From NCBI GenBank assembly GCA_963695415.1, contig CAVOGL010000005.1, positions 8,175 to 72,174 of the forward strand: a stretch of DNA of 64,000 nucleotides, given 5' to 3'. Positions 1-64,000 of the stretch are shown here, one piece after another. A program made the translations under genes and the position numbers. Position 1 is the stretch's first letter. Each line of letters opens with the position of its first letter. A model generated the notes under the pieces. That model searched no databases. It saw only the letters and a program-made list of their open reading frames with translations, and was not told the DNA's origin. This DNA is from an uncultured Chloroflexia bacterium (GTDB lineage Bacteria; Chloroflexota; Anaerolineae; Anaerolineales; UBA4823).

Positions 1-770
1 GCAAACCTCACCCTCTTCCCGCGGCCCTTTGCGGTCCACAATGCTTGGAGCATCGTTGCCGGGGTAGGAACTGTAGATAAATAGATACCATCATCCGCTA
101 GCGAGTCTTTGCAGGCAGAAAACGAACACTTGCCTACGGTGTCAAAAATAATGTCATATACCATGCCATTTTCGGTAAAATCCTCCTGAGTGTAATCAAT
201 CACCGGATCGGCTCCCAAAGATTTGACCCATTCTAAATTCGCGGTACTGCATACCCCGGTCACCTCTGCCCCAAAGTACCTGGCAAGCTGTACCGCCGCA
301 GCGCCAACCGATCCAGAAGCGCCATAGATCAGCACGGTTTGTCCACTCTGAATATTGCCTTTATCTCTCAGAAAAGGTAGTGCGGTTAATGCCCCATTTG
401 GAATGCTGGCTGCCTCTTGATAATTTATGTTGGCCGGCTTAATCGCCAGCGCCCCGTTTTCAGGCATGCATTTGTATTCAGCATACGCGCCAAAGTTGTC
501 TATGCCGAACACCTGGTCACCCGGCTTGAAGCGGGTCACGACGCTGCCGATAGCTTCGATCTCTCCGGCAAACTCTTGTCCCAGGATGGGGTTTCTAGGT
601 CTCAGAAGACCGTTAAAACCTGGGGAAGCTCTCATATCTGGGTCTTCTTTTACGACAGTCGTCGCAAAAATTTTAATCAGCACCTCATTCGTTTTTGGGG
701 TGGGTTCTTCCACGTCATGAAGATGCAAAACCTCAGGCGGACCAAATTTTGTGTAAACAATTGCTTTCAT
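1..770 (-). CDS. Zinc-type alcohol dehydrogenase / NADPH:quinone oxidoreductase family protein; C-terminus lies beyond the left edge
   Basis: Not in the ORF track because it runs off the window. Minus-strand ATG at 768-770 gives [34 protein letters not shown]..., later [19 protein letters not shown] (Rossmann GxGxxG). Plus-strand ORFs 417-815 and 427-720 are antisense shadows. Confidence 0.8.
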
Positions 771-801
771 TTTTATTTTTCCTTTTCGCAGATAACAATA
801 C

Positions 802-1464
802 TTATAGTGAAATAGCCGATTTCACGATCATCCACAAGTCCGTAGGATTTGCACTGAACCTGGCGTAAAACAGGATCGCAGCCGCGATGCCAAACAAAAA
901 ATAAGCTGTCACAACGCCTTTTTGCAATAACGATGTTTTCTGGATCTCTTGTTTCGCCCTGACATCACAGATTTCACCGGGGCAGTATTGCGTTTTTTCT
1001 TTATGGAATATTGGATAAAATTTGCATCCCAAACAAATGCCAAAAACAGCTTCAAAGAACAAGAATATCAGGCAGACCTGGCAGATCAAACCAGTGATGA
1101 CGCTATAAGTATTCATCACGACCAACAGCAGGAACATGATCGTGGCTAACACCAACCCGATCGTCCAGGCAAACTTTTTTTGAGCCGCGCCGACATATTC
1201 GGGGGTTTGATTGCCTACGATCAACCGCCCGATGATCAATGAAGGCGAATATCTTGGGCTGATCAATACCCGTATGATGAAATCTGTCATGAAGATGGTG
1301 TTGACAAACTTGATCAGGAAAAAACTCTCTTGAAATATGACCAGCATCCAGGCCAGGAACATGAAAAAATACAGGATGCCTGCCGAGGCTCTGATCTCCC
1401 GCTCATTTAAAACCGGTATTTGATAACCTTCCACTGTTTCTCCAAATTGGTGTATTGTTTTCAT
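802..1464 (-). CDS. DUF4395-like polytopic membrane protein
   Basis: ORF 802-1509. Internal start [29 protein letters not shown] at 1464 follows AAAGGAGAG. Several hydrophobic helices and a Cys-rich tail (CLGCKF, YCPGEIC). Confidence 0.65.
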
Positions 1465-1501
1465 TTTTCTCTCCTTTTTATGATTGGTATAAATGAGTTT
1501 T

Positions 1502-2221
1502 TCAAGCAACCTTATCCAGGGCTGGTTTTTGATCCATTACGCCCCTGATCAAAAGCCACAAAGTAAGTGCAAATTCTGAAATAAACCCGAGCGGATAACT
1601 TATGTAGGTTATACCAACGAAGGTTTCTGCGATGAAGGCTGGGAATAGAAAGAACTGAAGGGTACTCGTTAACCAGACCACACAATGAACCATCAGGATT
1701 ACGCCCAAAATCTTGGGAATGAAGCCGGATTTGAAAACCAAATAACCCAGCGGAAAGAGCCATGCGCCAAAGAATATCTGAGCGATTCCCAGGAACCCAT
1801 ATTTGTATATATACAGAGATAACATTGCCAGGGCTTGCTGTTGATTAACCTGGAATACTTTCAAGTAGTCGGCACCGCTCAAAAGCAGTTGGCTGGCAAT
1901 TAGGAAAAGATCACTACCACACCATACCGCGACACCGGTCAGGTTCAATAACAGGAACAGCAAGGCGATGTCCTTATTTACCGGCTTCAACAGCACGAAC
2001 AACGCCCAGGCCGTCAAAACAAAAAACACAGCAGCAACCAGGTCACTCACTATGCCGACACGGAATTGCCAAGCAGATGCCATGATATTCCCGGCAGTTG
2101 TTGCAGCATCTCCCAATACAATAAGATTGGAACGACCCAGCACATCTGCGAAGATGGAAATTATGATGTAAATCAGATACAGGAACCCTGCAATTCTTGC
2201 GGTCTTATTGATTGAATTCAT
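1502..2221 (-). CDS. DUF4386 family membrane protein
   Basis: MNSINKTARIAGFLYLIYIIISIFADVLGRSNLIVLGDAATTAGNIMAS... is a typical DUF4386 N-terminus. AAAGGAGAT RBS upstream. Confidence 0.75.
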   Translation of the reverse strand: MNSINKTARIAGFLYLIYIIISIFADVLGRSNLIVLGDAATTAGNIMASAWQFRVGIVSDLVAAVFFVLTAWALFVLLKPVNKDIALLFLLLNLTGVAVWCGSDLFLIASQLLLSGADYLKVFQVNQQQALAMLSLYIYKYGFLGIAQIFFGAWLFPLGYLVFKSGFIPKILGVILMVHCVVWLTSTLQFFLFPAFIAETFVGITYISYPLGFISEFALTLWLLIRGVMDQKPALDKVA

Positions 2222-2660
2222 TTTTTATCTCCTTTGATATGAATAGCGCATAGCCCGACAAGGCAATGCCCACTAGGTATAAAACACTCTGAACAACATT
2301 CACCTGCCAGCGACCATGCCCAATATACGAGGAAGCTAAAAACGCCATCACTTCGATAAAGCCGATCACAAACACTAACATCCAGAAAGCCCATTTTTGA
2401 CCGGCGACCAGGCTTTTGCGGATTAGCGTCCAGGTCAGCACTGAGATCACTAGCGAGCAAGAGTTGTACAGGATCGTAAAAGCATTGAGCGATGCAATGG
2501 TCTTCGCACCAAGGGCGGCAATTTCAGCTTCTGAAACAGAAGCCACTTGCAAAATTGGGGAGTCCTTTTTGAGAATGATGACATAGCACAATATGATCAA
2601 GGCGAGTATAAAGTTGATGCCACACCATATTGAAAGAACGTTCGCACCTTTTTTTAGCAT
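2205..2660 (-). CDS. Small four-helix membrane protein, unknown family
   Basis: ORF 2205-2678. The ATG at 2660 (MLKKGANVLSIW...) sits 8 nt after AGGAG. Strongly hydrophobic. Confidence 0.6.
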   Translation of the reverse strand: MLKKGANVLSIWCGINFILALIILCYVIILKKDSPILQVASVSEAEIAALGAKTIASLNAFTILYNSCSLVISVLTWTLIRKSLVAGQKWAFWMLVFVIGFIEVMAFLASSYIGHGRWQVNVVQSVLYLVGIALSGYALFISKEIKNEFNQ

Positions 2661-2687
2661 TTTGGCTTCTCCTTTCATTTTCTCTCC

Positions 2688-3396
2688 CTAGCCCAAATCC
2701 ACTTTCGCAGACAGGGAAGCGATCGCAGATGGATTGAACCCTTTCACGATCAGCCATACCGCCAGAACCAATTCTTGTGGCAGCATTGGAGCAATCATAA
2801 GGACTTGTCCCGTACTGAAAAGGCGCGATGAGACCGATACTGACTAACGCACAGGATAGGATGCCCGTTATGCCGAAAATAAGACCCCAGACCGATAACC
2901 AACGAGGAACGAGTCTGGTTTTATAAAATATGACATAATAAAGCGTACACCCGATGGAAAAAGCCAGTAGCGAGCCAACATTACTCACCCAAGCCTTCCC
3001 TGCAAGTAATAATTCTCCAAGGGTTTGGAAATACGAAGGATCCGGAGCCCCAGCTTTTACGAATAGCTGGCTTAAGGTGATGATCGATAGCAGGATACAC
3101 ACAGAAACAAAACGCAACACTCCCTCCGAGATCCTGAAACCAACCGCTCCAAGCGCCAGAACCGGGCTGGAATGCTTTAGCACGGGATACAGCGAAATTG
3201 CAATCCCGGAAGCGCAAGCACCGCCGATGAATAAAAGAAAGGCTCCTGTTCCCACCAGGCCAGCATTTTCAGAAACACTGACCAGATAATTCGTGGAATT
3301 CACAGATCCCAGGAACAGGAAGCTCAGGACATCCACGCTCGTGTAAATGATGAAAAGGATTCCGGCACTTATTGCGAGTTTTCTAAAGTTGTTCAT
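2688..3396 (-). pseudogene. DUF4386-type membrane protein, frameshifted paralog of 4667-5401
   Basis: ORF 2524-3396 matches its paralog up to ...VSIGLIAPF and then becomes nonsense (SPYDCSNAATRIGSGG...). The adjacent frame gives GQVLMIAPMLPQELVLAVWLIVKGFNPSAIASLSAKVDLG with its stop at 2688-2690, aligning to LMAPLAIQEMVFAAWMILKGFNQ of the paralog. The shift lies near 2805-2825. Confidence 0.8.
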
Positions 3397-3432
3397 TTAA
3401 TATCTCCTTTTTCTAATTCGTTTGGTGGATTC

Positions 3433-4092
3433 TTAAGCGGTTTTGCCTGGATTGCTGCGCAACAGCACGATCCCCAGCCAAACGAACCAGATGACCTGGC
3501 TCAAGGCAAAAACTCCGACCAGGTCGATCAACCCCGGGAGAATGGTGATGATGCCCACCGCGCCAACCAACAAGCCGAGGATATTCAAGCTCTTGGGAAG
3601 CCCGCCCGTTCGAAGAGCGGCCAGGCTGACCAGCAGCGTCCAAAGTCCGCCCAGGATTTCTCCATTGCCGTTGCCCAACCCACTCGCCACGGTCTCGAAC
3701 CCCAACCAGGTCAAGGCAGCCTGGACCGGGTCTTTGGCATACAATGCAACAGCAGGGGCGATCCCGGCATTGGCGACCATGCCGCTGGCGATCAGCGAGC
3801 CAGCCCAGATGATCCCGATCACGGTTGCCACCTGCATGATCGCCGGTGCACCGGACTTTATGCGGTCGTATAACGCAAGCGAAAGGACGATCAGAAAAAC
3901 ACCAAAGAACACGTACATGAGCAGGTTGGTCGCAAATGTGACCATCTGCATTTCGACCAGCAGGGCAACCTTTTGGACCGGGTCAGTGATGCTGGGGTAG
4001 TCCAGAACTACAAGGAAGATGGTCATTCCGATCAGGTAGGCGGCTGCCAGGTACAAAGCGGCGAAACCGCCGAATTTTTGAAAATTTTTCAT
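3433..4092 (-). CDS. DUF4386-like polytopic membrane protein
   Basis: 219-aa ORF, MKNFQKFGGFAALYLAAAYLIGMTIFLVV..., six hydrophobic segments. AAAGGAGAT RBS. Confidence 0.6.
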   Translation of the reverse strand: MKNFQKFGGFAALYLAAAYLIGMTIFLVVLDYPSITDPVQKVALLVEMQMVTFATNLLMYVFFGVFLIVLSLALYDRIKSGAPAIMQVATVIGIIWAGSLIASGMVANAGIAPAVALYAKDPVQAALTWLGFETVASGLGNGNGEILGGLWTLLVSLAALRTGGLPKSLNILGLLVGAVGIITILPGLIDLVGVFALSQVIWFVWLGIVLLRSNPGKTA

Positions 4093-4120
4093 TATTTATC
4101 TCCTTTGATTGCTGAATAGG

Positions 4121-4555
4121 TCAGGCTTCGATGTTGCGCCACTGCCATGCAAACCAGATGATCAGCAGTAGACAGAGGGTCTCGACAACGGCGATGAACA
4201 GGTAGTGGGGAAATGACGCCATACCAACCCAGATATAGGCAATGGTGATAATACTCACCACGATATTGACCCAGCGATTGATGCCGTAATTCAATACACG
4301 GGACAGGATGATCATGGCAATGGCGAGATTGCCCATGATCGCGGCACCAAGCATCAGTTGAGGGATAGGGGTACCGGTGCTGACTGAGGTTTTCGCCACT
4401 TCATCTAACGCCCCAGGGATGAACAGCGAAAGGATATCTGCCTTCAACATATTTATCACGACTACGATCCATAATGTTGAGAGCAGGGCTTTCGCATCAA
4501 TTTTTCTTGTTGTCTTCCAGTTTGTCCCACCGGGTATTGCTTTGGTTGTATTCAT
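4121..4555 (-). CDS. DUF6326-like small membrane protein
   Basis: Start MNTTKAIPGG at 4555 after AAGGAG. LSTLWIVVVINMLKADILSLF resembles the DUF6326 signature. Confidence 0.6.
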   Translation of the reverse strand: MNTTKAIPGGTNWKTTRKIDAKALLSTLWIVVVINMLKADILSLFIPGALDEVAKTSVSTGTPIPQLMLGAAIMGNLAIAMIILSRVLNYGINRWVNIVVSIITIAYIWVGMASFPHYLFIAVVETLCLLLIIWFAWQWRNIEA

Positions 4556-4666
4556 TTCATTCTCCTTGTTGTTATTAATTTTGTCGCAGACAAGCCGCAA
4601 GTGTTTGTTTATGATTCGATCGGGGAAAGGGAGTGTCTTCAGACTTCCTCTCCCCTATATGCTGAT

Positions 4667-5401
4667 TTAAGCTGCGCTCAAAAGTTCATTTGTTTTTGTT
4701 TTAGCTGTCATGACAGCTATTTTCTGTTGGTTGAAACCCTTCAAGATCATCCAGGCTGCAAAGACCATTTCCTGGATGGCAAGCGGGGCCATTAAGAACC
4801 CCAGACCCGAGCTTAGAGATAGAACCTGCTGCGAGCCAAAAATGCCTTCTAAGTGGGCAATGAAGTACAACACTGCACCAACCAAACCCCAGCCAGACAG
4901 CCAGCGGGGAACCAGTCTGGTTTGATAGAAGAGAACATAGATCATCACCGCACCGATACTGAAAACCAAACCCAGTATCAGAGTGGACCAATCAGTTGTC
5001 GCAGTGAGCACGGAACCAAGTGCTTGACGGACGGATGCATCTGCTGCTCCGGTCATCCCATCGATCTGGCTGACAGTCAACATAAGGAACATAGCCAACA
5101 CCGTGATCAAATAACACACCATTTCTAATACCCCCCTGAACAGAACTGCTCCTAACGCCAGGACCTCATTGTGCTTTTTAAAGATCGGGTATAAAAGCAC
5201 CGGAATCATCGCCAGAGGAAATCCCATTACCAGGATAAGAAGTGTTCCGAGGATCCATTGGGTTTCATTTGCAGATACATTGAGTGGGTATGTCACTCCG
5301 GCTTTGATTGGGGCAGTCACAACCATGCTCAGGATGCCTGAGACTGTTCCAACGATGAAAAGAATTCCAACAGTCACGGCGGTTTTTCTGTATGTAATCA
5401 T
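4667..5401 (-). CDS. DUF4386-type membrane protein (intact paralog of 2688-3396)
   Basis: 244-aa ORF. Shares YYVIFYKTRLVPRWLSVWG / YVLFYQTRLVPRWLSGWG and the C-terminal WMILKGFN motif with the frameshifted copy. AAAGGAGAA RBS. Confidence 0.75.
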   Translation of the reverse strand: MITYRKTAVTVGILFIVGTVSGILSMVVTAPIKAGVTYPLNVSANETQWILGTLLILVMGFPLAMIPVLLYPIFKKHNEVLALGAVLFRGVLEMVCYLITVLAMFLMLTVSQIDGMTGAADASVRQALGSVLTATTDWSTLILGLVFSIGAVMIYVLFYQTRLVPRWLSGWGLVGAVLYFIAHLEGIFGSQQVLSLSSGLGFLMAPLAIQEMVFAAWMILKGFNQQKIAVMTAKTKTNELLSAA

Positions 5402-5546
5402 TTATTTCTCCTTTACTAGACGTTATGTTTAAGTTTCACTAAATTTGACTTGCCTATATTTGCGGTCACCACACGATTAACAGGGCTATAAATGGGATGG
5501 AAATATACTCAACAGAGAAACTCCTTTCCAGGCAGTTACTAACCAT

Positions 5547-5846
5547 TTACGATTCGGCATCTGACGCGTCCTGCTGACCTGGATCGAGAGAACAGACCGA
5601 GAGCAACGGCATGCCCAAATCACGAATTTTCTTGAGCAAGCCGTGCAAAGCAGCCTGGTCAATTAATGAACCGGTGAGAAGCGTGGTGCCGTCATCTTCC
5701 AGCGTAATAGTCAAACCTTCGAACCAGTCAGTCCACTCTCTTCCGAGATGACCCTTGATCCTGATCTTATAATTGGTCGCTTTATTTGGTTCCGTGTTTA
5801 GGTTGTATTTGTTTCGCATACCTCTGCACCTTTTTGGTTCGGTCAT
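5547..5846 (-). CDS. Small conserved hypothetical protein
   Basis: 99-aa ORF; the alternative start MRNKYN is at 5819. KIRIKGHLGREWTDWFEGLTITLEDDGTTLLTGSLIDQAALHGLLKKIRDLGMPLLSV looks like a folded soluble domain. Function unknown. Confidence 0.55.
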   Translation of the reverse strand: MTEPKRCRGMRNKYNLNTEPNKATNYKIRIKGHLGREWTDWFEGLTITLEDDGTTLLTGSLIDQAALHGLLKKIRDLGMPLLSVCSLDPGQQDASDAES

Positions 5847-6009
5847 AGGTGTTCTTGCCGCTTACTCGTGGCTCCGATCCTTGTCCGAGAATGTACAGAG
5901 ATAATATCCCCCACACCGTGTTAACGAACAGACACTTAAGTGTTGGTTATGGGTGTTGTTTTGGGGAGATTGCTTAAGGTATTGCGGGGGTAATGAGGAA
6001 TATTAAAGG

Positions 6010-8710
6010 TTAGACCAAACCCAACTCATGGGCACGCACGACCGCTTCAATCCGGCTTTGAACTTGCAGCTTGTCAAAAATTTTGCGGTTATGCCCTTTG
6101 ATTGTGTCCAGTGCCAGGAAAAGCCGCTCGCCGATCTCTCGATTCGAGAGTCCCTGGGCAATCAGCTTTAGGATTTCTAATTCGCGTTTACTCAATGGTT
6201 CAATCAGTAACTCACCATCCCGGTGTCCTACCAGAGTGGCAAAAGATGGATCAGGTTTACCTGCGTTTTTTCCAGAGCTGACCACATGGACCGGTCGCTT
6301 CTCAGCTTCAAAGGCTGCCAGCAACCTGGATACATAGCTTTGCATAATCCCCCGGGAAGCAGCTTCTAGCAATAGCTCAGCCATCAAGGAACCTTCGTCC
6401 ACAAATAGGCGGATATGACCGCCTGTCTCGCCGAGTGTCAGCGCTTCGACCAGCACTTGCACTGCCTTGTCTTTCGCACCTTGTGCAAAGAGAACAACAG
6501 ATTGCACAGCTAACACCAGGAGCAGCCTTCCCGGCAATCTATTTGCTTCCGCTTGCTGGCGCTGTGTCTCCACCAAAGCCAGCGCTTCGAATGGATGACC
6601 CAGGGCGATGAGAACACGCGCCTGCATGAGCGGCATGTCAAATGTCCGTACCAATTGTGCGGCATCATCCACATTATTCTGCCGAAGCTGGATTCTTGCC
6701 CGGGTGTAGAAGATATCCGGCAGGCGATAAGTGTAATTCTTTAGACGCGAGGTTTGTTCCGCCTGTAATATCTTGCCCATCGCACCGGTCACATCTCCCT
6801 GGGCTAGTTTCAGACGGGCAAGGAATACGTCACTCAATATTAACCTGTCGATGACTTGGTCAAACTGCTGTGATAATTTTAAGCTCAGTTCGCCATAATA
6901 TTCGGCGGCGGTCAAATCGTTCCACTCATAATAGATCCGTGCCAGACCAAGGTAGGCGACAGGGGCATTATATGGAGAATAATCCTCCATCATTGGCAGT
7001 ACGCGCTGGTAGGTCTCAGCTGCCAGGTGAAGTTGATTTTCAGCTTCCTGGATCTGCCCCAAACGCATGGAAGCTAATGAGGCGTTGATAATATCCCCGG
7101 CAGCCTGGGCGAGAGAATGGGCTTCGGTATACGCCCGTCTGGCCTCAGTCAGGTCATTCTGAATGTAATGAGCAAATCCCAGCGACCGGGTTGCCATGGA
7201 CCGTTCCGACAAGTTATCGGGAGGCAGATACTCCAGGGCGCGGCGCCCCTGGACCAGGATGGTTTCAATCTGGGCTTGCAGCTGCGCCAGGTTAGCTCTG
7301 GCGGCGGCAATTTTACCGATCAGGTCCCGGTTTCCATCGTCCTGGCTGGCACCCGGCAGGGCTTCCGAAGACAAAGCTGCTTCAGTCGACCGGAGTTTCT
7401 CTTCCACGCCCTTCGGTTGACCCATGATCAACAACATAGCAGCCTGCATCCACCACAAGGCAGGTCTCGCGTCCAGCACGGTCTTTGGCAGCGACTCCAG
7501 CCAGTCCAGAATAGCCGTGGCTGTGCCGCGCAGGTGTAGGGGCATCTCCGTGCTTCCCATCAGGCGCCCGGCGCGCTCAACGTCATTAGCCGCAGCCGCT
7601 TGCTGAAAAGCTTCAAGCATCAGGTGATTGTTTTCATACCATTGGCTGGCAAGCAGTTGAAGTTCAGCAATTTCCCCAGGAGATAAACTTTGACCCAACC
7701 GTTTGCGGAGCAAATCCCTAAATAAATGGTGATAGCGGTACCAGTGCCGTTCATTGTCCTGTGGAATAGTGAAAAGGTTTGCACGTTGGAGGTATTCCAG
7801 GGTTGCCTGACCGGGAACATCCGGATCGGACAGAATGGCATCACAAAGAGGTCCACAAATGCGTTCGAGGAAGGATGTGCGCAGCAGAAAGGTCTGAATG
7901 CTGGCGGATTGCTGTCCCAGGACTTCTTCGACCAGATAGTCCAACACGAAATGATGGCTGCCGGTAAAAGATTGAATAAAACTGGTGGTGTCTTGATGAC
8001 CCTGCATGGAAAGCGCAGCCAGTTGCAAACCGACGATCCAGCCCTCGGTACGGGCTTCCAGCGCGGCGACATCTGCATCAGAGAGATCCAGCTCCATCAC
8101 GCGGTTAAGGAATTCGGCGGTTTCGGCTGGGGTAAAGCGCAAATCGGCGGCGCGCAGCTCGGTACACTGACCCCGGGCGCGCAGGCGTGCCAGAGGCAGT
8201 TCTGGATCTTCGCCGCGTGACGATGAGCAGGTGCATCTGCTGCGGCTGGTGTTCGATAAGGTAAGTCAGGGATCGATCGACCGGCTGGGAATCGATCGAG
8301 TGGTAGTCATCCAGGACGAGAAGAAAAATCTCAGAGACGGTGGAAATTTCGTTGATCAGGGTGGTCAAAATGGTTTCGATCTGCAGTGGTTGAGGGGATT
8401 GGAGCGCAGCCAGTAATCCCTCACCAATTCCCGCCTGGATCGTCTGCAATGCTTTTACGAGGTAAGAGATGAACCGCGCAGAATCGTTATCTCCTTCATC
8501 CAACGACAACCATGCAACTGGCATCCCGCAAATGGAGGTCCATTCGCTGACCAGGGTGGTCTTGCCAAACCCGGCGGGGGCGGAAACGAGAGACAGTCTG
8601 CAACCTGCCGCCAGCCCTTCGTTCAATCGCTCAACCAGGCGCGGACGCGGGACAACTTTCGGACGAGGTGGGGGGATAAACAGTTTTGTGGCTAGAAAAG
8701 GAGCAGACAT
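6010..8710 (-). pseudogene. MalT/LuxR-family ATP-dependent transcriptional regulator (STAND NTPase + TPR-like + LuxR HTH), split by a 1-nt frameshift
   Basis: ORF 8105-8710 carries Walker A (SAPAGFGKTTL) and LLVLDDYH, then ends in nonsense after LLIVT. Shifting one base at 8211-8217 (minus-strand acgcg[g]cgaagat) gives TREDPELPLARLRARGQCTELRAADLRFTPAETAEFLN, which runs into ORF 6010-8142. That ORF ends with a LuxR HTH (LSKRELEILKLIAQGLSNREIGERLFLALDTIKGHNRKIFDKL). Confidence 0.85.
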
Positions 8711-9167
8711 AGGGCAATTATTATTTTTAGATGCGAAAAGCCCAACTCGCGATCAGCGGATCGCGGAAAAACTTTCAGACAATCTTAAATATTCACCTGG
8801 TCATTATGATTATTGCAAAGCACTATCTTTATTGTGATCGAGTTATATCACAATTACCAGGGATTTGTATTCGACCTGGATTGCACGTACTGCCCTGGGC
8901 GATACCGCTCTCCCTCGGGGGATGTGGAGGCAGTGGCAGCCCTGCTGTAGCATCGAAAGCATATTTCCTTGATCGGGTATAGAAATGGGGAAGGAGGTGG
9001 AGCGACATTTTGCGTCCTGAAATGTGGACTTTTTAAGTTCCTGATTTGTGGACATTTTATTTTCTTCTTGACACTATCATCAGTACTATGGCCTCCTCCG
9101 ACTTCTCATCCGTCTTCTCTCTGAACTTCACCTTTCGGCTTATAACGTCAATTACACTGGGACTGGT

Positions 9168-9626
9168 CCAGCGACCAGGTGAGACCTCTCCTGTTCCATC
9201 GCCTACTTTCTCAACATCCTGCACTCCCTACACCGGAGGAGCCTGCCCAGAGCAAAGCGAAGGGTTCTTCGCGGCTGCTTCTCAGGGTCTTCACCGCTTC
9301 TGTTGCCTTCGCCATTCGTGACAGACCCGGCTCTCTCTTGCTCCCCTTTCGGGGCTAACATGTCGGTGCTGCCGTGCTTGCATAGCAAGACGCTTGCACA
9401 GCAAGACGCTTGCATAGCAAGACAATCACTTTATGTTACGGGCTGCTGTTTTACTCTCCTTTCTCAGGAGGTTACAACGCTTCGACATAGCCAGTCACCC
9501 GGCTGCATCGGTTGCCTCCTGAACGGTGTGAAGGATCACTGGCAGCCTGACCCTTACCAGGACTGGACTTCCTCCAGCAAGCAAACGGTGACTTTTCCAG
9601 GACACACCATGCGGGGTTGGGCGGCT
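9168..9626 (-). repeat. Copy 1 of a ~455-nt structured ORF-less repeat (candidate ncRNA or expanded attC)
   Basis: Roughly nine-tenths identical by eye to 16785-17238, with unrelated flanks. Starts with GCCCAAC 15 nt after the GNAT stop codon. Dense helices on the minus strand, and G-C/G-U exchanges between the copies. Confidence 0.6.
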
Positions 9627-9637
9627 GTTTGATATTT

Positions 9638-10222
9638 TCACTCCGATAACGAGTGCATTTGTAGCCATTCTTTCCTAAGCAGCGAAAACTGAATTTGATC
9701 ATTATATTGCCCATCCCGACAGTAATACTCGCGTAAAATACCTTCTCTTTGAAACCCTAGTTTTATCAGAACTCGCTGAGACCGATCATTTTCTATGTGT
9801 GTGGTAGCTTCAATACGATTCAAACCCATTTCAAAATATCCAAACCGAAACAATGCCCCCAATGCTTCCGGCATTATTCCTTGTCCCCAATAGTTGGGCC
9901 ATAAGTCATACCCTACTTCCGCCCGATGGTGTTGCTTATCCCATCGACAGTAACCGCATGTGCCAATCAATTCACCCTTTGTTTTGTATTCAATCCCCCA
10001 CCATTTGAAGTCGGGCATCTTTTCCGGGGTTTGCAGAGGGCTTAACATTTCTTTGGCCTGTTCTAGGCTCTTGAGAGGTTCTTCGTCACGCATGTAATAG
10101 GTAACTTGCGAGTCACCCCATTCTTTGAAAATGAATTCCGCATCATCCATTCTCAAAGCTCGAAGTACCAATCGCTTTGTTTCCATGCGCGGGTATGCCT
10201 GGTTTATTTCTTCAGTACTCAC
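9638..10222 (-). CDS. GNAT family N-acetyltransferase (RimJ/RimL-like)
   Basis: 194 aa. RLVLRALRMDDAEFIFKEW ... WGQGIMPEALGALFRFGYFEMGLNRIEATTHIENDRSQRVLIKLGFQREG is the acetyl-CoA-binding core. GTG start 5 nt after AAGGAG. Confidence 0.85.
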   Translation of the reverse strand: MSTEEINQAYPRMETKRLVLRALRMDDAEFIFKEWGDSQVTYYMRDEEPLKSLEQAKEMLSPLQTPEKMPDFKWWGIEYKTKGELIGTCGYCRWDKQHHRAEVGYDLWPNYWGQGIMPEALGALFRFGYFEMGLNRIEATTHIENDRSQRVLIKLGFQREGILREYYCRDGQYNDQIQFSLLRKEWLQMHSLSE

Positions 10223-10324
10223 TACTACTCCTTCGATTGAACCTCGGTAATATTACATGTGTTGATTTTCGAGTCTTTTCGTGATGCTGTAGCATACTCA
10301 CACGCGCTAACAGTTTTTTAAGAG

Positions 10325-10381
10325 GACCAACGTCGCAGGTCAGGCGAGCTGTAAAGCGTCGCCTGCATCTGCTGGTTAGGC
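10325..10381 (-). other. Candidate attC recombination site (57 nt)
   Basis: Minus strand: GCCTAAC-cagcagatgCAGGCGAcgctttacagcTCGCCTGacctgcgac-GTTGGTC. The R'' overlaps the TAG stop of 10381-11358. The fold has a 7-bp central stem, a 4-bp L-box-like stem, unpaired spacers and single bulged bases. Confidence 0.7.
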
Positions 10382-11358
10382 TATTCTCTCTTGGTCGGAG
10401 CCGATCCGATCCTTCGAACTCGAATCGAGGCTCCCCCGTTGCAACTGAAGGTCTCAATCGCGCCCACATTCCCCTCGACCACCCAATAATTGATATCAGC
10501 AATGCCGAGATTATCGGGGTCGTTGATGTCGTAGATCAGCTTCTGCCAGACGTTCTGAGGGGTGGTCTGTCCCGGACCCGGCTGTTCCGTGTTCAACTGT
10601 TCGATCGAAAAGCCGTGTTTGCCCGAAACGGTGACGTGATGCGGATTGCGGTACGCTCCCACGCGCGCAAATCGCGAGGCATGATGGGCGAAGACAAACT
10701 CCAGGCCGTTGATGTTGGAGGCCACCACTATGTTGTCTGCATCGGTATGCTCGTTTACCAGGATGCCGGTATGGAAGCCGGTGACGATTACATTGCGCAG
10801 GATGGTCAGCGCGGCGTTATTACATGCCGGAGTTATGAGACCACGGGTGCCGTGGGTGGGGCGGGATGCCTGCACGTTGTAAACGCCCGTGTTGACAAAC
10901 ACGTTCTCGATCCGGCACTGCGACGCCCACTCAAGATCGATGCCGCCGATCACGGGGTCGTCGCTCGTTCTCACGTCCAGGTCTTTCAGCACAACATGAA
11001 CTCTGGAGAAATGGCCCGGTCCGAGACTCGGGGGCTCTGCACTGATGACCGCCGGGCCTGATGTGTACAAGCACTTGACGATGCTGTTGTGGCTGGGCAG
11101 TTCCGTACTGCCGATCGTCCCGAAAACCGTTGTCGGCTGGCTCTCACCGACAATCTCTAGCGCGATCCAATTAGGCTTTGGAATGGCGGGGATGATGAAC
11201 CGCCCGAGGTAGACGCCAGCTGGCACATAAATCCGACCGCCGCCGGCTTCGATCACCGCTTTCAGACAAGCCGAAAATGCCGCAGTGTTGTCCGTCTTGT
11301 CGTCGCCGACAGCCCCGTAGTTCTGAACGTTGAACACCCGCCTTACACTTTCATTCAT
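10381..11358 (-). CDS. Pectate-lyase-superfamily / right-handed beta-helix protein (GH28/GH55-related N-terminus)
   Basis: FNVQNYGAVGDDKTDNTAAFSACLKAVIEAGGGRIYVPAGVY is the Pectate_lyase_3-type N-terminal motif. The gene is visibly more GC-rich than its neighbours. Confidence 0.7.
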   Translation of the reverse strand: MNESVRRVFNVQNYGAVGDDKTDNTAAFSACLKAVIEAGGGRIYVPAGVYLGRFIIPAIPKPNWIALEIVGESQPTTVFGTIGSTELPSHNSIVKCLYTSGPAVISAEPPSLGPGHFSRVHVVLKDLDVRTSDDPVIGGIDLEWASQCRIENVFVNTGVYNVQASRPTHGTRGLITPACNNAALTILRNVIVTGFHTGILVNEHTDADNIVVASNINGLEFVFAHHASRFARVGAYRNPHHVTVSGKHGFSIEQLNTEQPGPGQTTPQNVWQKLIYDINDPDNLGIADINYWVVEGNVGAIETFSCNGGASIRVRRIGSAPTKRE

Positions 11359-11375
11359 CGTCTGGTTTCCTCCTT

Positions 11376-11639
11376 GCCTAACGGATGAGCTCAGCCGCAG
11401 CGCCGGGTGGGCGGAACCGCCACACTGAACAAGTATACCGACAAAGCCAAAGGGCCGCGATACAACGAGCGCCGAAGGCGCTGTCGGCTGCAGCGGGGGT
11501 TAGCCGCCATTTCCCACCAGCACGGCCCGCCGCTGCCCCCAATGCGTGCCATCCCGCCTTCCTTATCTCACCATGCGGCAGCCTGCACGTCCAACGGTAT
11601 TTGCCGCTTGGTTAGCAATCAGAAGGTCGCCTGTTAAGC
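11376..11639 (-). other. Composite attC-like junction (probably two sites around an ORF-less mini-cassette)
   Basis: GCTTAAC (11633-11639) overlaps the TAA stop and GTTGGAC lies at 11589-11595. A second site runs GGCTAAC (11499-11505)-ccc-GCTGCAGC ... GCTGCGGC-...-GTTAGGC (11376-11382), 18 nt before the next ATG. Confidence 0.45.
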
Positions 11640-12257
11640 ACCATCAAATAACACGTCCATAAACCCCAGCATCGCGATCATGTCGTCAACCAGACCGTCG
11701 CTCAGTGCGGTCCAACAATAGTTGTATCCAGGAAAGTAAGGGCATAGACGCAGTTCCCTTCCATTATAGCTCACTGGCAGGTTAGCCAAGGGGCGTTTGC
11801 CCGTTTTGTCAGTCTGAACACAGTACCGGCATCCATCACACTTTTTCGTGCGTGCGACTATAAAGCTCTGCACTCTAGCCGGTATGCTATCAAAGGCAGT
11901 TAGGATATCCTTCATGCGGGGAATGCACAGCCCGAAAACCGGAGGGCTGTCCATAAGAACATCGTAACTGGCGGAAATCCCAGTGTGGCGAATGCCGTAT
12001 TGGAAACCACCTTTCGTCGGCGGTTTATCCTTGTGGGTCTTATAGTAGTCGAGCGTGAGGGTCCCGTCCCAGTTATCCATCCGGGTGTAGCCGTTCTCGA
12101 TCAGATACCTCTCAAGCCTGCGGAACGCCACCTCATTGCCTGAGAGCCGGGCGTATATATCTCTGGCGTAGGGATAGCCTTCGCGGAACAGGCACCGCGA
12201 AAAGTCCAGCAATGAAGCCTTGGGTCTCGTTGCCATCCAGGTCCAAGCCTGGAACAT
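11634..12257 (-). CDS. Hypothetical protein with CDGCRYC...CPYFPGYNYC cysteine motif
   Basis: 207-aa ORF directly after 12259-12711. No family recognised. Confidence 0.55.
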   Translation of the reverse strand: MFQAWTWMATRPKASLLDFSRCLFREGYPYARDIYARLSGNEVAFRRLERYLIENGYTRMDNWDGTLTLDYYKTHKDKPPTKGGFQYGIRHTGISASYDVLMDSPPVFGLCIPRMKDILTAFDSIPARVQSFIVARTKKCDGCRYCVQTDKTGKRPLANLPVSYNGRELRLCPYFPGYNYCWTALSDGLVDDMIAMLGFMDVLFDGA

Positions 12258-12258
12258 T

Positions 12259-12711
12259 TCAGCATAGTCGTCGTGACTTCAAAACGGTGCGATCCGACTC
12301 CGTCCTCTGGTGCAGCCCAAGCTGCTCAGACAGCAACTGGTGCCTTTTGTTTATCTTCACGGCCTCATCAACCACCAACGTATTCGTGTTCACTTGACCG
12401 GACTGCCCTACCTGAAAGAAAGTCATCAGCAGCGCATCGACATTCTTGATAGCCTTGCGCATCAGCACTTTTAGTTTGGGCTTATTGTCTGCACCTTTGT
12501 TGAAACGACGGGTGTAGGCATCATCTTCGTGCAGAGTGCTGAACATCAACGTGGGCTGCTTGCTCAAACGCTGGTACAGCCCGTGCATGAATTGGTAGAA
12601 CTGCTCCTGTGCCCTAATCCCAGGGCCACTTTCCGATGGCACAAAGGAGGGAAAGGTATCCAGATACGTATTGACTATGCGCTGTTCAAGGCACGCATAC
12701 TTTTTCTTCAT
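12259..12711 (-). CDS. Hypothetical protein
   Basis: ORF 12259-12732. Start MKKKYACLEQ at 12711 lies 8 nt after AGGAG. Possibly the N-terminal half of one gene together with 11634-12257. Confidence 0.5.
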   Translation of the reverse strand: MKKKYACLEQRIVNTYLDTFPSFVPSESGPGIRAQEQFYQFMHGLYQRLSKQPTLMFSTLHEDDAYTRRFNKGADNKPKLKVLMRKAIKNVDALLMTFFQVGQSGQVNTNTLVVDEAVKINKRHQLLSEQLGLHQRTESDRTVLKSRRLC

Positions 12712-12739
12712 TCGCAAGTCTCCTGAGAACATTGATGGC

Positions 12740-12881
12740 GGCTAACTCGCGCTTCAGCGGATTGCATAACAGCTTATATACGATCCGCATAAACACCTAT
12801 TCATTTAGGGTATTATACGGCACTCTATTTTTATCGGGACAGAATTCCATCCTAATTTCTAACCTGGAAGGACTGTCAGGC
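12740..12881 (-). repeat. Long attC-like repeat, family 1, copy B
   Basis: Near-identical to 19819-19959. Minus strand: GCCTGACAG ... CTGTTATGC then GTTAGCC, 29 nt before the ATG at 12711. Internal hairpin CCGTATAA...TTATGCGG. Confidence 0.55.
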
Positions 12882-13167
12882 TGCCAGCCCCACAAACGAA
12901 TTTCCAACCAAAATATTGGGACCTGAAATATCTGCGTTATGCAAAAGTTTATATAATTCATACGCAATCTGTCAACTCGTTCGTGGTCTTGGTTCGGAGT
13001 CACTCCAGCCATATTTAATCCATTATTGAACTTTTGACATTTCGTGCCTCTGTTTCGGGTTATTTTTTTTTAATAAAGTCCGCCTTCATCTCATAATTGA
13101 CCAAGCAACCTCAGACCTATTTCAAGATTGGTTCTCATTTTCGTGAAGCAAAACCTAACAATTTATA

Positions 13168-13196
13168 TTGACAAACGGTATATCGCATGGTAATAT
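13168..13196 (+). promoter_or_regulatory. Sigma-70-type promoter of the padR operon with overlapping ATATCG repeats
   Basis: TTGACA (13168-13173), a 17-nt spacer, then TAATAT (13191-13196). tATATCG/CGATATa repeats span about 13180-13231, just before the ATG at 13236. Confidence 0.6.
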
Positions 13197-13235
13197 ATCG
13201 TCATTCGATATAGCACCTGGCGATATAGGAGAATA

Positions 13236-13553
13236 ATGGATAAAAATATCAACAAATATCTTCCACTCACTGAATCCACAGCTTACATTCTGCTGGCACT
13301 AAACACGCCACTTCACGGCTACGGCGTTATGCAAAAAGTGGAAGCAATGAGCGAAAACACAGTCAAAATAGGTCCTGGTACACTTTATGGTGCGTTCTCC
13401 ACGCTTGAAAGTGAGGGGATGATTGTTAAAACTGGCGAAGAAGACCGCCGTAAATCTTATACTTTAACAGAAAAAGGCAAACAGGTGCTAAAGGAGCATA
13501 TTCGACGGGTTGAAATCCTGATTCAAAATGGAGTAATTACAAAAGGTTGGTAG
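13236..13553 (+). CDS. PadR family transcriptional regulator
   Basis: YILLALNTPLHGYGVMQKVEAMSENTVKIGPGTLYGAFSTLESEGMI is a PadR winged-helix signature. Confidence 0.9.
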   Translation: MDKNINKYLPLTESTAYILLALNTPLHGYGVMQKVEAMSENTVKIGPGTLYGAFSTLESEGMIVKTGEEDRRKSYTLTEKGKQVLKEHIRRVEILIQNGVITKGW

Positions 13554-13568
13554 CATTAGGAGAAAACT

Positions 13569-14090
13569 ATGACAATAAAAAAGAAATTCCATTGGTTTTG
13601 GGCCTGGGACGATGAGAAAGAGGAAGTCTGGTTACATGAGATGTCAAAAAAAGGTTGGCATTTCAAATCAGTTAGTGTGCCCGGTAATTACATCTTTGAA
13701 CAGGGAGAACCCTTTGATTATACTTACAGGCTTGACTACTTAATTCACCGCAAGGATATGTCAAACTATCTGCAGCTATTTCAGGATGCAGGATGGAGTT
13801 ACTTGGGTGAAATGGGCGGCTGGCAATATTTTCGTAAAGAAGGATTACCTGGCGAAGTGCAAGAGATTTATAGTGATAAAGAGTCAAAAGCAAAGAAATA
13901 CCAACGCTTAATGCTGTACCTGATCATATTCTTTCCAATTTACTTAAACTTTGTTCTAATTCTCAGTCGAGATGAAGGTGGCATTATGCAAGTTATCACT
14001 TTCTTGATGTTTATCCTTATGTTGATTTACGTTTATGCACTGGTTAGGCTGCTATATCGCATTACACAACTGAGAAAGAAAGCCTGGTGA
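13569..14090 (+). CDS. DUF2812 domain membrane protein (usual PadR partner)
   Basis: EEVWLHEMSKKGWHFKSVSVPGNYIFEQGEPFDYTYRLDY plus two C-terminal TM helices. RBS GGAGAA. Confidence 0.8.
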   Translation: MTIKKKFHWFWAWDDEKEEVWLHEMSKKGWHFKSVSVPGNYIFEQGEPFDYTYRLDYLIHRKDMSNYLQLFQDAGWSYLGEMGGWQYFRKEGLPGEVQEIYSDKESKAKKYQRLMLYLIIFFPIYLNFVLILSRDEGGIMQVITFLMFILMLIYVYALVRLLYRITQLRKKAW

Positions 14091-14327
14091 TAGTTTTATT
14101 TTCTCGATTCTTGATGGAGCTTCGTCACGCAACGTTCCGCATGAGCCGCCGGGAGATTAACCTGTAACGGCATCGGAGCTTGCGACCATTTTCGCCGCAT
14201 CAGTAACTGATATTTTTCCCGTGTCGATCTCTACCTCGGCATCAAGATATGTGTTTGCCTCAACATGGTTCACCACCATTTCAGGCGGATATGGACTCAC
14301 AGGAATTCTCCAATTGCGCGAGCGCGC

Positions 14328-14807
14328 TCAACTTGCCCCGGCACCCATTCTCTGAGATGAGTATCCCTCAAACAGCGCGTCTCTCCTTTCGGCGAAATTA
14401 TTGCGACCCAGCGGTCCAGCCAAAGCAACCCCGAGATCGACAAACCCATCCTGCCCTAACGCCCTACCATCAATCCATCGATTGACGGTAACGATAGCAG
14501 CATCGCCATCAGCGGACTCATCCACTTCAAGGGCATACGCACCGTCTACCGTCTCATAGGGCGCTGGACAGATCACGAAGTTGCTGAGGTGCTTCAACCA
14601 GAACTGTTCAGAGAGGACCAGTCCGATATCGGCTTGTGCGTCATGATGCACTTTGGCAAAGAACCTGTCCGATCCCGTCTTCAGCTTGTTTGAGGCGTTT
14701 GTGAAATCCTGCAGCATCTCAACCGTGGAACCATCCAGACCATAACCGCCAAGCGCCTGCTCTATGACTGATGTCCACTTACTCACAGGATTCCAAACGA
14801 CCAGCAA
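14328..14807 (-). CDS. Hypothetical protein (possibly 3'-decayed)
   Basis: 159-aa ORF with a TTG start in the track. Its tail continues in other frames down to about 14166. Confidence 0.4.
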   Translation of the reverse strand: MLVVWNPVSKWTSVIEQALGGYGLDGSTVEMLQDFTNASNKLKTGSDRFFAKVHHDAQADIGLVLSEQFWLKHLSNFVICPAPYETVDGAYALEVDESADGDAAIVTVNRWIDGRALGQDGFVDLGVALAGPLGRNNFAERRDALFEGYSSQRMGAGAS

Positions 14808-14890
14808 CAGCGGCGCTGCGCAGCGCCGTCCGCTGCATGACCATATTCGTCAGATCATCCGTCGTAGCGGACGGCACTCTGCCAGGTTCA

Positions 14891-15880
14891 TCAAAGGTCC
14901 TTGACCCGCAATACGATCTTGCCCCGGGTATGACCTGTCTGAACCAGCTCGTGAGCCCGCCGGGCTTCCCGCAGGGGCAGGATCGTGCCCACATCGGGTC
15001 TCAGCTTGCCTTCGTCAACCAATCCTGCAATCCGATTCAGCACGTCATTGCCGGGCTGGGCACCCGCGTGTACGCCGCGCAGTCCGCGCCGGGCAGCGTC
15101 CGGACCGGGCGCCGGATGGGCGCAGATCGAGACCTGAATCCCACCGTCCCTCAGAACCGCCCAGGAACGGGCTATTGTCTCCCGGGCGAGCACATCGGTG
15201 GCTTCGTCGGCTTCCCTGGGGATCGCGTCGATAACCACATCCACCTCCCGCGCAATCGACTCGAATGCGGTGGTCCGGTAGTCGATGAACACATCGATAC
15301 CGAGCTCCCGGAGAAATGCTTCGTTGCCTGCCGACGCCGTGCCGATCACCTGGGCGCCGCGCCACTTTGCCAGCTGAACGGCGATGTGCCCGACACCACC
15401 GGCAGCCGCGTGGATGAGCACCTTCTGCCCGGCGACCAAACCCCCGACCTCGAACAAGGCATCCCAGGCGGTCAGGGCGGCGACCGGCAGGGCAGCCGCG
15501 TACAGGTGGTCCAGAGACGCCGGCTTCCGACCGAGGTTGTCGGCGGCTGCGACGACATATTCCGCATACCCACCACCTGACAGACCGAGCATGCCGTAGA
15601 CCTCATCGCCCACCGCCAGTGCCGTGACTTCGCCCCCAAGCTTCTCAACGATGCCGGAGACTTCGCAGCCGGGGATGAACGCGAAGGGTTTCTCCAGCCG
15701 GAAGCGCAGTCCGGCGCGTATCTGCCGGTCGGCAGGATTCACCCCGCCGGTGGACGGGCGGGACCTCGGCGACGGAGCGGACGCGGACCTCCCGCAGTGC
15801 GGCTCCGGCTCCGGGATTGGGGCATCCTCGTAGCAGAGCACCTCCGGGGTTCCGTAGTCGTGGATTCGTACAGCTTTCAT
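14891..15880 (-). CDS. NADPH:quinone oxidoreductase (MDR family)
   Basis: MKAVRIHDYGTPEVL..., GVNPADRQIRAG, VLIHAAAGGVGHIAVQLAKWRGAQVIG, C-terminal GHTRGKIVL. Very GC-rich relative to its flanks. Residues about 25-45 look out of family. Confidence 0.85.
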   Translation of the reverse strand: MKAVRIHDYGTPEVLCYEDAPIPEPEPHCGRSASAPSPRSRPSTGGVNPADRQIRAGLRFRLEKPFAFIPGCEVSGIVEKLGGEVTALAVGDEVYGMLGLSGGGYAEYVVAAADNLGRKPASLDHLYAAALPVAALTAWDALFEVGGLVAGQKVLIHAAAGGVGHIAVQLAKWRGAQVIGTASAGNEAFLRELGIDVFIDYRTTAFESIAREVDVVIDAIPREADEATDVLARETIARSWAVLRDGGIQVSICAHPAPGPDAARRGLRGVHAGAQPGNDVLNRIAGLVDEGKLRPDVGTILPLREARRAHELVQTGHTRGKIVLRVKDL

Positions 15881-15944
15881 AGTCTCTTTAATTATATCCT
15901 TGTCGATGGGAAACCCATAATCATCTTTCCGTCATTCCAGCTAT

Positions 15945-16064
15945 GCCTAAGGATTTGTTGAGCAGCCTTCATTTTGGCTCCAAGAACTGCTCAACCAGAG
16001 CCAAAGCTTGCATTTTGCGCACCGTCCTCCGCCCGTAGCAGGTCTGCTCTAACTTGGGTTAGGT
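15945..16064 (-). repeat. attC-like junction, family 2
   Basis: ACCTAAC lies 15 nt after the GNAT stop. Shares TTGGCTCTGGTT..GAGCCAA and GCTAGCAGG-like blocks with 18975-19090. Ends cTTAGGC at 15945-15951. Confidence 0.45.
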
Positions 16065-16079
16065 CGCCCACAGAAAAGA

Positions 16080-16595
16080 TTATAGTTCCACAGTATGTTC
16101 CGCTGTAACCATAAACCCGTGTTTCTGATATAACTGGTAGGCTTTCATTTCCGGTTCAGTTCCCAGGGTCAGTGTTTTGCAGCCATTCTCTAATGCAATG
16201 TTCTTGATCCTGTTTAACATTGCTTTACCTATTCCCCGATCTTGATATTCCGGTCGGATGCACATACAGCTTATGTGATAATTGCTCTCAAGATATGGCA
16301 ATACAAAAGCAAACCCGATGAGTTCATCCTTGATTTTATATGCAAACGAAGCTGGACAGCTAAGGATTTCAGGAAAACCAAGCTCCTCATCGTAATATCT
16401 TCTTCGCTCCCCTTCATTTTGTAGCTTGAAGAACTTTGCATCTCCCTCATCAAATCCATTGATATAGCATTCAAAAAGGGTTTCTGCGGCAATATTTCCG
16501 ATTGGTTCAATCACAATACCACTCATTGAAATATTTTCACGATATTGTTTCTGATCCAATTTGCAGGTCATCTCAACATATACAAACTTTGTCAT
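16080..16595 (-). CDS. GNAT family N-acetyltransferase
   Basis: 171 aa. CMCIRPEYQDRGIGKAMLNRIKNIALENGCKTLTLGTEPEMKAYQLYQKHGF is the acetyl-CoA-binding motif. AGGAGACAGA-ATG RBS. Confidence 0.85.
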   Translation of the reverse strand: MTKFVYVEMTCKLDQKQYRENISMSGIVIEPIGNIAAETLFECYINGFDEGDAKFFKLQNEGERRRYYDEELGFPEILSCPASFAYKIKDELIGFAFVLPYLESNYHISCMCIRPEYQDRGIGKAMLNRIKNIALENGCKTLTLGTEPEMKAYQLYQKHGFMVTAEHTVEL

Positions 16596-16784
16596 TCTGT
16601 CTCCTGTGGTATTAGCTATGCTATTCCTTTACCAATATCTAGAGTTCCAAGTTTAATCGAGAAGACTGTCCGTTCAGCAGCCTAACATTTAATTTGATTG
16701 CGGTTCGATTAATTATATATACCTGTGTATATTCACACAGGATTCCGCCTTGCCGCTCATATCTGCCGTTACGCTGGCTCTGTA

Positions 16785-17238
16785 CCAGCGACCAGGTGAG
16801 ACCTCCCCTGTTCCATTGCCTGCTTTCACAACATCCTGCACTCCCTACACCGGAGAAGCCTGCCCAGAGCAAAGCGAAGGGTTCCTCATGGCTGCTTTTC
16901 AGGGTCTTCACCGCTTCTTTTGCCTTCGCCATGCGTGACAGACCCGGCTCTCTCTTGCTCCCCTTTCGGGGCTAACATGTCGGTGCTGCCGTGCTTGCGT
17001 GCAAGCGCTGGCAAGACGCTTGCACAGCAAGACAATCACTTTATGTTACGGGCTGCTGTTTTGCTCTCCTTTCTCAGGAGGTTACAACGCTTCGACATAG
17101 CCAGTCACCCGGCTGCATCGGTTGCCTCCTGAACGGTGTGTGAAAGATCCCTGGCAGCCTGGCCCTTACCAGGACTGAACTTGAACCAGCAAGCAGACGA
17201 TGACTTTTCCAGGACACACCATGCGGGGTTGGGCGGCT
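16785..17238 (-). repeat. Copy 2 of the ~455-nt structured ORF-less repeat
   Basis: Matches 9168-9626. GCCCAAC at 17228-17234 lies 20 nt after the stop at 17255. A GTTAGGC core lies downstream at 16680-16686. Confidence 0.6.
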
Positions 17239-17347
17239 TTTGTCCATAAAGTTATCAAGAACGATTAGCGATTTTCCTTAACACAGCGAGACCACCAAAA
17301 TATACAACTAAGCCTATTGCGATTCCAATACAAGATCCAGGATCGTT

Positions 17348-17443
17348 TCATACGTCAATCCCGATGAAAGCGGCAACGATTATGCCTACAAATATTGCTA
17401 TCAAAGCCCAAATTCTGCGCAAGATGTTTGCAATCACGTACAT
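17348..17443 (-). CDS. 31-aa hydrophobic peptide (may read through TGA to 17255)
   Basis: GGAGG, 6 nt, then ATG. Sequence is MYVIANILRRIWALIAIFVGIIVAAFIGIDV followed by TGA. A second hydrophobic segment continues in frame. Confidence 0.4.
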   Translation of the reverse strand: MYVIANILRRIWALIAIFVGIIVAAFIGIDV

Positions 17444-17459
17444 GATAACCTCCAATCGC

Positions 17460-18004
17460 TCATCTTTTTAGATGTGGATAGCGTTTATATAGGACTTGCA
17501 AATCCATTTGTATTTGCGCCTTGCTTTGACTATCAGGATTGAGCGTCAAAGCATTTTCAAACCATCTAATGGCTTGGACAGCCGCTGTTTCAACCGTCAA
17601 TCCAGTTCGGTCAATTGCTCCTTGCGAAAGCCTTTTGTCTATTTGGTCTTTGTTGGCAAAAAAGAGTTTCAGCAAATTCGCGACTTCATCTTCCTTATCT
17701 GACCAAGCGGCGCGTGTTATTAGGTTATATGATGTAGCCAATGCGTAAACTGATCTTATATCCTTTGGTCGAATTTCAACACACTTTTGTGTTGCCAAAA
17801 GAGCCTCAGTGTAGTAACCCAACTGTTGGTATTTGTCTGCAAGTGAATAATAAATTACCCATTCATCAGGATGTTTCTTTTTTGCGCGCTCCGCCGCCGC
17901 TACGAACTCTTCTGGAGTGTATCTGGAAGGGTCGCTAATTCTTTGCCCACTGTTTGGGCAAGGCGGAAGCTATCGGTTAAGCCCCATCGAATTATATTTG
18001 CCAT
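17460..18004 (-). pseudogene. TPR-like repeat protein, frameshifted near the N-terminus
   Basis: The ATG at 18004 (AGGAG 7 nt upstream) opens MANIIRWGLTDSFRLAQTVGKELATLPDTLQKSS then stops. The adjacent frame reads ...RYTPEEFVAAAERAKKKHPDEWVIYYSLADKYQQLGYYTEALL into ORF 17460-17822. The shift lies near 17915-17935. Confidence 0.65.
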
Positions 18005-18021
18005 TGCTTTGCTCCTTTGGC

Positions 18022-18510
18022 TTATTCGCCAGCCAACATATTTTTCATTTCATCAAGGCTTGAAGACTGTATAGCGCTCTCGTAATACTTCTGTTGTAAC
18101 TGCTTCATGTCCTTCGGCAAGCGTTCTACTCCTTCAACCCAATCTGGCATTTGTGTAGAGAGTTGTTCGACAACACCGCCGTACATCTTTTCGGCAATTT
18201 GACGCTCTTTTATGTACATGCTTCCTTGTCTGGTCGCTTGGATAGTGGCGGCGGCTCTTGCTAGAAAATATGGGTAGCCTTTTTGAAAAGTGCAACTCAA
18301 GGCAGAGAGAAAATAGGCGTTGGCTAAAAGAACATGAGCGTCCCCATCGTTCTTGTTACTTTTGATTGCCATTCGACACAGACGTATAATTTCCAAAATA
18401 GCGTTTACATATTGGGGACTACCACTTTCGTAATTACGAAGATTTCGGTAATACTCTGTGGCTTGATTGAAGGGGTGGTTTTTGGGCGAGCCGAAAAGTT
18501 TGTTTAGCAT
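18022..18510 (-). CDS. Hypothetical protein
   Basis: 162-aa ORF with GGAGGTCAA-ATG RBS. No family recognised. Confidence 0.55.
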   Translation of the reverse strand: MLNKLFGSPKNHPFNQATEYYRNLRNYESGSPQYVNAILEIIRLCRMAIKSNKNDGDAHVLLANAYFLSALSCTFQKGYPYFLARAAATIQATRQGSMYIKERQIAEKMYGGVVEQLSTQMPDWVEGVERLPKDMKQLQQKYYESAIQSSSLDEMKNMLAGE

Positions 18511-18584
18511 TTGACCTCCAAAGACGGTGCTTGTGTGCTGAATGATACGAAAACCATAAAAGATAATAAACCCAATATTTTTAA

Positions 18585-18938
18585 TTAATTACCTACCTTG
18601 TTGTATACAAGGTCGCCTTGACTGTCTGTGATTATTAGGGTGTTTTCGGTAACAGTAAATTTCAATCTAACGTCGCAACTTATTTGATTTTCACCACCAC
18701 ACGGTGATAGATAATGCAATGTAATCCTATCTCCGTCAGCAATAAATTCTCCATAAGAAACAACTTCCCCGTAAAAATAATCAGTAAACCGCCCATCTTT
18801 TGTAAATTCTATTTCAACATTTGGGTATTCTGTATCTTGCCAACGTCCGACTAATCCCAACCATGAGCCATCAACAAGGCATGATACAAGACTAAGGCTA
18901 ACGGTTATTACGAGGGCGTAAAGTATAGTTTTTCTCAT
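18585..18938 (-). CDS. Small lipoprotein, lipocalin-like
   Basis: The true start MRKTILYALVITVSLSLVSC (lipobox LVSC) is at 18938, after AGGAGCGAAACGA. The 68 upstream codons of ORF 18585-19142 overlap the attC-like repeat. Confidence 0.7.
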   Translation of the reverse strand: MRKTILYALVITVSLSLVSCLVDGSWLGLVGRWQDTEYPNVEIEFTKDGRFTDYFYGEVVSYGEFIADGDRITLHYLSPCGGENQISCDVRLKFTVTENTLIITDSQGDLVYNKVGN

Positions 18939-18974
18939 TCGTTTCGCTCCTTTTGGAAGTGCCGCCGAACGGTT

Positions 18975-19090
18975 GCATAACCAGCGGGGCGGGTTGGCTC
19001 CGAGCCATTCCTGAACCAGAGCCAAAGTTGGCAATTTCAGCCGAGTACTACCGGGGCGATTAGCCCCGTCCGGTGCTAGCAGGGTTAGGC
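18975..19090 (-). repeat. attC-like junction, family 2
   Basis: Minus strand: GCCTAACC ... hairpin TTGGCTC..GAGCCAA ... GGTTATGC. The cores pair with a single C-T mismatch. Ends 37 nt before the ATG at 18938. Confidence 0.55.
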
Positions 19091-19163
19091 GCAGACCAGG
19101 ACTATTGAGCAAAATACTCCAATACCATTGCTTTGAGTTCATTTGACATCATTTCAATCGGAA

Positions 19164-19790
19164 TTAGAAATGCCCGAAATGGGAATATTTGTGTATCTTT
19201 GGCACATTTGCAAACATATATGCTTGGGCTTCCGGGTATTCCATCCAATTCTCTTTTGTAATAAATGGCCCATCTCCGCCAAGATGTGTATCGAAAGGAT
19301 AGGGTATAACTTGTGTTTCTGCATCCAGTTGTGCTTTTAGGGTTCTGATTTGCCTGCCGACCGCATAACTTTTGCAGATTACTAATACGCTGAAGACGCT
19401 CTTGAAATCGTATATTCTCAATGCGTATTTCACATTTTCATATGTGTTCACAGATTGGGTTTCAATGAATATCTTTTCTTCTGGCACACCCAATTTTATC
19501 AATTCACGGCGAATAACTTCAGATTCAGCCTTCTTATCATCTTGCCACGTGTAATGTCGTAAGGCATCTAATTTATACCCACCTGTTACGACAATGTCTT
19601 GACCCAATCCTTTGAAAAATGCCTTTGCTCCATTCTCCCATAATCCAGGGTGAGAACCACCAAATATAAATATGATGTCACAGGGCTTTATTGCAATTGG
19701 TTGATCAAAAATTATCATCGTTATCTCATCTATGGCTGAGCGTGATAGCTTTGGTGGGGGTATATAATACGGAATATTTTTTTGGCTCAT
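19164..19790 (-). CDS. YdcF/ElyC/SanA (DUF218) family protein
   Basis: IIFIFGGSHPGLWENGAKAF...VVTGGY...IFIETQSVNTYENVKYAL...VLVICKSYAVGRQ is the DUF218 pattern. Confidence 0.75.
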   Translation of the reverse strand: MSQKNIPYYIPPPKLSRSAIDEITMIIFDQPIAIKPCDIIFIFGGSHPGLWENGAKAFFKGLGQDIVVTGGYKLDALRHYTWQDDKKAESEVIRRELIKLGVPEEKIFIETQSVNTYENVKYALRIYDFKSVFSVLVICKSYAVGRQIRTLKAQLDAETQVIPYPFDTHLGGDGPFITKENWMEYPEAQAYMFANVPKIHKYSHFGHF

Positions 19791-19818
19791 GTCTGAATAA
19801 AACCTTCTATCTCACTGC

Positions 19819-19959
19819 GCCCAACGCGTGATTTAGCGGATTGCATAACAGCTTATAAACGGTCCGTATAAATACCTATTCATTTTGGATATTATACGGC
19901 ACTCTATTTTTATCGGGAAAGAATTCCTCCTAATTTCTAACATGGAAGGACTGTTAGGC
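19819..19959 (-). repeat. Long attC-like repeat, family 1, copy A (occupies the attI position)
   Basis: Minus strand: GCCTAACAG ... CCGTATAA..TTATACGG ... CTGTTATGC then GTTGGGC, 29 nt before the ATG at 19790. The R'' end lies 15 nt from the intI stub. Confidence 0.55.
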
Positions 19960-19974
19960 TGCCAAACCCCCAAA

Positions 19975-20077
19975 ATGACTGGATCAAGTTCGTGAAATCC
20001 TGCGCATGAAGCACGATGCTTACCGCACCGAGCAGGCGTATATCGACTGGATCAAGCGCTACATCTTCTTCCATTAA
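19975..20077 (+). pseudogene. intI: Integron-integrase (IntI-type tyrosine recombinase) N-terminal remnant
   Basis: An ATG, one extra base, then LDQVREILRMKHDAYRTEQAYIDWIKRYIFFH followed by TAA. This matches the IntI N-terminal block (..R..HYS.RTEQAY..WI.R.I.FH). No catalytic domain follows. Confidence 0.65.
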
Positions 20078-20213
20078 AAACACGATCTCAATCACCAGAT
20101 CATCGACAGCGATGGCTTTGACCGAGAACGATCGGTTGACCGTCCTGCCTGACAAAGCATTTATAATCAAGTACTGGATTTAAGATTCATGGAAAGAAGC
20201 TTCGAGAATTAAT

Positions 20214-21023
20214 TTGCACATCCCGCCTGCGGACCACTACCAGGGCTTTGTTTTCGACCTGGATGGCACGATCTACCTGGGCGACAGCGCCCTCCCGGGG
20301 GCAGTGCAGGCAGTGGCATCCTTACGGCAGGGCGGCAAGCGCGTCGTCTTCATCACCAACAAGCCGCTCTCCACACGACAGGATTATGCACGAAAACTCA
20401 CCCGATTGGGCATCCCCACCAACCAGGATGAGATCATCACCTCTGCATTTGTACTGGGCAGTCATTTAGCTAAGAAGCTGCCAGAGCTGAATTATTACCT
20501 GGTTGGGGAAGAAAATCTGGCGATGGAGCTGCGCGGGTACGGGTTGAATATCCTGCCTGAGTTCAGCGACCAGGACCCAAAGCATGTTCTGGAAGTGAAA
20601 GAGGTCGATGCTCTCATTGTTGCTTTCGACCGCACCCTGGATTACCGCAAGCTGAACACCGCCTACCAGGCGCTGGTCGGAGGCGCGCGGTTCTTCGCCA
20701 CCAACGCCGACAAGACCTGCCCCATGCCCGGCGGGGCAATCCCGGACGCCGGAGCTACGATCACCGCGCTGGAACACCTGACAGGGCGGCAGGTTGAGAT
20801 TTTGGGGGGAAAACCATCCCCTCTGATGATGCAGGTGGCGGCGGAAACCCTGCAGCTGTCCCCGGACCGCTGTCTGCTGGTGGGTGACCGTCTGGAGACA
20901 GACATGCGCATGGGTCAGAATGCCGGTTTTGCTACCGCGTTGGTGCTTACCGGAGTGACGCGCAGGGACGACCTGGAGGGATTTCACCCCACCGCCCAGT
21001 TACATTTTCTCCAACCTGTTTGA
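20214..21023 (+). CDS. HAD-IIA family hydrolase (NagD-like sugar phosphatase)
   Basis: FVFDLDGTIYLG, VFITNK, GKPSP, LLVGDRLETDMRMGQNAG. The last 14 codons look shifted, because the alternative frame gives DFTPPPSYIFSNLFELISS ending at 21039. Confidence 0.8.
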   Translation: MHIPPADHYQGFVFDLDGTIYLGDSALPGAVQAVASLRQGGKRVVFITNKPLSTRQDYARKLTRLGIPTNQDEIITSAFVLGSHLAKKLPELNYYLVGEENLAMELRGYGLNILPEFSDQDPKHVLEVKEVDALIVAFDRTLDYRKLNTAYQALVGGARFFATNADKTCPMPGGAIPDAGATITALEHLTGRQVEILGGKPSPLMMQVAAETLQLSPDRCLLVGDRLETDMRMGQNAGFATALVLTGVTRRDDLEGFHPTAQLHFLQPV

Positions 21024-21121
21024 ACTCATTTCCAGTTGAAATGATCAGGCTGCTTTTTTAACATGGACACAAACTTACCATCCGGTCAGAAAGTGTAAGC
21101 ATTACGGCTTATAATTTGGTT

Positions 21122-21751
21122 ATGCCCGCACTGGATAAAATTGCCTATTATCAGAACCGGCGCGATGAAGTCCCCAACCAGGAACTGGCGCGCGAGCTGG
21201 CTGAACAGGAAGATCGTGCCGGGATTGGTGAGATCGCTGAAAACCTTTGGAACCAGGAACCAAACGTGCAGAGCGACTGCCTGAAGGTTCTTTACGAGAT
21301 CGGTTATCTCAAACCAGAGTTAATCGCAGGTTACTGGCAGGATTTCATCAAGCTACTCGGCAGCAAGAATAACCGCCTCGTTTGGGGCGCAATGATCGCC
21401 CTCTCGACCATCTCCCAACTGAAGCCAGATGAACTTTTCACGGAGATTGAGACGATCAGGAAGGCAGTCAACTCCGGCAGCGTGATCACCATCGACGCCG
21501 GGATACTCACCCTGGCAAAGATCGCCGCGCACAGCCCCGGTTACAACCAGGCGATCTTCCCTTTCCTCCTCCAGCACCTTGAAGGCTGCAGAACAAAGGA
21601 TGTACCCCGGCATGCTGAAATGATACAGATTGCCGTGAGTGGTTCGCAGAAGGATGCTTTCACCAATGTCCTGGAAAGCAGGCTTCCAGAAATGACACCT
21701 GCCCAGGGCAAGCGTGTGAAAAGTGTCCTGTCAGTGGTACAGAAGAAGTGA
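21122..21751 (+). CDS. Hypothetical protein, helical-repeat (HEAT-like)
   Basis: ORF 21116-21751 with an ATG at 21122. No confident family call. Confidence 0.5.
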   Translation: MPALDKIAYYQNRRDEVPNQELARELAEQEDRAGIGEIAENLWNQEPNVQSDCLKVLYEIGYLKPELIAGYWQDFIKLLGSKNNRLVWGAMIALSTISQLKPDELFTEIETIRKAVNSGSVITIDAGILTLAKIAAHSPGYNQAIFPFLLQHLEGCRTKDVPRHAEMIQIAVSGSQKDAFTNVLESRLPEMTPAQGKRVKSVLSVVQKK

Positions 21752-21890
21752 TCTCAGGCACAAATCCAGACTTCATATCTCGATCAACTTATGGAATGTG
21801 GATTTCTGCCGGCATTTCCTATCCTGGAGGATGGGAATTAATTTTGAAACCTAATTGACTCCAAGGAAGATTCCATGAGCGAGGTGAAAT

Positions 21891-22226
21891 ATGGCATATG
21901 ACGAACAGCTGGCGAAGAGAATTGAAGGTTTACTTCAGAAAATCGATCCTCCAGGATTGACATCGAAGAAGATGTTTGGCGGGATCGGTTACCTCGTCCA
22001 CGGGAACATGGCTTGCGGGGTGCATAAACAGGATATGATGGTGCGAACCGGTCCTGACCTGTACGAAACCGCCATGGGAAAACCGCACACGCGCGTATTC
22101 GATATGACCGGAAAGGTCATGACTGGCTGGGTGGTTGTTGAGGGAGAAGGTGTGGCGTCGGACCAGGTCCTGGAAGAGTGGGTAAAAATGGGGCTCGCAT
22201 ATGCCCTTTCTTTGCCGGCAAAATGA
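21891..22226 (+). CDS. TfoX/Sxy N-terminal domain protein
   Basis: KKMFGGIGYLVHGNMACGV...MVRTGPD...MTGWVVV is the TfoX_N pattern. Confidence 0.75.
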   Translation: MAYDEQLAKRIEGLLQKIDPPGLTSKKMFGGIGYLVHGNMACGVHKQDMMVRTGPDLYETAMGKPHTRVFDMTGKVMTGWVVVEGEGVASDQVLEEWVKMGLAYALSLPAK

Positions 22227-22281
22227 ATGAACATCCTCCCCAAAAGGATTTTGTAGACCCTTTGGGTCTTCTTATGACCCA

Positions 22282-23300
22282 ATGAAAACATTCGAAAAAT
22301 TAACGCTCCAGGGTCAGATCCGGCGGATGAGGTCACTCGCCTGGAAAGCGCTGGATTCATATCCTTTGAATATCAACAAAGTATCCTATCTAGGCTGGTA
22401 CACCAACCTGCTCTTTCGAATTTGGACCGGCGAAGGAAGGTCTCTGGTTCTGCGCGTCTGCGCACCAGGTTGGCGCAGCGACCTTGATCTGCAATCGGAG
22501 GCAGCGTGGCTTGAAGCGTTGGCAGCAGATGCTGATATCCGCGCCCCTCAACCAATCGCCGATAAATCAGGCAAATACCTTGTAGATGTGGAAGTCCCGG
22601 GAGTCCCAGGCAGCAGACGCTGCATGTTGATGAGCTGGATCCCCGGCGTTCCCCTGGGAAAACACTTAAATGAAGAAAACCTGGCATTGATGGGGGAATT
22701 GTTCGCCAGGTTACATGATTTCAGCGCTGGATTTCAACCAGATAACGACTTTACGGACCGTAAATTGGACAAAGTCCTCGCCCGCGATGAAGAAGACGTG
22801 CTTTTTAGCGAAACCTGTTTGACATGGCGCTTGATCCTACCCATCAACATCTTCTCCTGCAGGTCAGAGTGATCGTGGAACAGGCTTACGCCAATCTTTA
22901 CGCGCAGAAAGACGGCTTGCGCGTGATCCACCACGACCTGTGGCATGACAACATCCACATTTCCCGCGCCAGGCTGTATCCCCTGGACTTCGAGGACACT
23001 GCCTGGGGGTATCCGGTCCAGGACCTGGCAATGGCGCTGCAGGACCTGATGAATGATGTCGAACCACAGCTTTACGAACCTTATGCCGCCGCATTACGCC
23101 GCGGCTATGAAAGCCTGTCAACCTGGCCCGAAACCTACGAGGGTCAGATCGACATCTTCCGCGCAGGCAGAATGCTATGGGTGGCGAATTTCGTTGCCGG
23201 GTTCCAGAATGAACACCTGGATGGATTTCTCAGCAGGATCCAGCCCATGCTGGAATCATTTCTTGAGACAGGAAAATTACGGAAAATCAAACCAAACTGA
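22282..23300 (+). pseudogene. Aminoglycoside/choline-kinase-fold phosphotransferase (APH family), frameshifted
   Basis: ORF 22282-22872 ends in nonsense after ...DEEDVLFSE. The next frame gives NLFDMALDPTHQHLLLQVRVIVEQAY...VIHHDLWHDNI (Brenner motif) through ORF 22824-23300. The shift lies near 22805-22825. Confidence 0.75.
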
Positions 23301-23315
23301 TAAGAGGAAAAAATC

Positions 23316-25211
23316 ATGCAAAAAAGAAGCACCGAAATTGTCGTCTGTGGTGTGCCGTTCGGTACAACGCACGAAAAAGATGCCCTGATGCAGTTAAAAG
23401 ACATGGGCACTACCTCCATCCAGATCTACACCTTCTGGAGAGAATTTGAACCCACCAGCCGGGGCGCTTTCGATTGGAGCATCTATGACCGGCAGGTTGA
23501 AGCCATCCAGAAAGCCGGTCTGAAATACCTGCCGTTCATTCTGATGGGACCCAAATACGCTGCTCCTTCCTGGTGGTTGGAGCATCCAAACCACACAGGG
23601 TTGCGCTGCCTGGAACACGGAAAACTCAGCCCGATCGAATCGATCTGGAACGAGAAATTCGAGGTGGAAATCAGCCGTGTGCTCGAAGCCTTTGCCAACC
23701 ATTACCTGCCCATGGACGTCCTCGAAGCGGTCATGCCCGGGATCTGCGGCGATTATGGCGAGGCGATCATGCCAGTCACCGGCAACTGGCCCGGTGATTA
23801 CCACACTCACCTGGGCTATTGGTGCGCGGGCGAGGATGCGAAAAATAATTTTCGTATCCGGTTGGAAGAAAAATACCAGGGATTAGATAAATTGAACTCC
23901 GCCTGGCGCTCGCATTACAAATCATTTGACGAAATTAACCCATTCCTGCCCCACCGGGCGCCATCGAGAACAGCCTGGTTTGATTTCCTGCAGTGGTACC
24001 GGGGATCGATGACGGATTACGCTGAATTTTGGATGGCTGAATGCAGACGCCTGTTCCCGGAAACGCGGGTGTATATGTGCACGGGAGGCGAAGAAGAACC
24101 GCAGCACGCTTCCCTGTTCAGTGACCAGGCGAAGATTGCTGCACGGCATGATGGTGGTATCCGTCTGACGAACGAGGGCAACCGCTTTTACGATAATTAT
24201 TACCTGACCGCCTACACCTGGAGCGTGTGCAAATTCTATGGCGCTGACCTTGGACTCGAACCGGTTGGACCGATCACAGAGAATGGCGTGCGAACCCGCA
24301 TCTTTGGCTCAGCCGCTTACGGGAATCCCCAGATGTTCCACTACTACGGCAATCTCTTCGGAGAAGGCGCACAGCCTCTGCCTGGAGCAGAAGCTTTCAG
24401 GGACAACATTCACCTGGTCAAAGAATCCCCACTGCCGCCAGCCGTCGCTTTCTTCTGGCCCGGAGACACCTTCGCCTGGAAAATGGAGCAGCAGCTGCCC
24501 GGTGAAATCCCCGAAGGGTTGAATAAAGCGCTGGCATTCATCCGCCGGCAGGTGGTGTGTATGCCTGTCAATGAAGAAATGATCCTGGATGGGTGCCTGG
24601 AACAGTACAAACTCCTCGTCATTGCCATGCCAGCCTTCACACGGAGAGAAGTTCTCAAGAAAATCGCTGACTGGGTCGCGAATGGCGGTACTGTACTCGC
24701 TGCAGGCAGACTCCTGGACCTGGAACTCGAGCCGGTCGAAGAATTTGACGCCTTATTTGGTATCCTGCCCACATCGGAGCAGACAACGGGGCATGTTAAT
24801 TTATACGTAGCCGACCTCCCGGATTACCCGGATTTCTCCAGGATTGGTTCATTCCACTCATTGATCACATGGATGGACCTTGCCCCAGACACAGAATTAC
24901 TGGCAGTCACGCAAGAAAGCGCCGGTTATGCCGGAACACGAATCCATAAAGTCGCCGCCGCTTTCCAACGCAAATCAGGAACTGGCATGGGCATTTATTA
25001 CAGTGGTCCGGTGGCAATGGAAGAAGATGCGGAAGCCATTTTTTACGATCCGGGCACGTTCAAGGCTCTCCTCAAAGACGTCATTAATTTGTACAGCCAG
25101 GTTGAAATTTTTAACCTGGAAGAAGGCGAGGTTGCCAGGGCGAGGATAGGCGCTGAATTATATTCCCTGGGTGAGTCAGGGATTCTAAAAGTCACTCCCC
25201 AGGAGAGTTAG
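23316..25211 (+). CDS. Glycoside hydrolase, TIM-barrel GH42/GH14-like
   Basis: 631 aa. IQIYTFWREFEPTSRGAFDWSIYDRQVEAIQKAGLKYLPFI is a GH42-like N-terminus. The family call is tentative. Confidence 0.55.
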   Translation: MQKRSTEIVVCGVPFGTTHEKDALMQLKDMGTTSIQIYTFWREFEPTSRGAFDWSIYDRQVEAIQKAGLKYLPFILMGPKYAAPSWWLEHPNHTGLRCLEHGKLSPIESIWNEKFEVEISRVLEAFANHYLPMDVLEAVMPGICGDYGEAIMPVTGNWPGDYHTHLGYWCAGEDAKNNFRIRLEEKYQGLDKLNSAWRSHYKSFDEINPFLPHRAPSRTAWFDFLQWYRGSMTDYAEFWMAECRRLFPETRVYMCTGGEEEPQHASLFSDQAKIAARHDGGIRLTNEGNRFYDNYYLTAYTWSVCKFYGADLGLEPVGPITENGVRTRIFGSAAYGNPQMFHYYGNLFGEGAQPLPGAEAFRDNIHLVKESPLPPAVAFFWPGDTFAWKMEQQLPGEIPEGLNKALAFIRRQVVCMPVNEEMILDGCLEQYKLLVIAMPAFTRREVLKKIADWVANGGTVLAAGRLLDLELEPVEEFDALFGILPTSEQTTGHVNLYVADLPDYPDFSRIGSFHSLITWMDLAPDTELLAVTQESAGYAGTRIHKVAAAFQRKSGTGMGIYYSGPVAMEEDAEAIFYDPGTFKALLKDVINLYSQVEIFNLEEGEVARARIGAELYSLGESGILKVTPQES

Positions 25212-25236
25212 CAATTAACTCGAAACACCGGAAATC

Positions 25237-26418
25237 TCACGGACGCGTCAGAAGCGGGAGATAAACCGGCTCCCAGGCGGCTTCGAAAGCGCCGATATCA
25301 CAGGCGCTGGAGTTAAAAGATGGTCGGGGAAAGCCTCTCTGGTCCACATTGGGACAGGAGATGGCATTTCCCCCGACGCCTGCAGCATTGAAGGCCGGGC
25401 TTCCAGCCATTAGTGCATGGGTCAGTGTATCTCCACCGTTATCGGCGAGTGGTCCGAGTTTTGGATCAGCTACCTGGAGACCGGCGCCGCAGGAAGAATC
25501 ACTGCTGATACTGTGGTGACCTGTCGCCAAAGCGACATTACAGGCAGTATTCCCTGCCCCCGCTGTGAGGATTGAATTATAAATCTCCAGGTTCCAGTTT
25601 ACGGATGTGTACACCGCCCAACCCGAAGTGGATTCGATGATATTGTTATTGGTGATCGTGGAGTAATGGATTTTTAAGTCACCGTTATTCCATTGAGAAA
25701 TCCCACCACCGTTATATAACGCAGTATTTCCACTGACGGTTACATTGACTAATGTAGCCGTATTTCCGTTGGTAAATCCCCCGCCGAACTCAGCAGTATT
25801 CCCTGAAATCAAAACCCGTTCCAGATGTACACTGCCAAATTGAGACTGGTAAATCCCACCTCCGTCACCACCAGTCTGGTTGCCGGTGAACTGCGAGTCC
25901 GCAGCGGTGAGGTTCCCAATGGTAAAAATCCCGCCACCCAGAACAAACCCATCCCCCAGATTATCGCGTACAGCAACATGGTCCAGATCCAAACTGATTT
26001 GTTCCCCTAAAACCTGGATCCCCGCGCCAAGATTGTTTTCAGGCAGTTTGCCGTGGCGGATGGTTAAGTCGGATACTGTGACCTTATATTCAGCATCGTT
26101 AAGCAAATCCAGAACACGGTCAATGCCTTCTTCAGTCGATGCCCCAGCCTGGATGATCGTTTGATCGATACCCTCACCTGCCAGGTTCAGGGACACAAGG
26201 ATGTCAAGGTCACCGGTGGCATTTTCATCCTCGTCCATGCCATCAATGGTGAGTTCGTAGACACCAACAGGCACCTGGATGGTGTAGGTGTTTGAAGGAT
26301 CTGCATTCGCCTTGCTGATCGCCCCGCGGAGGCTGCAGTCATTTTCGGAGGATGTACAAGCGCTTTTTGCTGGATCATCAACTGTGGTATCAACCTGTAT
26401 GATTAAAGTCTGCAGCAA
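25237..26418 (-). CDS. CSLREA-domain / choice-of-anchor-Q beta-helix protein (signal peptide apparently out of frame)
   Basis: ACTSSENDCSLRGAISKANADPSNTYTIQVPVGVYEL is the CSLREA motif; C-terminal NVDQRGFPRP...CDIGAFE. A signal-peptide-like LRLVSFLLLLTIILSSFSNSIAAD sits upstream in another frame (about 26420-26480). Confidence 0.7.
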   Translation of the reverse strand: MLQTLIIQVDTTVDDPAKSACTSSENDCSLRGAISKANADPSNTYTIQVPVGVYELTIDGMDEDENATGDLDILVSLNLAGEGIDQTIIQAGASTEEGIDRVLDLLNDAEYKVTVSDLTIRHGKLPENNLGAGIQVLGEQISLDLDHVAVRDNLGDGFVLGGGIFTIGNLTAADSQFTGNQTGGDGGGIYQSQFGSVHLERVLISGNTAEFGGGFTNGNTATLVNVTVSGNTALYNGGGISQWNNGDLKIHYSTITNNNIIESTSGWAVYTSVNWNLEIYNSILTAGAGNTACNVALATGHHSISSDSSCGAGLQVADPKLGPLADNGGDTLTHALMAGSPAFNAAGVGGNAISCPNVDQRGFPRPSFNSSACDIGAFEAAWEPVYLPLLTRP

Positions 26419-26552
26419 TCGAGTTTGAAAAAGATGAAAGGATTATGGTCAGGAGCAGGAGAAAACTGACTAAACGAAGCAAGAATTTTTGACTTAAAAT
26501 TTTTCCTTTTCTGGATTCAAAATTATTATTTCCGAAATCGGAGGTTGTTATC

Positions 26553-27827
26553 TCAATTACTTTTATTCTTAACTAAAGGAACGAAGATCCTCTCTCCAAC
26601 ATATTCGAATGCTCCGATGTCACACACAGCCACCTGATCCTGATCACCATCAAATGGACGAGGAAAACCTCGTTGATCCATACCTGGACACGCAATCGCA
26701 TTACCCCCATCCCCTGCCGCATCTATCGCCGGACTGCCGACTAACAAGGCGTGCGTGAGGGTAGCTCCACCGTTATCTTTTAGAATCCCAAGTTGGGGAT
26801 CTTCAACCAGGATCGTACTATCGCAAGTCGTATCACTGCCAATATTGTGATGACCAGCATCGATGAGTGATGTGCATGCCTTTTTCCCTTCTTCAGCCGT
26901 GATGATCGAGTTATAGATTTCTATTACCAGCGGGTCATGAATTGCCCACCCATTCGAATTAGCTGTGTTGACGTTATTTGTTATCGTGGAGTAGTGAATT
27001 TTAAGATCCGCATCATTCCACTGGCTGATCCCGCCCCCATTCGCAGTCGCAGTATTTCCACTGATGGTGGTGTTGATCAGAATTGCCAGATTGTTGTTTG
27101 CGAAACCACCGCCATATTCTGCCATATTTTCAGCAATCAGGCACCCATCCAGCAGGATATAATCAGAACCTCCCTGGTAAATCCCACCTCCTTCACCGGA
27201 TGTTACATTTCCGGTGAACTGGCAGTCTCTAGCTTCCAAATCACCGTTTGCGTACAACCCACCACCGTACGAATAACCTTCCCCCAGGTTGTCACGCAAT
27301 GCAACCCGGATGAGAGTCAGAGCACTGTTTGAATTGTATTGACGGATTCCGGCTCCAGTTTTACTATCTCCAATCTTCCCATGACGAACAGTCAAATCGG
27401 TGAATTCAACAGAGATCGTTGCGTCTCCTGAAATTTCGATTACGCGATCTATCCCAACGGATGCGGATGCTCCTGCCTGGATGATGGTCTGGTCCATGCC
27501 TTCGCCTTCCAGGTTGACGGTGGCGAGGATGTCGAGGTCTCCCGTAGCATTGTTGTCTTCCTCGGAACCAGCCAGGCTCAGGGTATAAATCCCGGCTGGG
27601 ATATGGATGGTGTAGGTGTTCCCAGCATCAGCGTTTGCCTTGCTGATCGCCCCGCGCAGGCTGCAGTCATTCGCTGCAGATGTACAAGCCTGGTATGCAG
27701 GATCGTTCGAGTCACTGGTGGTGTCAATAGTGATGGATGTATCAATAGCTCGAACATCGTTGACGACTAACAGAACACCAACAAGTAAGATAACTACAAA
27801 ACTGATTCGAACAGAAGTGCTTCTCAT
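26553..27827 (-). CDS. CSLREA-domain / choice-of-anchor-Q beta-helix protein, secreted
   Basis: Start MRSTSVRISFVVILLVGVLLVV at 27827 after AAGGAG. ACTSAANDCSLRGAISKANADAGNTYTIHIPAGIYTL. Paralog of 25237-26418. Confidence 0.8.
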   Translation of the reverse strand: MRSTSVRISFVVILLVGVLLVVNDVRAIDTSITIDTTSDSNDPAYQACTSAANDCSLRGAISKANADAGNTYTIHIPAGIYTLSLAGSEEDNNATGDLDILATVNLEGEGMDQTIIQAGASASVGIDRVIEISGDATISVEFTDLTVRHGKIGDSKTGAGIRQYNSNSALTLIRVALRDNLGEGYSYGGGLYANGDLEARDCQFTGNVTSGEGGGIYQGGSDYILLDGCLIAENMAEYGGGFANNNLAILINTTISGNTATANGGGISQWNDADLKIHYSTITNNVNTANSNGWAIHDPLVIEIYNSIITAEEGKKACTSLIDAGHHNIGSDTTCDSTILVEDPQLGILKDNGGATLTHALLVGSPAIDAAGDGGNAIACPGMDQRGFPRPFDGDQDQVAVCDIGAFEYVGERIFVPLVKNKSN

Positions 27828-27974
27828 GGGTAGCTCCTTTTTGATCGCTTTAAAGGAAACTGAATACGGGTATGATGCTGGATCGGACACTACCAATAAA
27901 TTATTCCCCAGCTAAAATTATACTGTAATTTTTCGATGAAATTTTCAACCAAACCGAATAACCAAAAAGAGATT

Positions 27975-29145
27975 TCATTCAGTGACTCTAAGCACCATCC
28001 CTTGTCCCGGTGCCAGCCAGTTGTTTTCCCCTGCCAGGGGCTGAAGCTGTCCATTGAACGGTGAAAGCATCTCTAATTCCCATCCGGGTTCTGCCAGCTC
28101 AAGATGGAAATTGCTGGAATGGTGGAAATGCTTATTCACCAGCACAAGCCAACGACTGCCATCCAATTCGTGGACAAACTCACCCACCAGGAACTGGGCG
28201 TGTGTTCCCCTTGACCGCCCGAACCCAGGCGCTGTCATCAGCCTGCCGGCATCCTTCCGGCACATCACCAAAATGATATACCCGCCGCGAGTTCAGATTC
28301 AGGAGTGTGGGGGCTATCTGAGCTAATTGGTGAGAAACATTCTGCAAGTGATCCCAGGTTGCCGTACGCTTGCCAAACTGGTCAACGGGCGAAAGGCGGT
28401 AATTGCCCACCTCAGGAGCAATGTAGGTGAACCAGCTGATCCCTTTACCGCCATAAGCCAGGGTGGTGAACAACTGGAATCTTATCCCGGCAGGGGAAGG
28501 CTCCGCATAGGTGAAATGTGCATTCGACAGGACGATGTTCCAGAATGGGAGCGAGTATTCAGCCGATAACCTGCGGATCACTTCCAGGTTGGAAAAGTAG
28601 GAAGGTCGCAGGTTACCATCCTCGAAAAGGGCATAATGATCATAAGAGACAAACTGCGGCTGAACGGTCTCGATGTACATGCGCACGTATTCTTCATACG
28701 TTGCTGCTCCCAATTGTTCCGCAGAGGCGTAGTTTGGGAACAAGTTAATGTAAACCGGATGATCAGGATCCGCTTCCCTGAAAGCGGCAGCAACCTGCGC
28801 CAGACCCGGGAACTCGCTGGCATGCGGCTCATCCTTCACACAATAACCCGCCAGTGCTGGATGGTCTCCCACCTCGGCAGCAAGGCTGCGGGCATTGAGC
28901 TTGAGTTGGGTGGGATCGATATTTCGGAAATCATAATCCATGCTGCGCGGGTCATACACATAGCCCTGTAATCCTGCCTCACACACTTTATCCAGGTCTT
29001 CGGGCAGGATGAAACCTGCCTGGTTGATCCCGCAGTCTTTCATACCTTTGAGGACATCTGCATTGCTCAGGCTGGTCTCCCAGCGGGTTGTGGAAAACCC
29101 CCAGGCGAGATTTGGAAAGTACGGAAAAAGTTGTTTTTCTGCCAT
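27975..29145 (-). pseudogene. Putative glycoside hydrolase (TIM-barrel-like), frameshifted
   Basis: ORF 28180-29169 (start MAEKQLFPYF at 29145) loses sense after ...VYHFGDVPEGC. ORF 27975-28271 continues with ...LMTAPGFGRSRGTHAQFLVGEFVHELDGSRWLVLVNK. The shift lies near 28230-28265. Confidence 0.6.
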
Positions 29146-29465
29146 ATCTCCTCCGTTTAAATCACACACTTATAAATAATTCTAGTCGAACCAATCAGGT
29201 TCACCGACAACATTCATCGATAACAGTATGAAGCGTCTGGTAAGAAATCCTACCTTTACGCTTTTATACCAGAAAAATTCATCCTTTACATCCTGATCGG
29301 CTCCACTTCCGGGAACCTCTTCGAAAATCCGAAGAGGTTCCCGGCTTTTAAGCCTTCCCCACGATTTCCCCACGCCCACCCGCTTTCTCCCCACATTCTA
29401 CCCGGCATTGTCCCCACTCACATTCGCGATGCTGGAGTCAGGACGAAAACAAAAGGAGAAAGCCA

Positions 29466-30237
29466 ATGAACCGCAAAATCCTGACCCTCAGCACCCTGAC
29501 CATCCTGATCCTGACCATCTTCGCCAGCGCTTGCTCAGACACAACCCCCACGCGCGAATCTCTTCAGGAGATCCCCAACCAGTCAGCCCTCCTACAGGCA
29601 GCCCAGGAATACCTGCCTGTAGGCATTCAAATCCCCTCAAGAACTCCCCGCCCGGATCAGCGAGCCGCAGCTGTTGGCTGCCTGGATCAGCCTTCACGAG
29701 CAGACAGAAAATATCACAGTCTGGGATGGCAGCAGCTGGAGTGGTCGCAGGTTGGCACAATTCTTACTGGACAACAATGTCTCCGTCAGTTGGAGCACCC
29801 CGGATGTATGCCAATACTCCTGCACCAAACGTCCGTTGTGCGAGACCGAAGACTGCGCTCGCAAGAATGAATCCGATTACCCCATCTACATCGACACGGC
29901 GCTGAAATCAGCATCAATCCAGAAACTCGCCGGCACCCTGGCACACGAAGCCTATCACCACACTGAGCCCTTCGGTAAGATCAAGGACACTCTCTTTGAA
30001 GAATACTGGGCGTTCAAGGTCGGGTCAGCCATCTCCGGCGAATCCTGGGGACCACTCGTCGAAGGTGATGAGTACAAGCCGGTTTGCCTGAACAAGTGGT
30101 TCGGCAGCAGTGGTTTCGTGACCACCTACGATATGCCCGAATATCCACAGCAAATCTCCCAGACAACAATATCCGCTGATGACGTCTGCCGCTACCAATC
30201 CAACATCAATCCGGATGCCATGGTAACTGGACCTTGA
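29466..30237 (+). pseudogene. Lipoprotein with HExxH-like motif (AHEAYHH), frameshifted
   Basis: MNRKILTLSTLTILILTIFASAC (lipobox) opens at 29466. After ...QEYLPV the coding frame changes to FKSPQELPARISEPQLLAAWISLHEQ, which is ORF 29674-30237. The shift lies near 29625-29640. Confidence 0.6.
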
Positions 30238-30291
30238 GAATACTTCTTCTCTCTTTTAGAAACTGCCGGGAATGTTTCCGGCAGTTTCGAT

Positions 30292-31315
30292 TCAACCAAT
30301 CAGTTTTTCATAAATGTAGCGTACATTCGTCTCAAACCGCCCTCTGCTGCCGTACAACCACTCCCGGTAGGGTTCAGGGAACTGGATTTTGAGAGCATCC
30401 TCGACTGATCCCCCATTTCTAACCACTTCTCCGACCCAGTTCTTCCAGCATGTCAAAATAACCCATCTGCAAAACCAGGTCTTCTTTAGAACCCACCGGA
30501 CCATGCCCGGGAACGAAAATTTCGTATTGCGAATTCGAGGAAGTACTGCACCTGTTCCCGGTATCCATCGATGTCGCAGAACCCCATGAACGGCTGGCAG
30601 TCGAAAAAACCGATGTCACCTATGAAGGCGATACGCTCCTCGGTCAGCAGCAGGGCAACATCTTCCTCAGAATGCCCGCGTCCCATCGAGCGGAACTCGA
30701 CCGCCGAGGGAAACTCGGACGCCGAGGGGAACCCAGCCGCTGAGTGAAACTCAGCCACTCGCTGGCTGCCATAGAGCATTAGCGAGCCATCGAAAACGAT
30801 ATCCGGGTAGCGCGGTTCGTAGACCGCCATCTCATCCAGAACCGTTCGTGCCATCACGATCGATTGCGCCAGTCCTGATTTCTCGCGGGGTCCGGCTCTG
30901 CCGCATATTTCGCTTCCAATTCCATTAACCAATCCTGCCATTCAGATGGCTGCTGGTATTCCTCGATCATATTCTCTCCCCACTCGAGAGCCACTTTCCG
31001 GACCGAAGGGGTGGAGACCAGCGAGGTTGTCTTATCAAAAGCGGAGGCACCGATCCAGTGGTCATTGTGCGCGTGGGTGAGCAGGATCAGTTCTACCGGG
31101 CGGTGGAAAAGCTTTTCGGCAGCCTGGCGCAAATCACCTCCTGCTGCCATCGAGTTGAAAGCATCCACCAGGACCGTACGTTCACCCAGGTTGATCAAAC
31201 CGGCGTTGGAGTACGCCGCCCCACCCTGTTTATGGGTGCAGGCAATCACACCGGGCGACAGCGGTTCCAGGGAAAAGTGTTTCGATTGGGGGAAATCATT
31301 CAAGGTCATCGGCAC
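30292..31315 (-). pseudogene. MBL-fold metallo-hydrolase, at least three frameshifts
   Basis: LILLTHAHNDHWIGA (HxHxDH) is in ORF 30854-31315. The protein then continues through ORFs 30486-30941, 30419-30619 (FVPGHGPVGSKEDL) and 30292-30504. Confidence 0.75.
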
Positions 31316-31417
31316 CTCCCGCCAGTGAATATTGACAGCAGCTTTCGATTAATTATATCCGCTACATTTACACGAGAAACTCGAAGTCGAGGTATCATTA
31401 AGGCAGCCCTCCATTCC

Positions 31418-32561
31418 ATGTTGCCATCCTCTGACCAACCTTCGGTGCGACTCGCCCTGGACACAATCTTGCGTATACCAAATCCAGGTATTCCCAGCTG
31501 TATGTTGCACGTGATGCAGCACGACCACATCGAGCGTCTGGCAGGATCCAACCCGGACAGTTACCTGTCATGATCCTCACGGGATCTACATCCGCATGCA
31601 GCAGAACATCGGCACCTGTCTTTTGGACCAGTACCTGGCGGAGAACCCGCTGACCATGGGAGATTCCGGTTTTGATCCCGGTTCCACCCGCACTGCCACC
31701 ACTGGATTGGAGGCGGTACAACTGGACGGGATCGCCATCCGTTCAGCGGAATCCGTGGTCGAGCACCTGGAGACCGTCGAATTTCCCTCTTTACGAAACA
31801 GGATCCTTGATTTTGATATAAATTCTGTGAAATCAAGCATCATTCAGGCTGAAGCAGAACTGCAAGACATGTTGGGACCTTCGATCTTGAAATGCCCTTA
31901 CGGGATCACCCTATTCCCGGTTCTGGATTATGCCAGATACGGGTACTTGCCCTATTTTCAAGCATACGCATTATTTCCGGATGTGATCGAAAAGCATTTC
32001 AAACTGCAGGCAGACCTTGCGGAATTACACAACAAGGCAGCCGCGCAGGCGATCATGGATGGAAACCTGCCCCCATTGATCCGGTTGGATCATGACATGG
32101 CTGATTCACGCGGCACGCTGGTCAGCCTGCAGTCTCTGGACCGCCTCTGGTTCCCCCATTTCACCCGCAGCATCCAGCCTCTGCTCCACGCCAATATCAA
32201 GCTGATCTGGCACTGCGACGGAAACCTGATGGGGATGGTGCCGCGGCTCCTGGATGTGGGATTGTCAGGATTCCAGGGATTCCAGTATGAAGACGGCATG
32301 GATTACTGTCAGATCTGCAGGATGAAAACCAGGGACGGCGAGAGTTTACTGATCATCGCCGGTGTCTCGGTCACGCGCACGCTGCCTTTCGAGAGTCCCG
32401 GAGACGTGCGTCGCGAGCTGATGTGGCTGGCGGAGAACGGACCACCGACCGGTCTGTTCCTGGGCGCCTCCAGCTCGATCCTCCCGGGCACCCCCTGGGA
32501 CAACCTGCACACCCTGGTGGAGGGACTGCGCCATTACCAGAAAAGGAGAAATAAAAAATGA
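31418..32561 (+). pseudogene. Uroporphyrinogen-decarboxylase (URO-D)-like family protein, frameshifted
   Basis: The ATG at 31418 gives MLPSSDQPSVRLALDTILRIPNPGIPSCMLHVMQHDHIERLAGSNPDSYLS then stops. ORF 31596-32561 continues in the adjacent frame. The shift lies near 31560-31580. Confidence 0.6.
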
Positions 32562-33863
32562 TCCGTCGAGAAAACATTGAACACCTGGTCCCGCAAAACG
32601 GAGTTGCCTATGATGTCATCGTTGCTGGAGGAGGCCCTGCCGGGATCGGTGCGGCAATAGGTTCTGCCCTCCAGGGTGCCAGGACGCTGATCCTGGAAGG
32701 GCGTAGCTTCTTCGGTGGCGTGGCAGCAGTGGCGATGTGGATGCCGATGAACCGCTTGCTGCAGGATGCAGGTAAACGCAGTGACGTCCACCAGCTGCTG
32801 GTCGATAAGATCTTGTCCTACCAACCGCCAGCTGCCATCCCTGGAAAAAGTGACATGATCAATGGCGATGGTCTGAACGTCCACCCGGATTACCTGCGCC
32901 TGGCATGCTTCGAGCTTTTCGAAGAGCATAGTGTCCACTACCGCCTGTACAGCCCGGTGACCGGGGTAGTCATGGATGGCAATTGTTTGAAAGGCGTGGT
33001 GACAACCAGCAAGGATGGGCTGCAGCAATTTTCAGGAGGCGTCATCATCGACGCAACCGGCGATGGGGACGTTGCGCATCTGGCAGGGGCAGAAATGGTC
33101 TACGGCATGGAGGAAGATGGTCGCCATATGCCCATCTCGCTCGTGTTTGCCCTGGCGAATGTAGACACTGAAAAGTTCTTTGATTACCTCGATGCCCGAC
33201 AGGAAGAATTCCAGGAGATCCTGGATCAGTCCTTTGCAGACGGGTATGCCATCGCCGCCTGGTACAGCTTCGACCGCACGACCATCCCGGGTGTGGTCAA
33301 TGTCAATAACGGCGCGCTGCGCCAGATCGGTAACCTGGACGGCACCCGTGCGCAGCACCTGACGATTGCTGAACGCGCAGGCATCCAGGTAGCGGTGGAT
33401 CTGGTCGCTGTGGCACGAGAAAAACAGATCCCGGGTCTGGAGGAGTGCTACCTGGTGCGGGTAGGCGCCCATGCAGGCGTGCGTGATACCCGCCGTCTGG
33501 TGGGTGAATATATGTTGACCGTGGAGGATGCACGCCAGCGGTCCAGAATTTGATGACGTGGTCGCCCGGAAATTTGGTGCTATCGATGCAAACCAGCTGT
33601 TCATCGGCGAGATGAAATCCGGCTTTGCCTACCCCTACCGAAGCATGTTGCCCAGGAAGATCGAATACCTGCTGGTCGCCGGACGCTGCGCCTCAGCCAC
33701 GTTCCTCGGTCACGCTGCCGGGAAGAGCATGGGCAACATGATGGCGCTGGGTCAGGCTGCCGGGGTGGCTGCAGCAATGAGTGTGCAGCAGCATGTTCTT
33801 CCCCGCGATCTGGATGTGGGTTCTCTTCAATCATCGTTGCGGAACATGGGCGTCTTGATTTAG
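32558..33863 (+). pseudogene. FAD-dependent oxidoreductase (FAD_oxidored type), frameshifted
   Basis: YDVIVAGGGPAGIGAA dinucleotide motif. ...RRLVGEYMLTVEDAR then shifts near 33530-33545 into GPEFDDVVARKFGAIDANQ...LLVAGRCASATFLGHAAGKSMGNMMALGQAAG. Confidence 0.75.
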
Positions 33864-33876
33864 GAGTAACGGTGAA

Positions 33877-35313
33877 ATGGAACATTACGACACGATAGTG
33901 TTGGGCGGTGGGTCCGCCGGGATTACCGCCGCCATCCAGGCTGGTCGGGCAGGGGTGCGCACGCTGCTGGTGGAAAAGAACGGCATTCTGGGCGGTACGA
34001 TGATACCGGGGGGAGTTAATTACCCCGGTCTGTTCCATGCATGGGGCAGGCAGGTGGTTGCCGGGATCGGTTGGGATCTGGTAAAAAGGACGGTCTCGCT
34101 CTCTGGAGGCGAGCTGCCAGATTTCACACTTCCAGACCAACCGCACTGGAAGCAGCAGGTGCGCGTTGACCGGGCACTTTTAGCCGCGCTGGCGGATGAA
34201 GCTGTACTCGCTGCCGGGGTAAAACCGCTGTTCCACACCATGGTTGCACAGGTTCAAAAGATTGCGAATACATGGAACCTGACCCTGTGCACCAAAGAAG
34301 GTTTGCAAACCTTTTCCTGTACGGTTCTGGTTGACTGCACCGGTGACGCCAATGGTAGCGGTTTGGCGGGGTTCGAGCGCCGGATGAATCCAGAATTACA
34401 ACCGGGAACGCTGATTTTCCGCCTGGGAGGTTACCGTGCTGAGGATGTGGACATCGAAGCGATCACCCGGGCTGCGATGAAAGCAATCAGGGCAGGAGAC
34501 CTGCTGCGAACGGATTTCTCATACAGCCAGCCGATGGTAGAAAATTTCCTGCGCAATCGGGGAGAGAACGCCATGCATGTACCCGATATCGATGGCAGCA
34601 CCAGCGCCGGTCGCACGCAGGCTGAGATCAAAGGTCGCCAGGCGCTCCTGCGCCTTTACCGCTTCCTGCGGATTCAGCCTGGACTGGAGGACCTGACCAT
34701 CGATTATTGTGCCCCGGAGGTGGGCATCCGCGAAACCTGGACCATTGCAGGGAAAAAGACGATCTGCGCAGAGGATTATGCCAGCGGAAAAATGTGGGAT
34801 GATGCGGTTTGTTACAGTTTCTACCCGATTGACATCCACCGCAGCGATGAAAGTGGATTGGATCTGAGACCTCTCACACCAGGCACTTTCCCCACCATCC
34901 CCCGCGGGGCGATGCTGCCATCGGGCAGTCGTAATTTGATTGCAGCCGGTCGCTGCATTTCTGGTGACCAGGCTGCCAGCTCCGCATTCCGCACCCAGGC
35001 GACGTGCATGGCGACCGGGCAGGCTGCCGGCGCGCTGGCAGCCCTGGCGGTGAAACTGGACTGCGATGTTGAGGAAGTGCCCCTGGAGCTGCTGTTCGAG
35101 CTGCTGGCTGAACATGGTGCTATCGTCCCCGGTGAAGTGCACGTAATAATTAGAATTAACAACGTAAATTACTTGATCAAAAACTCGATATCTACTAAAA
35201 TGATTGTGAAGCTTATGAACACCGCAGCACACACCGATAGAAGCTTGCAAGAAGGGGGAAGTATCAAATCTACTGTTGTATATCGCACAATAAAACCTAC
35301 AACCAACCAATGA
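33877..35313 (+). CDS. FAD-dependent oxidoreductase (paralogous type)
   Basis: YDTIVLGGGSAGITAA, ...LIAAGRCISGDQAASSAFRTQATCMATGQAAG. The last 50 or so codons are AT-rich and look like read-through past a TAATAA that sits in another frame near 35146. Confidence 0.75.
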   Translation: MEHYDTIVLGGGSAGITAAIQAGRAGVRTLLVEKNGILGGTMIPGGVNYPGLFHAWGRQVVAGIGWDLVKRTVSLSGGELPDFTLPDQPHWKQQVRVDRALLAALADEAVLAAGVKPLFHTMVAQVQKIANTWNLTLCTKEGLQTFSCTVLVDCTGDANGSGLAGFERRMNPELQPGTLIFRLGGYRAEDVDIEAITRAAMKAIRAGDLLRTDFSYSQPMVENFLRNRGENAMHVPDIDGSTSAGRTQAEIKGRQALLRLYRFLRIQPGLEDLTIDYCAPEVGIRETWTIAGKKTICAEDYASGKMWDDAVCYSFYPIDIHRSDESGLDLRPLTPGTFPTIPRGAMLPSGSRNLIAAGRCISGDQAASSAFRTQATCMATGQAAGALAALAVKLDCDVEEVPLELLFELLAEHGAIVPGEVHVIIRINNVNYLIKNSISTKMIVKLMNTAAHTDRSLQEGGSIKSTVVYRTIKPTTNQ

Positions 35314-35326
35314 AAAGGAGCTCTTC

Positions 35327-38300
35327 ATGAAGAATTTTCGATTCTGGAATAAGGTAATTTCGCTGGCGATGATCCTGGCATTTATCCTTGCTCTGATCCC
35401 ACCACAGAATTCTGTGTCTGCATCGGCGTCAGAGCTTTTTATTTCTGAGTATATTGAAGGCAGTAGCTTCAATAAAGCCATCGAGATTTATAACGGAACC
35501 GGTGGAACTGTAGATTTATCCACCTATAATCTAGAATTGTACTCAAACGGATCAGCGAGTGTATCGAAGAGTGTTGCCTTAAGCGGATCTTTGGGGAATG
35601 GTGACGTATTTGTTATTGCCCATGAAGATGCAGATCCATTAATAATTGCACAAGCGGATCAAATCGATCCATCCTCAAATGTCATCAACTTCAATGGAGA
35701 TGATGCCATTGTCCTAAAGAATAATGGTTATGTTGTCGATTTATTTGGTCAGGTGGGTGTAGATCCCGGAAGCCAATGGCCTGGCGGTGGTGCGGATGAT
35801 ACCCTGCGGCGATTGGAAACTATATGCACCGGGGATACCAATCCAGATGATGTTTTCGATGCATCAGACGAATGGATGGTTCTTGCTAAGGATACCTTCG
35901 ATGGATTAGGCTCTCATACTGCTAACTGTGACGGTAATGGCGGCCCAATTGACCCAGTGATCAACGAGTTTTCTGCAAATACGACTGGTAACCCAGATTT
36001 CGAATATATTGAAGTTTTTGGGGATCCAACAACAGACTATTCATCGTTCACTATTCTCGAGATTGAAGGCGACTCAACTAAAGGCGAAATAGACAGGATA
36101 TTCCCCATTGGAACAACTGACAGCAACGGGCTCTGGACGACAGGCGCTGGTAATCTTTCAATCGAAAATGGGACCATCACCTTAATGCTTGTTGATGGTT
36201 TCACTGGAACAACCGGCAATGATATCGACGGTGATGATGATGGCGTGATCGATTTTATGCCTTGGGGCAGAATTGTTGACACAGTATCAGTATATGACGG
36301 GGGGACTGGAGATATTACATATGGAGTTCCAGTTCTGTTTCCGAATTATGATGGTGTGAGCAGCTTCGCTCCTGGAGGTGCTTCGCGAATACCTGATGGT
36401 TTTGACACAAACTCGACAACCGATTGGGTACGTAATGATTTTGACCTGGCTGGGATTCCAGGATTTACCGGTTCTCTCGGTCCAGGTGAGGCACTGAATA
36501 CACCCGGTGTATTAAATGAAGTCTATGTTGCTCCTCCAGAAATGTGCGGGGATCCATCGCTCCTTGTCAGCGAAGTACAAGGAAGCGGACTATTCTCACC
36601 TTATGATAATCAAGAGGTGGCTGTCGAAGGTGTGGTGACGGGTGATTTCCAGAACAACGCCAGTCCTGACGATGGTGATCTCAACGGTTTCTATATTCAA
36701 GACACAATTGATGTGGTTGACGCTGACCCAGCTACTTCGGACGGCATATTTGTGTATGCTCCATCCAGTGTTGATGTGTCAGCCGGTGATAAAGTGCGCG
36801 TGCGCGGCACCGTGGATGAGTTTGTTACCAATAATGGCGCTTCATCCATGACTGAGATCAAGAACATCATCCAGGTTTGGGATTGTGGCACAGCAGTTGT
36901 CCCCACTCCAGTCGATGTCCTGCTGCCGGTCACAAACCTGAGTGATTACGAAGCCTTTGAAGGTATGTTGGTTCGATTTCCTCAAACATTGCGTATCGGC
37001 GAATATTTCAATTTTGACCGGTTCAATGAGATCATCCTGACAACAACCCGGCAGTACCAACCGACGGCAATCTTTGAGCCTGGATCATTAGATTACTCAG
37101 AACTCGCGGATTTGAACGCCCGAAGCCGGATCATGATGGATGATGGTCGCACATCTCAGAATTCAGACCCAGCCATCCACCCGAACGGTCTCCCCTTCGA
37201 TCTTTCCAACCTCTTCCGAGGCGGTGATACCGTACAATCGGTGACCGGTGTGTTGGATGAAACCTACAGCTACTACCGCATTCAACCTACCCAGGTAGGT
37301 ATTAATACAGCAACCAATCCGAGACCCGCTGTCCCAGATGCTGTCGGTGGCAGCTTGAAAGTGGCTTCTTTCAATGTACTCAACTACTTCACCACAATCG
37401 ATACAGGTGGAGCGTTGTGCGGTCCTCCCGGTTACGAGCAAGAATGCCGCGGTGCAGACAATACCGAAGAATTCACCCGCCAGCGCGACAAGATCATTGC
37501 CGCCCTTCCACCGATTAACGCAGACGTCGTCGGTCTGATCGAGATCGAGAACAATCGCCTTCGAAGCCGTGGCAGACCTGGTCAGTCGGGTTGAACGCAT
37601 TGATGGGCGCAGGCACGTATGATTATGTCGACACCGGTTACATCGGCACGGACGCGATCAAAGTCGCCCTGATCTACAAACCGGCGACGGTTAGCCTGGT
37701 CGGCAGCTCACGCCATCCTGGATTCAAGCGTGGATGCACGCTTCCTGGACGATAAGAACCGCCCGGTTCTGGCGCAGACCTTCATGGATAGCTCCACGGG
37801 TGGTGTCTTCACGGTGGCGGTCAACCACCTCAAATCGAAGGGCTCAGATTGCAATGATGTGATGATCGATGGTGTTTATGATGTTGATAACGGTGACGGG
37901 CAGGGGAACTGCAACCTGACGCGCAAGAGCAGCGGCAGCCGCATTGGTCGACTGGTTGGCAACCGACCCGACCGGCAGCGGTGACAGCGACTACCTGATC
38001 ATCGGTGACCTGAACTCGTACGACAAGGAAGACCCGATCGACGTGCTGGTGAACGCCGGTTTCACCGACCTGATCAACGCATTCCAGGGAGAGTACGCTT
38101 ACTCCTACCTGTTCGACGGGCAGCTGGGCTACCTGGATTACGCCCTCGCCAGCCCCGGCTTGGTGGGTGAAGTGACCGGCACGACCGTCTGGCACATCAA
38201 CGCCGATGAGCCGGACCTGATCGATTACGATACCAGCTTCAAGCAGCCACCTCAACAGGCTATCTACGCTCCGGATGCTTATCGTGCTTCAGACCATGAT

Positions 38301-38704
38301 GCGGTGATTGTCGGTTTAGATGTGTGTGACGAGATCGCCCCGACCATCGAAGTCAGTGTCACTCCCGACACACTCTGGTCGCCAAACCACAAGTATGTGG
38401 AAGTGGCAGCAACTGTAACGGTTGACGGATAATTTCGATCCTGATCCAACGATTACGCTGGTCTAGGTTTACTCCAACGAACCCGACAACGGGCGTGGGC
38501 GACGGGAACACCCCGGACGACATTGTGATCCTGGATGATTTCACCTTCCTCCTGCGAGCAGAGCGTGCAGGAAGTGGTGAGGGCAGAGTGTACACTATCA
38601 CTTACATGGTGACGGATGACTGCGGAAACATAGCTTACGCACTCAGCAACGGTGACGGTGCCGAAAAGTCAAGGCAAAAAGAAGTAAATCCTACCGGCAA
38701 GTAA
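35327..38704 (+). pseudogene. ExeM/NucH-family extracellular nuclease (LTD domains + endonuclease/exonuclease/phosphatase domain), multiply disrupted 3' part
   Basis: Intact for 755 codons: signal peptide, SELFISEYIEGSSFNKAIEIYNGTG, VINEFSANTTGNPDFEYIEVFG. From about 37555 onward there are at least six frame changes and one in-frame TAG (38464-38466). Confidence 0.8.
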
Positions 38705-38745
38705 CCAGAGGTCAGAAGGTGCCAGGCACCGGCGATTTCATCGCT

Positions 38746-39446
38746 TCAGGTACCTTGCACTTTCACCTTTATCAACTTTTTCTTGATATTGAACGCTTCG
38801 TTCAAGTGCACCATAATGTGACGCCCGGCAGGCATCAGCATCAATCCTGCGACCGTGGATTTCGCCCAGAATTCGGCAATATCCCAGGCAGGTTCCAGAA
38901 CAACTGCTTCCTGGTGGTAGCGCTCCAGGGCGGCAGATCCACCAGTACGCTTGAGATCCTCGACTGCAGGTTCTTGACGATCTCACGTGTCCGCTGTCCA
39001 ACAGCCATCCGGTATGCGCGCAGTGAAGCGATTTCGATATCCCGGCTCAAATCCAGGATCTCAGCTTCACCCATAGCGTTCCCCGAATCCGAAGCAGTAA
39101 TCCCCATCCTCTCCGTCCAGTTTCCCTCGATCAATACCTGCCGCCCGTTATTCACTGCGATGTTGAATGCGGCATCTTCGCAGCGCGCCAGATGCCAGAC
39201 CAGCCAGACGATCGAATGCTCAAACTTGACTGGGATTTGCCGGGCAGCGCCATCGGAAAGACCTTCCCATAAGGCTTTGTCGAAAGACCAAATCCCTTCC
39301 CCGCCGACTGCAGGATCGTGCAGCATGGCATGGTGGTCAAGGTACATCTGGATTGTGCGATCAAAGTCGACTGGCTTCTCTAATGCGCCACGCAAAACTT
39401 TCTGCCGCGAGTTCCATTCTTTCCGTTTTTGATCCAGTTCAATCAT
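38746..39446 (-). pseudogene. DinB-family protein, frameshifted
   Basis: Start MIELDQKRKEW at 39446 overlaps the stop of the upstream gene (ATGA). After ...REIVKNLQ the frame shifts near 38965-38985 to EDLKRTGGSAALERYHQEAVVLEPAWDIAEFWAKSTVAGLMLMPAGRHIMVHLNEAFNIKKKL, stopping at 38746. Confidence 0.65.
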
Positions 39447-40660
39447 GCGATCTCTTTCACCATTGCCGCCAGGGCTGCCGACAGATCCACCAGCTTTCCC
39501 GGATTGATCAGGTCCGGTGTGTCCTTCTCGGTGTGGGTGACTGTGCGCATCAACTCCGGCATCCATTCAGCCGTGAACGCCAGCGAAGGCACCTGCTGCT
39601 GGACAAAGATCATGTGGTCACCGCTGTACCATGCGTCTCCTTCGACGCAGCCATCGAATTCTTCGAATATATTGCGAATGCGCATTTGTGTTTCTTCACT
39701 GCAGGCATAAAAGGAATATGCCGAACGACCATTAATAAATCCGACATCGTCAATGTTAACCAGCAGGTCAATATTTCCCACCTGTTCGCCATATCTGCGC
39801 AAATAATCCATCTGTCCACCAACGCTGTAATGGTCTTCGCCATTAAACGCCACGATCTCGATCCCCATGCTTCCCGAATAACCTTGCAGCAATTGTGCCA
39901 GTAGCAGCAGAACCACCACACCGGAAGCATTGTCAGAGGCACCGGGCGAATCCTCATAAGCATCGATGTGTGCGCAAAAGACAATTTTCCTCTCTGCTTC
40001 CGGATTCATCTTTGCAACCACATTATAGGCAGAGGAGGGTACGCGCTGTGCCTCAATTCGTAAATGCGCATTTCCAGGAACCTTTTTAGAGAGCTCCTCA
40101 CCGGTCTCCGCAGTGCTGTAGACGCTGGGGATATCAAAATCACCGTCTACGATCAAGGGAAATGGGTTCAATGCGCCTACCTGTTCCGGGCTGAAGCGCG
40201 TGGCAGTGATGATCGCGGCGGGCTTCTTTGCTTCCAACAAAGCGATGATCTCTTGATGGTGCTCAGGATTGTAGAAGATGAAATTCTTGGGCATCAGCTG
40301 TTCGGAGCAGATCTCGCCTTTCATTAAAAGGATTTTGCCCTCACACTGTACCTTTGATAATTCATCCAATGTACTCACCACCAAAATCCCAGAATGGACG
40401 TCACACCCAAGAGAATAAGGGCTGCCAAAAATCTCGAAAGGCTGTCCATCCAACGCAAGACTAACATTGCCGCGTTTGTAGTCCAGGCAGCTGAAAGGCT
40501 GGGTATCCACATCAAAACCAAACTCACGCATCTTCTGCGCAAAGAAAGCCGTCGCCTGGCGGTTACCGGGTGAACCTGTCCGGCGGTTGGGCTGTACATT
40601 ACACAACTCAAGCAGATATGCGTATGCCTTTTTGGGTTTTAAGTCCAAAGTAACCTCCAT
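39443..40660 (-). CDS. M28 family metallopeptidase
   Basis: VFCAHIDAYEDSPGASDNASGVVVLLLLA and VAFNGEDHY are zinc-ligand motifs of M28 aminopeptidases. Confidence 0.8.
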   Translation of the reverse strand: MEVTLDLKPKKAYAYLLELCNVQPNRRTGSPGNRQATAFFAQKMREFGFDVDTQPFSCLDYKRGNVSLALDGQPFEIFGSPYSLGCDVHSGILVVSTLDELSKVQCEGKILLMKGEICSEQLMPKNFIFYNPEHHQEIIALLEAKKPAAIITATRFSPEQVGALNPFPLIVDGDFDIPSVYSTAETGEELSKKVPGNAHLRIEAQRVPSSAYNVVAKMNPEAERKIVFCAHIDAYEDSPGASDNASGVVVLLLLAQLLQGYSGSMGIEIVAFNGEDHYSVGGQMDYLRRYGEQVGNIDLLVNIDDVGFINGRSAYSFYACSEETQMRIRNIFEEFDGCVEGDAWYSGDHMIFVQQQVPSLAFTAEWMPELMRTVTHTEKDTPDLINPGKLVDLSAALAAMVKEIA

Positions 40661-40740
40661 AAATTTATCCGGACCATAAGGGGTGTGTAAAACCTCAGGG
40701 TTTTAGCCCATGTGTAATTAATCCAACATTCTTGGGACCT

Positions 40741-41217
40741 TTAAAATCTAAAACTTACCCGCTCAAAACTCACCATATTTTGCGTGTAATAATCCTCAAT
40801 CGCTTCCAGCAGTTCGTCGCGACCCAGCTTTTCGTCCGACCAGAAATTACAGCAAGGGATCAGGATGGTTGGGCGAATTAAAGCCGCCATCGCCACCGCT
40901 CGGGTGGCTTCGTCCGGATGCAGCCCTACGATCAAATCGTAATAACTGGCTGCACCGGCATCAAACTCAGACGCCTGGTTAGGTACACCTTTCAACGACC
41001 AGCCGCGCGGGTCAACCACCTCACTGGTGTAATTGTATTTCTTATTCAAAATACGGGATAACATGCCTTTGCCACCGGCAACATCTGCGATGAACTTTAT
41101 ATCGCTACCGTAATTGTTGTAGATGAATTGTGCTACCACATCAAAGCGTGTTGGGTCGCCATGAAATCGATGACGGTCTCTGGAAGGCATCACAAGAATT
41201 GTACTACGCTCGATCAT
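40741..41217 (-). CDS. Class I SAM-dependent methyltransferase-like protein
   Basis: IADVAGGKGMLS resembles motif I. 158 aa. Confidence 0.5.
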   Translation of the reverse strand: MIERSTILVMPSRDRHRFHGDPTRFDVVAQFIYNNYGSDIKFIADVAGGKGMLSRILNKKYNYTSEVVDPRGWSLKGVPNQASEFDAGAASYYDLIVGLHPDEATRAVAMAALIRPTILIPCCNFWSDEKLGRDELLEAIEDYYTQNMVSFERVSFRF

Positions 41218-41290
41218 TCATGTGGTTTAATAACCATTATCTACCCATAGAGCTTCACTCCAGGTCAACTTTTAGTAAAAGGAACCCAAA

Positions 41291-42673
41291 ATGAAAAAAC
41301 CAAATATCGTCTTCATCCTCGTGGATGACATGGGTTACGGCGACTTCAGCCGCTTCAATGGTGGTTTATCGAAAACACCCAGGCTGGATGCCCTGATCGA
41401 TGAGAGTGTGTGCCTGACGCAGGCGTATACCGCTTCCCCTGTCTGCAATCCATCGCGGGCTGCCCTGATGACCGGACGCTACCCACATCGCACAGGCTCA
41501 ATCGATACGCTCGAGTGGCGAGGGTTGGAGAGGCTTTCGCTGCGCGAACGAACCCTCGCAGATGTGCTCAAGCAGGCAGGGTACGCCACCGGACTGGTAG
41601 GGAAATGGCACCTGGGCTCGTATGACCCACGCTACCACCCCAACCGGCGCGGATTCGATGAGGCAGTCTGCTTCCGCGGCGGGATGCACGATTATTTCAA
41701 CTGGCGGATTGAATATAACTCGCAGGTGCGCCGGTCTGATGGAAGGTACCTGACAGACCTGTGGGCAGATGAAGCCGTCAGCTTCATCAAGCGCCATTCG
41801 CAGGAGCCCTTTTTCCTGCATGTCACCTTCAACGCCCCGCACACACCCCTGGAAGCGCCGTACGAAGAGATCCAGCCCTTCCTGGAGAGTGGGAAGTTCA
41901 ACACCGGGGTCAGCATCCTTTATGGGATGTTACACAGACTGGATAAAGCCGTTGAGAGAATACTGGAATGCCTGGACATCAACGGATTAGCTGAAGATAC
42001 CCTGGTGGTGTTCAGCAGCGATAACGGACCCCAGTTTGGAGGTGAAGGAGACCACGACCTGACCCGCTTCAACTGCCACTTTAATGGCGCCAAGGGTACT
42101 GTATACGAGGGGGGCATCCGTGTGCCGATGTTGGTGCGTTATCCCGCAGGCGGGATTGGAGGCGGGGTCGAGATCAATGAAATGATCCATTTTACCGACT
42201 GGTTCCCGACATTATTGTCTCTGGCAGAAGTCGAAACAACCCCTCACCTGCCTCTGGATGGGCTGGATGTTTCGTCTGTTCTGCGAGGTGAAAGCCGTTC
42301 TATCGAACCTGTCCGCTTCTGGCAGTGGAACCGCTACACACCGCTGGTCACCAGCAACGCAGCTGTGCGCGACGGTGATTGGAAACTGGTGCGCCCGTGG
42401 CAGCCCGGATCCGGGGAAGTGCCGGATGTGCACTGGTTGTGGGTGTCGATGTATGGACCGGAATATTTCATCAAGAATGGCTTCATCGATGAACCTAACC
42501 CGCTCAATGATGTGTGCGATCCGCTTGATCCGGAGTTGTACAACATTACCCTGGATCCATTAGAGAGCGAGAACCTGGCAGACAAATATCCTGGACGTGT
42601 TTCATCCATGCTTAACCAGCTGGAAAACTGGTTCGAAGATGTCGAAAAAGAACGTTCTTTACTGAACGAGTGA
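41291..42673 (+). CDS. Sulfatase (Cys-type, formylglycine-dependent)
   Basis: NIVFILVDDMGYGD and SPVCNPSRAALMTGRYPHRTG (CxPxR). Confidence 0.9.
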   Translation: MKKPNIVFILVDDMGYGDFSRFNGGLSKTPRLDALIDESVCLTQAYTASPVCNPSRAALMTGRYPHRTGSIDTLEWRGLERLSLRERTLADVLKQAGYATGLVGKWHLGSYDPRYHPNRRGFDEAVCFRGGMHDYFNWRIEYNSQVRRSDGRYLTDLWADEAVSFIKRHSQEPFFLHVTFNAPHTPLEAPYEEIQPFLESGKFNTGVSILYGMLHRLDKAVERILECLDINGLAEDTLVVFSSDNGPQFGGEGDHDLTRFNCHFNGAKGTVYEGGIRVPMLVRYPAGGIGGGVEINEMIHFTDWFPTLLSLAEVETTPHLPLDGLDVSSVLRGESRSIEPVRFWQWNRYTPLVTSNAAVRDGDWKLVRPWQPGSGEVPDVHWLWVSMYGPEYFIKNGFIDEPNPLNDVCDPLDPELYNITLDPLESENLADKYPGRVSSMLNQLENWFEDVEKERSLLNE

Positions 42674-42693
42674 TATTGTTTAGCAGCCGCACC

Positions 42694-44253
42694 ATGCCCC
42701 CGAATATCCTCTTCATCACCACCGACCAGCAGCGCTGGGACACAATCGGATGCTCTGGCAACCAGCTGATCCAAACCCCGAACCTGGACAGGCTGGCACT
42801 ATCGGGCATCCGCTTCGAGCGCGCCTATTGTGAGAGCCCAATCTGCATCCCATCCCGGATCACGATCATCACCGGTCGTAAAGCCAGCCACCACGGCGCT
42901 ACCTTACACAACAGCAACATGCGCCCGGATGAAAGGACTCTCGCGCATGTCTTCACCGAAACGGGTTACCGGACACATTTCATCGGTAAAGCTCATTTCC
43001 GGTCTCAGGAATTGTGCGGGACTGAGGAAAGCCTCCCCGATTGGCGCGAGGGTAAGTTTGCTGGATGGAACGGACCTTATGCCGGATTCCAGACTGTAGA
43101 CCTGGTACTGGGTCACAGCAACCCACTATTGGGTCATTTTGGAAAATGGCTCAGGGACAATTACCCCGGAGAACTGCGCCATTTCATGCTCGAAGAAATG
43201 CAGCCGCTGGAAGTCACTTGTGGTCAGGGCGTTTATCAGAACAATATCCCGCCTGGAATGCATTCTTCCGCGTATATAGCCATGCGTACCAATGAATTCC
43301 TGGCAACTGCTGCCGAGACACAAGATCCCTTCCTTTGCTGGGCGAGTTTCCCCGACCCACACTGGCCCATCTGCCCCCCTTCGCCATATTTTGAGATGTA
43401 TGACACCACCGCCATCCCGGAGCAGTCCGGATTTCCGCAAGATCTGGATGGATACCCGCGTCAATTTCGGAAGGTGGCTCAAGGGCAACCCACTGGTTAC
43501 GATGGCGGTGGGCACAGGGTGCAAGACGAAAGCGACATTGCCAGGATCACGCGCCCCTACTGGGGCTCGATCAGCTTCATCGACCAGCAGGTCGGGTGCA
43601 TCCTTGACCAGCTTGATCAGACCGGTCTGGTGGATAACACGATCATCCTCTTCACAAGCGACCACGGAGAGCACATGGGTGCGCACGGGTTGATGGCAAA
43701 AGGCGGTTTCATGTATGAAGAGTTTATCCGCTGTCCCCTGCTCATCAGTTTCCCAGGTGTCATTCCTGCAGGTATGGTGTCCCAGGCGTTATTCTCTTTC
43801 ACCGATTTTGTCCCGACCTTGGGCAGCTTGCTGGGCATAAGCCTGGATGGAATGTCGCCAGATGGCATCTCGATGTCAGACGTTTTGAAAGGAGTGGATG
43901 GCTCAAAAAGAGAACAGCTTACGGTCACTCACTTTGGCTCCGGATCACCTGACCAGGCGCCAGATATCCATTGCATGGTGACACAGGATTGGAAACTGAA
44001 CTATTACGCCGGCGATAAGAATGGGGAGCTTTACCACCTTGCTGGAGACCCGGAAGAAGCACACAACCTCTACAACAACCCCGAATACAAACACATCCAG
44101 GATGATCTTACAGGTCGATTATTGGATGAGTTGATCCTGGTAAATGACCGGCGTGCTCACGAGGAACGGAAAAGTGTCGTCCAGGGGTATGCCAATCACA
44201 GCATGGTCTATGATTTCTGGCGGGATGAGTTCGATGCCCTGCGGGGAGACTAA
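42694..44253 (+). CDS. Sulfatase (Cys-type)
   Basis: MPPNILFITTDQQRWD and SPICIPSRITIITGRKASHHG. The track ORF starts at 42670 and overlaps the previous stop. Confidence 0.9.
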   Translation: MPPNILFITTDQQRWDTIGCSGNQLIQTPNLDRLALSGIRFERAYCESPICIPSRITIITGRKASHHGATLHNSNMRPDERTLAHVFTETGYRTHFIGKAHFRSQELCGTEESLPDWREGKFAGWNGPYAGFQTVDLVLGHSNPLLGHFGKWLRDNYPGELRHFMLEEMQPLEVTCGQGVYQNNIPPGMHSSAYIAMRTNEFLATAAETQDPFLCWASFPDPHWPICPPSPYFEMYDTTAIPEQSGFPQDLDGYPRQFRKVAQGQPTGYDGGGHRVQDESDIARITRPYWGSISFIDQQVGCILDQLDQTGLVDNTIILFTSDHGEHMGAHGLMAKGGFMYEEFIRCPLLISFPGVIPAGMVSQALFSFTDFVPTLGSLLGISLDGMSPDGISMSDVLKGVDGSKREQLTVTHFGSGSPDQAPDIHCMVTQDWKLNYYAGDKNGELYHLAGDPEEAHNLYNNPEYKHIQDDLTGRLLDELILVNDRRAHEERKSVVQGYANHSMVYDFWRDEFDALRGD

Positions 44254-46335
44254 GGGCAGTCGAATTTCTCAAGCATCCGGTTCACCGTTTCCTGCTTGAG
44301 ATCACCCTCAGGACCGGATTCCTCCAGCTCCTGCCAGGCGACACACAGCAGTTCTTCGGTATTTTTGTCCCTCCGGCGCGTATCCAGGCTCAATTCTTCC
44401 GCTCTTTGCCAATTGCCTGTGTAACCGTATCCAAGGATAAAGGGAAGCCTTTCAGTCGGCTGCCTGGGAGGATCTGGATTGGAAAATGCAAGTTCACCTA
44501 TGCGCACAACTTCCTCCCAGTCCTCCTGCTGGGCTGCCAGGCTGGCTGACTGGTAATACCCGCACCAGTCGGGTTCACTTTTTTTACCGAACACCGCTTC
44601 GGGTAGGCTGGTAGGTCTTTGCTGGTTCAATAGTATCTGTCCAGGATTGGAATATGTTACCGCCCGCGGCAGGTTTTCCGGCAGGTTCGGGTACAATCCC
44701 TCATTCTCTGGTTCGAGTACCTGAACACACCAGGGAGGTGCAAATTGGATCACCAGCAGTTCATCAGTGCTGCCTGTAAAAGCAAACGGACCGTACGGCT
44801 GGATGACAGGCATCCCTGGTTGGATTTCTTCTGCACGGTACTGTGGACGCAAACGCAGATCGGCGATATTAAATTGCAGGCTCTCACCTATCTGATCAGG
44901 GTTGTATACCCGGTTCAACGCCGGGATCAAGGAATTATCGGTGGAGCGGAAGTTATCCAGGGCAAGCGAATATTCATAAACCAGGGTTGTGCCTGGTGCC
45001 AAACCCGGCATACGGGTGACCAGCTGTGAGAAGAATGATTTTTGAGTCTCCCAATCTCGCTGGAATGAGACGCCATTAAGGTAATGCATGCCCGCGGATA
45101 CGGCAACCAGCGCGGAGACCAGCACAATTCTGATCACCCTTTTCCGACCCACAAAATCCACCAGACCAACCATTACCAGGCACGAACCAATCATCATCGG
45201 CAGCAGCAACCGGTCGAATGGAAACCTCAATCCGACAGTCAGACCGGTAAGCAAAAATGGCAGTGTGGCGAATATCGCTGCGAGAAGACCTAAAGGGATG
45301 GCCGATTTCCAGAATGATCTTTTGCCATTATCCACTGGCATGCGTAAAAGGTAATAGACAACCACGCAAAAGGAACTCAGGATAATGACAGTGTAAATTG
45401 CCGGGATGCGCAAGCCCAATTCCTGGAAAAAATCCGGGTTGAAGATATTGCCCCAGGCGGACACAATGGCAACCTGGACAGCCTGCAAAAGACTCAATGT
45501 CACACCCCAGACGGTTCCCACCGGTTGTCTTAAAAATTCTTCACCGATCACGATGGCATAATTGCCAGCAGTACTGACCAGGTAACGCCAAAGAAATACC
45601 GCACTGAGCAGGACCAGATAAGGCAGCCAATATATACCTGTCTTTTTGATCCTGGACTTAATATCAATACCGGTATCGAGGACCATAAAAACAATTACCG
45701 GTCGCAGCATCTCCAAACCATAAAAATATTCCGTAGAGAGCATTGCAATTGCTGAGGCAAGAAGACTGATGCCAAGAAGCATGAAAGGAGCCTTGCGGTC
45801 TTTTCTACTTTCAAACCCGCGTACGCTCGAAGCCATAAATGCGATGGAAAGAAAAAATAACACCAGAGGCAGCATGTGCCGGCTGGTATTGACAGAGACA
45901 TATTGCTGTCGGAAACCTGGGTAAACCATCCAGAGCAGAACCACCCAGGCATTACGCTCCAGATGGTCAGGAAATACATTAACCAGCGCCCAAAACAACG
46001 CAAGACCCGCCAGAATCCGGTAGACGATGTGAAGATGCCTGCCAAAGTAAAGTTGATTCTCCGGCGATAATATAACCCAGCCAGAGGATCTCACCTGCCA
46101 GGGGACGCGAAATCTGATCAATGTCGAGAAGACCTGCCGGACCCATCAGGTGGGCGTACCAGGTCCAGGGCCAGTCATCCCAATAAAAACCCAGGCGGTG
46201 TATGACTAAAGCATACGCCAATCCTGCAATCAGGATTAACAGTGGGGGAAATATTAGCAGGGCAGTGCGCCGGCTAAAGGGTTGCAGCTTCAGCTGAAGA
46301 CTCGTCCTTTTGCTCGATCTCAACTGTTTCCACAC
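44250..46335 (-). pseudogene. Large polytopic membrane protein, ArnT/PMT (GT39)-like glycosyltransferase candidate, frameshifted
   Basis: ORF 45979-46335 (...SRPLAGEILWLGYIIAGE) and ORF 44250-46121 (..ENQLYFGRHLHIVYRILAGLALFWAL...) join with a 1-nt shift near 46050-46080. More than 10 TM helices. The family call is tentative. Confidence 0.5.
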
Positions 46336-46735
46336 CTGCCATGAGGAAGAAATCTAAAGCAATGGGATCCAACCGGTAATTGACACTGTAAACCAGGCGG
46401 GTGACGCCGGCATTAACCAGGGCTTTACTACAATTGATACAGGGAAAATGGGTTACATAACAGGTGGAGTCTTTGGTCGAGACACCATGCAGCGCTGCCT
46501 GGATGATGGCGTTGGTTTCGGCATGGATGGTGCGCACACAGTGCCCGTCCACCATTAAATGCCCGACCTCGTCACAATGCGGTTGACCGGATGGCGACCC
46601 ATTGAACCCGGTGGTCAGGATGCGTTTGTCCCTCACCAGAACACAACCGACCGCAGCTCGTTCGCAAGTACTCCTTTCGGAGACGGCAAATGCTATTTTT
46701 AAGAAGTATGAATCCCATTCCGGTCGCATTTTCAC
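46274..46735 (-). CDS. dCMP deaminase (ComEB-type)
   Basis: HAETNAI and PCINCSKAL zinc motifs. 153 aa. Confidence 0.9.
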   Translation of the reverse strand: MKMRPEWDSYFLKIAFAVSERSTCERAAVGCVLVRDKRILTTGFNGSPSGQPHCDEVGHLMVDGHCVRTIHAETNAIIQAALHGVSTKDSTCYVTHFPCINCSKALVNAGVTRLVYSVNYRLDPIALDFFLMAGVETVEIEQKDESSAEAATL

Positions 46736-46812
46736 CTCAACAGGCGGAAATCATATCACATCCATTTTGGCGTTTTCAACAAATCACCTTCTCGAAGCGC
46801 TTATTTTGAACC

Positions 46813-47025
46813 CTATTTGTAATTTTCACCCAAAACACGGTAATCCTGAGCTGAAAATATTTTGCCTGTTTCTCCATTATCATCCAACAAAACCGGAACC
46901 AATGCGCCAGGTAACACGGATTCGACTGGAAACATCGCTTCTGAACCACCCATATCCGTCAGCAGCCATCCTGGATCAAGTGCATTCACCAGGGCCCACT
47001 TACCAGTCAACATTTTCATGGTCAT
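46813..47025 (-). pseudogene. Orphan C-terminal fragment of a short-chain dehydrogenase/reductase
   Basis: KWALVNALDPGWLLTDMGGSEAMFPVESVLPGALVPVLLDDNGETGKIF resembles the SDR tail (..N...PGW..TDMGG..). There is no upstream Rossmann part before the neighbouring gene ends at 47058. Confidence 0.55.
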
Positions 47026-47057
47026 TCTCCATTCATTTTCGTTAATTCTTATTCGTT

Positions 47058-47664
47058 TTAAGAACCCAACCGCATTCCATAAATGATGCCATGGTCCGTT
47101 TCCCTCAAGCGTTGAAAACCCACACGCGCATAAAAAGCCACAGCCCCTTGATTGGCTTTCGCCACACCCAGATAAACACCACTGGAGCCATCTTCCATTA
47201 ATTTTTTTGTCACTCGTTGGATCAACTGCCTGCCCCAGCCCATCCCCTGACCTTCCGGCAGGATATCGATGTGTAAGTGTGATGGATACAACGGCAGCCC
47301 TTCAAGAACACTCGCACCTTGATGGATAGACCTCATCACCCATGCGTCCGGAGATTGATCGTCTTCATCAGGCATCGGGTAACGTTCCCTCAACGGTGGA
47401 TACCAGGCATGCTCACAGCGCTCACGGAAAGTATTAGAATCCAGAGTTGCCAGCACGTATCCGATGGGACACACCATCCATCAGCAGAACAAAGCAGTAT
47501 TCAGGTTCAAAAATCACGTATGGGGCTACATAGACATGACCCAACAGGTCAGGATCTGTGTAATGTGAGCTGGCGTCACTCCCATAATTTCCCGTCTTTA
47601 AGCAGACACGGTAAAGGGCGGTCAGGTCGCTTGGGTGGTATGAACGAATGCGATATTCTGCCAT
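47058..47664 (-). pseudogene. GNAT family N-acetyltransferase, frameshifted
   Basis: ORF 47434-47664 (...EYCFVLLMDGV) and ORF 47058-47477 (PIGYVLATLDSNTF...QGMGWGRQLIQ...) join if one base near 47470 is removed. Confidence 0.75.
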
Positions 47665-47668
47665 CGGG

Positions 47669-48757
47669 CTATGGCTCCAACATGACCTTAATTGATCCTT
47701 CAGCGGATTCCACCAGTTCCAATGCTTGCTGGTAATCGCCTAATGGAAAAGCATGCGTGACGATCTCGTCGATGGGCAGCTGGTTATTTATAAGCATTTC
47801 CATAGCCAAAGGGTAACAGTATGGACCCAGGTGAGAGCCCAGGATGTCCAATTCCTTGGTGTCACCGATGATGGTCCAATCCACCGTAACCGGTTCGCGC
47901 AGTACGCTGAATTCGACAAAGGTGCCCAGGCGGCGGATCATGTGCAGACCCTGGATGACGCCGGAAGGCTGACCGGTAGCTTCCATGTACACATCACAGC
48001 CATACCCACCCGTCAACGACTTGATTTCTTTTACCACATCCACCTCATCCGGGTTGAGCGTCAGATCTGCGCCGGCTTTTCGTGCTACCTCCAGCCTGTT
48101 AGGTTTCAAATCCAACGCTACCAGCAAGCCGGGGTTTTTCAACCTCGCCGCAGCCACCATCCCCAGTCCCAAGGGACCACAACCAGCCACAACCACTGTG
48201 TCGCCAAATTCAATGCCGGCTCGCTGGACAGCGTGAATACTGCAAGCCAGGGGTTCGATGAACACTGACTGACGTGTCGTGAGTGTATTCGGGACCTTGT
48301 AATTGATGCTGTCAGCAGAGAAACGCATGTATTCTGCCATAGCCCCGGGCGTGCGCTGGCGAAACCCATAAACATCATGCTTACCATCACACATCCAATA
48401 CTGCCCGCGCTGGCAGAACCTGCACTGCCAGCAAGGCACTATCTGTTCTGATATTGCCAGGTCTCCAATCTCCAGGTTGTACTTCTCACCTGCGCCCTGT
48501 CCCAAAGCAACGACCCTGCCCACGAATTCATGCCCCGGGATCACGGGAGGTTCACAGTAGCCCTGACGCTGTTCATCACCCCAGAATAGGGGCGCGCCGG
48601 TGTAACATTTGATATCACTGGCACACACGCCAACGCCAAGTACCCTGACCAGCACTTCTCCGGGACTGATCTCCGGCACGGGCACTTCTTCCAGTCGGTA
48701 ATCACCAGGTCCATAACAAACGACAGCTTTCATGGTTTTCGGCACATCACCCTGCAT
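47669..48757 (-). CDS. Zinc-dependent alcohol/polyol dehydrogenase (MDR, sorbitol/threonine-DH-like)
   Basis: GVCASDIKC, PGHEFVGRVVALG, CWQCRFCQRGQYWMC, VVAGCGPLGLG. The ATG at 48757 lies 8 nt after AAGGAG; the track ORF starts at a GTG at 48766. Confidence 0.85.
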   Translation of the reverse strand: MQGDVPKTMKAVVCYGPGDYRLEEVPVPEISPGEVLVRVLGVGVCASDIKCYTGAPLFWGDEQRQGYCEPPVIPGHEFVGRVVALGQGAGEKYNLEIGDLAISEQIVPCWQCRFCQRGQYWMCDGKHDVYGFRQRTPGAMAEYMRFSADSINYKVPNTLTTRQSVFIEPLACSIHAVQRAGIEFGDTVVVAGCGPLGLGMVAAARLKNPGLLVALDLKPNRLEVARKAGADLTLNPDEVDVVKEIKSLTGGYGCDVYMEATGQPSGVIQGLHMIRRLGTFVEFSVLREPVTVDWTIIGDTKELDILGSHLGPYCYPLAMEMLINNQLPIDEIVTHAFPLGDYQQALELVESAEGSIKVMLEP

Positions 48758-48779
48758 TCGGTTCACTCCTTATCACAAT

Positions 48780-49971
48780 TTATACCAAAGCCTGATAAAC
48801 CAGCTGGTGTAACTTCCAGGGGATCGGGTAATCCCAATTGGGTTGGAACGCGGTCATAAAAACAGCGTAGAGTTTCAGAAACGGATCTACCCAAAAATAG
48901 GTACTGTATGCACCGCCCCAATAGAATTCACCGGGATTTCCAAACTTCCCCGTCTCTGAAGGGTTGGCTAATACTGCTGTTCCCAGGCTTAAACCATGCC
49001 CGCCATTAATGCGCGGGGATGAGCGATGGAACTCTTCCAACGCCTCAACAGAGGCGTAATTCGAGCTGAACATGGCAACCGTCGTTGGGCTGAGAAGACG
49101 CACCCCTTCCAAAACGCCTCCATTTGCCAGCATCATAGCAAAACGGGCATAATCACCTATTGTCGAGACCAAACCTCCCCCTCCCCAAACGGGTCTTCGA
49201 AGAGGTATCAGGTCGCTGCATGGTTCCAACTCCTGGCTCTGGTCATTTTTACGGCAAACCATCGCCAGGCGTTCATTTTGTTCCGGTGTTGGTAGGAACG
49301 TAGTATCCATCATGCCGAGAGGGTCGAATATGCGCTCACTCAAGAACACTTCCAGGCTTTGCCCCGAGATCGTTTCGATGAGAGCGCCAAGAACATCCAG
49401 GTTCAACCCGTAGCGGAAACTATGACCCAGGTTCGAAAGCGAGGGGAAGCTGGGCTAACTTACGGGCAAAATTCGTGATTGAGATATCTTCCTGGAAGGA
49501 TTTTCCCAGCAATTCCTGGATGCCTTTATCTGCGGGATCATCGGGCAGTGACCCATAACCGATGCCGGAACTATGCGTGAAGAGGTGCCGGAAAGTGATC
49601 GGTCCGTTAGCCTCGATCACCTCAGCCTCACTGCTTTCAGTGCTCTTCTGGATGATGTTCATTTGTTTATATTCGGGTATGAACTCGCTGATAGGAGTAT
49701 TCAGGTCGAAGGCAGCCTCTTCATATAAAAGCATCGCCGCAGCGGCGACCACTGGCTTGGTCATCGACATAATGTAAAAAATAGTATCATCTGCCAGTGG
49801 TTTCTTCGTTTCCAGGTCCTGCCAGCCGTACATCGCTTTGTATTGAATCTCGGAATCCATCCCCACGATCACGCTGGCACAAGACAGATCACCACGGTCC
49901 ACGAAACCACTGAGCAGCCGGTCAATTTGGCTCAGTCTTTGTGTATCGAATTTAAGTTGTTTGTTTTCCAT
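48780..49971 (-). pseudogene. Serine hydrolase (beta-lactamase/PBP4* family), frameshifted
   Basis: N-terminal ORF (MENKQLKF at 49971) has the SMTKP SxxK motif and ends ...LAFEPGS then TAG. The adjacent frame reads SFRYGLNLDVLGALIE into ORF 48780-49406. An extra base lies near 49415-49422. Confidence 0.8.
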
Positions 49972-50035
49972 TCTCCATATCCTATTTTTAATTAAAATGC
50001 GGCAGGTTACCACCGGCAGATAAACGTCCTGAGGA

Positions 50036-50926
50036 TTAAGACGTGAGAATATCGAGTTTTCCAGGCAGAACCGAATATTCGACTTTTCTCAATGCTTCAG
50101 ATCGGATTTCCCCATCCAGCTGGATTGGCGAATCGGTTTCAAACTCGATGGAAAGGCGTGTAGTATGGTGCTGGTGCACTGCCGGGTCATCTACGTAGGT
50201 GCCTGATATCGTGCGCGGAAGAAGAGCCAGCATTTTGCCTCGAGATGGGGCAAAAGCATGCACGAAGGTCAATTTTCCATCATCCGGAATCGCTGCCGGA
50301 GCCATGCGGAAAAGTCCCCCGGTGATGGCGCAGTTGCCTACAGATACCAATGAGACGGGTCCTTTGTATTCCCCATCGTCCCACGTGATGACTGCATTCC
50401 ACGAGGGACCTTGCCAGATGGCGCGCAATGCTGCCACCAAATAGCGCACTACTCCCTTCAAGCGCACCATGCGGATGTTATAAAGCGTCACCACGGGCTC
50501 GAGCCCCACCGCAGAATTATTATCGAACACCCAATCATTTGCCATGCCCAGGTCGATACGGCGCGTTTTCCCGGAGGCGATGGCTTCAGCAGCGGCTTTC
50601 AGTTCCAACGGCAGCCCCAGATTTACGGCAAGATCATTAGCAGTCCCCAGCGGCATAATCCCGACAGGACCCAGGATTCCATCGGGATTGTGCTTGTAGA
50701 GACCGTTCACTACCTCTCCGATAGCGCCATCCCCGCCTGCCGCGATCACCGGGAAACGCCCCTCCCTTGCCGCCTGTTCAGCTTTAAGGATGCCATCTCC
50801 GGGTCCAGAGGTCTCAACCATGTCGAACACGATGCCGGCAGCTTCCAGAGCGGAAGCAGCTTCAGGCCAGCGCTGGCGTGCTTTCCAACGGGCTGAATAC
50901 GGATTAAGAATAACGCGTGCAGTCAT
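50036..50926 (-). CDS. Diacylglycerol-kinase-family lipid kinase (YegS/BmrU type)
   Basis: VIAAGGDGAIGEVVNG and MPLGTANDLA motifs. Confidence 0.85.
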   Translation of the reverse strand: MTARVILNPYSARWKARQRWPEAASALEAAGIVFDMVETSGPGDGILKAEQAAREGRFPVIAAGGDGAIGEVVNGLYKHNPDGILGPVGIMPLGTANDLAVNLGLPLELKAAAEAIASGKTRRIDLGMANDWVFDNNSAVGLEPVVTLYNIRMVRLKGVVRYLVAALRAIWQGPSWNAVITWDDGEYKGPVSLVSVGNCAITGGLFRMAPAAIPDDGKLTFVHAFAPSRGKMLALLPRTISGTYVDDPAVHQHHTTRLSIEFETDSPIQLDGEIRSEALRKVEYSVLPGKLDILTS

Positions 50927-50944
50927 GATGATCCTCCATTACTT

Positions 50945-51973
50945 CTAGCCACTTACAGACAGGGATTCGCCTGTCTTAGCCGATTCGTATGCTTTGAACA
51001 CCAGTTTCATGGTCTCAAGGTTATCATCTCCCGTTGTCTCCGGAATCGATATCCCTTTCAACCCATTGAGCAGGTCCGCGTTGCAAGGCACAATGCTGGC
51101 ATGCACAATATCATAAGACGGATCAGCCCATGAGTACCGGTTTGGCGGTACCCGCCTGGAATATGTGCCGGAAGCGGTTGTTGATCTCAACCAATAATCT
51201 TTTTCCAATGCGATTGAACCCCTCTCGCCTTCAATGAAGATGAAAGTCTGTGGGAAAGCGTCATGCTCCAGATAGTTTTCCGCATACGCCATGTTGATCG
51301 TCACCATCGTCCCATCCAGCATGTTGAGGAAAATGGTGGCTACGTCTTCACCGGCAATGTCCGTATGGATTTTACGTGTCTGGCTATAGATCGAGGATGC
51401 CTCACCAAATAAAAACCGGGCAGTGTCGATCAGGTGGCTCCCCAGGTCCATGATGATGAAATGCTCCAGGGTCTTCAACAAGGGCTGGTTACTGAAAACA
51501 GGAAATCCGGAGACCATATCGATCCTGGCGCGGAATGGTTTCCCGATCCTTTGATCCTCCAGTTCTGCTTTTAGAGCGCGTATCGGCGCTTGCCAGCGCC
51601 AGTTTTCGTGCACATAAAAAGGTATGCCTGCCGTTATACAGGCTTTGACCATCGCTTCTGCAGTGGCAGGATCCGGCGCCATTGGTTTCTGGCAAATGAC
51701 AGGGACCTTGTGTTCCACCGCCAGCATAACCAGAGGCGCGTGGGCATCGATTTCTGTGATGATATCAACGAAATCGAGCTGTTCCGCTTCGAACAATTTT
51801 CTTGGGTCGTCGTAGACGGCAGGGACGCCGAAACGCACAGCAGTGGCTTTCGCCCTGGACAGGGTGCGGTTGTATACTGCGACAAGATCTACTCCCCCAA
51901 CCTCATTCCAGGCAGAGATCTGGAACTGAGACCAGAATCCGGTTCCCAGTACTGCATAGCGCAAATTCTTCAT
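50945..51973 (-). CDS. Gfo/Idh/MocA family oxidoreductase
   Basis: LRYAVLGTGFWSQFQISAW N-terminal Rossmann fold, and VICQKPMA. Confidence 0.85.
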   Translation of the reverse strand: MKNLRYAVLGTGFWSQFQISAWNEVGGVDLVAVYNRTLSRAKATAVRFGVPAVYDDPRKLFEAEQLDFVDIITEIDAHAPLVMLAVEHKVPVICQKPMAPDPATAEAMVKACITAGIPFYVHENWRWQAPIRALKAELEDQRIGKPFRARIDMVSGFPVFSNQPLLKTLEHFIIMDLGSHLIDTARFLFGEASSIYSQTRKIHTDIAGEDVATIFLNMLDGTMVTINMAYAENYLEHDAFPQTFIFIEGERGSIALEKDYWLRSTTASGTYSRRVPPNRYSWADPSYDIVHASIVPCNADLLNGLKGISIPETTGDDNLETMKLVFKAYESAKTGESLSVSG

Positions 51974-51995
51974 TGAAAAGGATATTCCTCAGGTT

Positions 51996-53357
51996 TCATA
52001 GATGCGGTAAGTTGAACGTGTCGCCAGTGCAATGAATCCACTCTGCGAGGCGGTCATTCAACCGTTTCCTCTCCAGGTGGAATCTTGTGTTGTGTGCCAG
52101 GTTTGCCTGCTCGTAAGGATCTTCATTTAAATTAAACAACATCCATGGCTGACCTTCCAGGCACACGTACTTCCAACCATCCGTTGTAACCAGGCCTCGC
52201 CAGGGACGGTCGATGCTGTCATGGTGGTGGGTGGGCACTACAATCTGCAAGTAGGCTGAGTCAGGAGGCTGAACCGGGTCTGCCTGCTTGAGCCTGAATC
52301 CTGAATAATCGAATCCCTGCATCCATTCCGGCACAGCTATACCACACAAACCTAATGAAGTTGGGGCTATGTCAACGTGGTTCACCAGGAGCGGCAAACT
52401 GCCTGTCTTGTGTTTGTACATAGTTTCCATCCCGGAGATAATGAACGGAACGCGCATGCTCTCTTCCCAGGGTGATGTCTTCAGGAATTGACCGTGTGAA
52501 CCATGCATATCACCGTGGTCCGAAAAGAAAATTATGTGGGTGTTCTCGGAAAACTCCAACCGGTCCAACGCCTGAATAATTCTGCCAACGTTCCAATCCA
52601 GGTTTTCGATCTGGGCGTAATAACCCGCAAGCTCGCGGCGTGCGCGCTCAACCACACTGGGAATGCTGGGAACATTGGGACGGAGCTCGATTTTTCCAGG
52701 CGTATGTCGCTGCATCCATGCTTCCGGTGCCGCATATGGATTGTGCGGCGGCTGTACGGAGAGAACGGCAAAAAAAGGCTTTGCGTTACCCAGGGCTTTA
52801 TGTTGGGCATATTCTTCCAACTGGTCGATCATGAGATCGGTAAGCGCATCCGTTTCATATCCTGGGAGACGGTAATGAAATGCATCTGACCCCTCCCCAC
52901 CATGCACCCAGGTATCCCATTGGCTGTTGTTGTTTTCATACCCGGTCCAGCGTTCGAATCCACCGCGCCGGTCGGGTGGGATGATGTGAAAAGCCGCTCT
53001 TCCTTCCTTTTCTTTAAATCCTCCCAGGTGCCATTTACCAAAATAACTGGTCCGATAGCCATTCTCATTGAACACATCGGCGATGGTTTTTTGACCCGGC
53101 GGCAATGCATGCTCATGCCCTGGAACCGTCAGGTGAGGGTATCGCCCGCTCAATAATGCTCCGCGATAAGGACAGCATAACGGTGATCCAGAGACCGCCG
53201 CAGTGGAACACAATCCCATCTGTGCCATGCGGTCCAGGTTGGGTGTGTGTACGTTCACATCGCCCATCCAACCCAACGCCTGGGCGCGCTGCTGGTCCGA
53301 GAATATCCAGATGATGTTTGGTCTTTCCTGTTCAGGTTCTGCAAATCTGTCAGACAT
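51996..53357 (-). CDS. Sulfatase (Cys-type)
   Basis: PNIIWIFSDQQR and SPLCCPYRGALLSGRYPH (CxPxR). Confidence 0.9.
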   Translation of the reverse strand: MSDRFAEPEQERPNIIWIFSDQQRAQALGWMGDVNVHTPNLDRMAQMGLCSTAAVSGSPLCCPYRGALLSGRYPHLTVPGHEHALPPGQKTIADVFNENGYRTSYFGKWHLGGFKEKEGRAAFHIIPPDRRGGFERWTGYENNNSQWDTWVHGGEGSDAFHYRLPGYETDALTDLMIDQLEEYAQHKALGNAKPFFAVLSVQPPHNPYAAPEAWMQRHTPGKIELRPNVPSIPSVVERARRELAGYYAQIENLDWNVGRIIQALDRLEFSENTHIIFFSDHGDMHGSHGQFLKTSPWEESMRVPFIISGMETMYKHKTGSLPLLVNHVDIAPTSLGLCGIAVPEWMQGFDYSGFRLKQADPVQPPDSAYLQIVVPTHHHDSIDRPWRGLVTTDGWKYVCLEGQPWMLFNLNEDPYEQANLAHNTRFHLERKRLNDRLAEWIHCTGDTFNLPHL

Positions 53358-55434
53358 GCAGGATCATCGCTCCTGATTCAGCAAGCCAATCACCATCCTC
53401 GGGCTGCCTGCCACCAACGAAAAGACGTCCGCTCCCCGGCTGGATATTAGCTTCATTGTTCAGGATGGGCACAATTAAGGATTCTACCGTACCCGCTTTT
53501 ATAGGCACCCGCATGAAACCAACCAGTTCATGACGCGGCTCAGATTCTGGAGCATCAAAAGCCTGGTAATAAACCTGCACCACCTCATCACCATCACGAT
53601 CCCCCAGGTTTTTTACGGTCACACGCACAGACAACTGGCTGCTTTCCCAAACCACCTCCCCTTGATCATATGCGAAATGAGTGTACGACAAACCCCAGCC
53701 GAATGGGAAACTGACCTCACCGTCAAAATAACGGTATGTTCGACCGGTCATGGCATAGTCCTTGAAGGGTGGGAGATCTTCCACAGATCTGTAGAAGGTC
53801 ACAGGCAGCCTGCCAGCCGGGTTTGTGTCGCCAAACAAAACTTCGGCAAGGGCAGTGCCTCCGCTCTGACCGGGATACCAGGCTTCCACGATGGCAGGGA
53901 TGTTCTCTTTTTCCCATTCTAAGGAAATTGGGCTGCCATTAACCAACACGAGAATAATCGGTTTTCCGGTATCATGCAGTGCATGTAAAATCTCCGCCTG
54001 GGCAGTCGGGAGACCAAGCCCTTCCCTGTCTCCCTGGCTGCGCGAGCCGGCTGAGACGCCTTCCTCCTGCCCTTCTTCCCCTTCCAGAAGCTGGCTGATA
54101 CCGCCAACAAAGATGACCACATCCGACGCCTCTGCCAGGTTCACAGCCCTTGCCAGGGCACCCGGATTTCGCTCCAGCAGACCGCACCCAGGCGCATACT
54201 CCACGCTTTTCCCTGCCCCAGCCCGTTTCAAAATGCCGTAAAAGGGTGTCACGATTTGAGATGGGAAGCCATTGTAATTGCTCAATAAAACGGTGGGATC
54301 ATCGGCGTTGGGACCAATAACCGCAATGCGGTGTATGGTACCGGAAAGGGGTAAGAGAGCGCGCTCATTCTTCAGTAAAACAATGGACTGCCTGGCTGCT
54401 TCCAGTGCCAGCGCCTGGTGTTCGGATGAGTCGACCACTTCCAGTGGTATGGATGCATAAGGAACCCGATCCTGCGGGTCGAACATCCCCAGGCGGAATC
54501 GAGCCCGGAACAGACGCCTGACTGCATGGTTAATATCCTCCTCGGTCAACAACCCACGTTCGACGGCTTCCAGTAAAGCTGAATAAGCGCTGCCGCATTC
54601 GAGGTCACAGCCTGCCTTGACCGCCATCGCAGAGGCTTCGGCCGCATCCGCAGCGACTTTATGACCGGTGAAGATATCAGAAACGGCACCGCAGTCCGAA
54701 ACAACATATCCATCGAAACCCCATTCATCGCGCAGGATCTTCTGCAGCAAGGTGGGGCTGGCGCAGCATGGTTCGCCGTTTGTGCGGTTATATGCGCCCA
54801 TGATCGATTCGGCTTTTGCTTCCTGGATGCAGGCTTTGAAAGCGGGCAGATAGGTGCGCTGCATATCTTCCTCGCTGGCAATGGCATCGAAATGGTGCCG
54901 GTCGTGCTCGGGTCCGCTGTGCACGGCATAGTGCTTCGGGGTTGCAGCCACTTTCAGGTACCTGGGATGGTCGCCCTGTAATCCGGTGACAAAAGCAACA
55001 CCGATCCTGCTGGTCAGGAAAGGGTCTTCGCCGTAAGTTTCCTGCCCTCGACCCCAGCGCGGGTCGCGGAATATATTGATATTGGGCGTCCAGAAGGTTA
55101 AGCCCCAATACCAGTCATACCGCTCCTGTTGGATGGCAGTGTGGTATTTTGCCCTGGCTTCGTCCGATATCGCAGCCGCTACCTGGTGAATGAGATCGGT
55201 GTTCCAGGTCGCCCCAAGACCGATCGCTTGCGGGAAAACGGTTGCCAGCCCAGCCCTGCCAACGCCATGCAAACATTCGTTCCACCAGTTGTAAGCGGGA
55301 ATACCCAGCCTGGGTATGGCTGGCGCGTCGAAAACCATTTGCCGGGTTTTCTCCTCCAACGTCATCTGAGAAAGCAAATCATCCAGCCTCTTTTCGAGAG
55401 GTGCATCAGGATCAAGATAATGTTTTTGATTCAT
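53350..55434 (-). CDS. Glycoside hydrolase family 3 (beta-glucosidase/xylosidase, BglX-like)
   Basis: MNQKHYLDPDAPLEKRLDDLLSQMTLEEK, WGFDGYVVSDCGA, and a C-terminal Fn3-like part. Overlaps the sulfatase start by 8 nt. Confidence 0.9.
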   Translation of the reverse strand: MNQKHYLDPDAPLEKRLDDLLSQMTLEEKTRQMVFDAPAIPRLGIPAYNWWNECLHGVGRAGLATVFPQAIGLGATWNTDLIHQVAAAISDEARAKYHTAIQQERYDWYWGLTFWTPNINIFRDPRWGRGQETYGEDPFLTSRIGVAFVTGLQGDHPRYLKVAATPKHYAVHSGPEHDRHHFDAIASEEDMQRTYLPAFKACIQEAKAESIMGAYNRTNGEPCCASPTLLQKILRDEWGFDGYVVSDCGAVSDIFTGHKVAADAAEASAMAVKAGCDLECGSAYSALLEAVERGLLTEEDINHAVRRLFRARFRLGMFDPQDRVPYASIPLEVVDSSEHQALALEAARQSIVLLKNERALLPLSGTIHRIAVIGPNADDPTVLLSNYNGFPSQIVTPFYGILKRAGAGKSVEYAPGCGLLERNPGALARAVNLAEASDVVIFVGGISQLLEGEEGQEEGVSAGSRSQGDREGLGLPTAQAEILHALHDTGKPIILVLVNGSPISLEWEKENIPAIVEAWYPGQSGGTALAEVLFGDTNPAGRLPVTFYRSVEDLPPFKDYAMTGRTYRYFDGEVSFPFGWGLSYTHFAYDQGEVVWESSQLSVRVTVKNLGDRDGDEVVQVYYQAFDAPESEPRHELVGFMRVPIKAGTVESLIVPILNNEANIQPGSGRLFVGGRQPEDGDWLAESGAMILHV

Positions 55435-55523
55435 GGGGCATCCTTTTAAAATAAAGAACTGGATGATTATAACCACAAAATCCTGCGGTCGTCACCATCC
55501 AGTTCTGATTTAAACCTGGTAGA

Positions 55524-57113
55524 TCAGTTTCCAGCTCCCTCCACATAAACCGGGGATACGCCAATCGTCATCGTCTTGCTGGCGGAGATTGTGTTTCCTT
55601 TCCAGTTGTAAGCCTTCGTTGGGGTATTCGGGAAAGTATAACTATGGTTATTGCCATCCTTCGACCACAGCACCCACACGGTTCCCTTGGATACCGTATT
55701 GATCTTGTATATATGAAAGTCACTATGTGAGAGGTAAGAACCTCCGGTTGTGTTGCCCAACTCCTGCGTGATGAATTTCATGGCGTCATAAGCAGCGTAT
55801 TTTCTGGTGGCGCAGCCATTATTGTCACATAACCCGTTGTAGCGCCAGGAATCGTACATGGTATACCAGATCGCAGCATCCAGATTACTTTCAATGGCTG
55901 CGGCGTAAGCAGCTATCAGGTAGTAAGCCTTGGTGTTTTGGAAATTCGAGTCTAACTTAGGATCGGTAGGGCAGTTTGGATCACAACCCCAAATCAAGCC
56001 AATTTCCGTTGCCATCACAGGCTTGCTCCCTGCGCCATACTGGTTAAGCACACTCTTCAAGTAATCGGCTCTGGGGGTGATGCTCGGACCGGTGTATCGG
56101 TCGACATTCCAGTTGGTGTTCCCGTAACTGATAGAACCGGGGTAATAGTAATCATAGGCATGGAATGCGACAATGTCGAAATAATTCTTACCACCGTCCT
56201 CCAGGATTCCCTGCAGGTATTGGGAACCACGACAGTCTTTACCCGAAGGTGGGTTATTCGGATCGCAAACCATCAATAATCCACCGATCATCACCTTAAC
56301 GTTCGAATTAGCTTCCTTCATTTTGGGGTAGACTGCCTTGAGTACCTTGGAAAAATACTTGCCATTGAAATAGGGATCGGAGGGGTTCCAGTTGAACTCC
56401 TCGCTGCTGCCCCAGCAGCCAAAATTCACCTCGGAATTATCCATTACGGGGGCATCAGGCTCATTCCAGATCTCATAATACATGACGTTATACGGAGGTT
56501 TACTGTAACGCGCCACCGCATCCTTCATGAAGTTTGCAAAAGCAGTGATCTTTGTGTCTTTGATCGGTCCACAGTGGCTGCCAGAAAATTGCCGCGCCCA
56601 GGATGGATTGTAGCGGATGATAAGCACAATATTCTTGCCTTTTTCAGAAGCGAACTTAAATTCAGCTTCCATAGAGGCAACATTGCCCCAATTCCTGGCG
56701 CCTTCACTGGTTTCAACTTCCCCCCACTTTAACGCATTCCTGCGCAGCCAGAGCGGGTTCAACGGTAGGATATCGCTGTTCATGTTGGTATCGTTGCCGA
56801 AAAACCAGTTCTCTACTCCGAACAAATACTTGCTTCCGGACGGAGTTGCGGTAGCTGTAGGTGAGGGAGTGTTTGTGGGAGTAGATGTTTTTGTAGGTGT
56901 AGGAGTATTTGTGGGAGTAGGAGTTGGGGTAAATATTGGGTTCAGAGCCAGGGGGATAAACGCTTGTTTTTGTTTTGTAGCATCCTGAGAATATGGAGCT
57001 GCTTCATTTTTTGTACCCCCATCATCCGCGTAGCTGGGACTGAAACCGGAAAAGATTTGGATAACAATAAACAGAATCGCGGTTAAGACGACAAATATTT
57101 TGGTATTTTTCAT
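55524..57113 (-). CDS. Secreted clan GH-A glycoside hydrolase (GH5/GH39-like) with Pro/Thr linker
   Basis: Signal anchor MKNTKIFVVLTAILFIVIQIF, linker TPTPTPTNTPTPTKTSTPTNTPSPTATATP, YYEIWNEPD (acid/base) and VMATEIG (nucleophile). Confidence 0.7.
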   Translation of the reverse strand: MKNTKIFVVLTAILFIVIQIFSGFSPSYADDGGTKNEAAPYSQDATKQKQAFIPLALNPIFTPTPTPTNTPTPTKTSTPTNTPSPTATATPSGSKYLFGVENWFFGNDTNMNSDILPLNPLWLRRNALKWGEVETSEGARNWGNVASMEAEFKFASEKGKNIVLIIRYNPSWARQFSGSHCGPIKDTKITAFANFMKDAVARYSKPPYNVMYYEIWNEPDAPVMDNSEVNFGCWGSSEEFNWNPSDPYFNGKYFSKVLKAVYPKMKEANSNVKVMIGGLLMVCDPNNPPSGKDCRGSQYLQGILEDGGKNYFDIVAFHAYDYYYPGSISYGNTNWNVDRYTGPSITPRADYLKSVLNQYGAGSKPVMATEIGLIWGCDPNCPTDPKLDSNFQNTKAYYLIAAYAAAIESNLDAAIWYTMYDSWRYNGLCDNNGCATRKYAAYDAMKFITQELGNTTGGSYLSHSDFHIYKINTVSKGTVWVLWSKDGNNHSYTFPNTPTKAYNWKGNTISASKTMTIGVSPVYVEGAGN

Positions 57114-57422
57114 GAGACAATTTTCCTAAGGGTAGTTGGTAGCATTAAATAGTAAAAGGGACCTTTTGCAGGTTTTTATTGTGTTCGACGGAACTTTGAT
57201 ATTCTATACCAAAATTGCGGTATCCTGATTTTCTTAATAAATTTGAAAATTCTAAACTATTAAAGACAGCTTAAAAATACGGATTTGGGCAGGAGCGGTC
57301 TCTTTGCCGATATAGCGCGGTATAATTAAGTGTTACGGATTTCGAATTACCTGCCGCTGGACCGCAGAGAAAATTAACCAAAAATCACCTGGTTTCTCTA
57401 CAGGTGTCATCAAGAGGCGTGA

Positions 57423-59888
57423 ATGGATATCGGTACGATCCAACAGGTTGACATCAACGAACAAATGCGGGATGCATATCTCGACTATGCAATGAGCACC
57501 ATTGTGGCACGGGCGCTGCCAGATCCGCGTGACGGGCTCAAACCTGTCCACAGGCGCATCTTATTCGCCATGCATGATATGGGCATCCGTGCGAACTCCT
57601 CATACAAAAAATCAGCCAGGATCGTGGGTGAGGTACTGGGTAAATACCACCCCCACTCCGACCAGGCTGTATATGATGCCATGGCAAGGTTGGCGCAGAC
57701 ATTCTCCATGCGCTACCCACTGGTGGATGGTCAGGGCAACTTTGGGTCGGTTGATGGTGACGCGCCAGCCGCCATGCGCTATACCGAGGCAAGGCTGGAC
57801 CGGCGTGCAGAAGAACTACTCGCCAATATCGACCAGGACACGGTCGATTTCACTGATAACTTCGATGGCTCGCTCCAGGAGCCACTCGTCCTGCCATCGC
57901 GCTTACCGAACCTGCTGCTCAACGGGTCATCCGGGATCGCGGTGGGTATGGCGACAAACATACCTCCACATAACCTGAGAGAACTGATCAGCGGTATTAA
58001 TTACGTCATCGACCATTGGGACTCACTGGATGACGTGACCGTGGAAGAATTGATCCAGCACATCCCGGGTCCCGACTTCCCCACCGGGGGCATGATCGTG
58101 GGTGATGAAGGCATCATCCAGGCTTACGGCACCGGGAGGGGCAAAATCACTCTGCGCGGGATTGCCAATATCGAGGAGATGGCTGGCAACCGCTACCGCA
58201 TCGTAGTGACAGAAATCCCTTACCAGTTGAACAAATCAAGCCTGGTCGAGAGGATCGCCGAGCTGGTGAGGTCCGGGCGTCTGGATGACATCGCCGACCT
58301 GCGTGATGAATCAGACCGGCGCGGCATGAGCATCATCATAGAACTGCGGCGTTCCGCCCAGCCCAAAAAGGTGCTCAACCAGCTGTTTAAATATACACCG
58401 CTGCAATCCACATTCAGTGTCCAACTGCTGGCTCTGGTCGATAACGAACCGCGCCTGTTGTCGTTGAAACGCTCACTCCAGGTGTTTGTCGAACACCGCC
58501 AGGTTGTGGTCACGCGCCGTTCCCAGTTCGAGCTGGAAAAAGCCAGGCAACGGGCACACATCCTGGATGGTCTGCTGATCGCCCTGTCAAACCTGGATGC
58601 AGTCATTGAAACCATCCGCAGGTCTGAAGATGTAGATACTGCGCGAGCAAGATTGATCGAGCGCTTTGGTCTGAGCGAGGTCCAGGCGAACGCCATCCTG
58701 GATATGCAGCTGCGCAGGCTGGCAGCCCTTGAAAGGCAAAAAATCGAAGATGAACACCGCCAGGTTCTCGAAAGGATCGCGTACCTGGCAGACTTGCTGG
58801 CAAGTGAGCAGAAAATTCTCGACATGATCAAAGAAGACTTAGTTGAAATTGGTGAAAAATATGGGGATGATCGCCGCACTATGATAGCCCCCAGGGCGAG
58901 TGATGAATTTCGTGAAGAAGATCTGGTGCGTGATGAACCTGTGCTCATCAGTATTACCGAACGCGGTTATGTAAAACGCGTCCCCGTTAAGGCATTCCGC
59001 ACGCAGGCACACGGCGGGCGCGGCGTGACCGGGCACACCACCAAAGATGAAGACGAGATGCTGATCCTCTTCCACGCGCGCACACTTGACACGATTTTGT
59101 TCTTCTCCGACCGGGGGAAGGTCTATTCCGAAAAGGTTTATCATATACCCGATGCTGAGCGCACCGGCAAAGGAGTGCCCATCGTAAACGTACTTGCCAT
59201 GGGACCCAATGAAAAGGTGACCGCAGCTGTGGCTGTACCCCAGTTCTCACCAGACCACTACTGCATCCTGGCAACCCGAAAGGGTCGGATCAAGCGACTG
59301 CCTTTATCTGAACTCGCATCCGTACGCCCATCCGGCATCATCGCCATCAGCCTGGATGAAGACGATGAAATGGGCTGGGCGAGGCTGACAGACGGCAGCA
59401 ACGAAATTATCCTGGTAACCGAAAAAGGTCAGGCGCTGCGCTACTCCGAGCAATTAGTGCGCCCAATGGGACGCACAGCGTTAGGCGTGACTGCCATCCG
59501 CTTCGCCAAGGATGATGCTGTAACCGCCATGGAAGTAATCGAAGAAGACGGTTACTTGATGTTGGTCACTGAAAAGGGCTACGGCAAACGCACACCTCTC
59601 GATGAATACACGCCTAAAGGCAGAGGCACCAAGGGCATCTTGACTATTGATAAAAAATCTTTTTCCAAAACCGGCAGGATTTCATCCGCACGTGTTGTCC
59701 AGGACGGCGATGATTTAACACTGATGTCTGCCAACGGAATCGTGCTGCGCACGAAAGTCCATGCCATCAACATCCAGAGCCGGGTCACTCGCGGTGCATT
59801 GATGATAAATCTGGGAGAAGAGGATGTATTGGTGACACTGGCACGCATCTCAAAACTGGATACCGCCATCGTAGAGGAAGATCGTTAA
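57423..59888 (+). CDS. gyrA: DNA gyrase subunit A
   Basis: [37 protein letters not shown] (active-site Tyr), and C-terminal beta-pinwheel repeats. 821 aa. Confidence 0.97.
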
Positions 59889-60679
59889 CAGCCGGAGTCA
59901 ACGGGAGAACGTCTCAAACTCACCTCGCCGCCTGAAAGACAGATAACCCCTTCAGATTCTGTATCGAGCATCAACTCTCCCTGATGGTTTATGCCTATGA
60001 CCTGACCGGTGTGGGTCACTTTGCCATCCACATCGAAGATAGTTACGATTTCACCTTTCAAGGCGAGGTGTTTATCCCACATTTTCACAATTTCAGGCGA
60101 AGTAATGACCGCCATCAGCCCGACTGCGTGCCCAACGATCGAACTCAGCAGGTTAACACGGTCGACATGATCCTGACTGAATGCTTCGAGATATCCAGCA
60201 GGATATGCAAGGTGTTCACCTTTTGGGATTGATTCTCCCGTGACATTCACCCCAATCCCAATGAGGACAGCAATCAAGCGATCCCCCTCCCAAATTGCCT
60301 CTGCAAGCACCCCAGCTGCCTTCAGTCCATTGATGAGAACATCATTGGGCCATTTGATTTGCGCTTCGATGCTCAATATCTCATCGATCGCCCGGCAGAC
60401 TGCCAGAGCTCCAAGCACGGTGTAGACAGAAGAGAAGTTCGCGGTCTCCGGTCGCAGGATTAGCGTGAATGCCAGGGCTGAATCCTTTGGCGTAAACCAG
60501 CGCCTCGCCCTCCTTCCTCGACCTGCTGTCTGTTCATTTGCCAACACCAGCGAGAAATTTTCTGCTCCCTCACCCACCCAATCGCTGGCTGCGTCATTGG
60601 TGGACGAAATGCTTTCGTAATACCTGACCGAGGAGACCGGCAAGTGTTTCAAGCTGGCGTAGACATCCGCTTCATTCAT
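59885..60679 (-). CDS. birA: Biotin-[acetyl-CoA-carboxylase] ligase (group I, no HTH)
   Basis: [12 protein letters not shown] motif. 264 aa. Convergent with gyrA, with a 4-nt overlap. Confidence 0.85.
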
Positions 60680-60817
60680 CTAACAGCGATTTTACCGGAA
60701 ATTTCTCTATTACCTGGGATGGACCTTCAATCTTTTACTTCATCTGGTATCATCGTGCCTCAATAAATTATCTTCTTACGGCATGAAATCGGACAGTTCC
60801 TGAGAATCCTTCATGGA

Positions 60818-62149
60818 TTGGCAGAACTGGCTAATATTCTGGAGGGTACGATGACTAAACAGGTTAGAAGTATGAAATCCTTTGGGTTCAACACACGCCA
60901 GCTGCATGCTGGGCATTCACCGGATGCGGTCACTGGTTCAAGGGCGGTTCCCATCTACCAGACCACTTCTTTTATGTTCGAAGACACAGAGCAGGCAGCC
61001 CGTCTTTATGCCCTTGAAGAACCGGGTTACATTTACACACGCCTGAGCAACCCAACAACAGCAGTATTCGAAGAGCGCATGGCTTCTTTAGAGGGAGGCA
61101 GCGCTGCCATGGCGACCAGCTCGGGGCAATCCGCAGCCGCTGCCGCGATCCTGGCTATATGCAGCACCGGCGACCACATCGTATCAACTCGAACACTATA
61201 CGGCGGAACCACCACATTATTCCTGACCGTGCTGAAGCGCCTAGGTATCAGTGTCAGCCTGGTGGATGGCAGGAATCCGCAAGAGGTCAGGGAAGCCATC
61301 CAACCGAACACCAGGCTGCTCTACGGTGAAACACTTGGCAATCCGGTTGTGGATGTATTTCCCTTTGAGGAGATCGCAGCCATCGCCAAAGACACTCAAC
61401 TGCCACTGATGATCGACAACACTTTCGCCACACCTTACCTGTGCAGACCTCTTGATTTCGGCGCTCACATCGTCACACACTCCTCCACCAAGTATATTTG
61501 CGGGCATGGGACCACCATTGGCGGTGTGGTAGTGGATGGTGGTAAATTCGATTGGGAATCCAGCGAACGGTTTTCGGATTTCAGCCAACCAGACGTCGAT
61601 TACCATAATCTGGTTTATGCTGACCTGGGACCGATGGCTTATATCTCCAAAATGCGCGCTCAAGTGATGAATAACGTGGGCATGTGCCAGGCGCCATTCA
61701 ACTCCTGGGTATTGCTTCAGGGTCTGGAAACGCTCAGCCTGCGCATGGACCGGCACGTATCCAACGCCCAGGCTGTGGCGCAATTTCTGGTTGACCACCC
61801 TAAGGTCTCATGGGTATCATATCCGGGTTTAAAAGATCACCCCGACCACCTGGCTGCAAAAAAATACCTGCCCAAAGGCGCCGGCGGGATCATGGGTTTT
61901 GGAGTAAAGGGTGGGCGTGAAGCTGGTGCTGGCTTCATTAACAATCTGCAGCTGATCTCCCACCTTGCCAATGTCGGCGATGCGAAAAGCCTAGCCATCC
62001 ATCCAGCATCGACAACACATTCCCAATTATCGCCAGAAGCCCAGCGGCTGAGCGGGGTCTCGCCAGATTTTGTGCGTCTGAGCATCGGGCTGGAAGACAT
62101 CGAAGATATCCTCTGGGACCTGGACCAGGCGCTGCAAGGCTTAATTTAA
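60818..62149 (+). CDS. metY: O-acetylhomoserine aminocarboxypropyltransferase / sulfhydrylase
   Basis: FNTRQLHAG, YTRLSNPT, SSTKYICGHGTTIGG (PLP lysine). The start may be the ATG at 60851. Confidence 0.9.
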   Translation: MAELANILEGTMTKQVRSMKSFGFNTRQLHAGHSPDAVTGSRAVPIYQTTSFMFEDTEQAARLYALEEPGYIYTRLSNPTTAVFEERMASLEGGSAAMATSSGQSAAAAAILAICSTGDHIVSTRTLYGGTTTLFLTVLKRLGISVSLVDGRNPQEVREAIQPNTRLLYGETLGNPVVDVFPFEEIAAIAKDTQLPLMIDNTFATPYLCRPLDFGAHIVTHSSTKYICGHGTTIGGVVVDGGKFDWESSERFSDFSQPDVDYHNLVYADLGPMAYISKMRAQVMNNVGMCQAPFNSWVLLQGLETLSLRMDRHVSNAQAVAQFLVDHPKVSWVSYPGLKDHPDHLAAKKYLPKGAGGIMGFGVKGGREAGAGFINNLQLISHLANVGDAKSLAIHPASTTHSQLSPEAQRLSGVSPDFVRLSIGLEDIEDILWDLDQALQGLI

Positions 62150-62381
62150 AAATAAAGCTAAACCTTATTTAATTGGAAAAATGTTTGAAAAGGTATGGTG
62201 ATTCCAGAAATGTTATGATATACTTCAAAGCCGTGTCCAAAACTGGTTCACCAGTGTGGACACAAACATATCACACACTTCCTGACTGAACCGGGCGTGC
62301 CGCTTGGAATGCCCCCAGCAGACCAGCGGTTCCGGAAAGGATGAGGGAAGTGGAGGCTAAACGCAAAGGAGTTTTTTTAAC

Positions 62382-63308
62382 ATGGCAATCGTCTCCATGA
62401 AGGCGCTTCTTGAATCGGGTGTGCACTTCGGTCACCGCACCCACAAGTGGGACCCCAGCATGAAGCCCTATATTTTTACCGAACGCAACGGTATCCATAT
62501 CATTGATCTGCAGAAAACCGTCAAATCACTTGAGACGGCGTATTCACTCATCCGGGACATTGTGTCTGAGGGCGGGATGGTGTTGTTCGTAGGGACAAAA
62601 CGCCAGGCGCAGGAAACCATCCAGATGGAAGCTATCCGGGCTGGTATGCCCTACGTCACATCACGATGGCTGGGTGGGATGCTGACCAACTGGCGCACCA
62701 TCCGGCAGCGCGTGAACGAGCTTGAACGGCTGGAAAGGATGCGTGACCGAGGTGATTTCGATCGCCTGACAAAGCGCGAGGCATTGAGCTTGACCCGGAA
62801 GATTGACCGCCTCGAGATGCAGCTTGGCGGTATCCGCGCTCTGAACAGGCTCCCGGACCTTTTGTTCATCGTTGACATCCGCAGGGAGTTCATCGCCGTT
62901 CACGAAGCCAACCTGCTGAATATCCCCGTCATCGCTCTGGTTGACACCAATTGTGATCCCCGCGATGTTGATTATGTGATTCCCTCCAACGATGACGCCA
63001 TCCGCGCAATCAAGCTGCTCGTTTCGAAAGTCGCTGATGCCGCCATCGAAGGTCGCAGCATGCGCAAAGATATCGAAGAAGAAGATGCAGCTTTGCGAGA
63101 AGCTATGGCGATCTCTGCTGAGGAAGCCCAGGACCTCTCCGATGAGGAACTGCTGGGTGAATCCACCCTGGCTAAAATTACCAGTAAAACAGTAACTATC
63201 TCATCCGATGAAGATGCTGAGATTATCAGCGAAGAAGTTTGGGAAGAAGAAGAGTCAGATAGCGTTGTTGAAGACGACGAGGATTTAGTCGACGAGGATG
63301 AGGATTAA
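62382..63308 (+). CDS. rpsB: 30S ribosomal protein S2 with a long acidic C-terminal tail
   Basis: [33 protein letters not shown]. About 60 extra D/E-rich residues at the C-terminus. Confidence 0.97.
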
Positions 63309-63311
63309 TTG

Positions 63312-63914
63312 ATGGCTGTAACAACTGAAATGATTAAACAGCTCCGCGAAGCAACCGGAGCAGGCATCCTGGATTGCCGTAAAGCCCTGGAACAAGCTGG
63401 GGGTGATTTTGACGGTGCAGTCGATTTTTTGAGAGAAAAAGGACTCGCAACCGCAGCCAAAAGGGCTGACCGGGATGCGTCCGAAGGTGTGGTAGAACTC
63501 TATTCACACGGAAATGGAAGAGTTGGCGTCATGATCGAATTGAATTGTGAGACCGATTTTGTCGCCCGTTCCGAGCCTTTCCGCTACCTGGCACACGAAC
63601 TGGCTCTCCAGATTGCGGCCTCTTCTCCCACCTACATTCGAGAAGACGAAATTTCCCAGGAAGTACTCGACCACGAAGCAGGTATCGCAAAAGCCCAGGC
63701 TGTCGAAGAAGGGAAACCTGAACAGATACATGACAAAATTGTCGCCGGTCGGCTGGAAAAATTCAAAGATGAAGTCGTCCTGCTGCGCCAACCCTACATC
63801 CGTGATGAATCAATAAAAGTCGAGCAGTTGATATTGCAGAACATTGCTGCAATAGGTGAGAACGTGATCGTCCGGCGCTTTACTCGCTGGGAACTGGGCG
63901 AAAGCACAAATTAA
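63312..63914 (+). CDS. tsf: Translation elongation factor Ts (short form)
   Basis: IKQLREATGAGILDCRKALEQAGGDFDGAVDFLREKG, NCETDFVAR. The ATG follows the rpsB stop within a few nucleotides. Confidence 0.95.
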   Translation: MAVTTEMIKQLREATGAGILDCRKALEQAGGDFDGAVDFLREKGLATAAKRADRDASEGVVELYSHGNGRVGVMIELNCETDFVARSEPFRYLAHELALQIAASSPTYIREDEISQEVLDHEAGIAKAQAVEEGKPEQIHDKIVAGRLEKFKDEVVLLRQPYIRDESIKVEQLILQNIAAIGENVIVRRFTRWELGESTN

Positions 63915-63920
63915 TTCAAA

Positions 63921-63951
63921 AAAAAGACCAACATAAAGTTGGTCTTTTTTT
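63921..63951 (+). terminator. Rho-independent terminator after tsf
   Basis: AGACCAAC-ataaa-GTTGGTCT followed by a T run. Confidence 0.8.
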
Positions 63952-63972
63952 CAAATAGGAGACACCACTCAT

Positions 63973-64000
63973 ATGGAAAACCAGAAACCAATCTACAGCC
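63973..64000 (+). CDS. 5' end of the next gene (position suggests UMP kinase; not verifiable from 9 codons)
   Basis: AGGAG, 11 nt, then ATG. Reads MENQKPIYS... up to the window edge. Synteny rpsB-tsf-pyrH is common. Confidence 0.35.

Follow-up and report, generated by a model that had tools for sequence, protein, structure and literature searches.

Two truncated group II intron copies interrupting the attC sites of a decapitated Chloroflexia integron

A pair of repeats in the DNA of an uncultured Chloroflexia bacterium consists of the first two domains of a group II intron, each copy beginning at an exact 5' splice junction. The copies (copy 1, 9168-9627; copy 2, 16785-17238; ~91% identical, both on the minus strand) lie in what we call the window, the whole 64-kb (64,000-nt) stretch that was analyzed, and they are very probably non-functional remnants, each interrupting an attC site of an integron that has been decapitated. 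What looked like an orphan structured RNA is explained here as mobile-element debris, and the fitting annotation for the repeats is a pair of group II intron fragments. The novelty is mild and confined to the target geometry of the lineage from which the fragments come, which is otherwise a known kind of mobile ribozyme.

BLAST aligns the two copies at 90.6% identity across 501 nt, and a repeat search resolves three collinear blocks of 88-98% identity (9115-9381 with 16732-16998, 9401-9530 with 17011-17140 and 9526-9629 with 17138-17241). This agrees with an earlier note on the same DNA, made from the sequence by eye, which had described the pair as about nine-tenths identical and its flanks as unrelated. 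The flanks share nothing at either the DNA or the protein level, so the pair does not stem from a segmental duplication that carried flanking genes along, and no conserved ORF is common to the copies. The weaker similarity that had been noticed to the left is real and corresponds to domain 2: in aligned columns the copies are 92.6% identical in domain 1 (D1) and 71% identical in domain 2 (D2). Searching plasmid and viral DNA with the element returned nothing or ~50-nt spurious matches only, and promoter and terminator scans found nothing exceeding chance.

Identity and domain structure of the repeat

[quoted passage not shown] This pentamer is found at 9607-9603 in copy 1 and at 17219-17215 in copy 2, and the Rfam model RF02003 (group-II-D1D4-4) starts 27 nt after that of copy 1. 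In a scan of the whole window, the RF02003 match in copy 1 is the one match to exceed its gathering score (Table 1). The earlier note had proposed a novel cassette-borne RNA, naming a significant hit to a known family as what would speak against it; given a curated match at 50.5 bits (E 3e-8) and collinearity with full-length group II introns, the claim of novelty falls. An IS1111-attC or IS110 element, with a DEDD transposase gene or a bridge or seek RNA, finds no footing: no ORF is present, and no Rfam match besides RF02003 was seen in or around the copies.

To collect relatives we joined two conserved motifs of D1 into a gapped pattern and searched representative genomes and metagenome contigs with it. 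Four of the 14 genome matches and ~13 of the 80 metagenome matches had nothing to do with the intron and were set aside as chance, leaving 10 true relatives in representative genomes and ~65 among the 80 metagenome contigs, ~75 in all. They reside mostly in Chloroflexota MAGs, and eight of the ten from representative genomes carry a Chloroflexota annotation (Anaerolineae, Herpetosiphon and others). About 22 extend over the full length and have both D5/D6 and a class-C-like RT/maturase; copies carrying an RT ORF, which the earlier note had thought worth looking for, do exist elsewhere. A common ORF deletion (reference positions 673 to 1899) that retains D5/D6 marks ~13 more. D5 of the relatives reads GAGCCG...GAAAAC...CGGUUC. 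Public Chloroflexota genomes and metagenomes hold, in sum, a sizeable class-C-like intron lineage with full-length members, propagating ORF-deleted members and many remnants.

One full-length intron (L006) has the same 5' end, a ribozyme of ~510 nt, an RT/maturase and canonical D5/D6 (RF00029). Its IEP (433 aa) carries YADD, matches TIGR04416 at 432 bits and has no En domain; class C IEPs are En-less and measure ~420-440 aa. The best solved relatives of this type of IEP are the group IIC RTs 7uim, 6ar1 and 5hhj (188-224 bits), compared with 168 bits for IIB and 167 bits for IIA, which suggests a class-C-like lineage within a set of solved structures that omits bacterial classes D-F. Copies 1 and 2 are collinear with L006 only from 15 nt ahead of the 5' splice site, and homology to it stops at reference position 520 in copy 1 (window 9079) and at 478 in copy 2 (window 16738). 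The idea that the copies extend as far as D4a was dropped, since the consensus fold makes D1 ~330-425 nt long and the ends consequently fall in D2 and D3.

For the structure we used alignment A2, which comprises 29 non-redundant sequences: the two copies and 27 relatives. Its consensus holds 132 pairs, and 98.2% of the cells are paired; compensatory double changes are seen in 39 of the pairs. Shuffled controls gave 19.1 ± 2.2 double-change pairs, with none of 500 reaching 39, and sliding the partners by 1-3 columns gave at most 12. The description of the element as highly structured is borne out at this family level; it does not hold for a single sequence, as the minimum free energy fold of one sequence taken alone has z = -1.18 and 16 of 100 shuffles fold equally well, and it applies only after homologues are added. 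Consensus domains and their counterparts in the window are listed in Table 1; the D3 motif presumably resembles that of O. iheyensis D3.

The helices that had been drawn by eye fared unevenly in this alignment. Both CGAUGCAGCC/GGCUAUGUCG (helix 6) and CCCC-GAAA-GGGG (helix 12) have covariation support. The pairing of UCAGGAGG with CCUCCUGA clashes with a covarying hairpin, CCUCC-UGAGAAA-GGAGA, in which five of five pairs are compensatory, and the pseudoknot postulated between a hairpin loop and AGUCACC is unsupported, the loop being a GNRA tetraloop (GUGA, GCGA or GUAA). Relatives do not conserve GGGUCU/AGACCC as a helix. The hairpin GCGAAG-AACC-CUUCGC belongs to an insertion that only the two window copies have. 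No support was found for closure of the first 270 nt into one long hairpin: GCCCAAC...CAUG is 5' exon (attC R''/L'') and lies outside the element.

Three private insertions are common to the two copies (window 9536-9521, 9425-9373 and 9263-9240). The one at 9373-9425 stands in place of a 4-bp family hairpin and is missing from all 27 relatives in A2; its 16-nt tandem hairpin is present as three units in copy 1 and is rearranged in copy 2. As for recognition of the target, CAUG in CACCGACAUGUUAGCC was rejected as EBS1 or as an R' mimic, being invariant whatever the exon and paired in the consensus. A better candidate for EBS1 is the hairpin loop CACGC. This loop reads CACGC in the relatives and in copy 2 and is complementary to exon GCGUG, and at one locus (L004) a loop CCACGC occurs along with exon GCGUGG. 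In copy 1 it reads CACGA.

The interrupted attC sites and their integron

The 5' flank of the intron reads RYYYAAC-N3-4-GCGUG/GUGUG at >25 independent loci (slashes mark intron boundaries in this and the following strings), with the R'' motif 8 nt ahead of the intron. At several independent loci the 3' exon is CAC...AACGCAAnCC-GTTRGSC, spanning 60-115 nt. One locus (L002) has an occupied site, GCCTAAC-AAAGCGTG/intron...CCCTAC/CACTGGAC...GCAAACC-GTTAGCC, and 700 nt onward an empty one, GGCTAAC-AAAGCGTG-CAC...CGCAAACC-GTTGGGC, whose junction reads GCGTG/CAC; each lies between a preceding ORF and the next ORF. The target is thus an attC site, RYYYAAC-N3-4-GCGUG/intron/CAC...GTTRRRY, and the intron inserts right after L''. 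The 140-nt L002 attC is a weak hairpin by MFE (z -0.35), and its status as attC follows from the arrangement of the R and L boxes and from its position between ORFs, not from its fold. Of 51 distinct loci, 34 have a co-oriented ORF of at least 60 codons whose end lies no more than 60 nt ahead of R'' (median 15.5 nt). Group IIC introns characteristically insert directly behind a DNA stem-loop of the 5' exon, a terminator or an attC, and use a short IBS1 and no IBS2. Upstream of the present intron there is only a GC...GC mini-hairpin of 2-4 bp, most of the attC hairpin being located in the 3' exon. The candidate IBS1 (GCGUG) is short and pairs with the loop CACGC.

The two window copies are preceded by an identical 5' exon of 13 nt. 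The earlier note had each copy start 15-20 nt past a cassette stop codon, which is correct for copy 1 (15 nt, behind the GNAT ORF at 9638-10222) and is not borne out for copy 2, which has no convincing upstream gene and only ORFs of ~30 aa there. The GTTAGGC at 16680-16686 probably belongs to the attC interrupted by copy 2; no L'/R' partner was identified for the attC of copy 1. The integrase remnant of the window matches the TIGR02249 integron integrase at E 6e-7, and tblastn with IntI1 gives 47% identity at E 1.5e-6. A frameshifted integron integrase is arranged in the same way at another locus (L005). With attC sites and an integrase remnant in the window, the placement of the copies at integron cassette junctions in the earlier note was correct.

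Table 1. Consensus domains in alignment A2 and features of the two intron copies and their integron in the window
Feature	Position	Strand	Basis or detail
Consensus D1	A2 columns 17-483		closing helix UCCUG/CAGGA; 101 consensus pairs
Consensus D2	A2 columns 488-559		helices 18-21; 12 of 16 pairs compensatory in the family
Consensus D3	A2 columns ~573-648		motif CAUAGUACC...GGAAGG
Consensus D4	A2 columns past 648		holds the ORF
Copy 1, attC R'' core GCCCAAC in 5' exon	9616-9622	-	15 nt past stop of GNAT ORF 9638-10222
Copy 1, attC L'' box and candidate IBS1, GCAUG, last 5 nt of 5' exon	9608-9612	-	relatives GCGUG
Copy 1, domain 1, starts GUGUG	9183-9607	-	A2 alignment
Copy 1, RF02003 match in D1	9431-9580	-	50.5 bits, gathering score 49, E 3.3e-8, full model 1-138
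Copy 1, private D1 insertion, 16-nt hairpin unit three times in tandem	9373-9425	-	TRF 9376-9423, period 16, 3.0 copies
Copy 1, candidate EBS1 hairpin loop	9316-9320	-	terminal loop of helix 16, A2 columns 320-324
Copy 1, private D1 insertion, 24 nt, hairpin GCGAAG-AACC-CUUCGC	9240-9263	-	A2 columns 397-420
Copy 1, domain 2	9110-9178	-	A2 columns 488-559
Copy 1, domain 3, 5' strand only, first 18 nt (GGAGGAGGCCAUAGUACU)	9079-9096	-	homology to all relatives stops at 9079
Copy 2, attC R'' core GCCCAAC in 5' exon	17228-17234	-	motif
Copy 2, domain 1	16800-17219	-	A2 alignment
Copy 2, RF02003 match in D1	17041-17192	-	48.8 bits, E 9e-8; slightly below gathering score 49
Copy 2, domain 2, without closing 3' strand	16738-16795	-	homology stops at 16738; no D3
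Copy 2, probable R' core GTTAGGC of attC	16680-16686	-	85 nt before next cassette ORF 16080-16595
Canonical 71-nt attC	~10312-10382		DNA fold z -3.05
Integron integrase N-terminus remnant, 32 codons	19979-20074	+	divergent from minus-strand cassette genes

Missing domains, decay and competing readings

Within the 64 kb both copies are without D5, D6, the RT and most or all of D3. With the L006 IEP as query, tblastn gave no window match better than E=1. The D5/D6 segments of L006 and L002 had no BLAST match in the 64 kb, and RF00029 had none at E<=10 near either copy or, across the whole window, at E<=1. The D6 branch-point A and the 3' splice site lie beyond the ends of homology (in D3 for copy 1, in D2 for copy 2). 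The earlier note was correct in that no complete group II intron can be fitted to the repeat. Lacking D5, D6 and an RT/maturase, the copies would be able neither to splice nor to move, and we read them as decaying remnants. The state of their helices is consistent with this. Among the 101 D1 pairs, nine are non-canonical in copy 1 and seven in copy 2, compared with 0-4, mostly 0-1, in the 27 relatives; five broken pairs are common to the two copies, four are found in copy 1 only and two in copy 2 only. Paired positions at which the copies differ number 16, with no double compensatory change among them and about half breaking the pair. The mutated candidate EBS1 loop of copy 1 is a further sign of decay.

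The most economical history, and the most likely one in our view, would be two homing events and two deletions, with a donor that is now unseen. A class-C-like group II intron would have entered an attC on its cassette-sense strand, just after L'' and 8 nt past R'', and a deletion would then have removed everything from D3 (copy 1) or from mid-D2 (copy 2) onward; each copy would go back to a homing event of its own, with donors from a single sub-lineage, and to its own later deletion. Their divergence in D1 and D2 (92.6% and 71% identity) matches the family norm (91.7% and 75.3%), so they are not recent duplicates, and recent duplication of one copy is ruled out by copy 1 being as near in D1 to another relative (L023) as to copy 2. 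The three insertions and five broken pairs are private to the two copies, no donor having them being found among ~90 public loci; the shared private insertions assign both copies to a single sub-lineage, and no public relative is closer to them. It is also conceivable that an ancestral fragment was already dead when it was copied.

Both copies end near D2/D3, a mild coincidence if the deletions were independent. At two other loci (L007 and L080) everything is lost from intron position ~182 into the attC interior, and at several a newer intron has inserted at the exact junction of an older D1 remnant. Truncation by integrase crossover at the internal GTTAGCC was rejected because the end points are scattered (reference positions 240, 248, 262, 282, 300, 328, 384, 478 and 520). 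As the search pattern lies in D1, only copies with a 5' part could be found, and the apparent excess of 3' truncations is partly ascertainment bias. The present-day effect of the fragments is probably passive only: each would part R''/L'' from any L'/R' partner, locking the upstream cassette in place, and read-through transcripts would gain a long structured 3' tail.

We consider it very improbable that the D1-D2 module is being kept as a functional RNA, be it a domesticated 3'-UTR structure or a roadblock serving the cassette gene upstream, or an attC-disabling device that fixes useful cassettes. Such a role would account for both copies sitting at the same place relative to R''/L'' behind the same 13-nt 5' exon and for D1 being far better conserved than D2 between them, yet the contrast between D1 and D2 is usual for any two family members. 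The terminator-like hairpin offered by a private insertion in copy 1 (9240-9263) is a match at chance level and is absent from copy 2. Moreover, the copies have two to nine times more broken pairs than functional relatives without any compensatory change between them, their truncation points differ, and other genomes hold similar remnants with many end points.

Equally improbable is an assembly artefact, in which full-length multi-copy introns were collapsed or mis-joined by a short-read assembler. The family is indeed repetitive, and numerous metagenome contigs end within the intron. In the window, however, each copy has unique sequence on both sides within a single contiguous stretch of 64 kb, and the truncation points differ. 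The private broken pairs and the 16-nt tandem expansion would not be expected if active copies had been collapsed. Several unrelated assemblies also contain truncated relatives.

The exact 5' splice junction retained in both copies would also be expected if they were the 5' halves of split introns, complemented in trans by D3-D6 and an IEP encoded at another place in the genome, so that the half-element could be trans-spliced or mobilized. Splitting is common among organellar group II introns, and D5 can work in trans in vitro. Trans-splicing forms have been listed (PMC4424553). Natural breaks fall in D4, or in D1 and D4, while those of the window copies fall inside D2 and D3 helices and destroy them; the candidate EBS1 loop of copy 1 is mutated, and its IBS1 already mismatches EBS1; the insertion is intergenic, within attC, leaving no exon that needs joining; and the 64 kb contain no D5/D6. 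We regard a split intron as very improbable. If trans-complementation were nevertheless at work, it would amount to a bacterial split, non-autonomous group II intron spreading between attC sites. The broader proposition of a maintained half-element, with D1 as a target-binding scaffold that is either trans-complemented or kept by the host to freeze cassettes, is similarly hard to credit.

That the element is a very long attC or a novel ncRNA outside known families is practically untenable: the GCCCAAC at its 5' edge and an internal GUUAGCC resembling an R' core do recall attC, but GCCCAAC...GCAUG is exon common to uninterrupted attCs and represents R''/L'' of the interrupted host site, the 455-nt body shows homology to D1-D2 of group II introns and matches an Rfam family significantly, and the proposed closing helix shows no covariation, its partner segment pairing elsewhere in the consensus. 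The copies are, to return to the reading we favor, very probably dead D1-D2 remnants.

Comparison with known attC-targeting and fragmented introns

[quoted passage not shown] 2008; PMC3001079, PMC7923331). The present lineage resembles them in being En-less and class-C-like, in homing to attC, in having truncated copies and in occurring both in cassette arrays and in integrase-less attC clusters. It differs in strand, inserting into the cassette-sense (top) strand past the L'' box GCGUG, 8 nt 3' of R''. In group IIC-attC introns the folded attC serves as the upstream stem-loop, whereas the present lineage has no substantial upstream hairpin. The hosts differ as well: Chloroflexota chromosomes here, proteobacterial integrons there. 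IEPs of enterobacterial plasmids are <60% identical to the IEP of the lineage. Given the discrepancies in strand, orientation and position, the lineage should not be filed as IIC-attC. The earlier suggestion of a non-autonomous derivative of an attC-targeting group IIC intron came near the truth; it departs from our reading in that the copies appear to be dead fragments, on the opposite strand and at another insertion point.

Rodriguez-Martinez et al. (2012, J Bacteriol 194:150) reportedly described an unusual group IIC intron from an integron of Enterobacter cloacae. As cited in PMC7923331, it is a top-strand insertion and an isolated proteobacterial example. Among annotated IEPs the nearest is that of a Leptospira plasmid intron (ltrA, WP_000558495.1, NZ_CP098371.1; 63% identity), which shares with the lineage the RF02003 type of D1 and the RF00029 D5/D6. 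Unlike the window copies it is full length, has no RYYYAAC...GCGUG 5' exon and lies outside attC.

Fragments in themselves are not exceptional, ORF-less and fragmented group II introns being frequent in bacterial genomes beside full-length relatives (PMC4424553). The integron-associated fragments H.ha.F1/F2 and UHB.F1 are 5'-truncated and retain D5/D6 (PMC7923331). They have lost the 5' end, whereas the window copies have lost the 3' end (D3-D6) and keep the 5' junction intact. The 5' truncation of the published fragments fits incomplete reverse transcription; the 3' truncation seen in the window needs a later deletion.

In the open-access literature searched we found no paper that brings Chloroflexi, integrons and group II introns together, and targeting of the L'' box on the sense strand of attC appears to be undescribed there. 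This geometry is opposite to that of the only characterized attC-targeting introns and, if confirmed, would represent a second, independent route by which a retroelement reads attC sites. It bears on how group IIC introns recognize structured DNA, on cassette expression, as a sense-strand intron can be spliced from the cassette transcript, and on intron-based models of cassette genesis.

An ORF-deleted form of the intron and its apparent homing

One identical internal deletion, running from 673 to 1899 in the numbering of the full-length relative L006, recurs in some twelve loci that stem from different samples (the public genome and metagenome loci L002, L018, L031, L032, L035, L050, L055, L060, L065, L077 and L083). 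The deletion removes the RT ORF except for its first 29 codons and retains domains D5 and D6; the resulting intron has the look of an ORF-less, non-autonomous form that propagates. In bacteria, such forms are described as rare (PMC4424553). In five of these loci, from metagenomes and MAGs (L018, L031, L032, L050 and L077), an ORF-deleted intron with D5/D6 is positioned precisely where an older D1 remnant, itself truncated, has its 5' junction; this points to repeated entry of homing introns into the same attC. Intron remnants that have kept the 5' exon appear to preserve the homing site.

The integron of the window and neighbouring genes

The integrase has been lost from the integron that heads the cassette array on the minus strand, and the attC sites of the array are heterogeneous (see table). 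A 160-nt unit is present twice, with 88% identity between the copies; its minus-strand end reads ...ATCCGCTGA.GCGCGA-GTTRGSC and continues into the intI start. A third, shorter copy of this end is adjoined by a fragment resembling the N-terminus of the HAD gene. The copies and the fragment together point to decapitated integron "heads" (attI-like regions), two or three of them in tandem.

Elsewhere in the window, a MalT/LuxR-type regulator is apparently divided between two ORFs, with DUF4386 and DUF6326 genes upstream of it. Two neighbouring large ORFs, within which a pair of diverged direct repeats (72–78% identity) is situated, are probably tandem paralogues.

Features of the window
Feature	Position	Strand	Remarks
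DUF4386 paralogues and DUF6326 gene	1502-5401	-	four or five DUF4386 paralogues in a row
MalT/LuxR-type regulator	6010-8710		
160-nt unit, short copy of its end	8740-8760		
HAD-like fragment	8850-8894		82% vs 20233-20277
Canonical short attC	~10312-10382	-	GCCTAAC...GTTGGTC; DNA fold z -3.05
Longer attC, about 140 nt	~11365-11505		GGCTAAC...GTTAGGC
160-nt unit	12738-12896		
160-nt unit	19817-19974		
Integron integrase N-terminus remnant	19979-20074	+	32 codons; LDQVREILRMKHDAYRTEQAYIDWIKRYIFFH*
HAD hydrolase gene	20214-21023	+	follows integrase remnant
Large ORF	25237-26418	-	
Direct repeat	25846-26376		
Large ORF	26553-27896	-	
Direct repeat	27174-27704		

A relative in Leptospira

Among annotated relatives of the family's RT, the closest (63% identity) belongs to an intron on a Leptospira interrogans plasmid (L095, NZ_CP098371.1). 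GUGYG is absent at the expected distance at the 5' end of this intron, and the 5' boundary there is tentative. Its D1 is of the RF02003 type, as in the intron family of the window.

Follow-up and report, generated by a model that had tools for sequence, protein, structure and literature searches.

Two structured repeat copies in the 64-kb stretch of DNA analyzed here (hereafter "the window") are very probably dead, 3′-truncated remnants of a mobile group II intron, composed of a ribozyme and a reverse transcriptase (RT)/maturase, whose family retrohomes into the attC sites of integrons. A repeat search located the copies on the minus strand at positions 9115-9629 and 16732-17241 (∼510 nucleotides each), where they form three collinear blocks of 88-98% identity. 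Over the intron part that is common to both, the copies are 89.6% identical, with 50 aligned differences (28 transitions and 22 transversions) and 9 indel columns. When the minus strands are aligned pairwise, similarity begins sharply at the boundary AGCCGCCCAACCCCGCATG/GTGTGTCC and tapers off toward the other end. A first-pass annotation of this DNA had already described two co-oriented structured copies, each placed after the last open reading frame (ORF) of a cassette unit and each followed by a GTTRRRY core, ∼880 nucleotides downstream of copy 1 (8746-8740) and ∼550 nucleotides downstream of copy 2 (16686-16680). These observations are all borne out, and each copy starts a few nucleotides past the stop codon of a minus-strand ORF.

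The extents of the two intron fragments were defined by alignment to 36 homologues, with alignment columns mapped to window coordinates. Copy 1 extends on the minus strand from 9607 to ∼9075 and includes complete domains 1 (D1, 9607-9185) and 2 (D2, 9184-9104), followed by the first 25-30 nucleotides of D3 (from 9102 to ∼9075). Its BLAST match to the full-length intron at a locus termed L008 stops at 9079. Copy 2 extends on the same strand from 17219 to ∼16738, and consists of a complete D1 (17219-16802) and a D2 that begins at 16801 and breaks off within its 3′ strand at ∼16738. Reading of the sequence at this truncation junction reveals a perfect palindrome, CCTGTGT-ATATTC-ACACAGG (16722-16741). 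Both fragments carry the 5′ end GUGUG, at 9607 and 17219, respectively, which corresponds to the GUGYG start of an intron. Three insertions are common to the copies and absent from most relatives, and therefore copies 1 and 2 are each other's closest relatives, though their truncation points differ. One of these lineage-specific insertions occupies a peripheral loop of D1 and in copy 1 comprises three 16-nucleotide hairpin units (CUUGCUAUGCAAGCGU; 9377-9427, minus strand).

The only Rfam match at gathering level in the whole window is that of copy 1 to RF02003 (group-II-D1D4-4), at 9431-9580, which scores 50.5 bits (gathering score, 49; E = 3.3e-08). Copy 2 matches the same model at 17041-17192 with 48.8 bits, 0.2 under this threshold (E = 1.3e-09 in a search of 901 nucleotides), and matches in both copies are confined to the minus strand. 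Scores that sit so close to the threshold could reflect a borderline false positive, in which case the copies would have nothing to do with group II introns and would represent some other structured noncoding RNA or repeat. We consider this next to impossible. Close relatives of the copies score 78-86 bits, the homology spans ∼500 nucleotides, and the relatives run on into an RT/maturase ORF and canonical D5 and D6, findings that rule out an unrelated structured RNA.

Relatives were collected in two samples. Scanning one genome per species for a sequence pattern yielded 15 loci, of which 9 are homologous and derive mostly from metagenome-assembled genomes (MAGs) of Anaerolineae or other Chloroflexota. 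A scan of metagenomes with a pattern for the intron 5′ end gave at least 120 stretches, for at least 140 instances overall. Relatives of the window copies thus occur at no fewer than about 135 further loci; where an organism is named, it is mostly a Chloroflexota (Anaerolineae) MAG. The 5′ parts of the introns at L008 and L001 are 70-74% identical to both window copies over ∼500 nucleotides. In L008, this homologous region is followed by an ORF of 433 amino acids with RVT_1 and GIIM domains and without an endonuclease domain, and then by D5 (GAGCCGGAUGAGGGAAAACCUCAUGUCCGGUUC) and D6, which together are matched by RF00029. L001 is an ORF-less intron of ∼800 nucleotides that likewise ends in a D5/D6 pair matched by RF00029. 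D5 of the family, as seen in these two introns, has the form GAGCCG...CGGUUC and carries an AGC triad, and the D1-D3 region measures ∼500 nucleotides. Comparison of empty and occupied sites sets the intron boundaries at GUGUG...CCCUAC.

Several other members of the family resemble L001 in lacking the ORF for the intron-encoded protein (IEP). The mini-introns at L001, L027/L090, L103 and L115 have a similar deletion that keeps approximately the first 29-30 IEP codons, and those at L026/L120 and L128 look related to this set. Where sufficient sequence is available, D5 of the mini-introns is located at about 690-700. These introns occupy different attC sites, which suggests mobilization in trans.

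No equivalent of the 3′ half was found with either window copy. Searches with RF00029 (domains 5 and 6) around the copies returned no match even at E ≤ 10, and the 64-kb window holds neither a D5-like motif on either strand nor a D4-D6 3′ half, nor any further pieces of the intron beyond the two copies. A tblastn search of the window with the L008 IEP gave nothing below E = 1, and manual reading of the frames downstream of the copies likewise revealed no trace of an IEP. A viral contig scan gave no matches.

The fold of D1-D3 in this family is clearly real and strand-specific. To the alignment of both window copies and the 36 homologues (D1, columns 1-640; D2, columns 641-723; D3, from column 725) we applied an RNAalifold consensus built from the 36 non-window sequences. 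Its 124 base pairs are formed in 97.6% of the alignment cells, and in 53 of the 124 both partners have changed in a compensatory manner. Not one shuffle out of 500 equalled the consensus fold on any of five measures, and controls with slid partners are only 35-46% paired. Among the 36 homologues the consensus helices contain 645 G·U but only 28 A·C cells, and 98.1% of cells are canonical on the intron-sense strand versus 84.3% on its complement. The folded strand is the minus strand and the molecule is RNA, namely D1 plus parts of D2 and D3 of a group II intron. Alignment of homologues, which had been proposed earlier as a check on strand, therefore favors the minus strand in both structure and covariation. 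The companion check, a comparison of folding energies with those of shuffled sequences, does not discriminate: copy 1 has z-scores of −1.0 on the minus and −0.8 on the plus strand, and copy 2 has −3.65 and −2.9, respectively.

The strand-specific fold of the family does not extend to the pattern of differences between the two window copies. The first-pass annotation had argued that these differences preserve pairing on the minus strand only. When judged on the structure derived from the 36 non-window sequences, however, 15 pairs differ between copy 1 and copy 2, of which 7 are preserved on the minus strand only, 5 on the plus strand only, and 3 fail to be canonical in both copies whichever strand is read. 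Neutral transitions would give such an even 7:5 split. One of the three examples offered for the claim, a hairpin with a CUGG stem, corresponds to helix 4 and does undergo the described G-C to G·U change. For the proposed CCUGG/UCAGG helix, the covariation-supported partner of CCUGG is instead a downstream CCAGG (helix 5), and the U/C difference between the copies lies in the loop of helix 5. The proposed AGUCAYC:GGUGACU pairing is incompatible with two helices. One is helix 10, a hairpin that covaries and whose loop is GUGA; the other is helix 3, in which the C of copy 1 produces a C·A mismatch and so breaks a minus-strand pair. We also rejected this pairing as a tertiary (alpha-like) contact, which would overlap two covariation-supported helices and for which other members show no consistent covariation. 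The apparent G-U signal between the copies arises because intron-derived sequence is rich in G·U pairs in general and because the examples were chosen.

Of 216 paired columns, 17 differ between the copies, as do 33 of the 254 unpaired ones (7.9% versus 13%; Fisher p = 0.10), a contrast that would be compatible with weak residual constraint. Noncanonical pairs number 10 of 108 in copy 1 and 9 of 108 in copy 2, including six A·C in each. IEP-bearing full-length introns have 0-3 broken pairs and other, likely degenerate members of the alignment have up to 8, although these sequences fit better by construction, as the reference structure came from them. Two A·C mismatches are clearly common to both window copies. 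Three further shared noncanonical pairs adjoin an insertion specific to the window, at which the register of the alignment is uncertain, and each copy has 4-5 helix-breaking changes of its own. Among 143 columns without variation across the 36 relatives, 8 are changed in copy 1 and 7 in copy 2. Because they lack D5, D6 and an IEP, have 9-10 broken pairs and changes at invariant columns, and differ from each other without strand bias, the window copies do not look currently functional. The earlier proposal of a functional folded strand co-oriented with the cassettes is thus correct in placing a structured minus-strand RNA at the cassette/attC boundary, but not in its attribution of present function. 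The minus-strand fold is ancestral, and nothing indicates its upkeep in the two copies. Retention of the ancestral D1 fold made the remnant look like a conserved structured RNA on this strand.

Both fragments directly follow the 5′ half of an attC site. For copy 1, which is inserted in the attC of a cassette encoding a GNAT acetyltransferase, this half (9608-9622, minus strand) consists of the R″ box GCCCAAC (9622-9616), a CCC spacer and the L″ box GCATG (9612-9608), which is also the 5′ exon of the intron and its IBS1. The corresponding half for copy 2 (17220-17234, minus strand) has the same R″ (17234-17228), spacer and L″ (17224-17220). On the minus strand downstream of copy 1, an R′ core GTTGGGC (8740-8746) is the exact complement of the R″ box and is likely the 3′ end of the split attC. 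An R′ core GTTAGGC (16680-16686, minus strand) lies downstream of copy 2, where the next cassette begins.

The same arrangement recurs throughout the family. At both window copies and at nearly all other instances, an RYYYAAC motif is followed by 8-9 nucleotides ending in ...GCGTG, ...CGCTG or ...GCATG, and then by GUGYG. A strict RYYYAAC lies 8-11 nucleotides upstream in 77 of 129 distinct 5′ flanks (8-9 nucleotides in 73 of the 129), compared to 1.3% of control windows. At L001, L008 and L009, empty sites of the form GSCTAAC-AAA-GCGTG|CAC...(∼110 nt)...CGCAAASC-GTTRRSC, ∼135 nucleotides in total, recur between short co-oriented ORFs. Judging by its sequence boxes, this repeat is arranged as R″-L″...L′-R′, like an integron attC site. 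In the window as well as in L001, L006, L008, L043, L107 and L114, the intron points in the same direction as the upstream cassette ORFs and against intI. Thus, the family appears to insert into the top (cassette-sense) strand of attC, directly after L″ and 8-9 nucleotides 3′ of R″. The R and L boxes of empty sites are complementary by eye. Minimum free energy folds of six of the attC-like repeats (130-140 nucleotides) as single-stranded DNA yield no long-range hairpin (z-scores of −1.7 to +0.6), and a purpose-built attC finder recovered no clean attC hairpins either. We assign the ∼135-nucleotide repeats to attC on three grounds, namely the R and L boxes, the location of the repeats, and the neighboring intI.

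Other features of the window are also those of an integron. Copy 1 adjoins the GNAT gene (9638-10222, minus strand; Pfam Acetyltransf_3, E = 5.6e-31), and copy 2 comes after small ORFs located below a TPR gene, with another GNAT cassette downstream (16595-16080, minus strand). The ORFs near the copies are of mixed functions (the two GNATs, an alcohol dehydrogenase, the TPR protein and unknowns), in the related locus L001 two short ORFs resemble a toxin-antitoxin pair, and a test of the array found the window ORFs to be co-oriented, with R″ (RYYYAAC) and R′ (GTTRRRY) boxes flanking the inter-ORF repeats. Divergent from this minus-strand array is a remnant of an integron integrase gene (19946-20074, plus strand) that covers the N-terminal ∼45 codons (LDQVREILRMKHDAYRTEQAYIDWIKRYIFFH) and contains in-frame stops. 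It was detected by tblastn with 47% identity over 47 amino acids (E = 1.6e-05), a match that is supportive only, given that the IntI1 query sequence was approximate. With the same approximate query, IntI-like ORFs divergent from intron-bearing arrays are found in L006, L043, L064, L107 and L114, and several of these are longer than the window remnant. The array in the window is a degenerate chromosomal integron with only an intI pseudogene remnant, and the intron relics sit inside split attC sites. The region from 1 to 20 kb of the window can therefore be described as a decayed chromosomal integron, and its candidate for a conserved structured RNA becomes an explained relic.

Recognition of the attC boxes by the intron RNA is suggested by sequence complementarity. 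An EBS1 hairpin in D1 (columns 389-406) presents the loop UGUCACGCAU, in which CACGC complements the commonest L″, GCGUG. Changes in the loop are accompanied by changes in the exon: the loop CAUGCC is found with L″ GGCAUG in L074, CAUGC with GCAUG in L110, CACGCG with CGCGUG in L027, and CAGCGA with UCGCUG in L081 and, via wobble pairing, with UCGUUG in L105 and L049. The complementarity of EBS1 and IBS1 exceeds that in 4999 of 5000 shuffles of the exon-loop assignments. In the window, the EBS1 loop is UGUCACGAAU in copy 1 (9314-9323, minus strand) and has the family consensus sequence in copy 2 (16931-16940, minus strand), and it fits the 5′ exon GCAUG of the copies at only 3-4 of 6 positions. 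About 40 nucleotides upstream of the EBS1 loop, a conserved GUUAG complements the CUAAC of R″, and three introns with GUUGG or GUUGA instead all sit at CCAAC sites. This motif is a candidate EBS2, represented in D1 of copy 1 by GUUAGCC (9353-9359, minus strand), which itself has the GTTRRRY form. The correspondence gives a weak hint of EBS2-IBS2 pairing between GUUAG and R″ across the 3-nucleotide spacer.

These features can be combined into a probable history of the two copies. The family would target attC through pairing of the EBS1 loop with L″, and the GUUAG motif of D1 may additionally pair with R″. Since the family IEP lacks an endonuclease domain, reverse transcription would presumably be primed from replication intermediates, by analogy with other introns whose proteins lack this domain (PMC4424553). 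Members of the family would have invaded two attC sites of the minus-strand cassette array or, alternatively, a single site that was later duplicated. Subsequent deletions would then have taken everything from D2 or D3 on, so that the IEP gene, D5 and D6 were lost together with a portion of each attC, leaving fragments unable to splice or move. These presumably accumulated neutral changes, with much of the D1 fold of their ancestor still retained. The R″/L″ half of each attC would now be split from the L′/R′ half by 0.5-0.9 kb of cotranscribed junk, which probably immobilizes the affected cassettes.

Truncated copies also occur elsewhere in the family. In the 5′-anchored sample, 38 copies reach D4, whereas ∼76 stop earlier though the sequence continues, at scattered positions from 28 to 480; these extents were taken from an nhmmer profile search, as BLAST-based extents are unreliable. 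The fragments might be maintained as DNA, if a self-folding D1 stub in the variable terminal part of attC allows the bottom strand to join R″/L″ with L′/R′, so that stub-bearing cassettes stay mobile and spread. The ∼76 copies are 5′ stubs still located inside attC-like repeats, and at L009 a stub of 182 nucleotides is fused to an intact 3′ part of its attC with L′ and R′ kept. The exact complementarity of R″ and the downstream R′ at copy 1 would also fit. However, the excess of stubs is not interpretable, because both search patterns need the intron 5′ end and because multicopy full-length introns break assemblies. In the window, moreover, no L′ complementary to GCATG is present beside either R′, copy 1 is followed by ∼320 nucleotides of unrelated sequence that includes a gene fragment, the plus (bottom) strand is not preferentially preserved (5 pairs versus 7), and intI is a pseudogene. 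The suggestion of the first-pass annotation that the folded strand is a single-stranded recombination substrate similarly finds no direct support, as the fold is that of an intron RNA and not of an attC hairpin. We therefore judge maintenance as a DNA substrate to be improbable.

Slightly less probable still is that the copies are functional RNAs, either as 5′ halves of a group II intron that is split and spliced in trans or as a domesticated D1 scaffold transcribed with the cassettes. Split group II introns do exist in organelles (PMC4424553), and D1 is complete in both window copies with ∼91% of its consensus pairs intact. Arguing against such a role are the substitutions at invariant columns and helices broken at a neutral-looking rate, the poor fit of EBS1 to the local exon, and the lack of a 3′ half within the window. 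Furthermore, known split group II introns break mostly in D4, whereas here the breaks fall in D2 and D3, at a different place in each copy. A separate idea, that the integrase IntI truncates introns at the internal GTTAGCC, was rejected, since the truncation end points are scattered and the L009 stub junction, the one checked by eye, does not fall between G and TT and keeps ∼90 nucleotides of attC.

The retention of an exact 5′ junction with loss of the 3′ part also sets the window copies apart from other degenerate bacterial group II introns, with which they share the absence of mobility and a state of decay. Commonly discussed intron fragments are 5′-truncated, as incomplete reverse transcription predicts. 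The opposite polarity of the window copies therefore indicates later deletion.

Group II introns that reside in attC sites are known almost exclusively as the IIC-attC lineage of clinical integrons, whose members sit in the bottom strand of attC, antisense to the cassettes (PMC3001079). A review from 2015 gives insertion into attC for class C only (PMC4424553). The family described here resembles IIC-attC introns (S.ma.I2 lineage) in being group II, in having an IEP of ∼430 amino acids without endonuclease domain, in inserting into attC near the R″ end, and in leaving truncated copies in cassette arrays (PMC3001079, PMC7923331, PMC4424553). It differs in its use of the top strand, in cassette sense and right after L″, and thus clearly lacks the orientation that defines IIC-attC introns. 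It also differs in a D1-D3 region of ∼500 nucleotides, the AGC triad of D5, an EBS1 of 5-6 nucleotides that covaries with L″, and a possible EBS2. By comparison, IIC introns have a more compact ribozyme, lack an EBS2, and recognize a short IBS1 together with an upstream stem-loop. The size of the ribozyme, the AGC triad and the length of EBS1 argue against a IIC assignment, although among solved structures the nearest to the family IEP are IIC RTs (7uim, 2.7e-65; 6ar1, 1.5e-62), with IIB and IIA IEPs at ∼1e-48.

Introns in cassette orientation have been noted before. A 2021 survey describes isolated IIB introns (CL1, class E) with this orientation and cites a IIC intron in the top strand of an Enterobacter cloacae attC (Rodriguez-Martinez 2012; PMC7923331). 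UHB.I2 (IIB1/CL1), the class E fragments H.ha.F1 and H.ha.F2, and the E. cloacae intron share with the present family cassette orientation, association with attC, occurrence as truncated fragments in CALINs, and IEPs without endonuclease domains (PMC7923331). They are isolated cases without a conserved flank, whereas the present family occupies about 130 distinct sites at one precise attC position, with covariation of EBS1 and L″. UHB.I2 is located immediately downstream of an attC, and 5′ truncation of the H.ha fragments contrasts with the 3′-truncated fragments of the window. Group II introns on Leptospira plasmids (annotated as ltrA) are the nearest neighbors in a plasmid comparison: their IEP shares 63% identity across 96% of its length, and their ribozyme is homologous, including D5 and the 3′ end ...GACCCUAC. 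At the one Leptospira locus inspected, the stretch that was read contains neither a GUGYG 5′ end nor an RYYYAAC flank. No paper among those examined treats group II introns, integrons and Chloroflexi together.

As relics, the two copies are unremarkable. We regard as moderately novel the lineage from which they derive, with top-strand attC homing and EBS1-L″ pairing, which is abundant in Chloroflexota MAGs and environmental metagenomes. A broader possibility, which we put forward tentatively and with some doubt, is that the parent family is an undescribed group II lineage that colonized integrons independently of IIC-attC introns. Its members would home into the top strand of attC after L″, read the boxes by RNA-DNA pairing (EBS1 with L″, GUUAG with R″), be cotranscribed with the cassettes and spliceable from them, and spread in part as ORF-less mini-introns in trans, while 5′ stubs may persist, tolerated in or even rebuilding a usable attC. 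If confirmed, insertion in sense orientation at a fixed position after L″ by so large a family, seen in Chloroflexota MAGs and environmental metagenomes, would broaden the target rules of group II introns. Sense-oriented, spliceable attC introns would also bear on how cassettes acquire attC, and would suit models of cassette genesis that have genes linked to attC by group II introns. Mobile ORF-less derivatives, described as rare in bacteria (PMC4424553), recur within this family.

Several relatives of the two window intron fragments have lost their reading frame. These ORF-less mini-introns, roughly 700–800 nt long, are found at L001 (873–1665), L027, L090, L103, L115, L026, L120 and L128, where they occupy different attC sites. 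They have a similar ORF deletion in common, with approximately the first 29–30 codons of the intron-encoded protein (IEP) retained, and D5 and D6 are present wherever there is enough sequence to show them. Such elements are probably mobilized in trans; ORF-less group II introns have been described as rare in bacteria (PMC4424553).

Another relative, L136, is a group II intron located on a Leptospira interrogans plasmid (NZ_CP098371.1, 31121–34765). Its IEP is 63% identical to that of the window family, and its ribozyme is homologous, with the 3′ end ...GACCCUAC common to both. In the stretch of this single locus that was read, neither the GUGYG 5′ end nor the RYYYAAC flank was seen.

Within the window, a peripheral D1 loop of copy 1 carries three tandem 16-nt hairpin units (CUUGCUAUGCAAGCGU, 9377–9427), and a rearranged version of this insertion is found in copy 2 (16994–17037). 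The same loop harbors unrelated insertions in several relatives. Copy 2 ceases to match the intron family exactly at a perfect palindrome of 7 bp with a 6-nt loop (CCTGTGT-ATATTC-ACACAGG, 16722–16741). Copy 1 is separated from its R′ core by ∼320 nt of junk, in which a 45-nt stretch (8850–8894) is 82% identical to the start of a HAD hydrolase gene (20233–20277), a likeness that suggests rearrangement.

This HAD hydrolase gene (20214–21023) occupies the place expected for the remainder of intI, the integron integrase gene. Sequence comparison identifies only an N-terminal remnant of intI with in-frame stops (19946–20074, plus strand), oriented divergently to the cassette array on the minus strand. 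A 160-nt duplication (12738–12896 versus 19817–19974, 88% identical), whose latter copy adjoins the remnant, contains an R′ core and the promoter-like AAAAATAGAGTGCCGTATAAT. The segment 12738–12896 thus appears to duplicate the attI/promoter region in mid-array.

Elsewhere in the window, four paralogous DUF4386 genes lie in succession beside one DUF4395 gene (1502–5401, minus strand). An APH-family phosphotransferase is divided between two overlapping ORFs (22282–22872 and 22824–23300, plus strand), and 22282–23300 is probably a frameshifted gene. Neighboring large ORFs of 393 and 447 amino acids, both without Pfam matches (25237–27896, minus strand), resemble a tandem paralogue pair, their DNA segments 26138–26376 and 27466–27704 being 72–78% identical.
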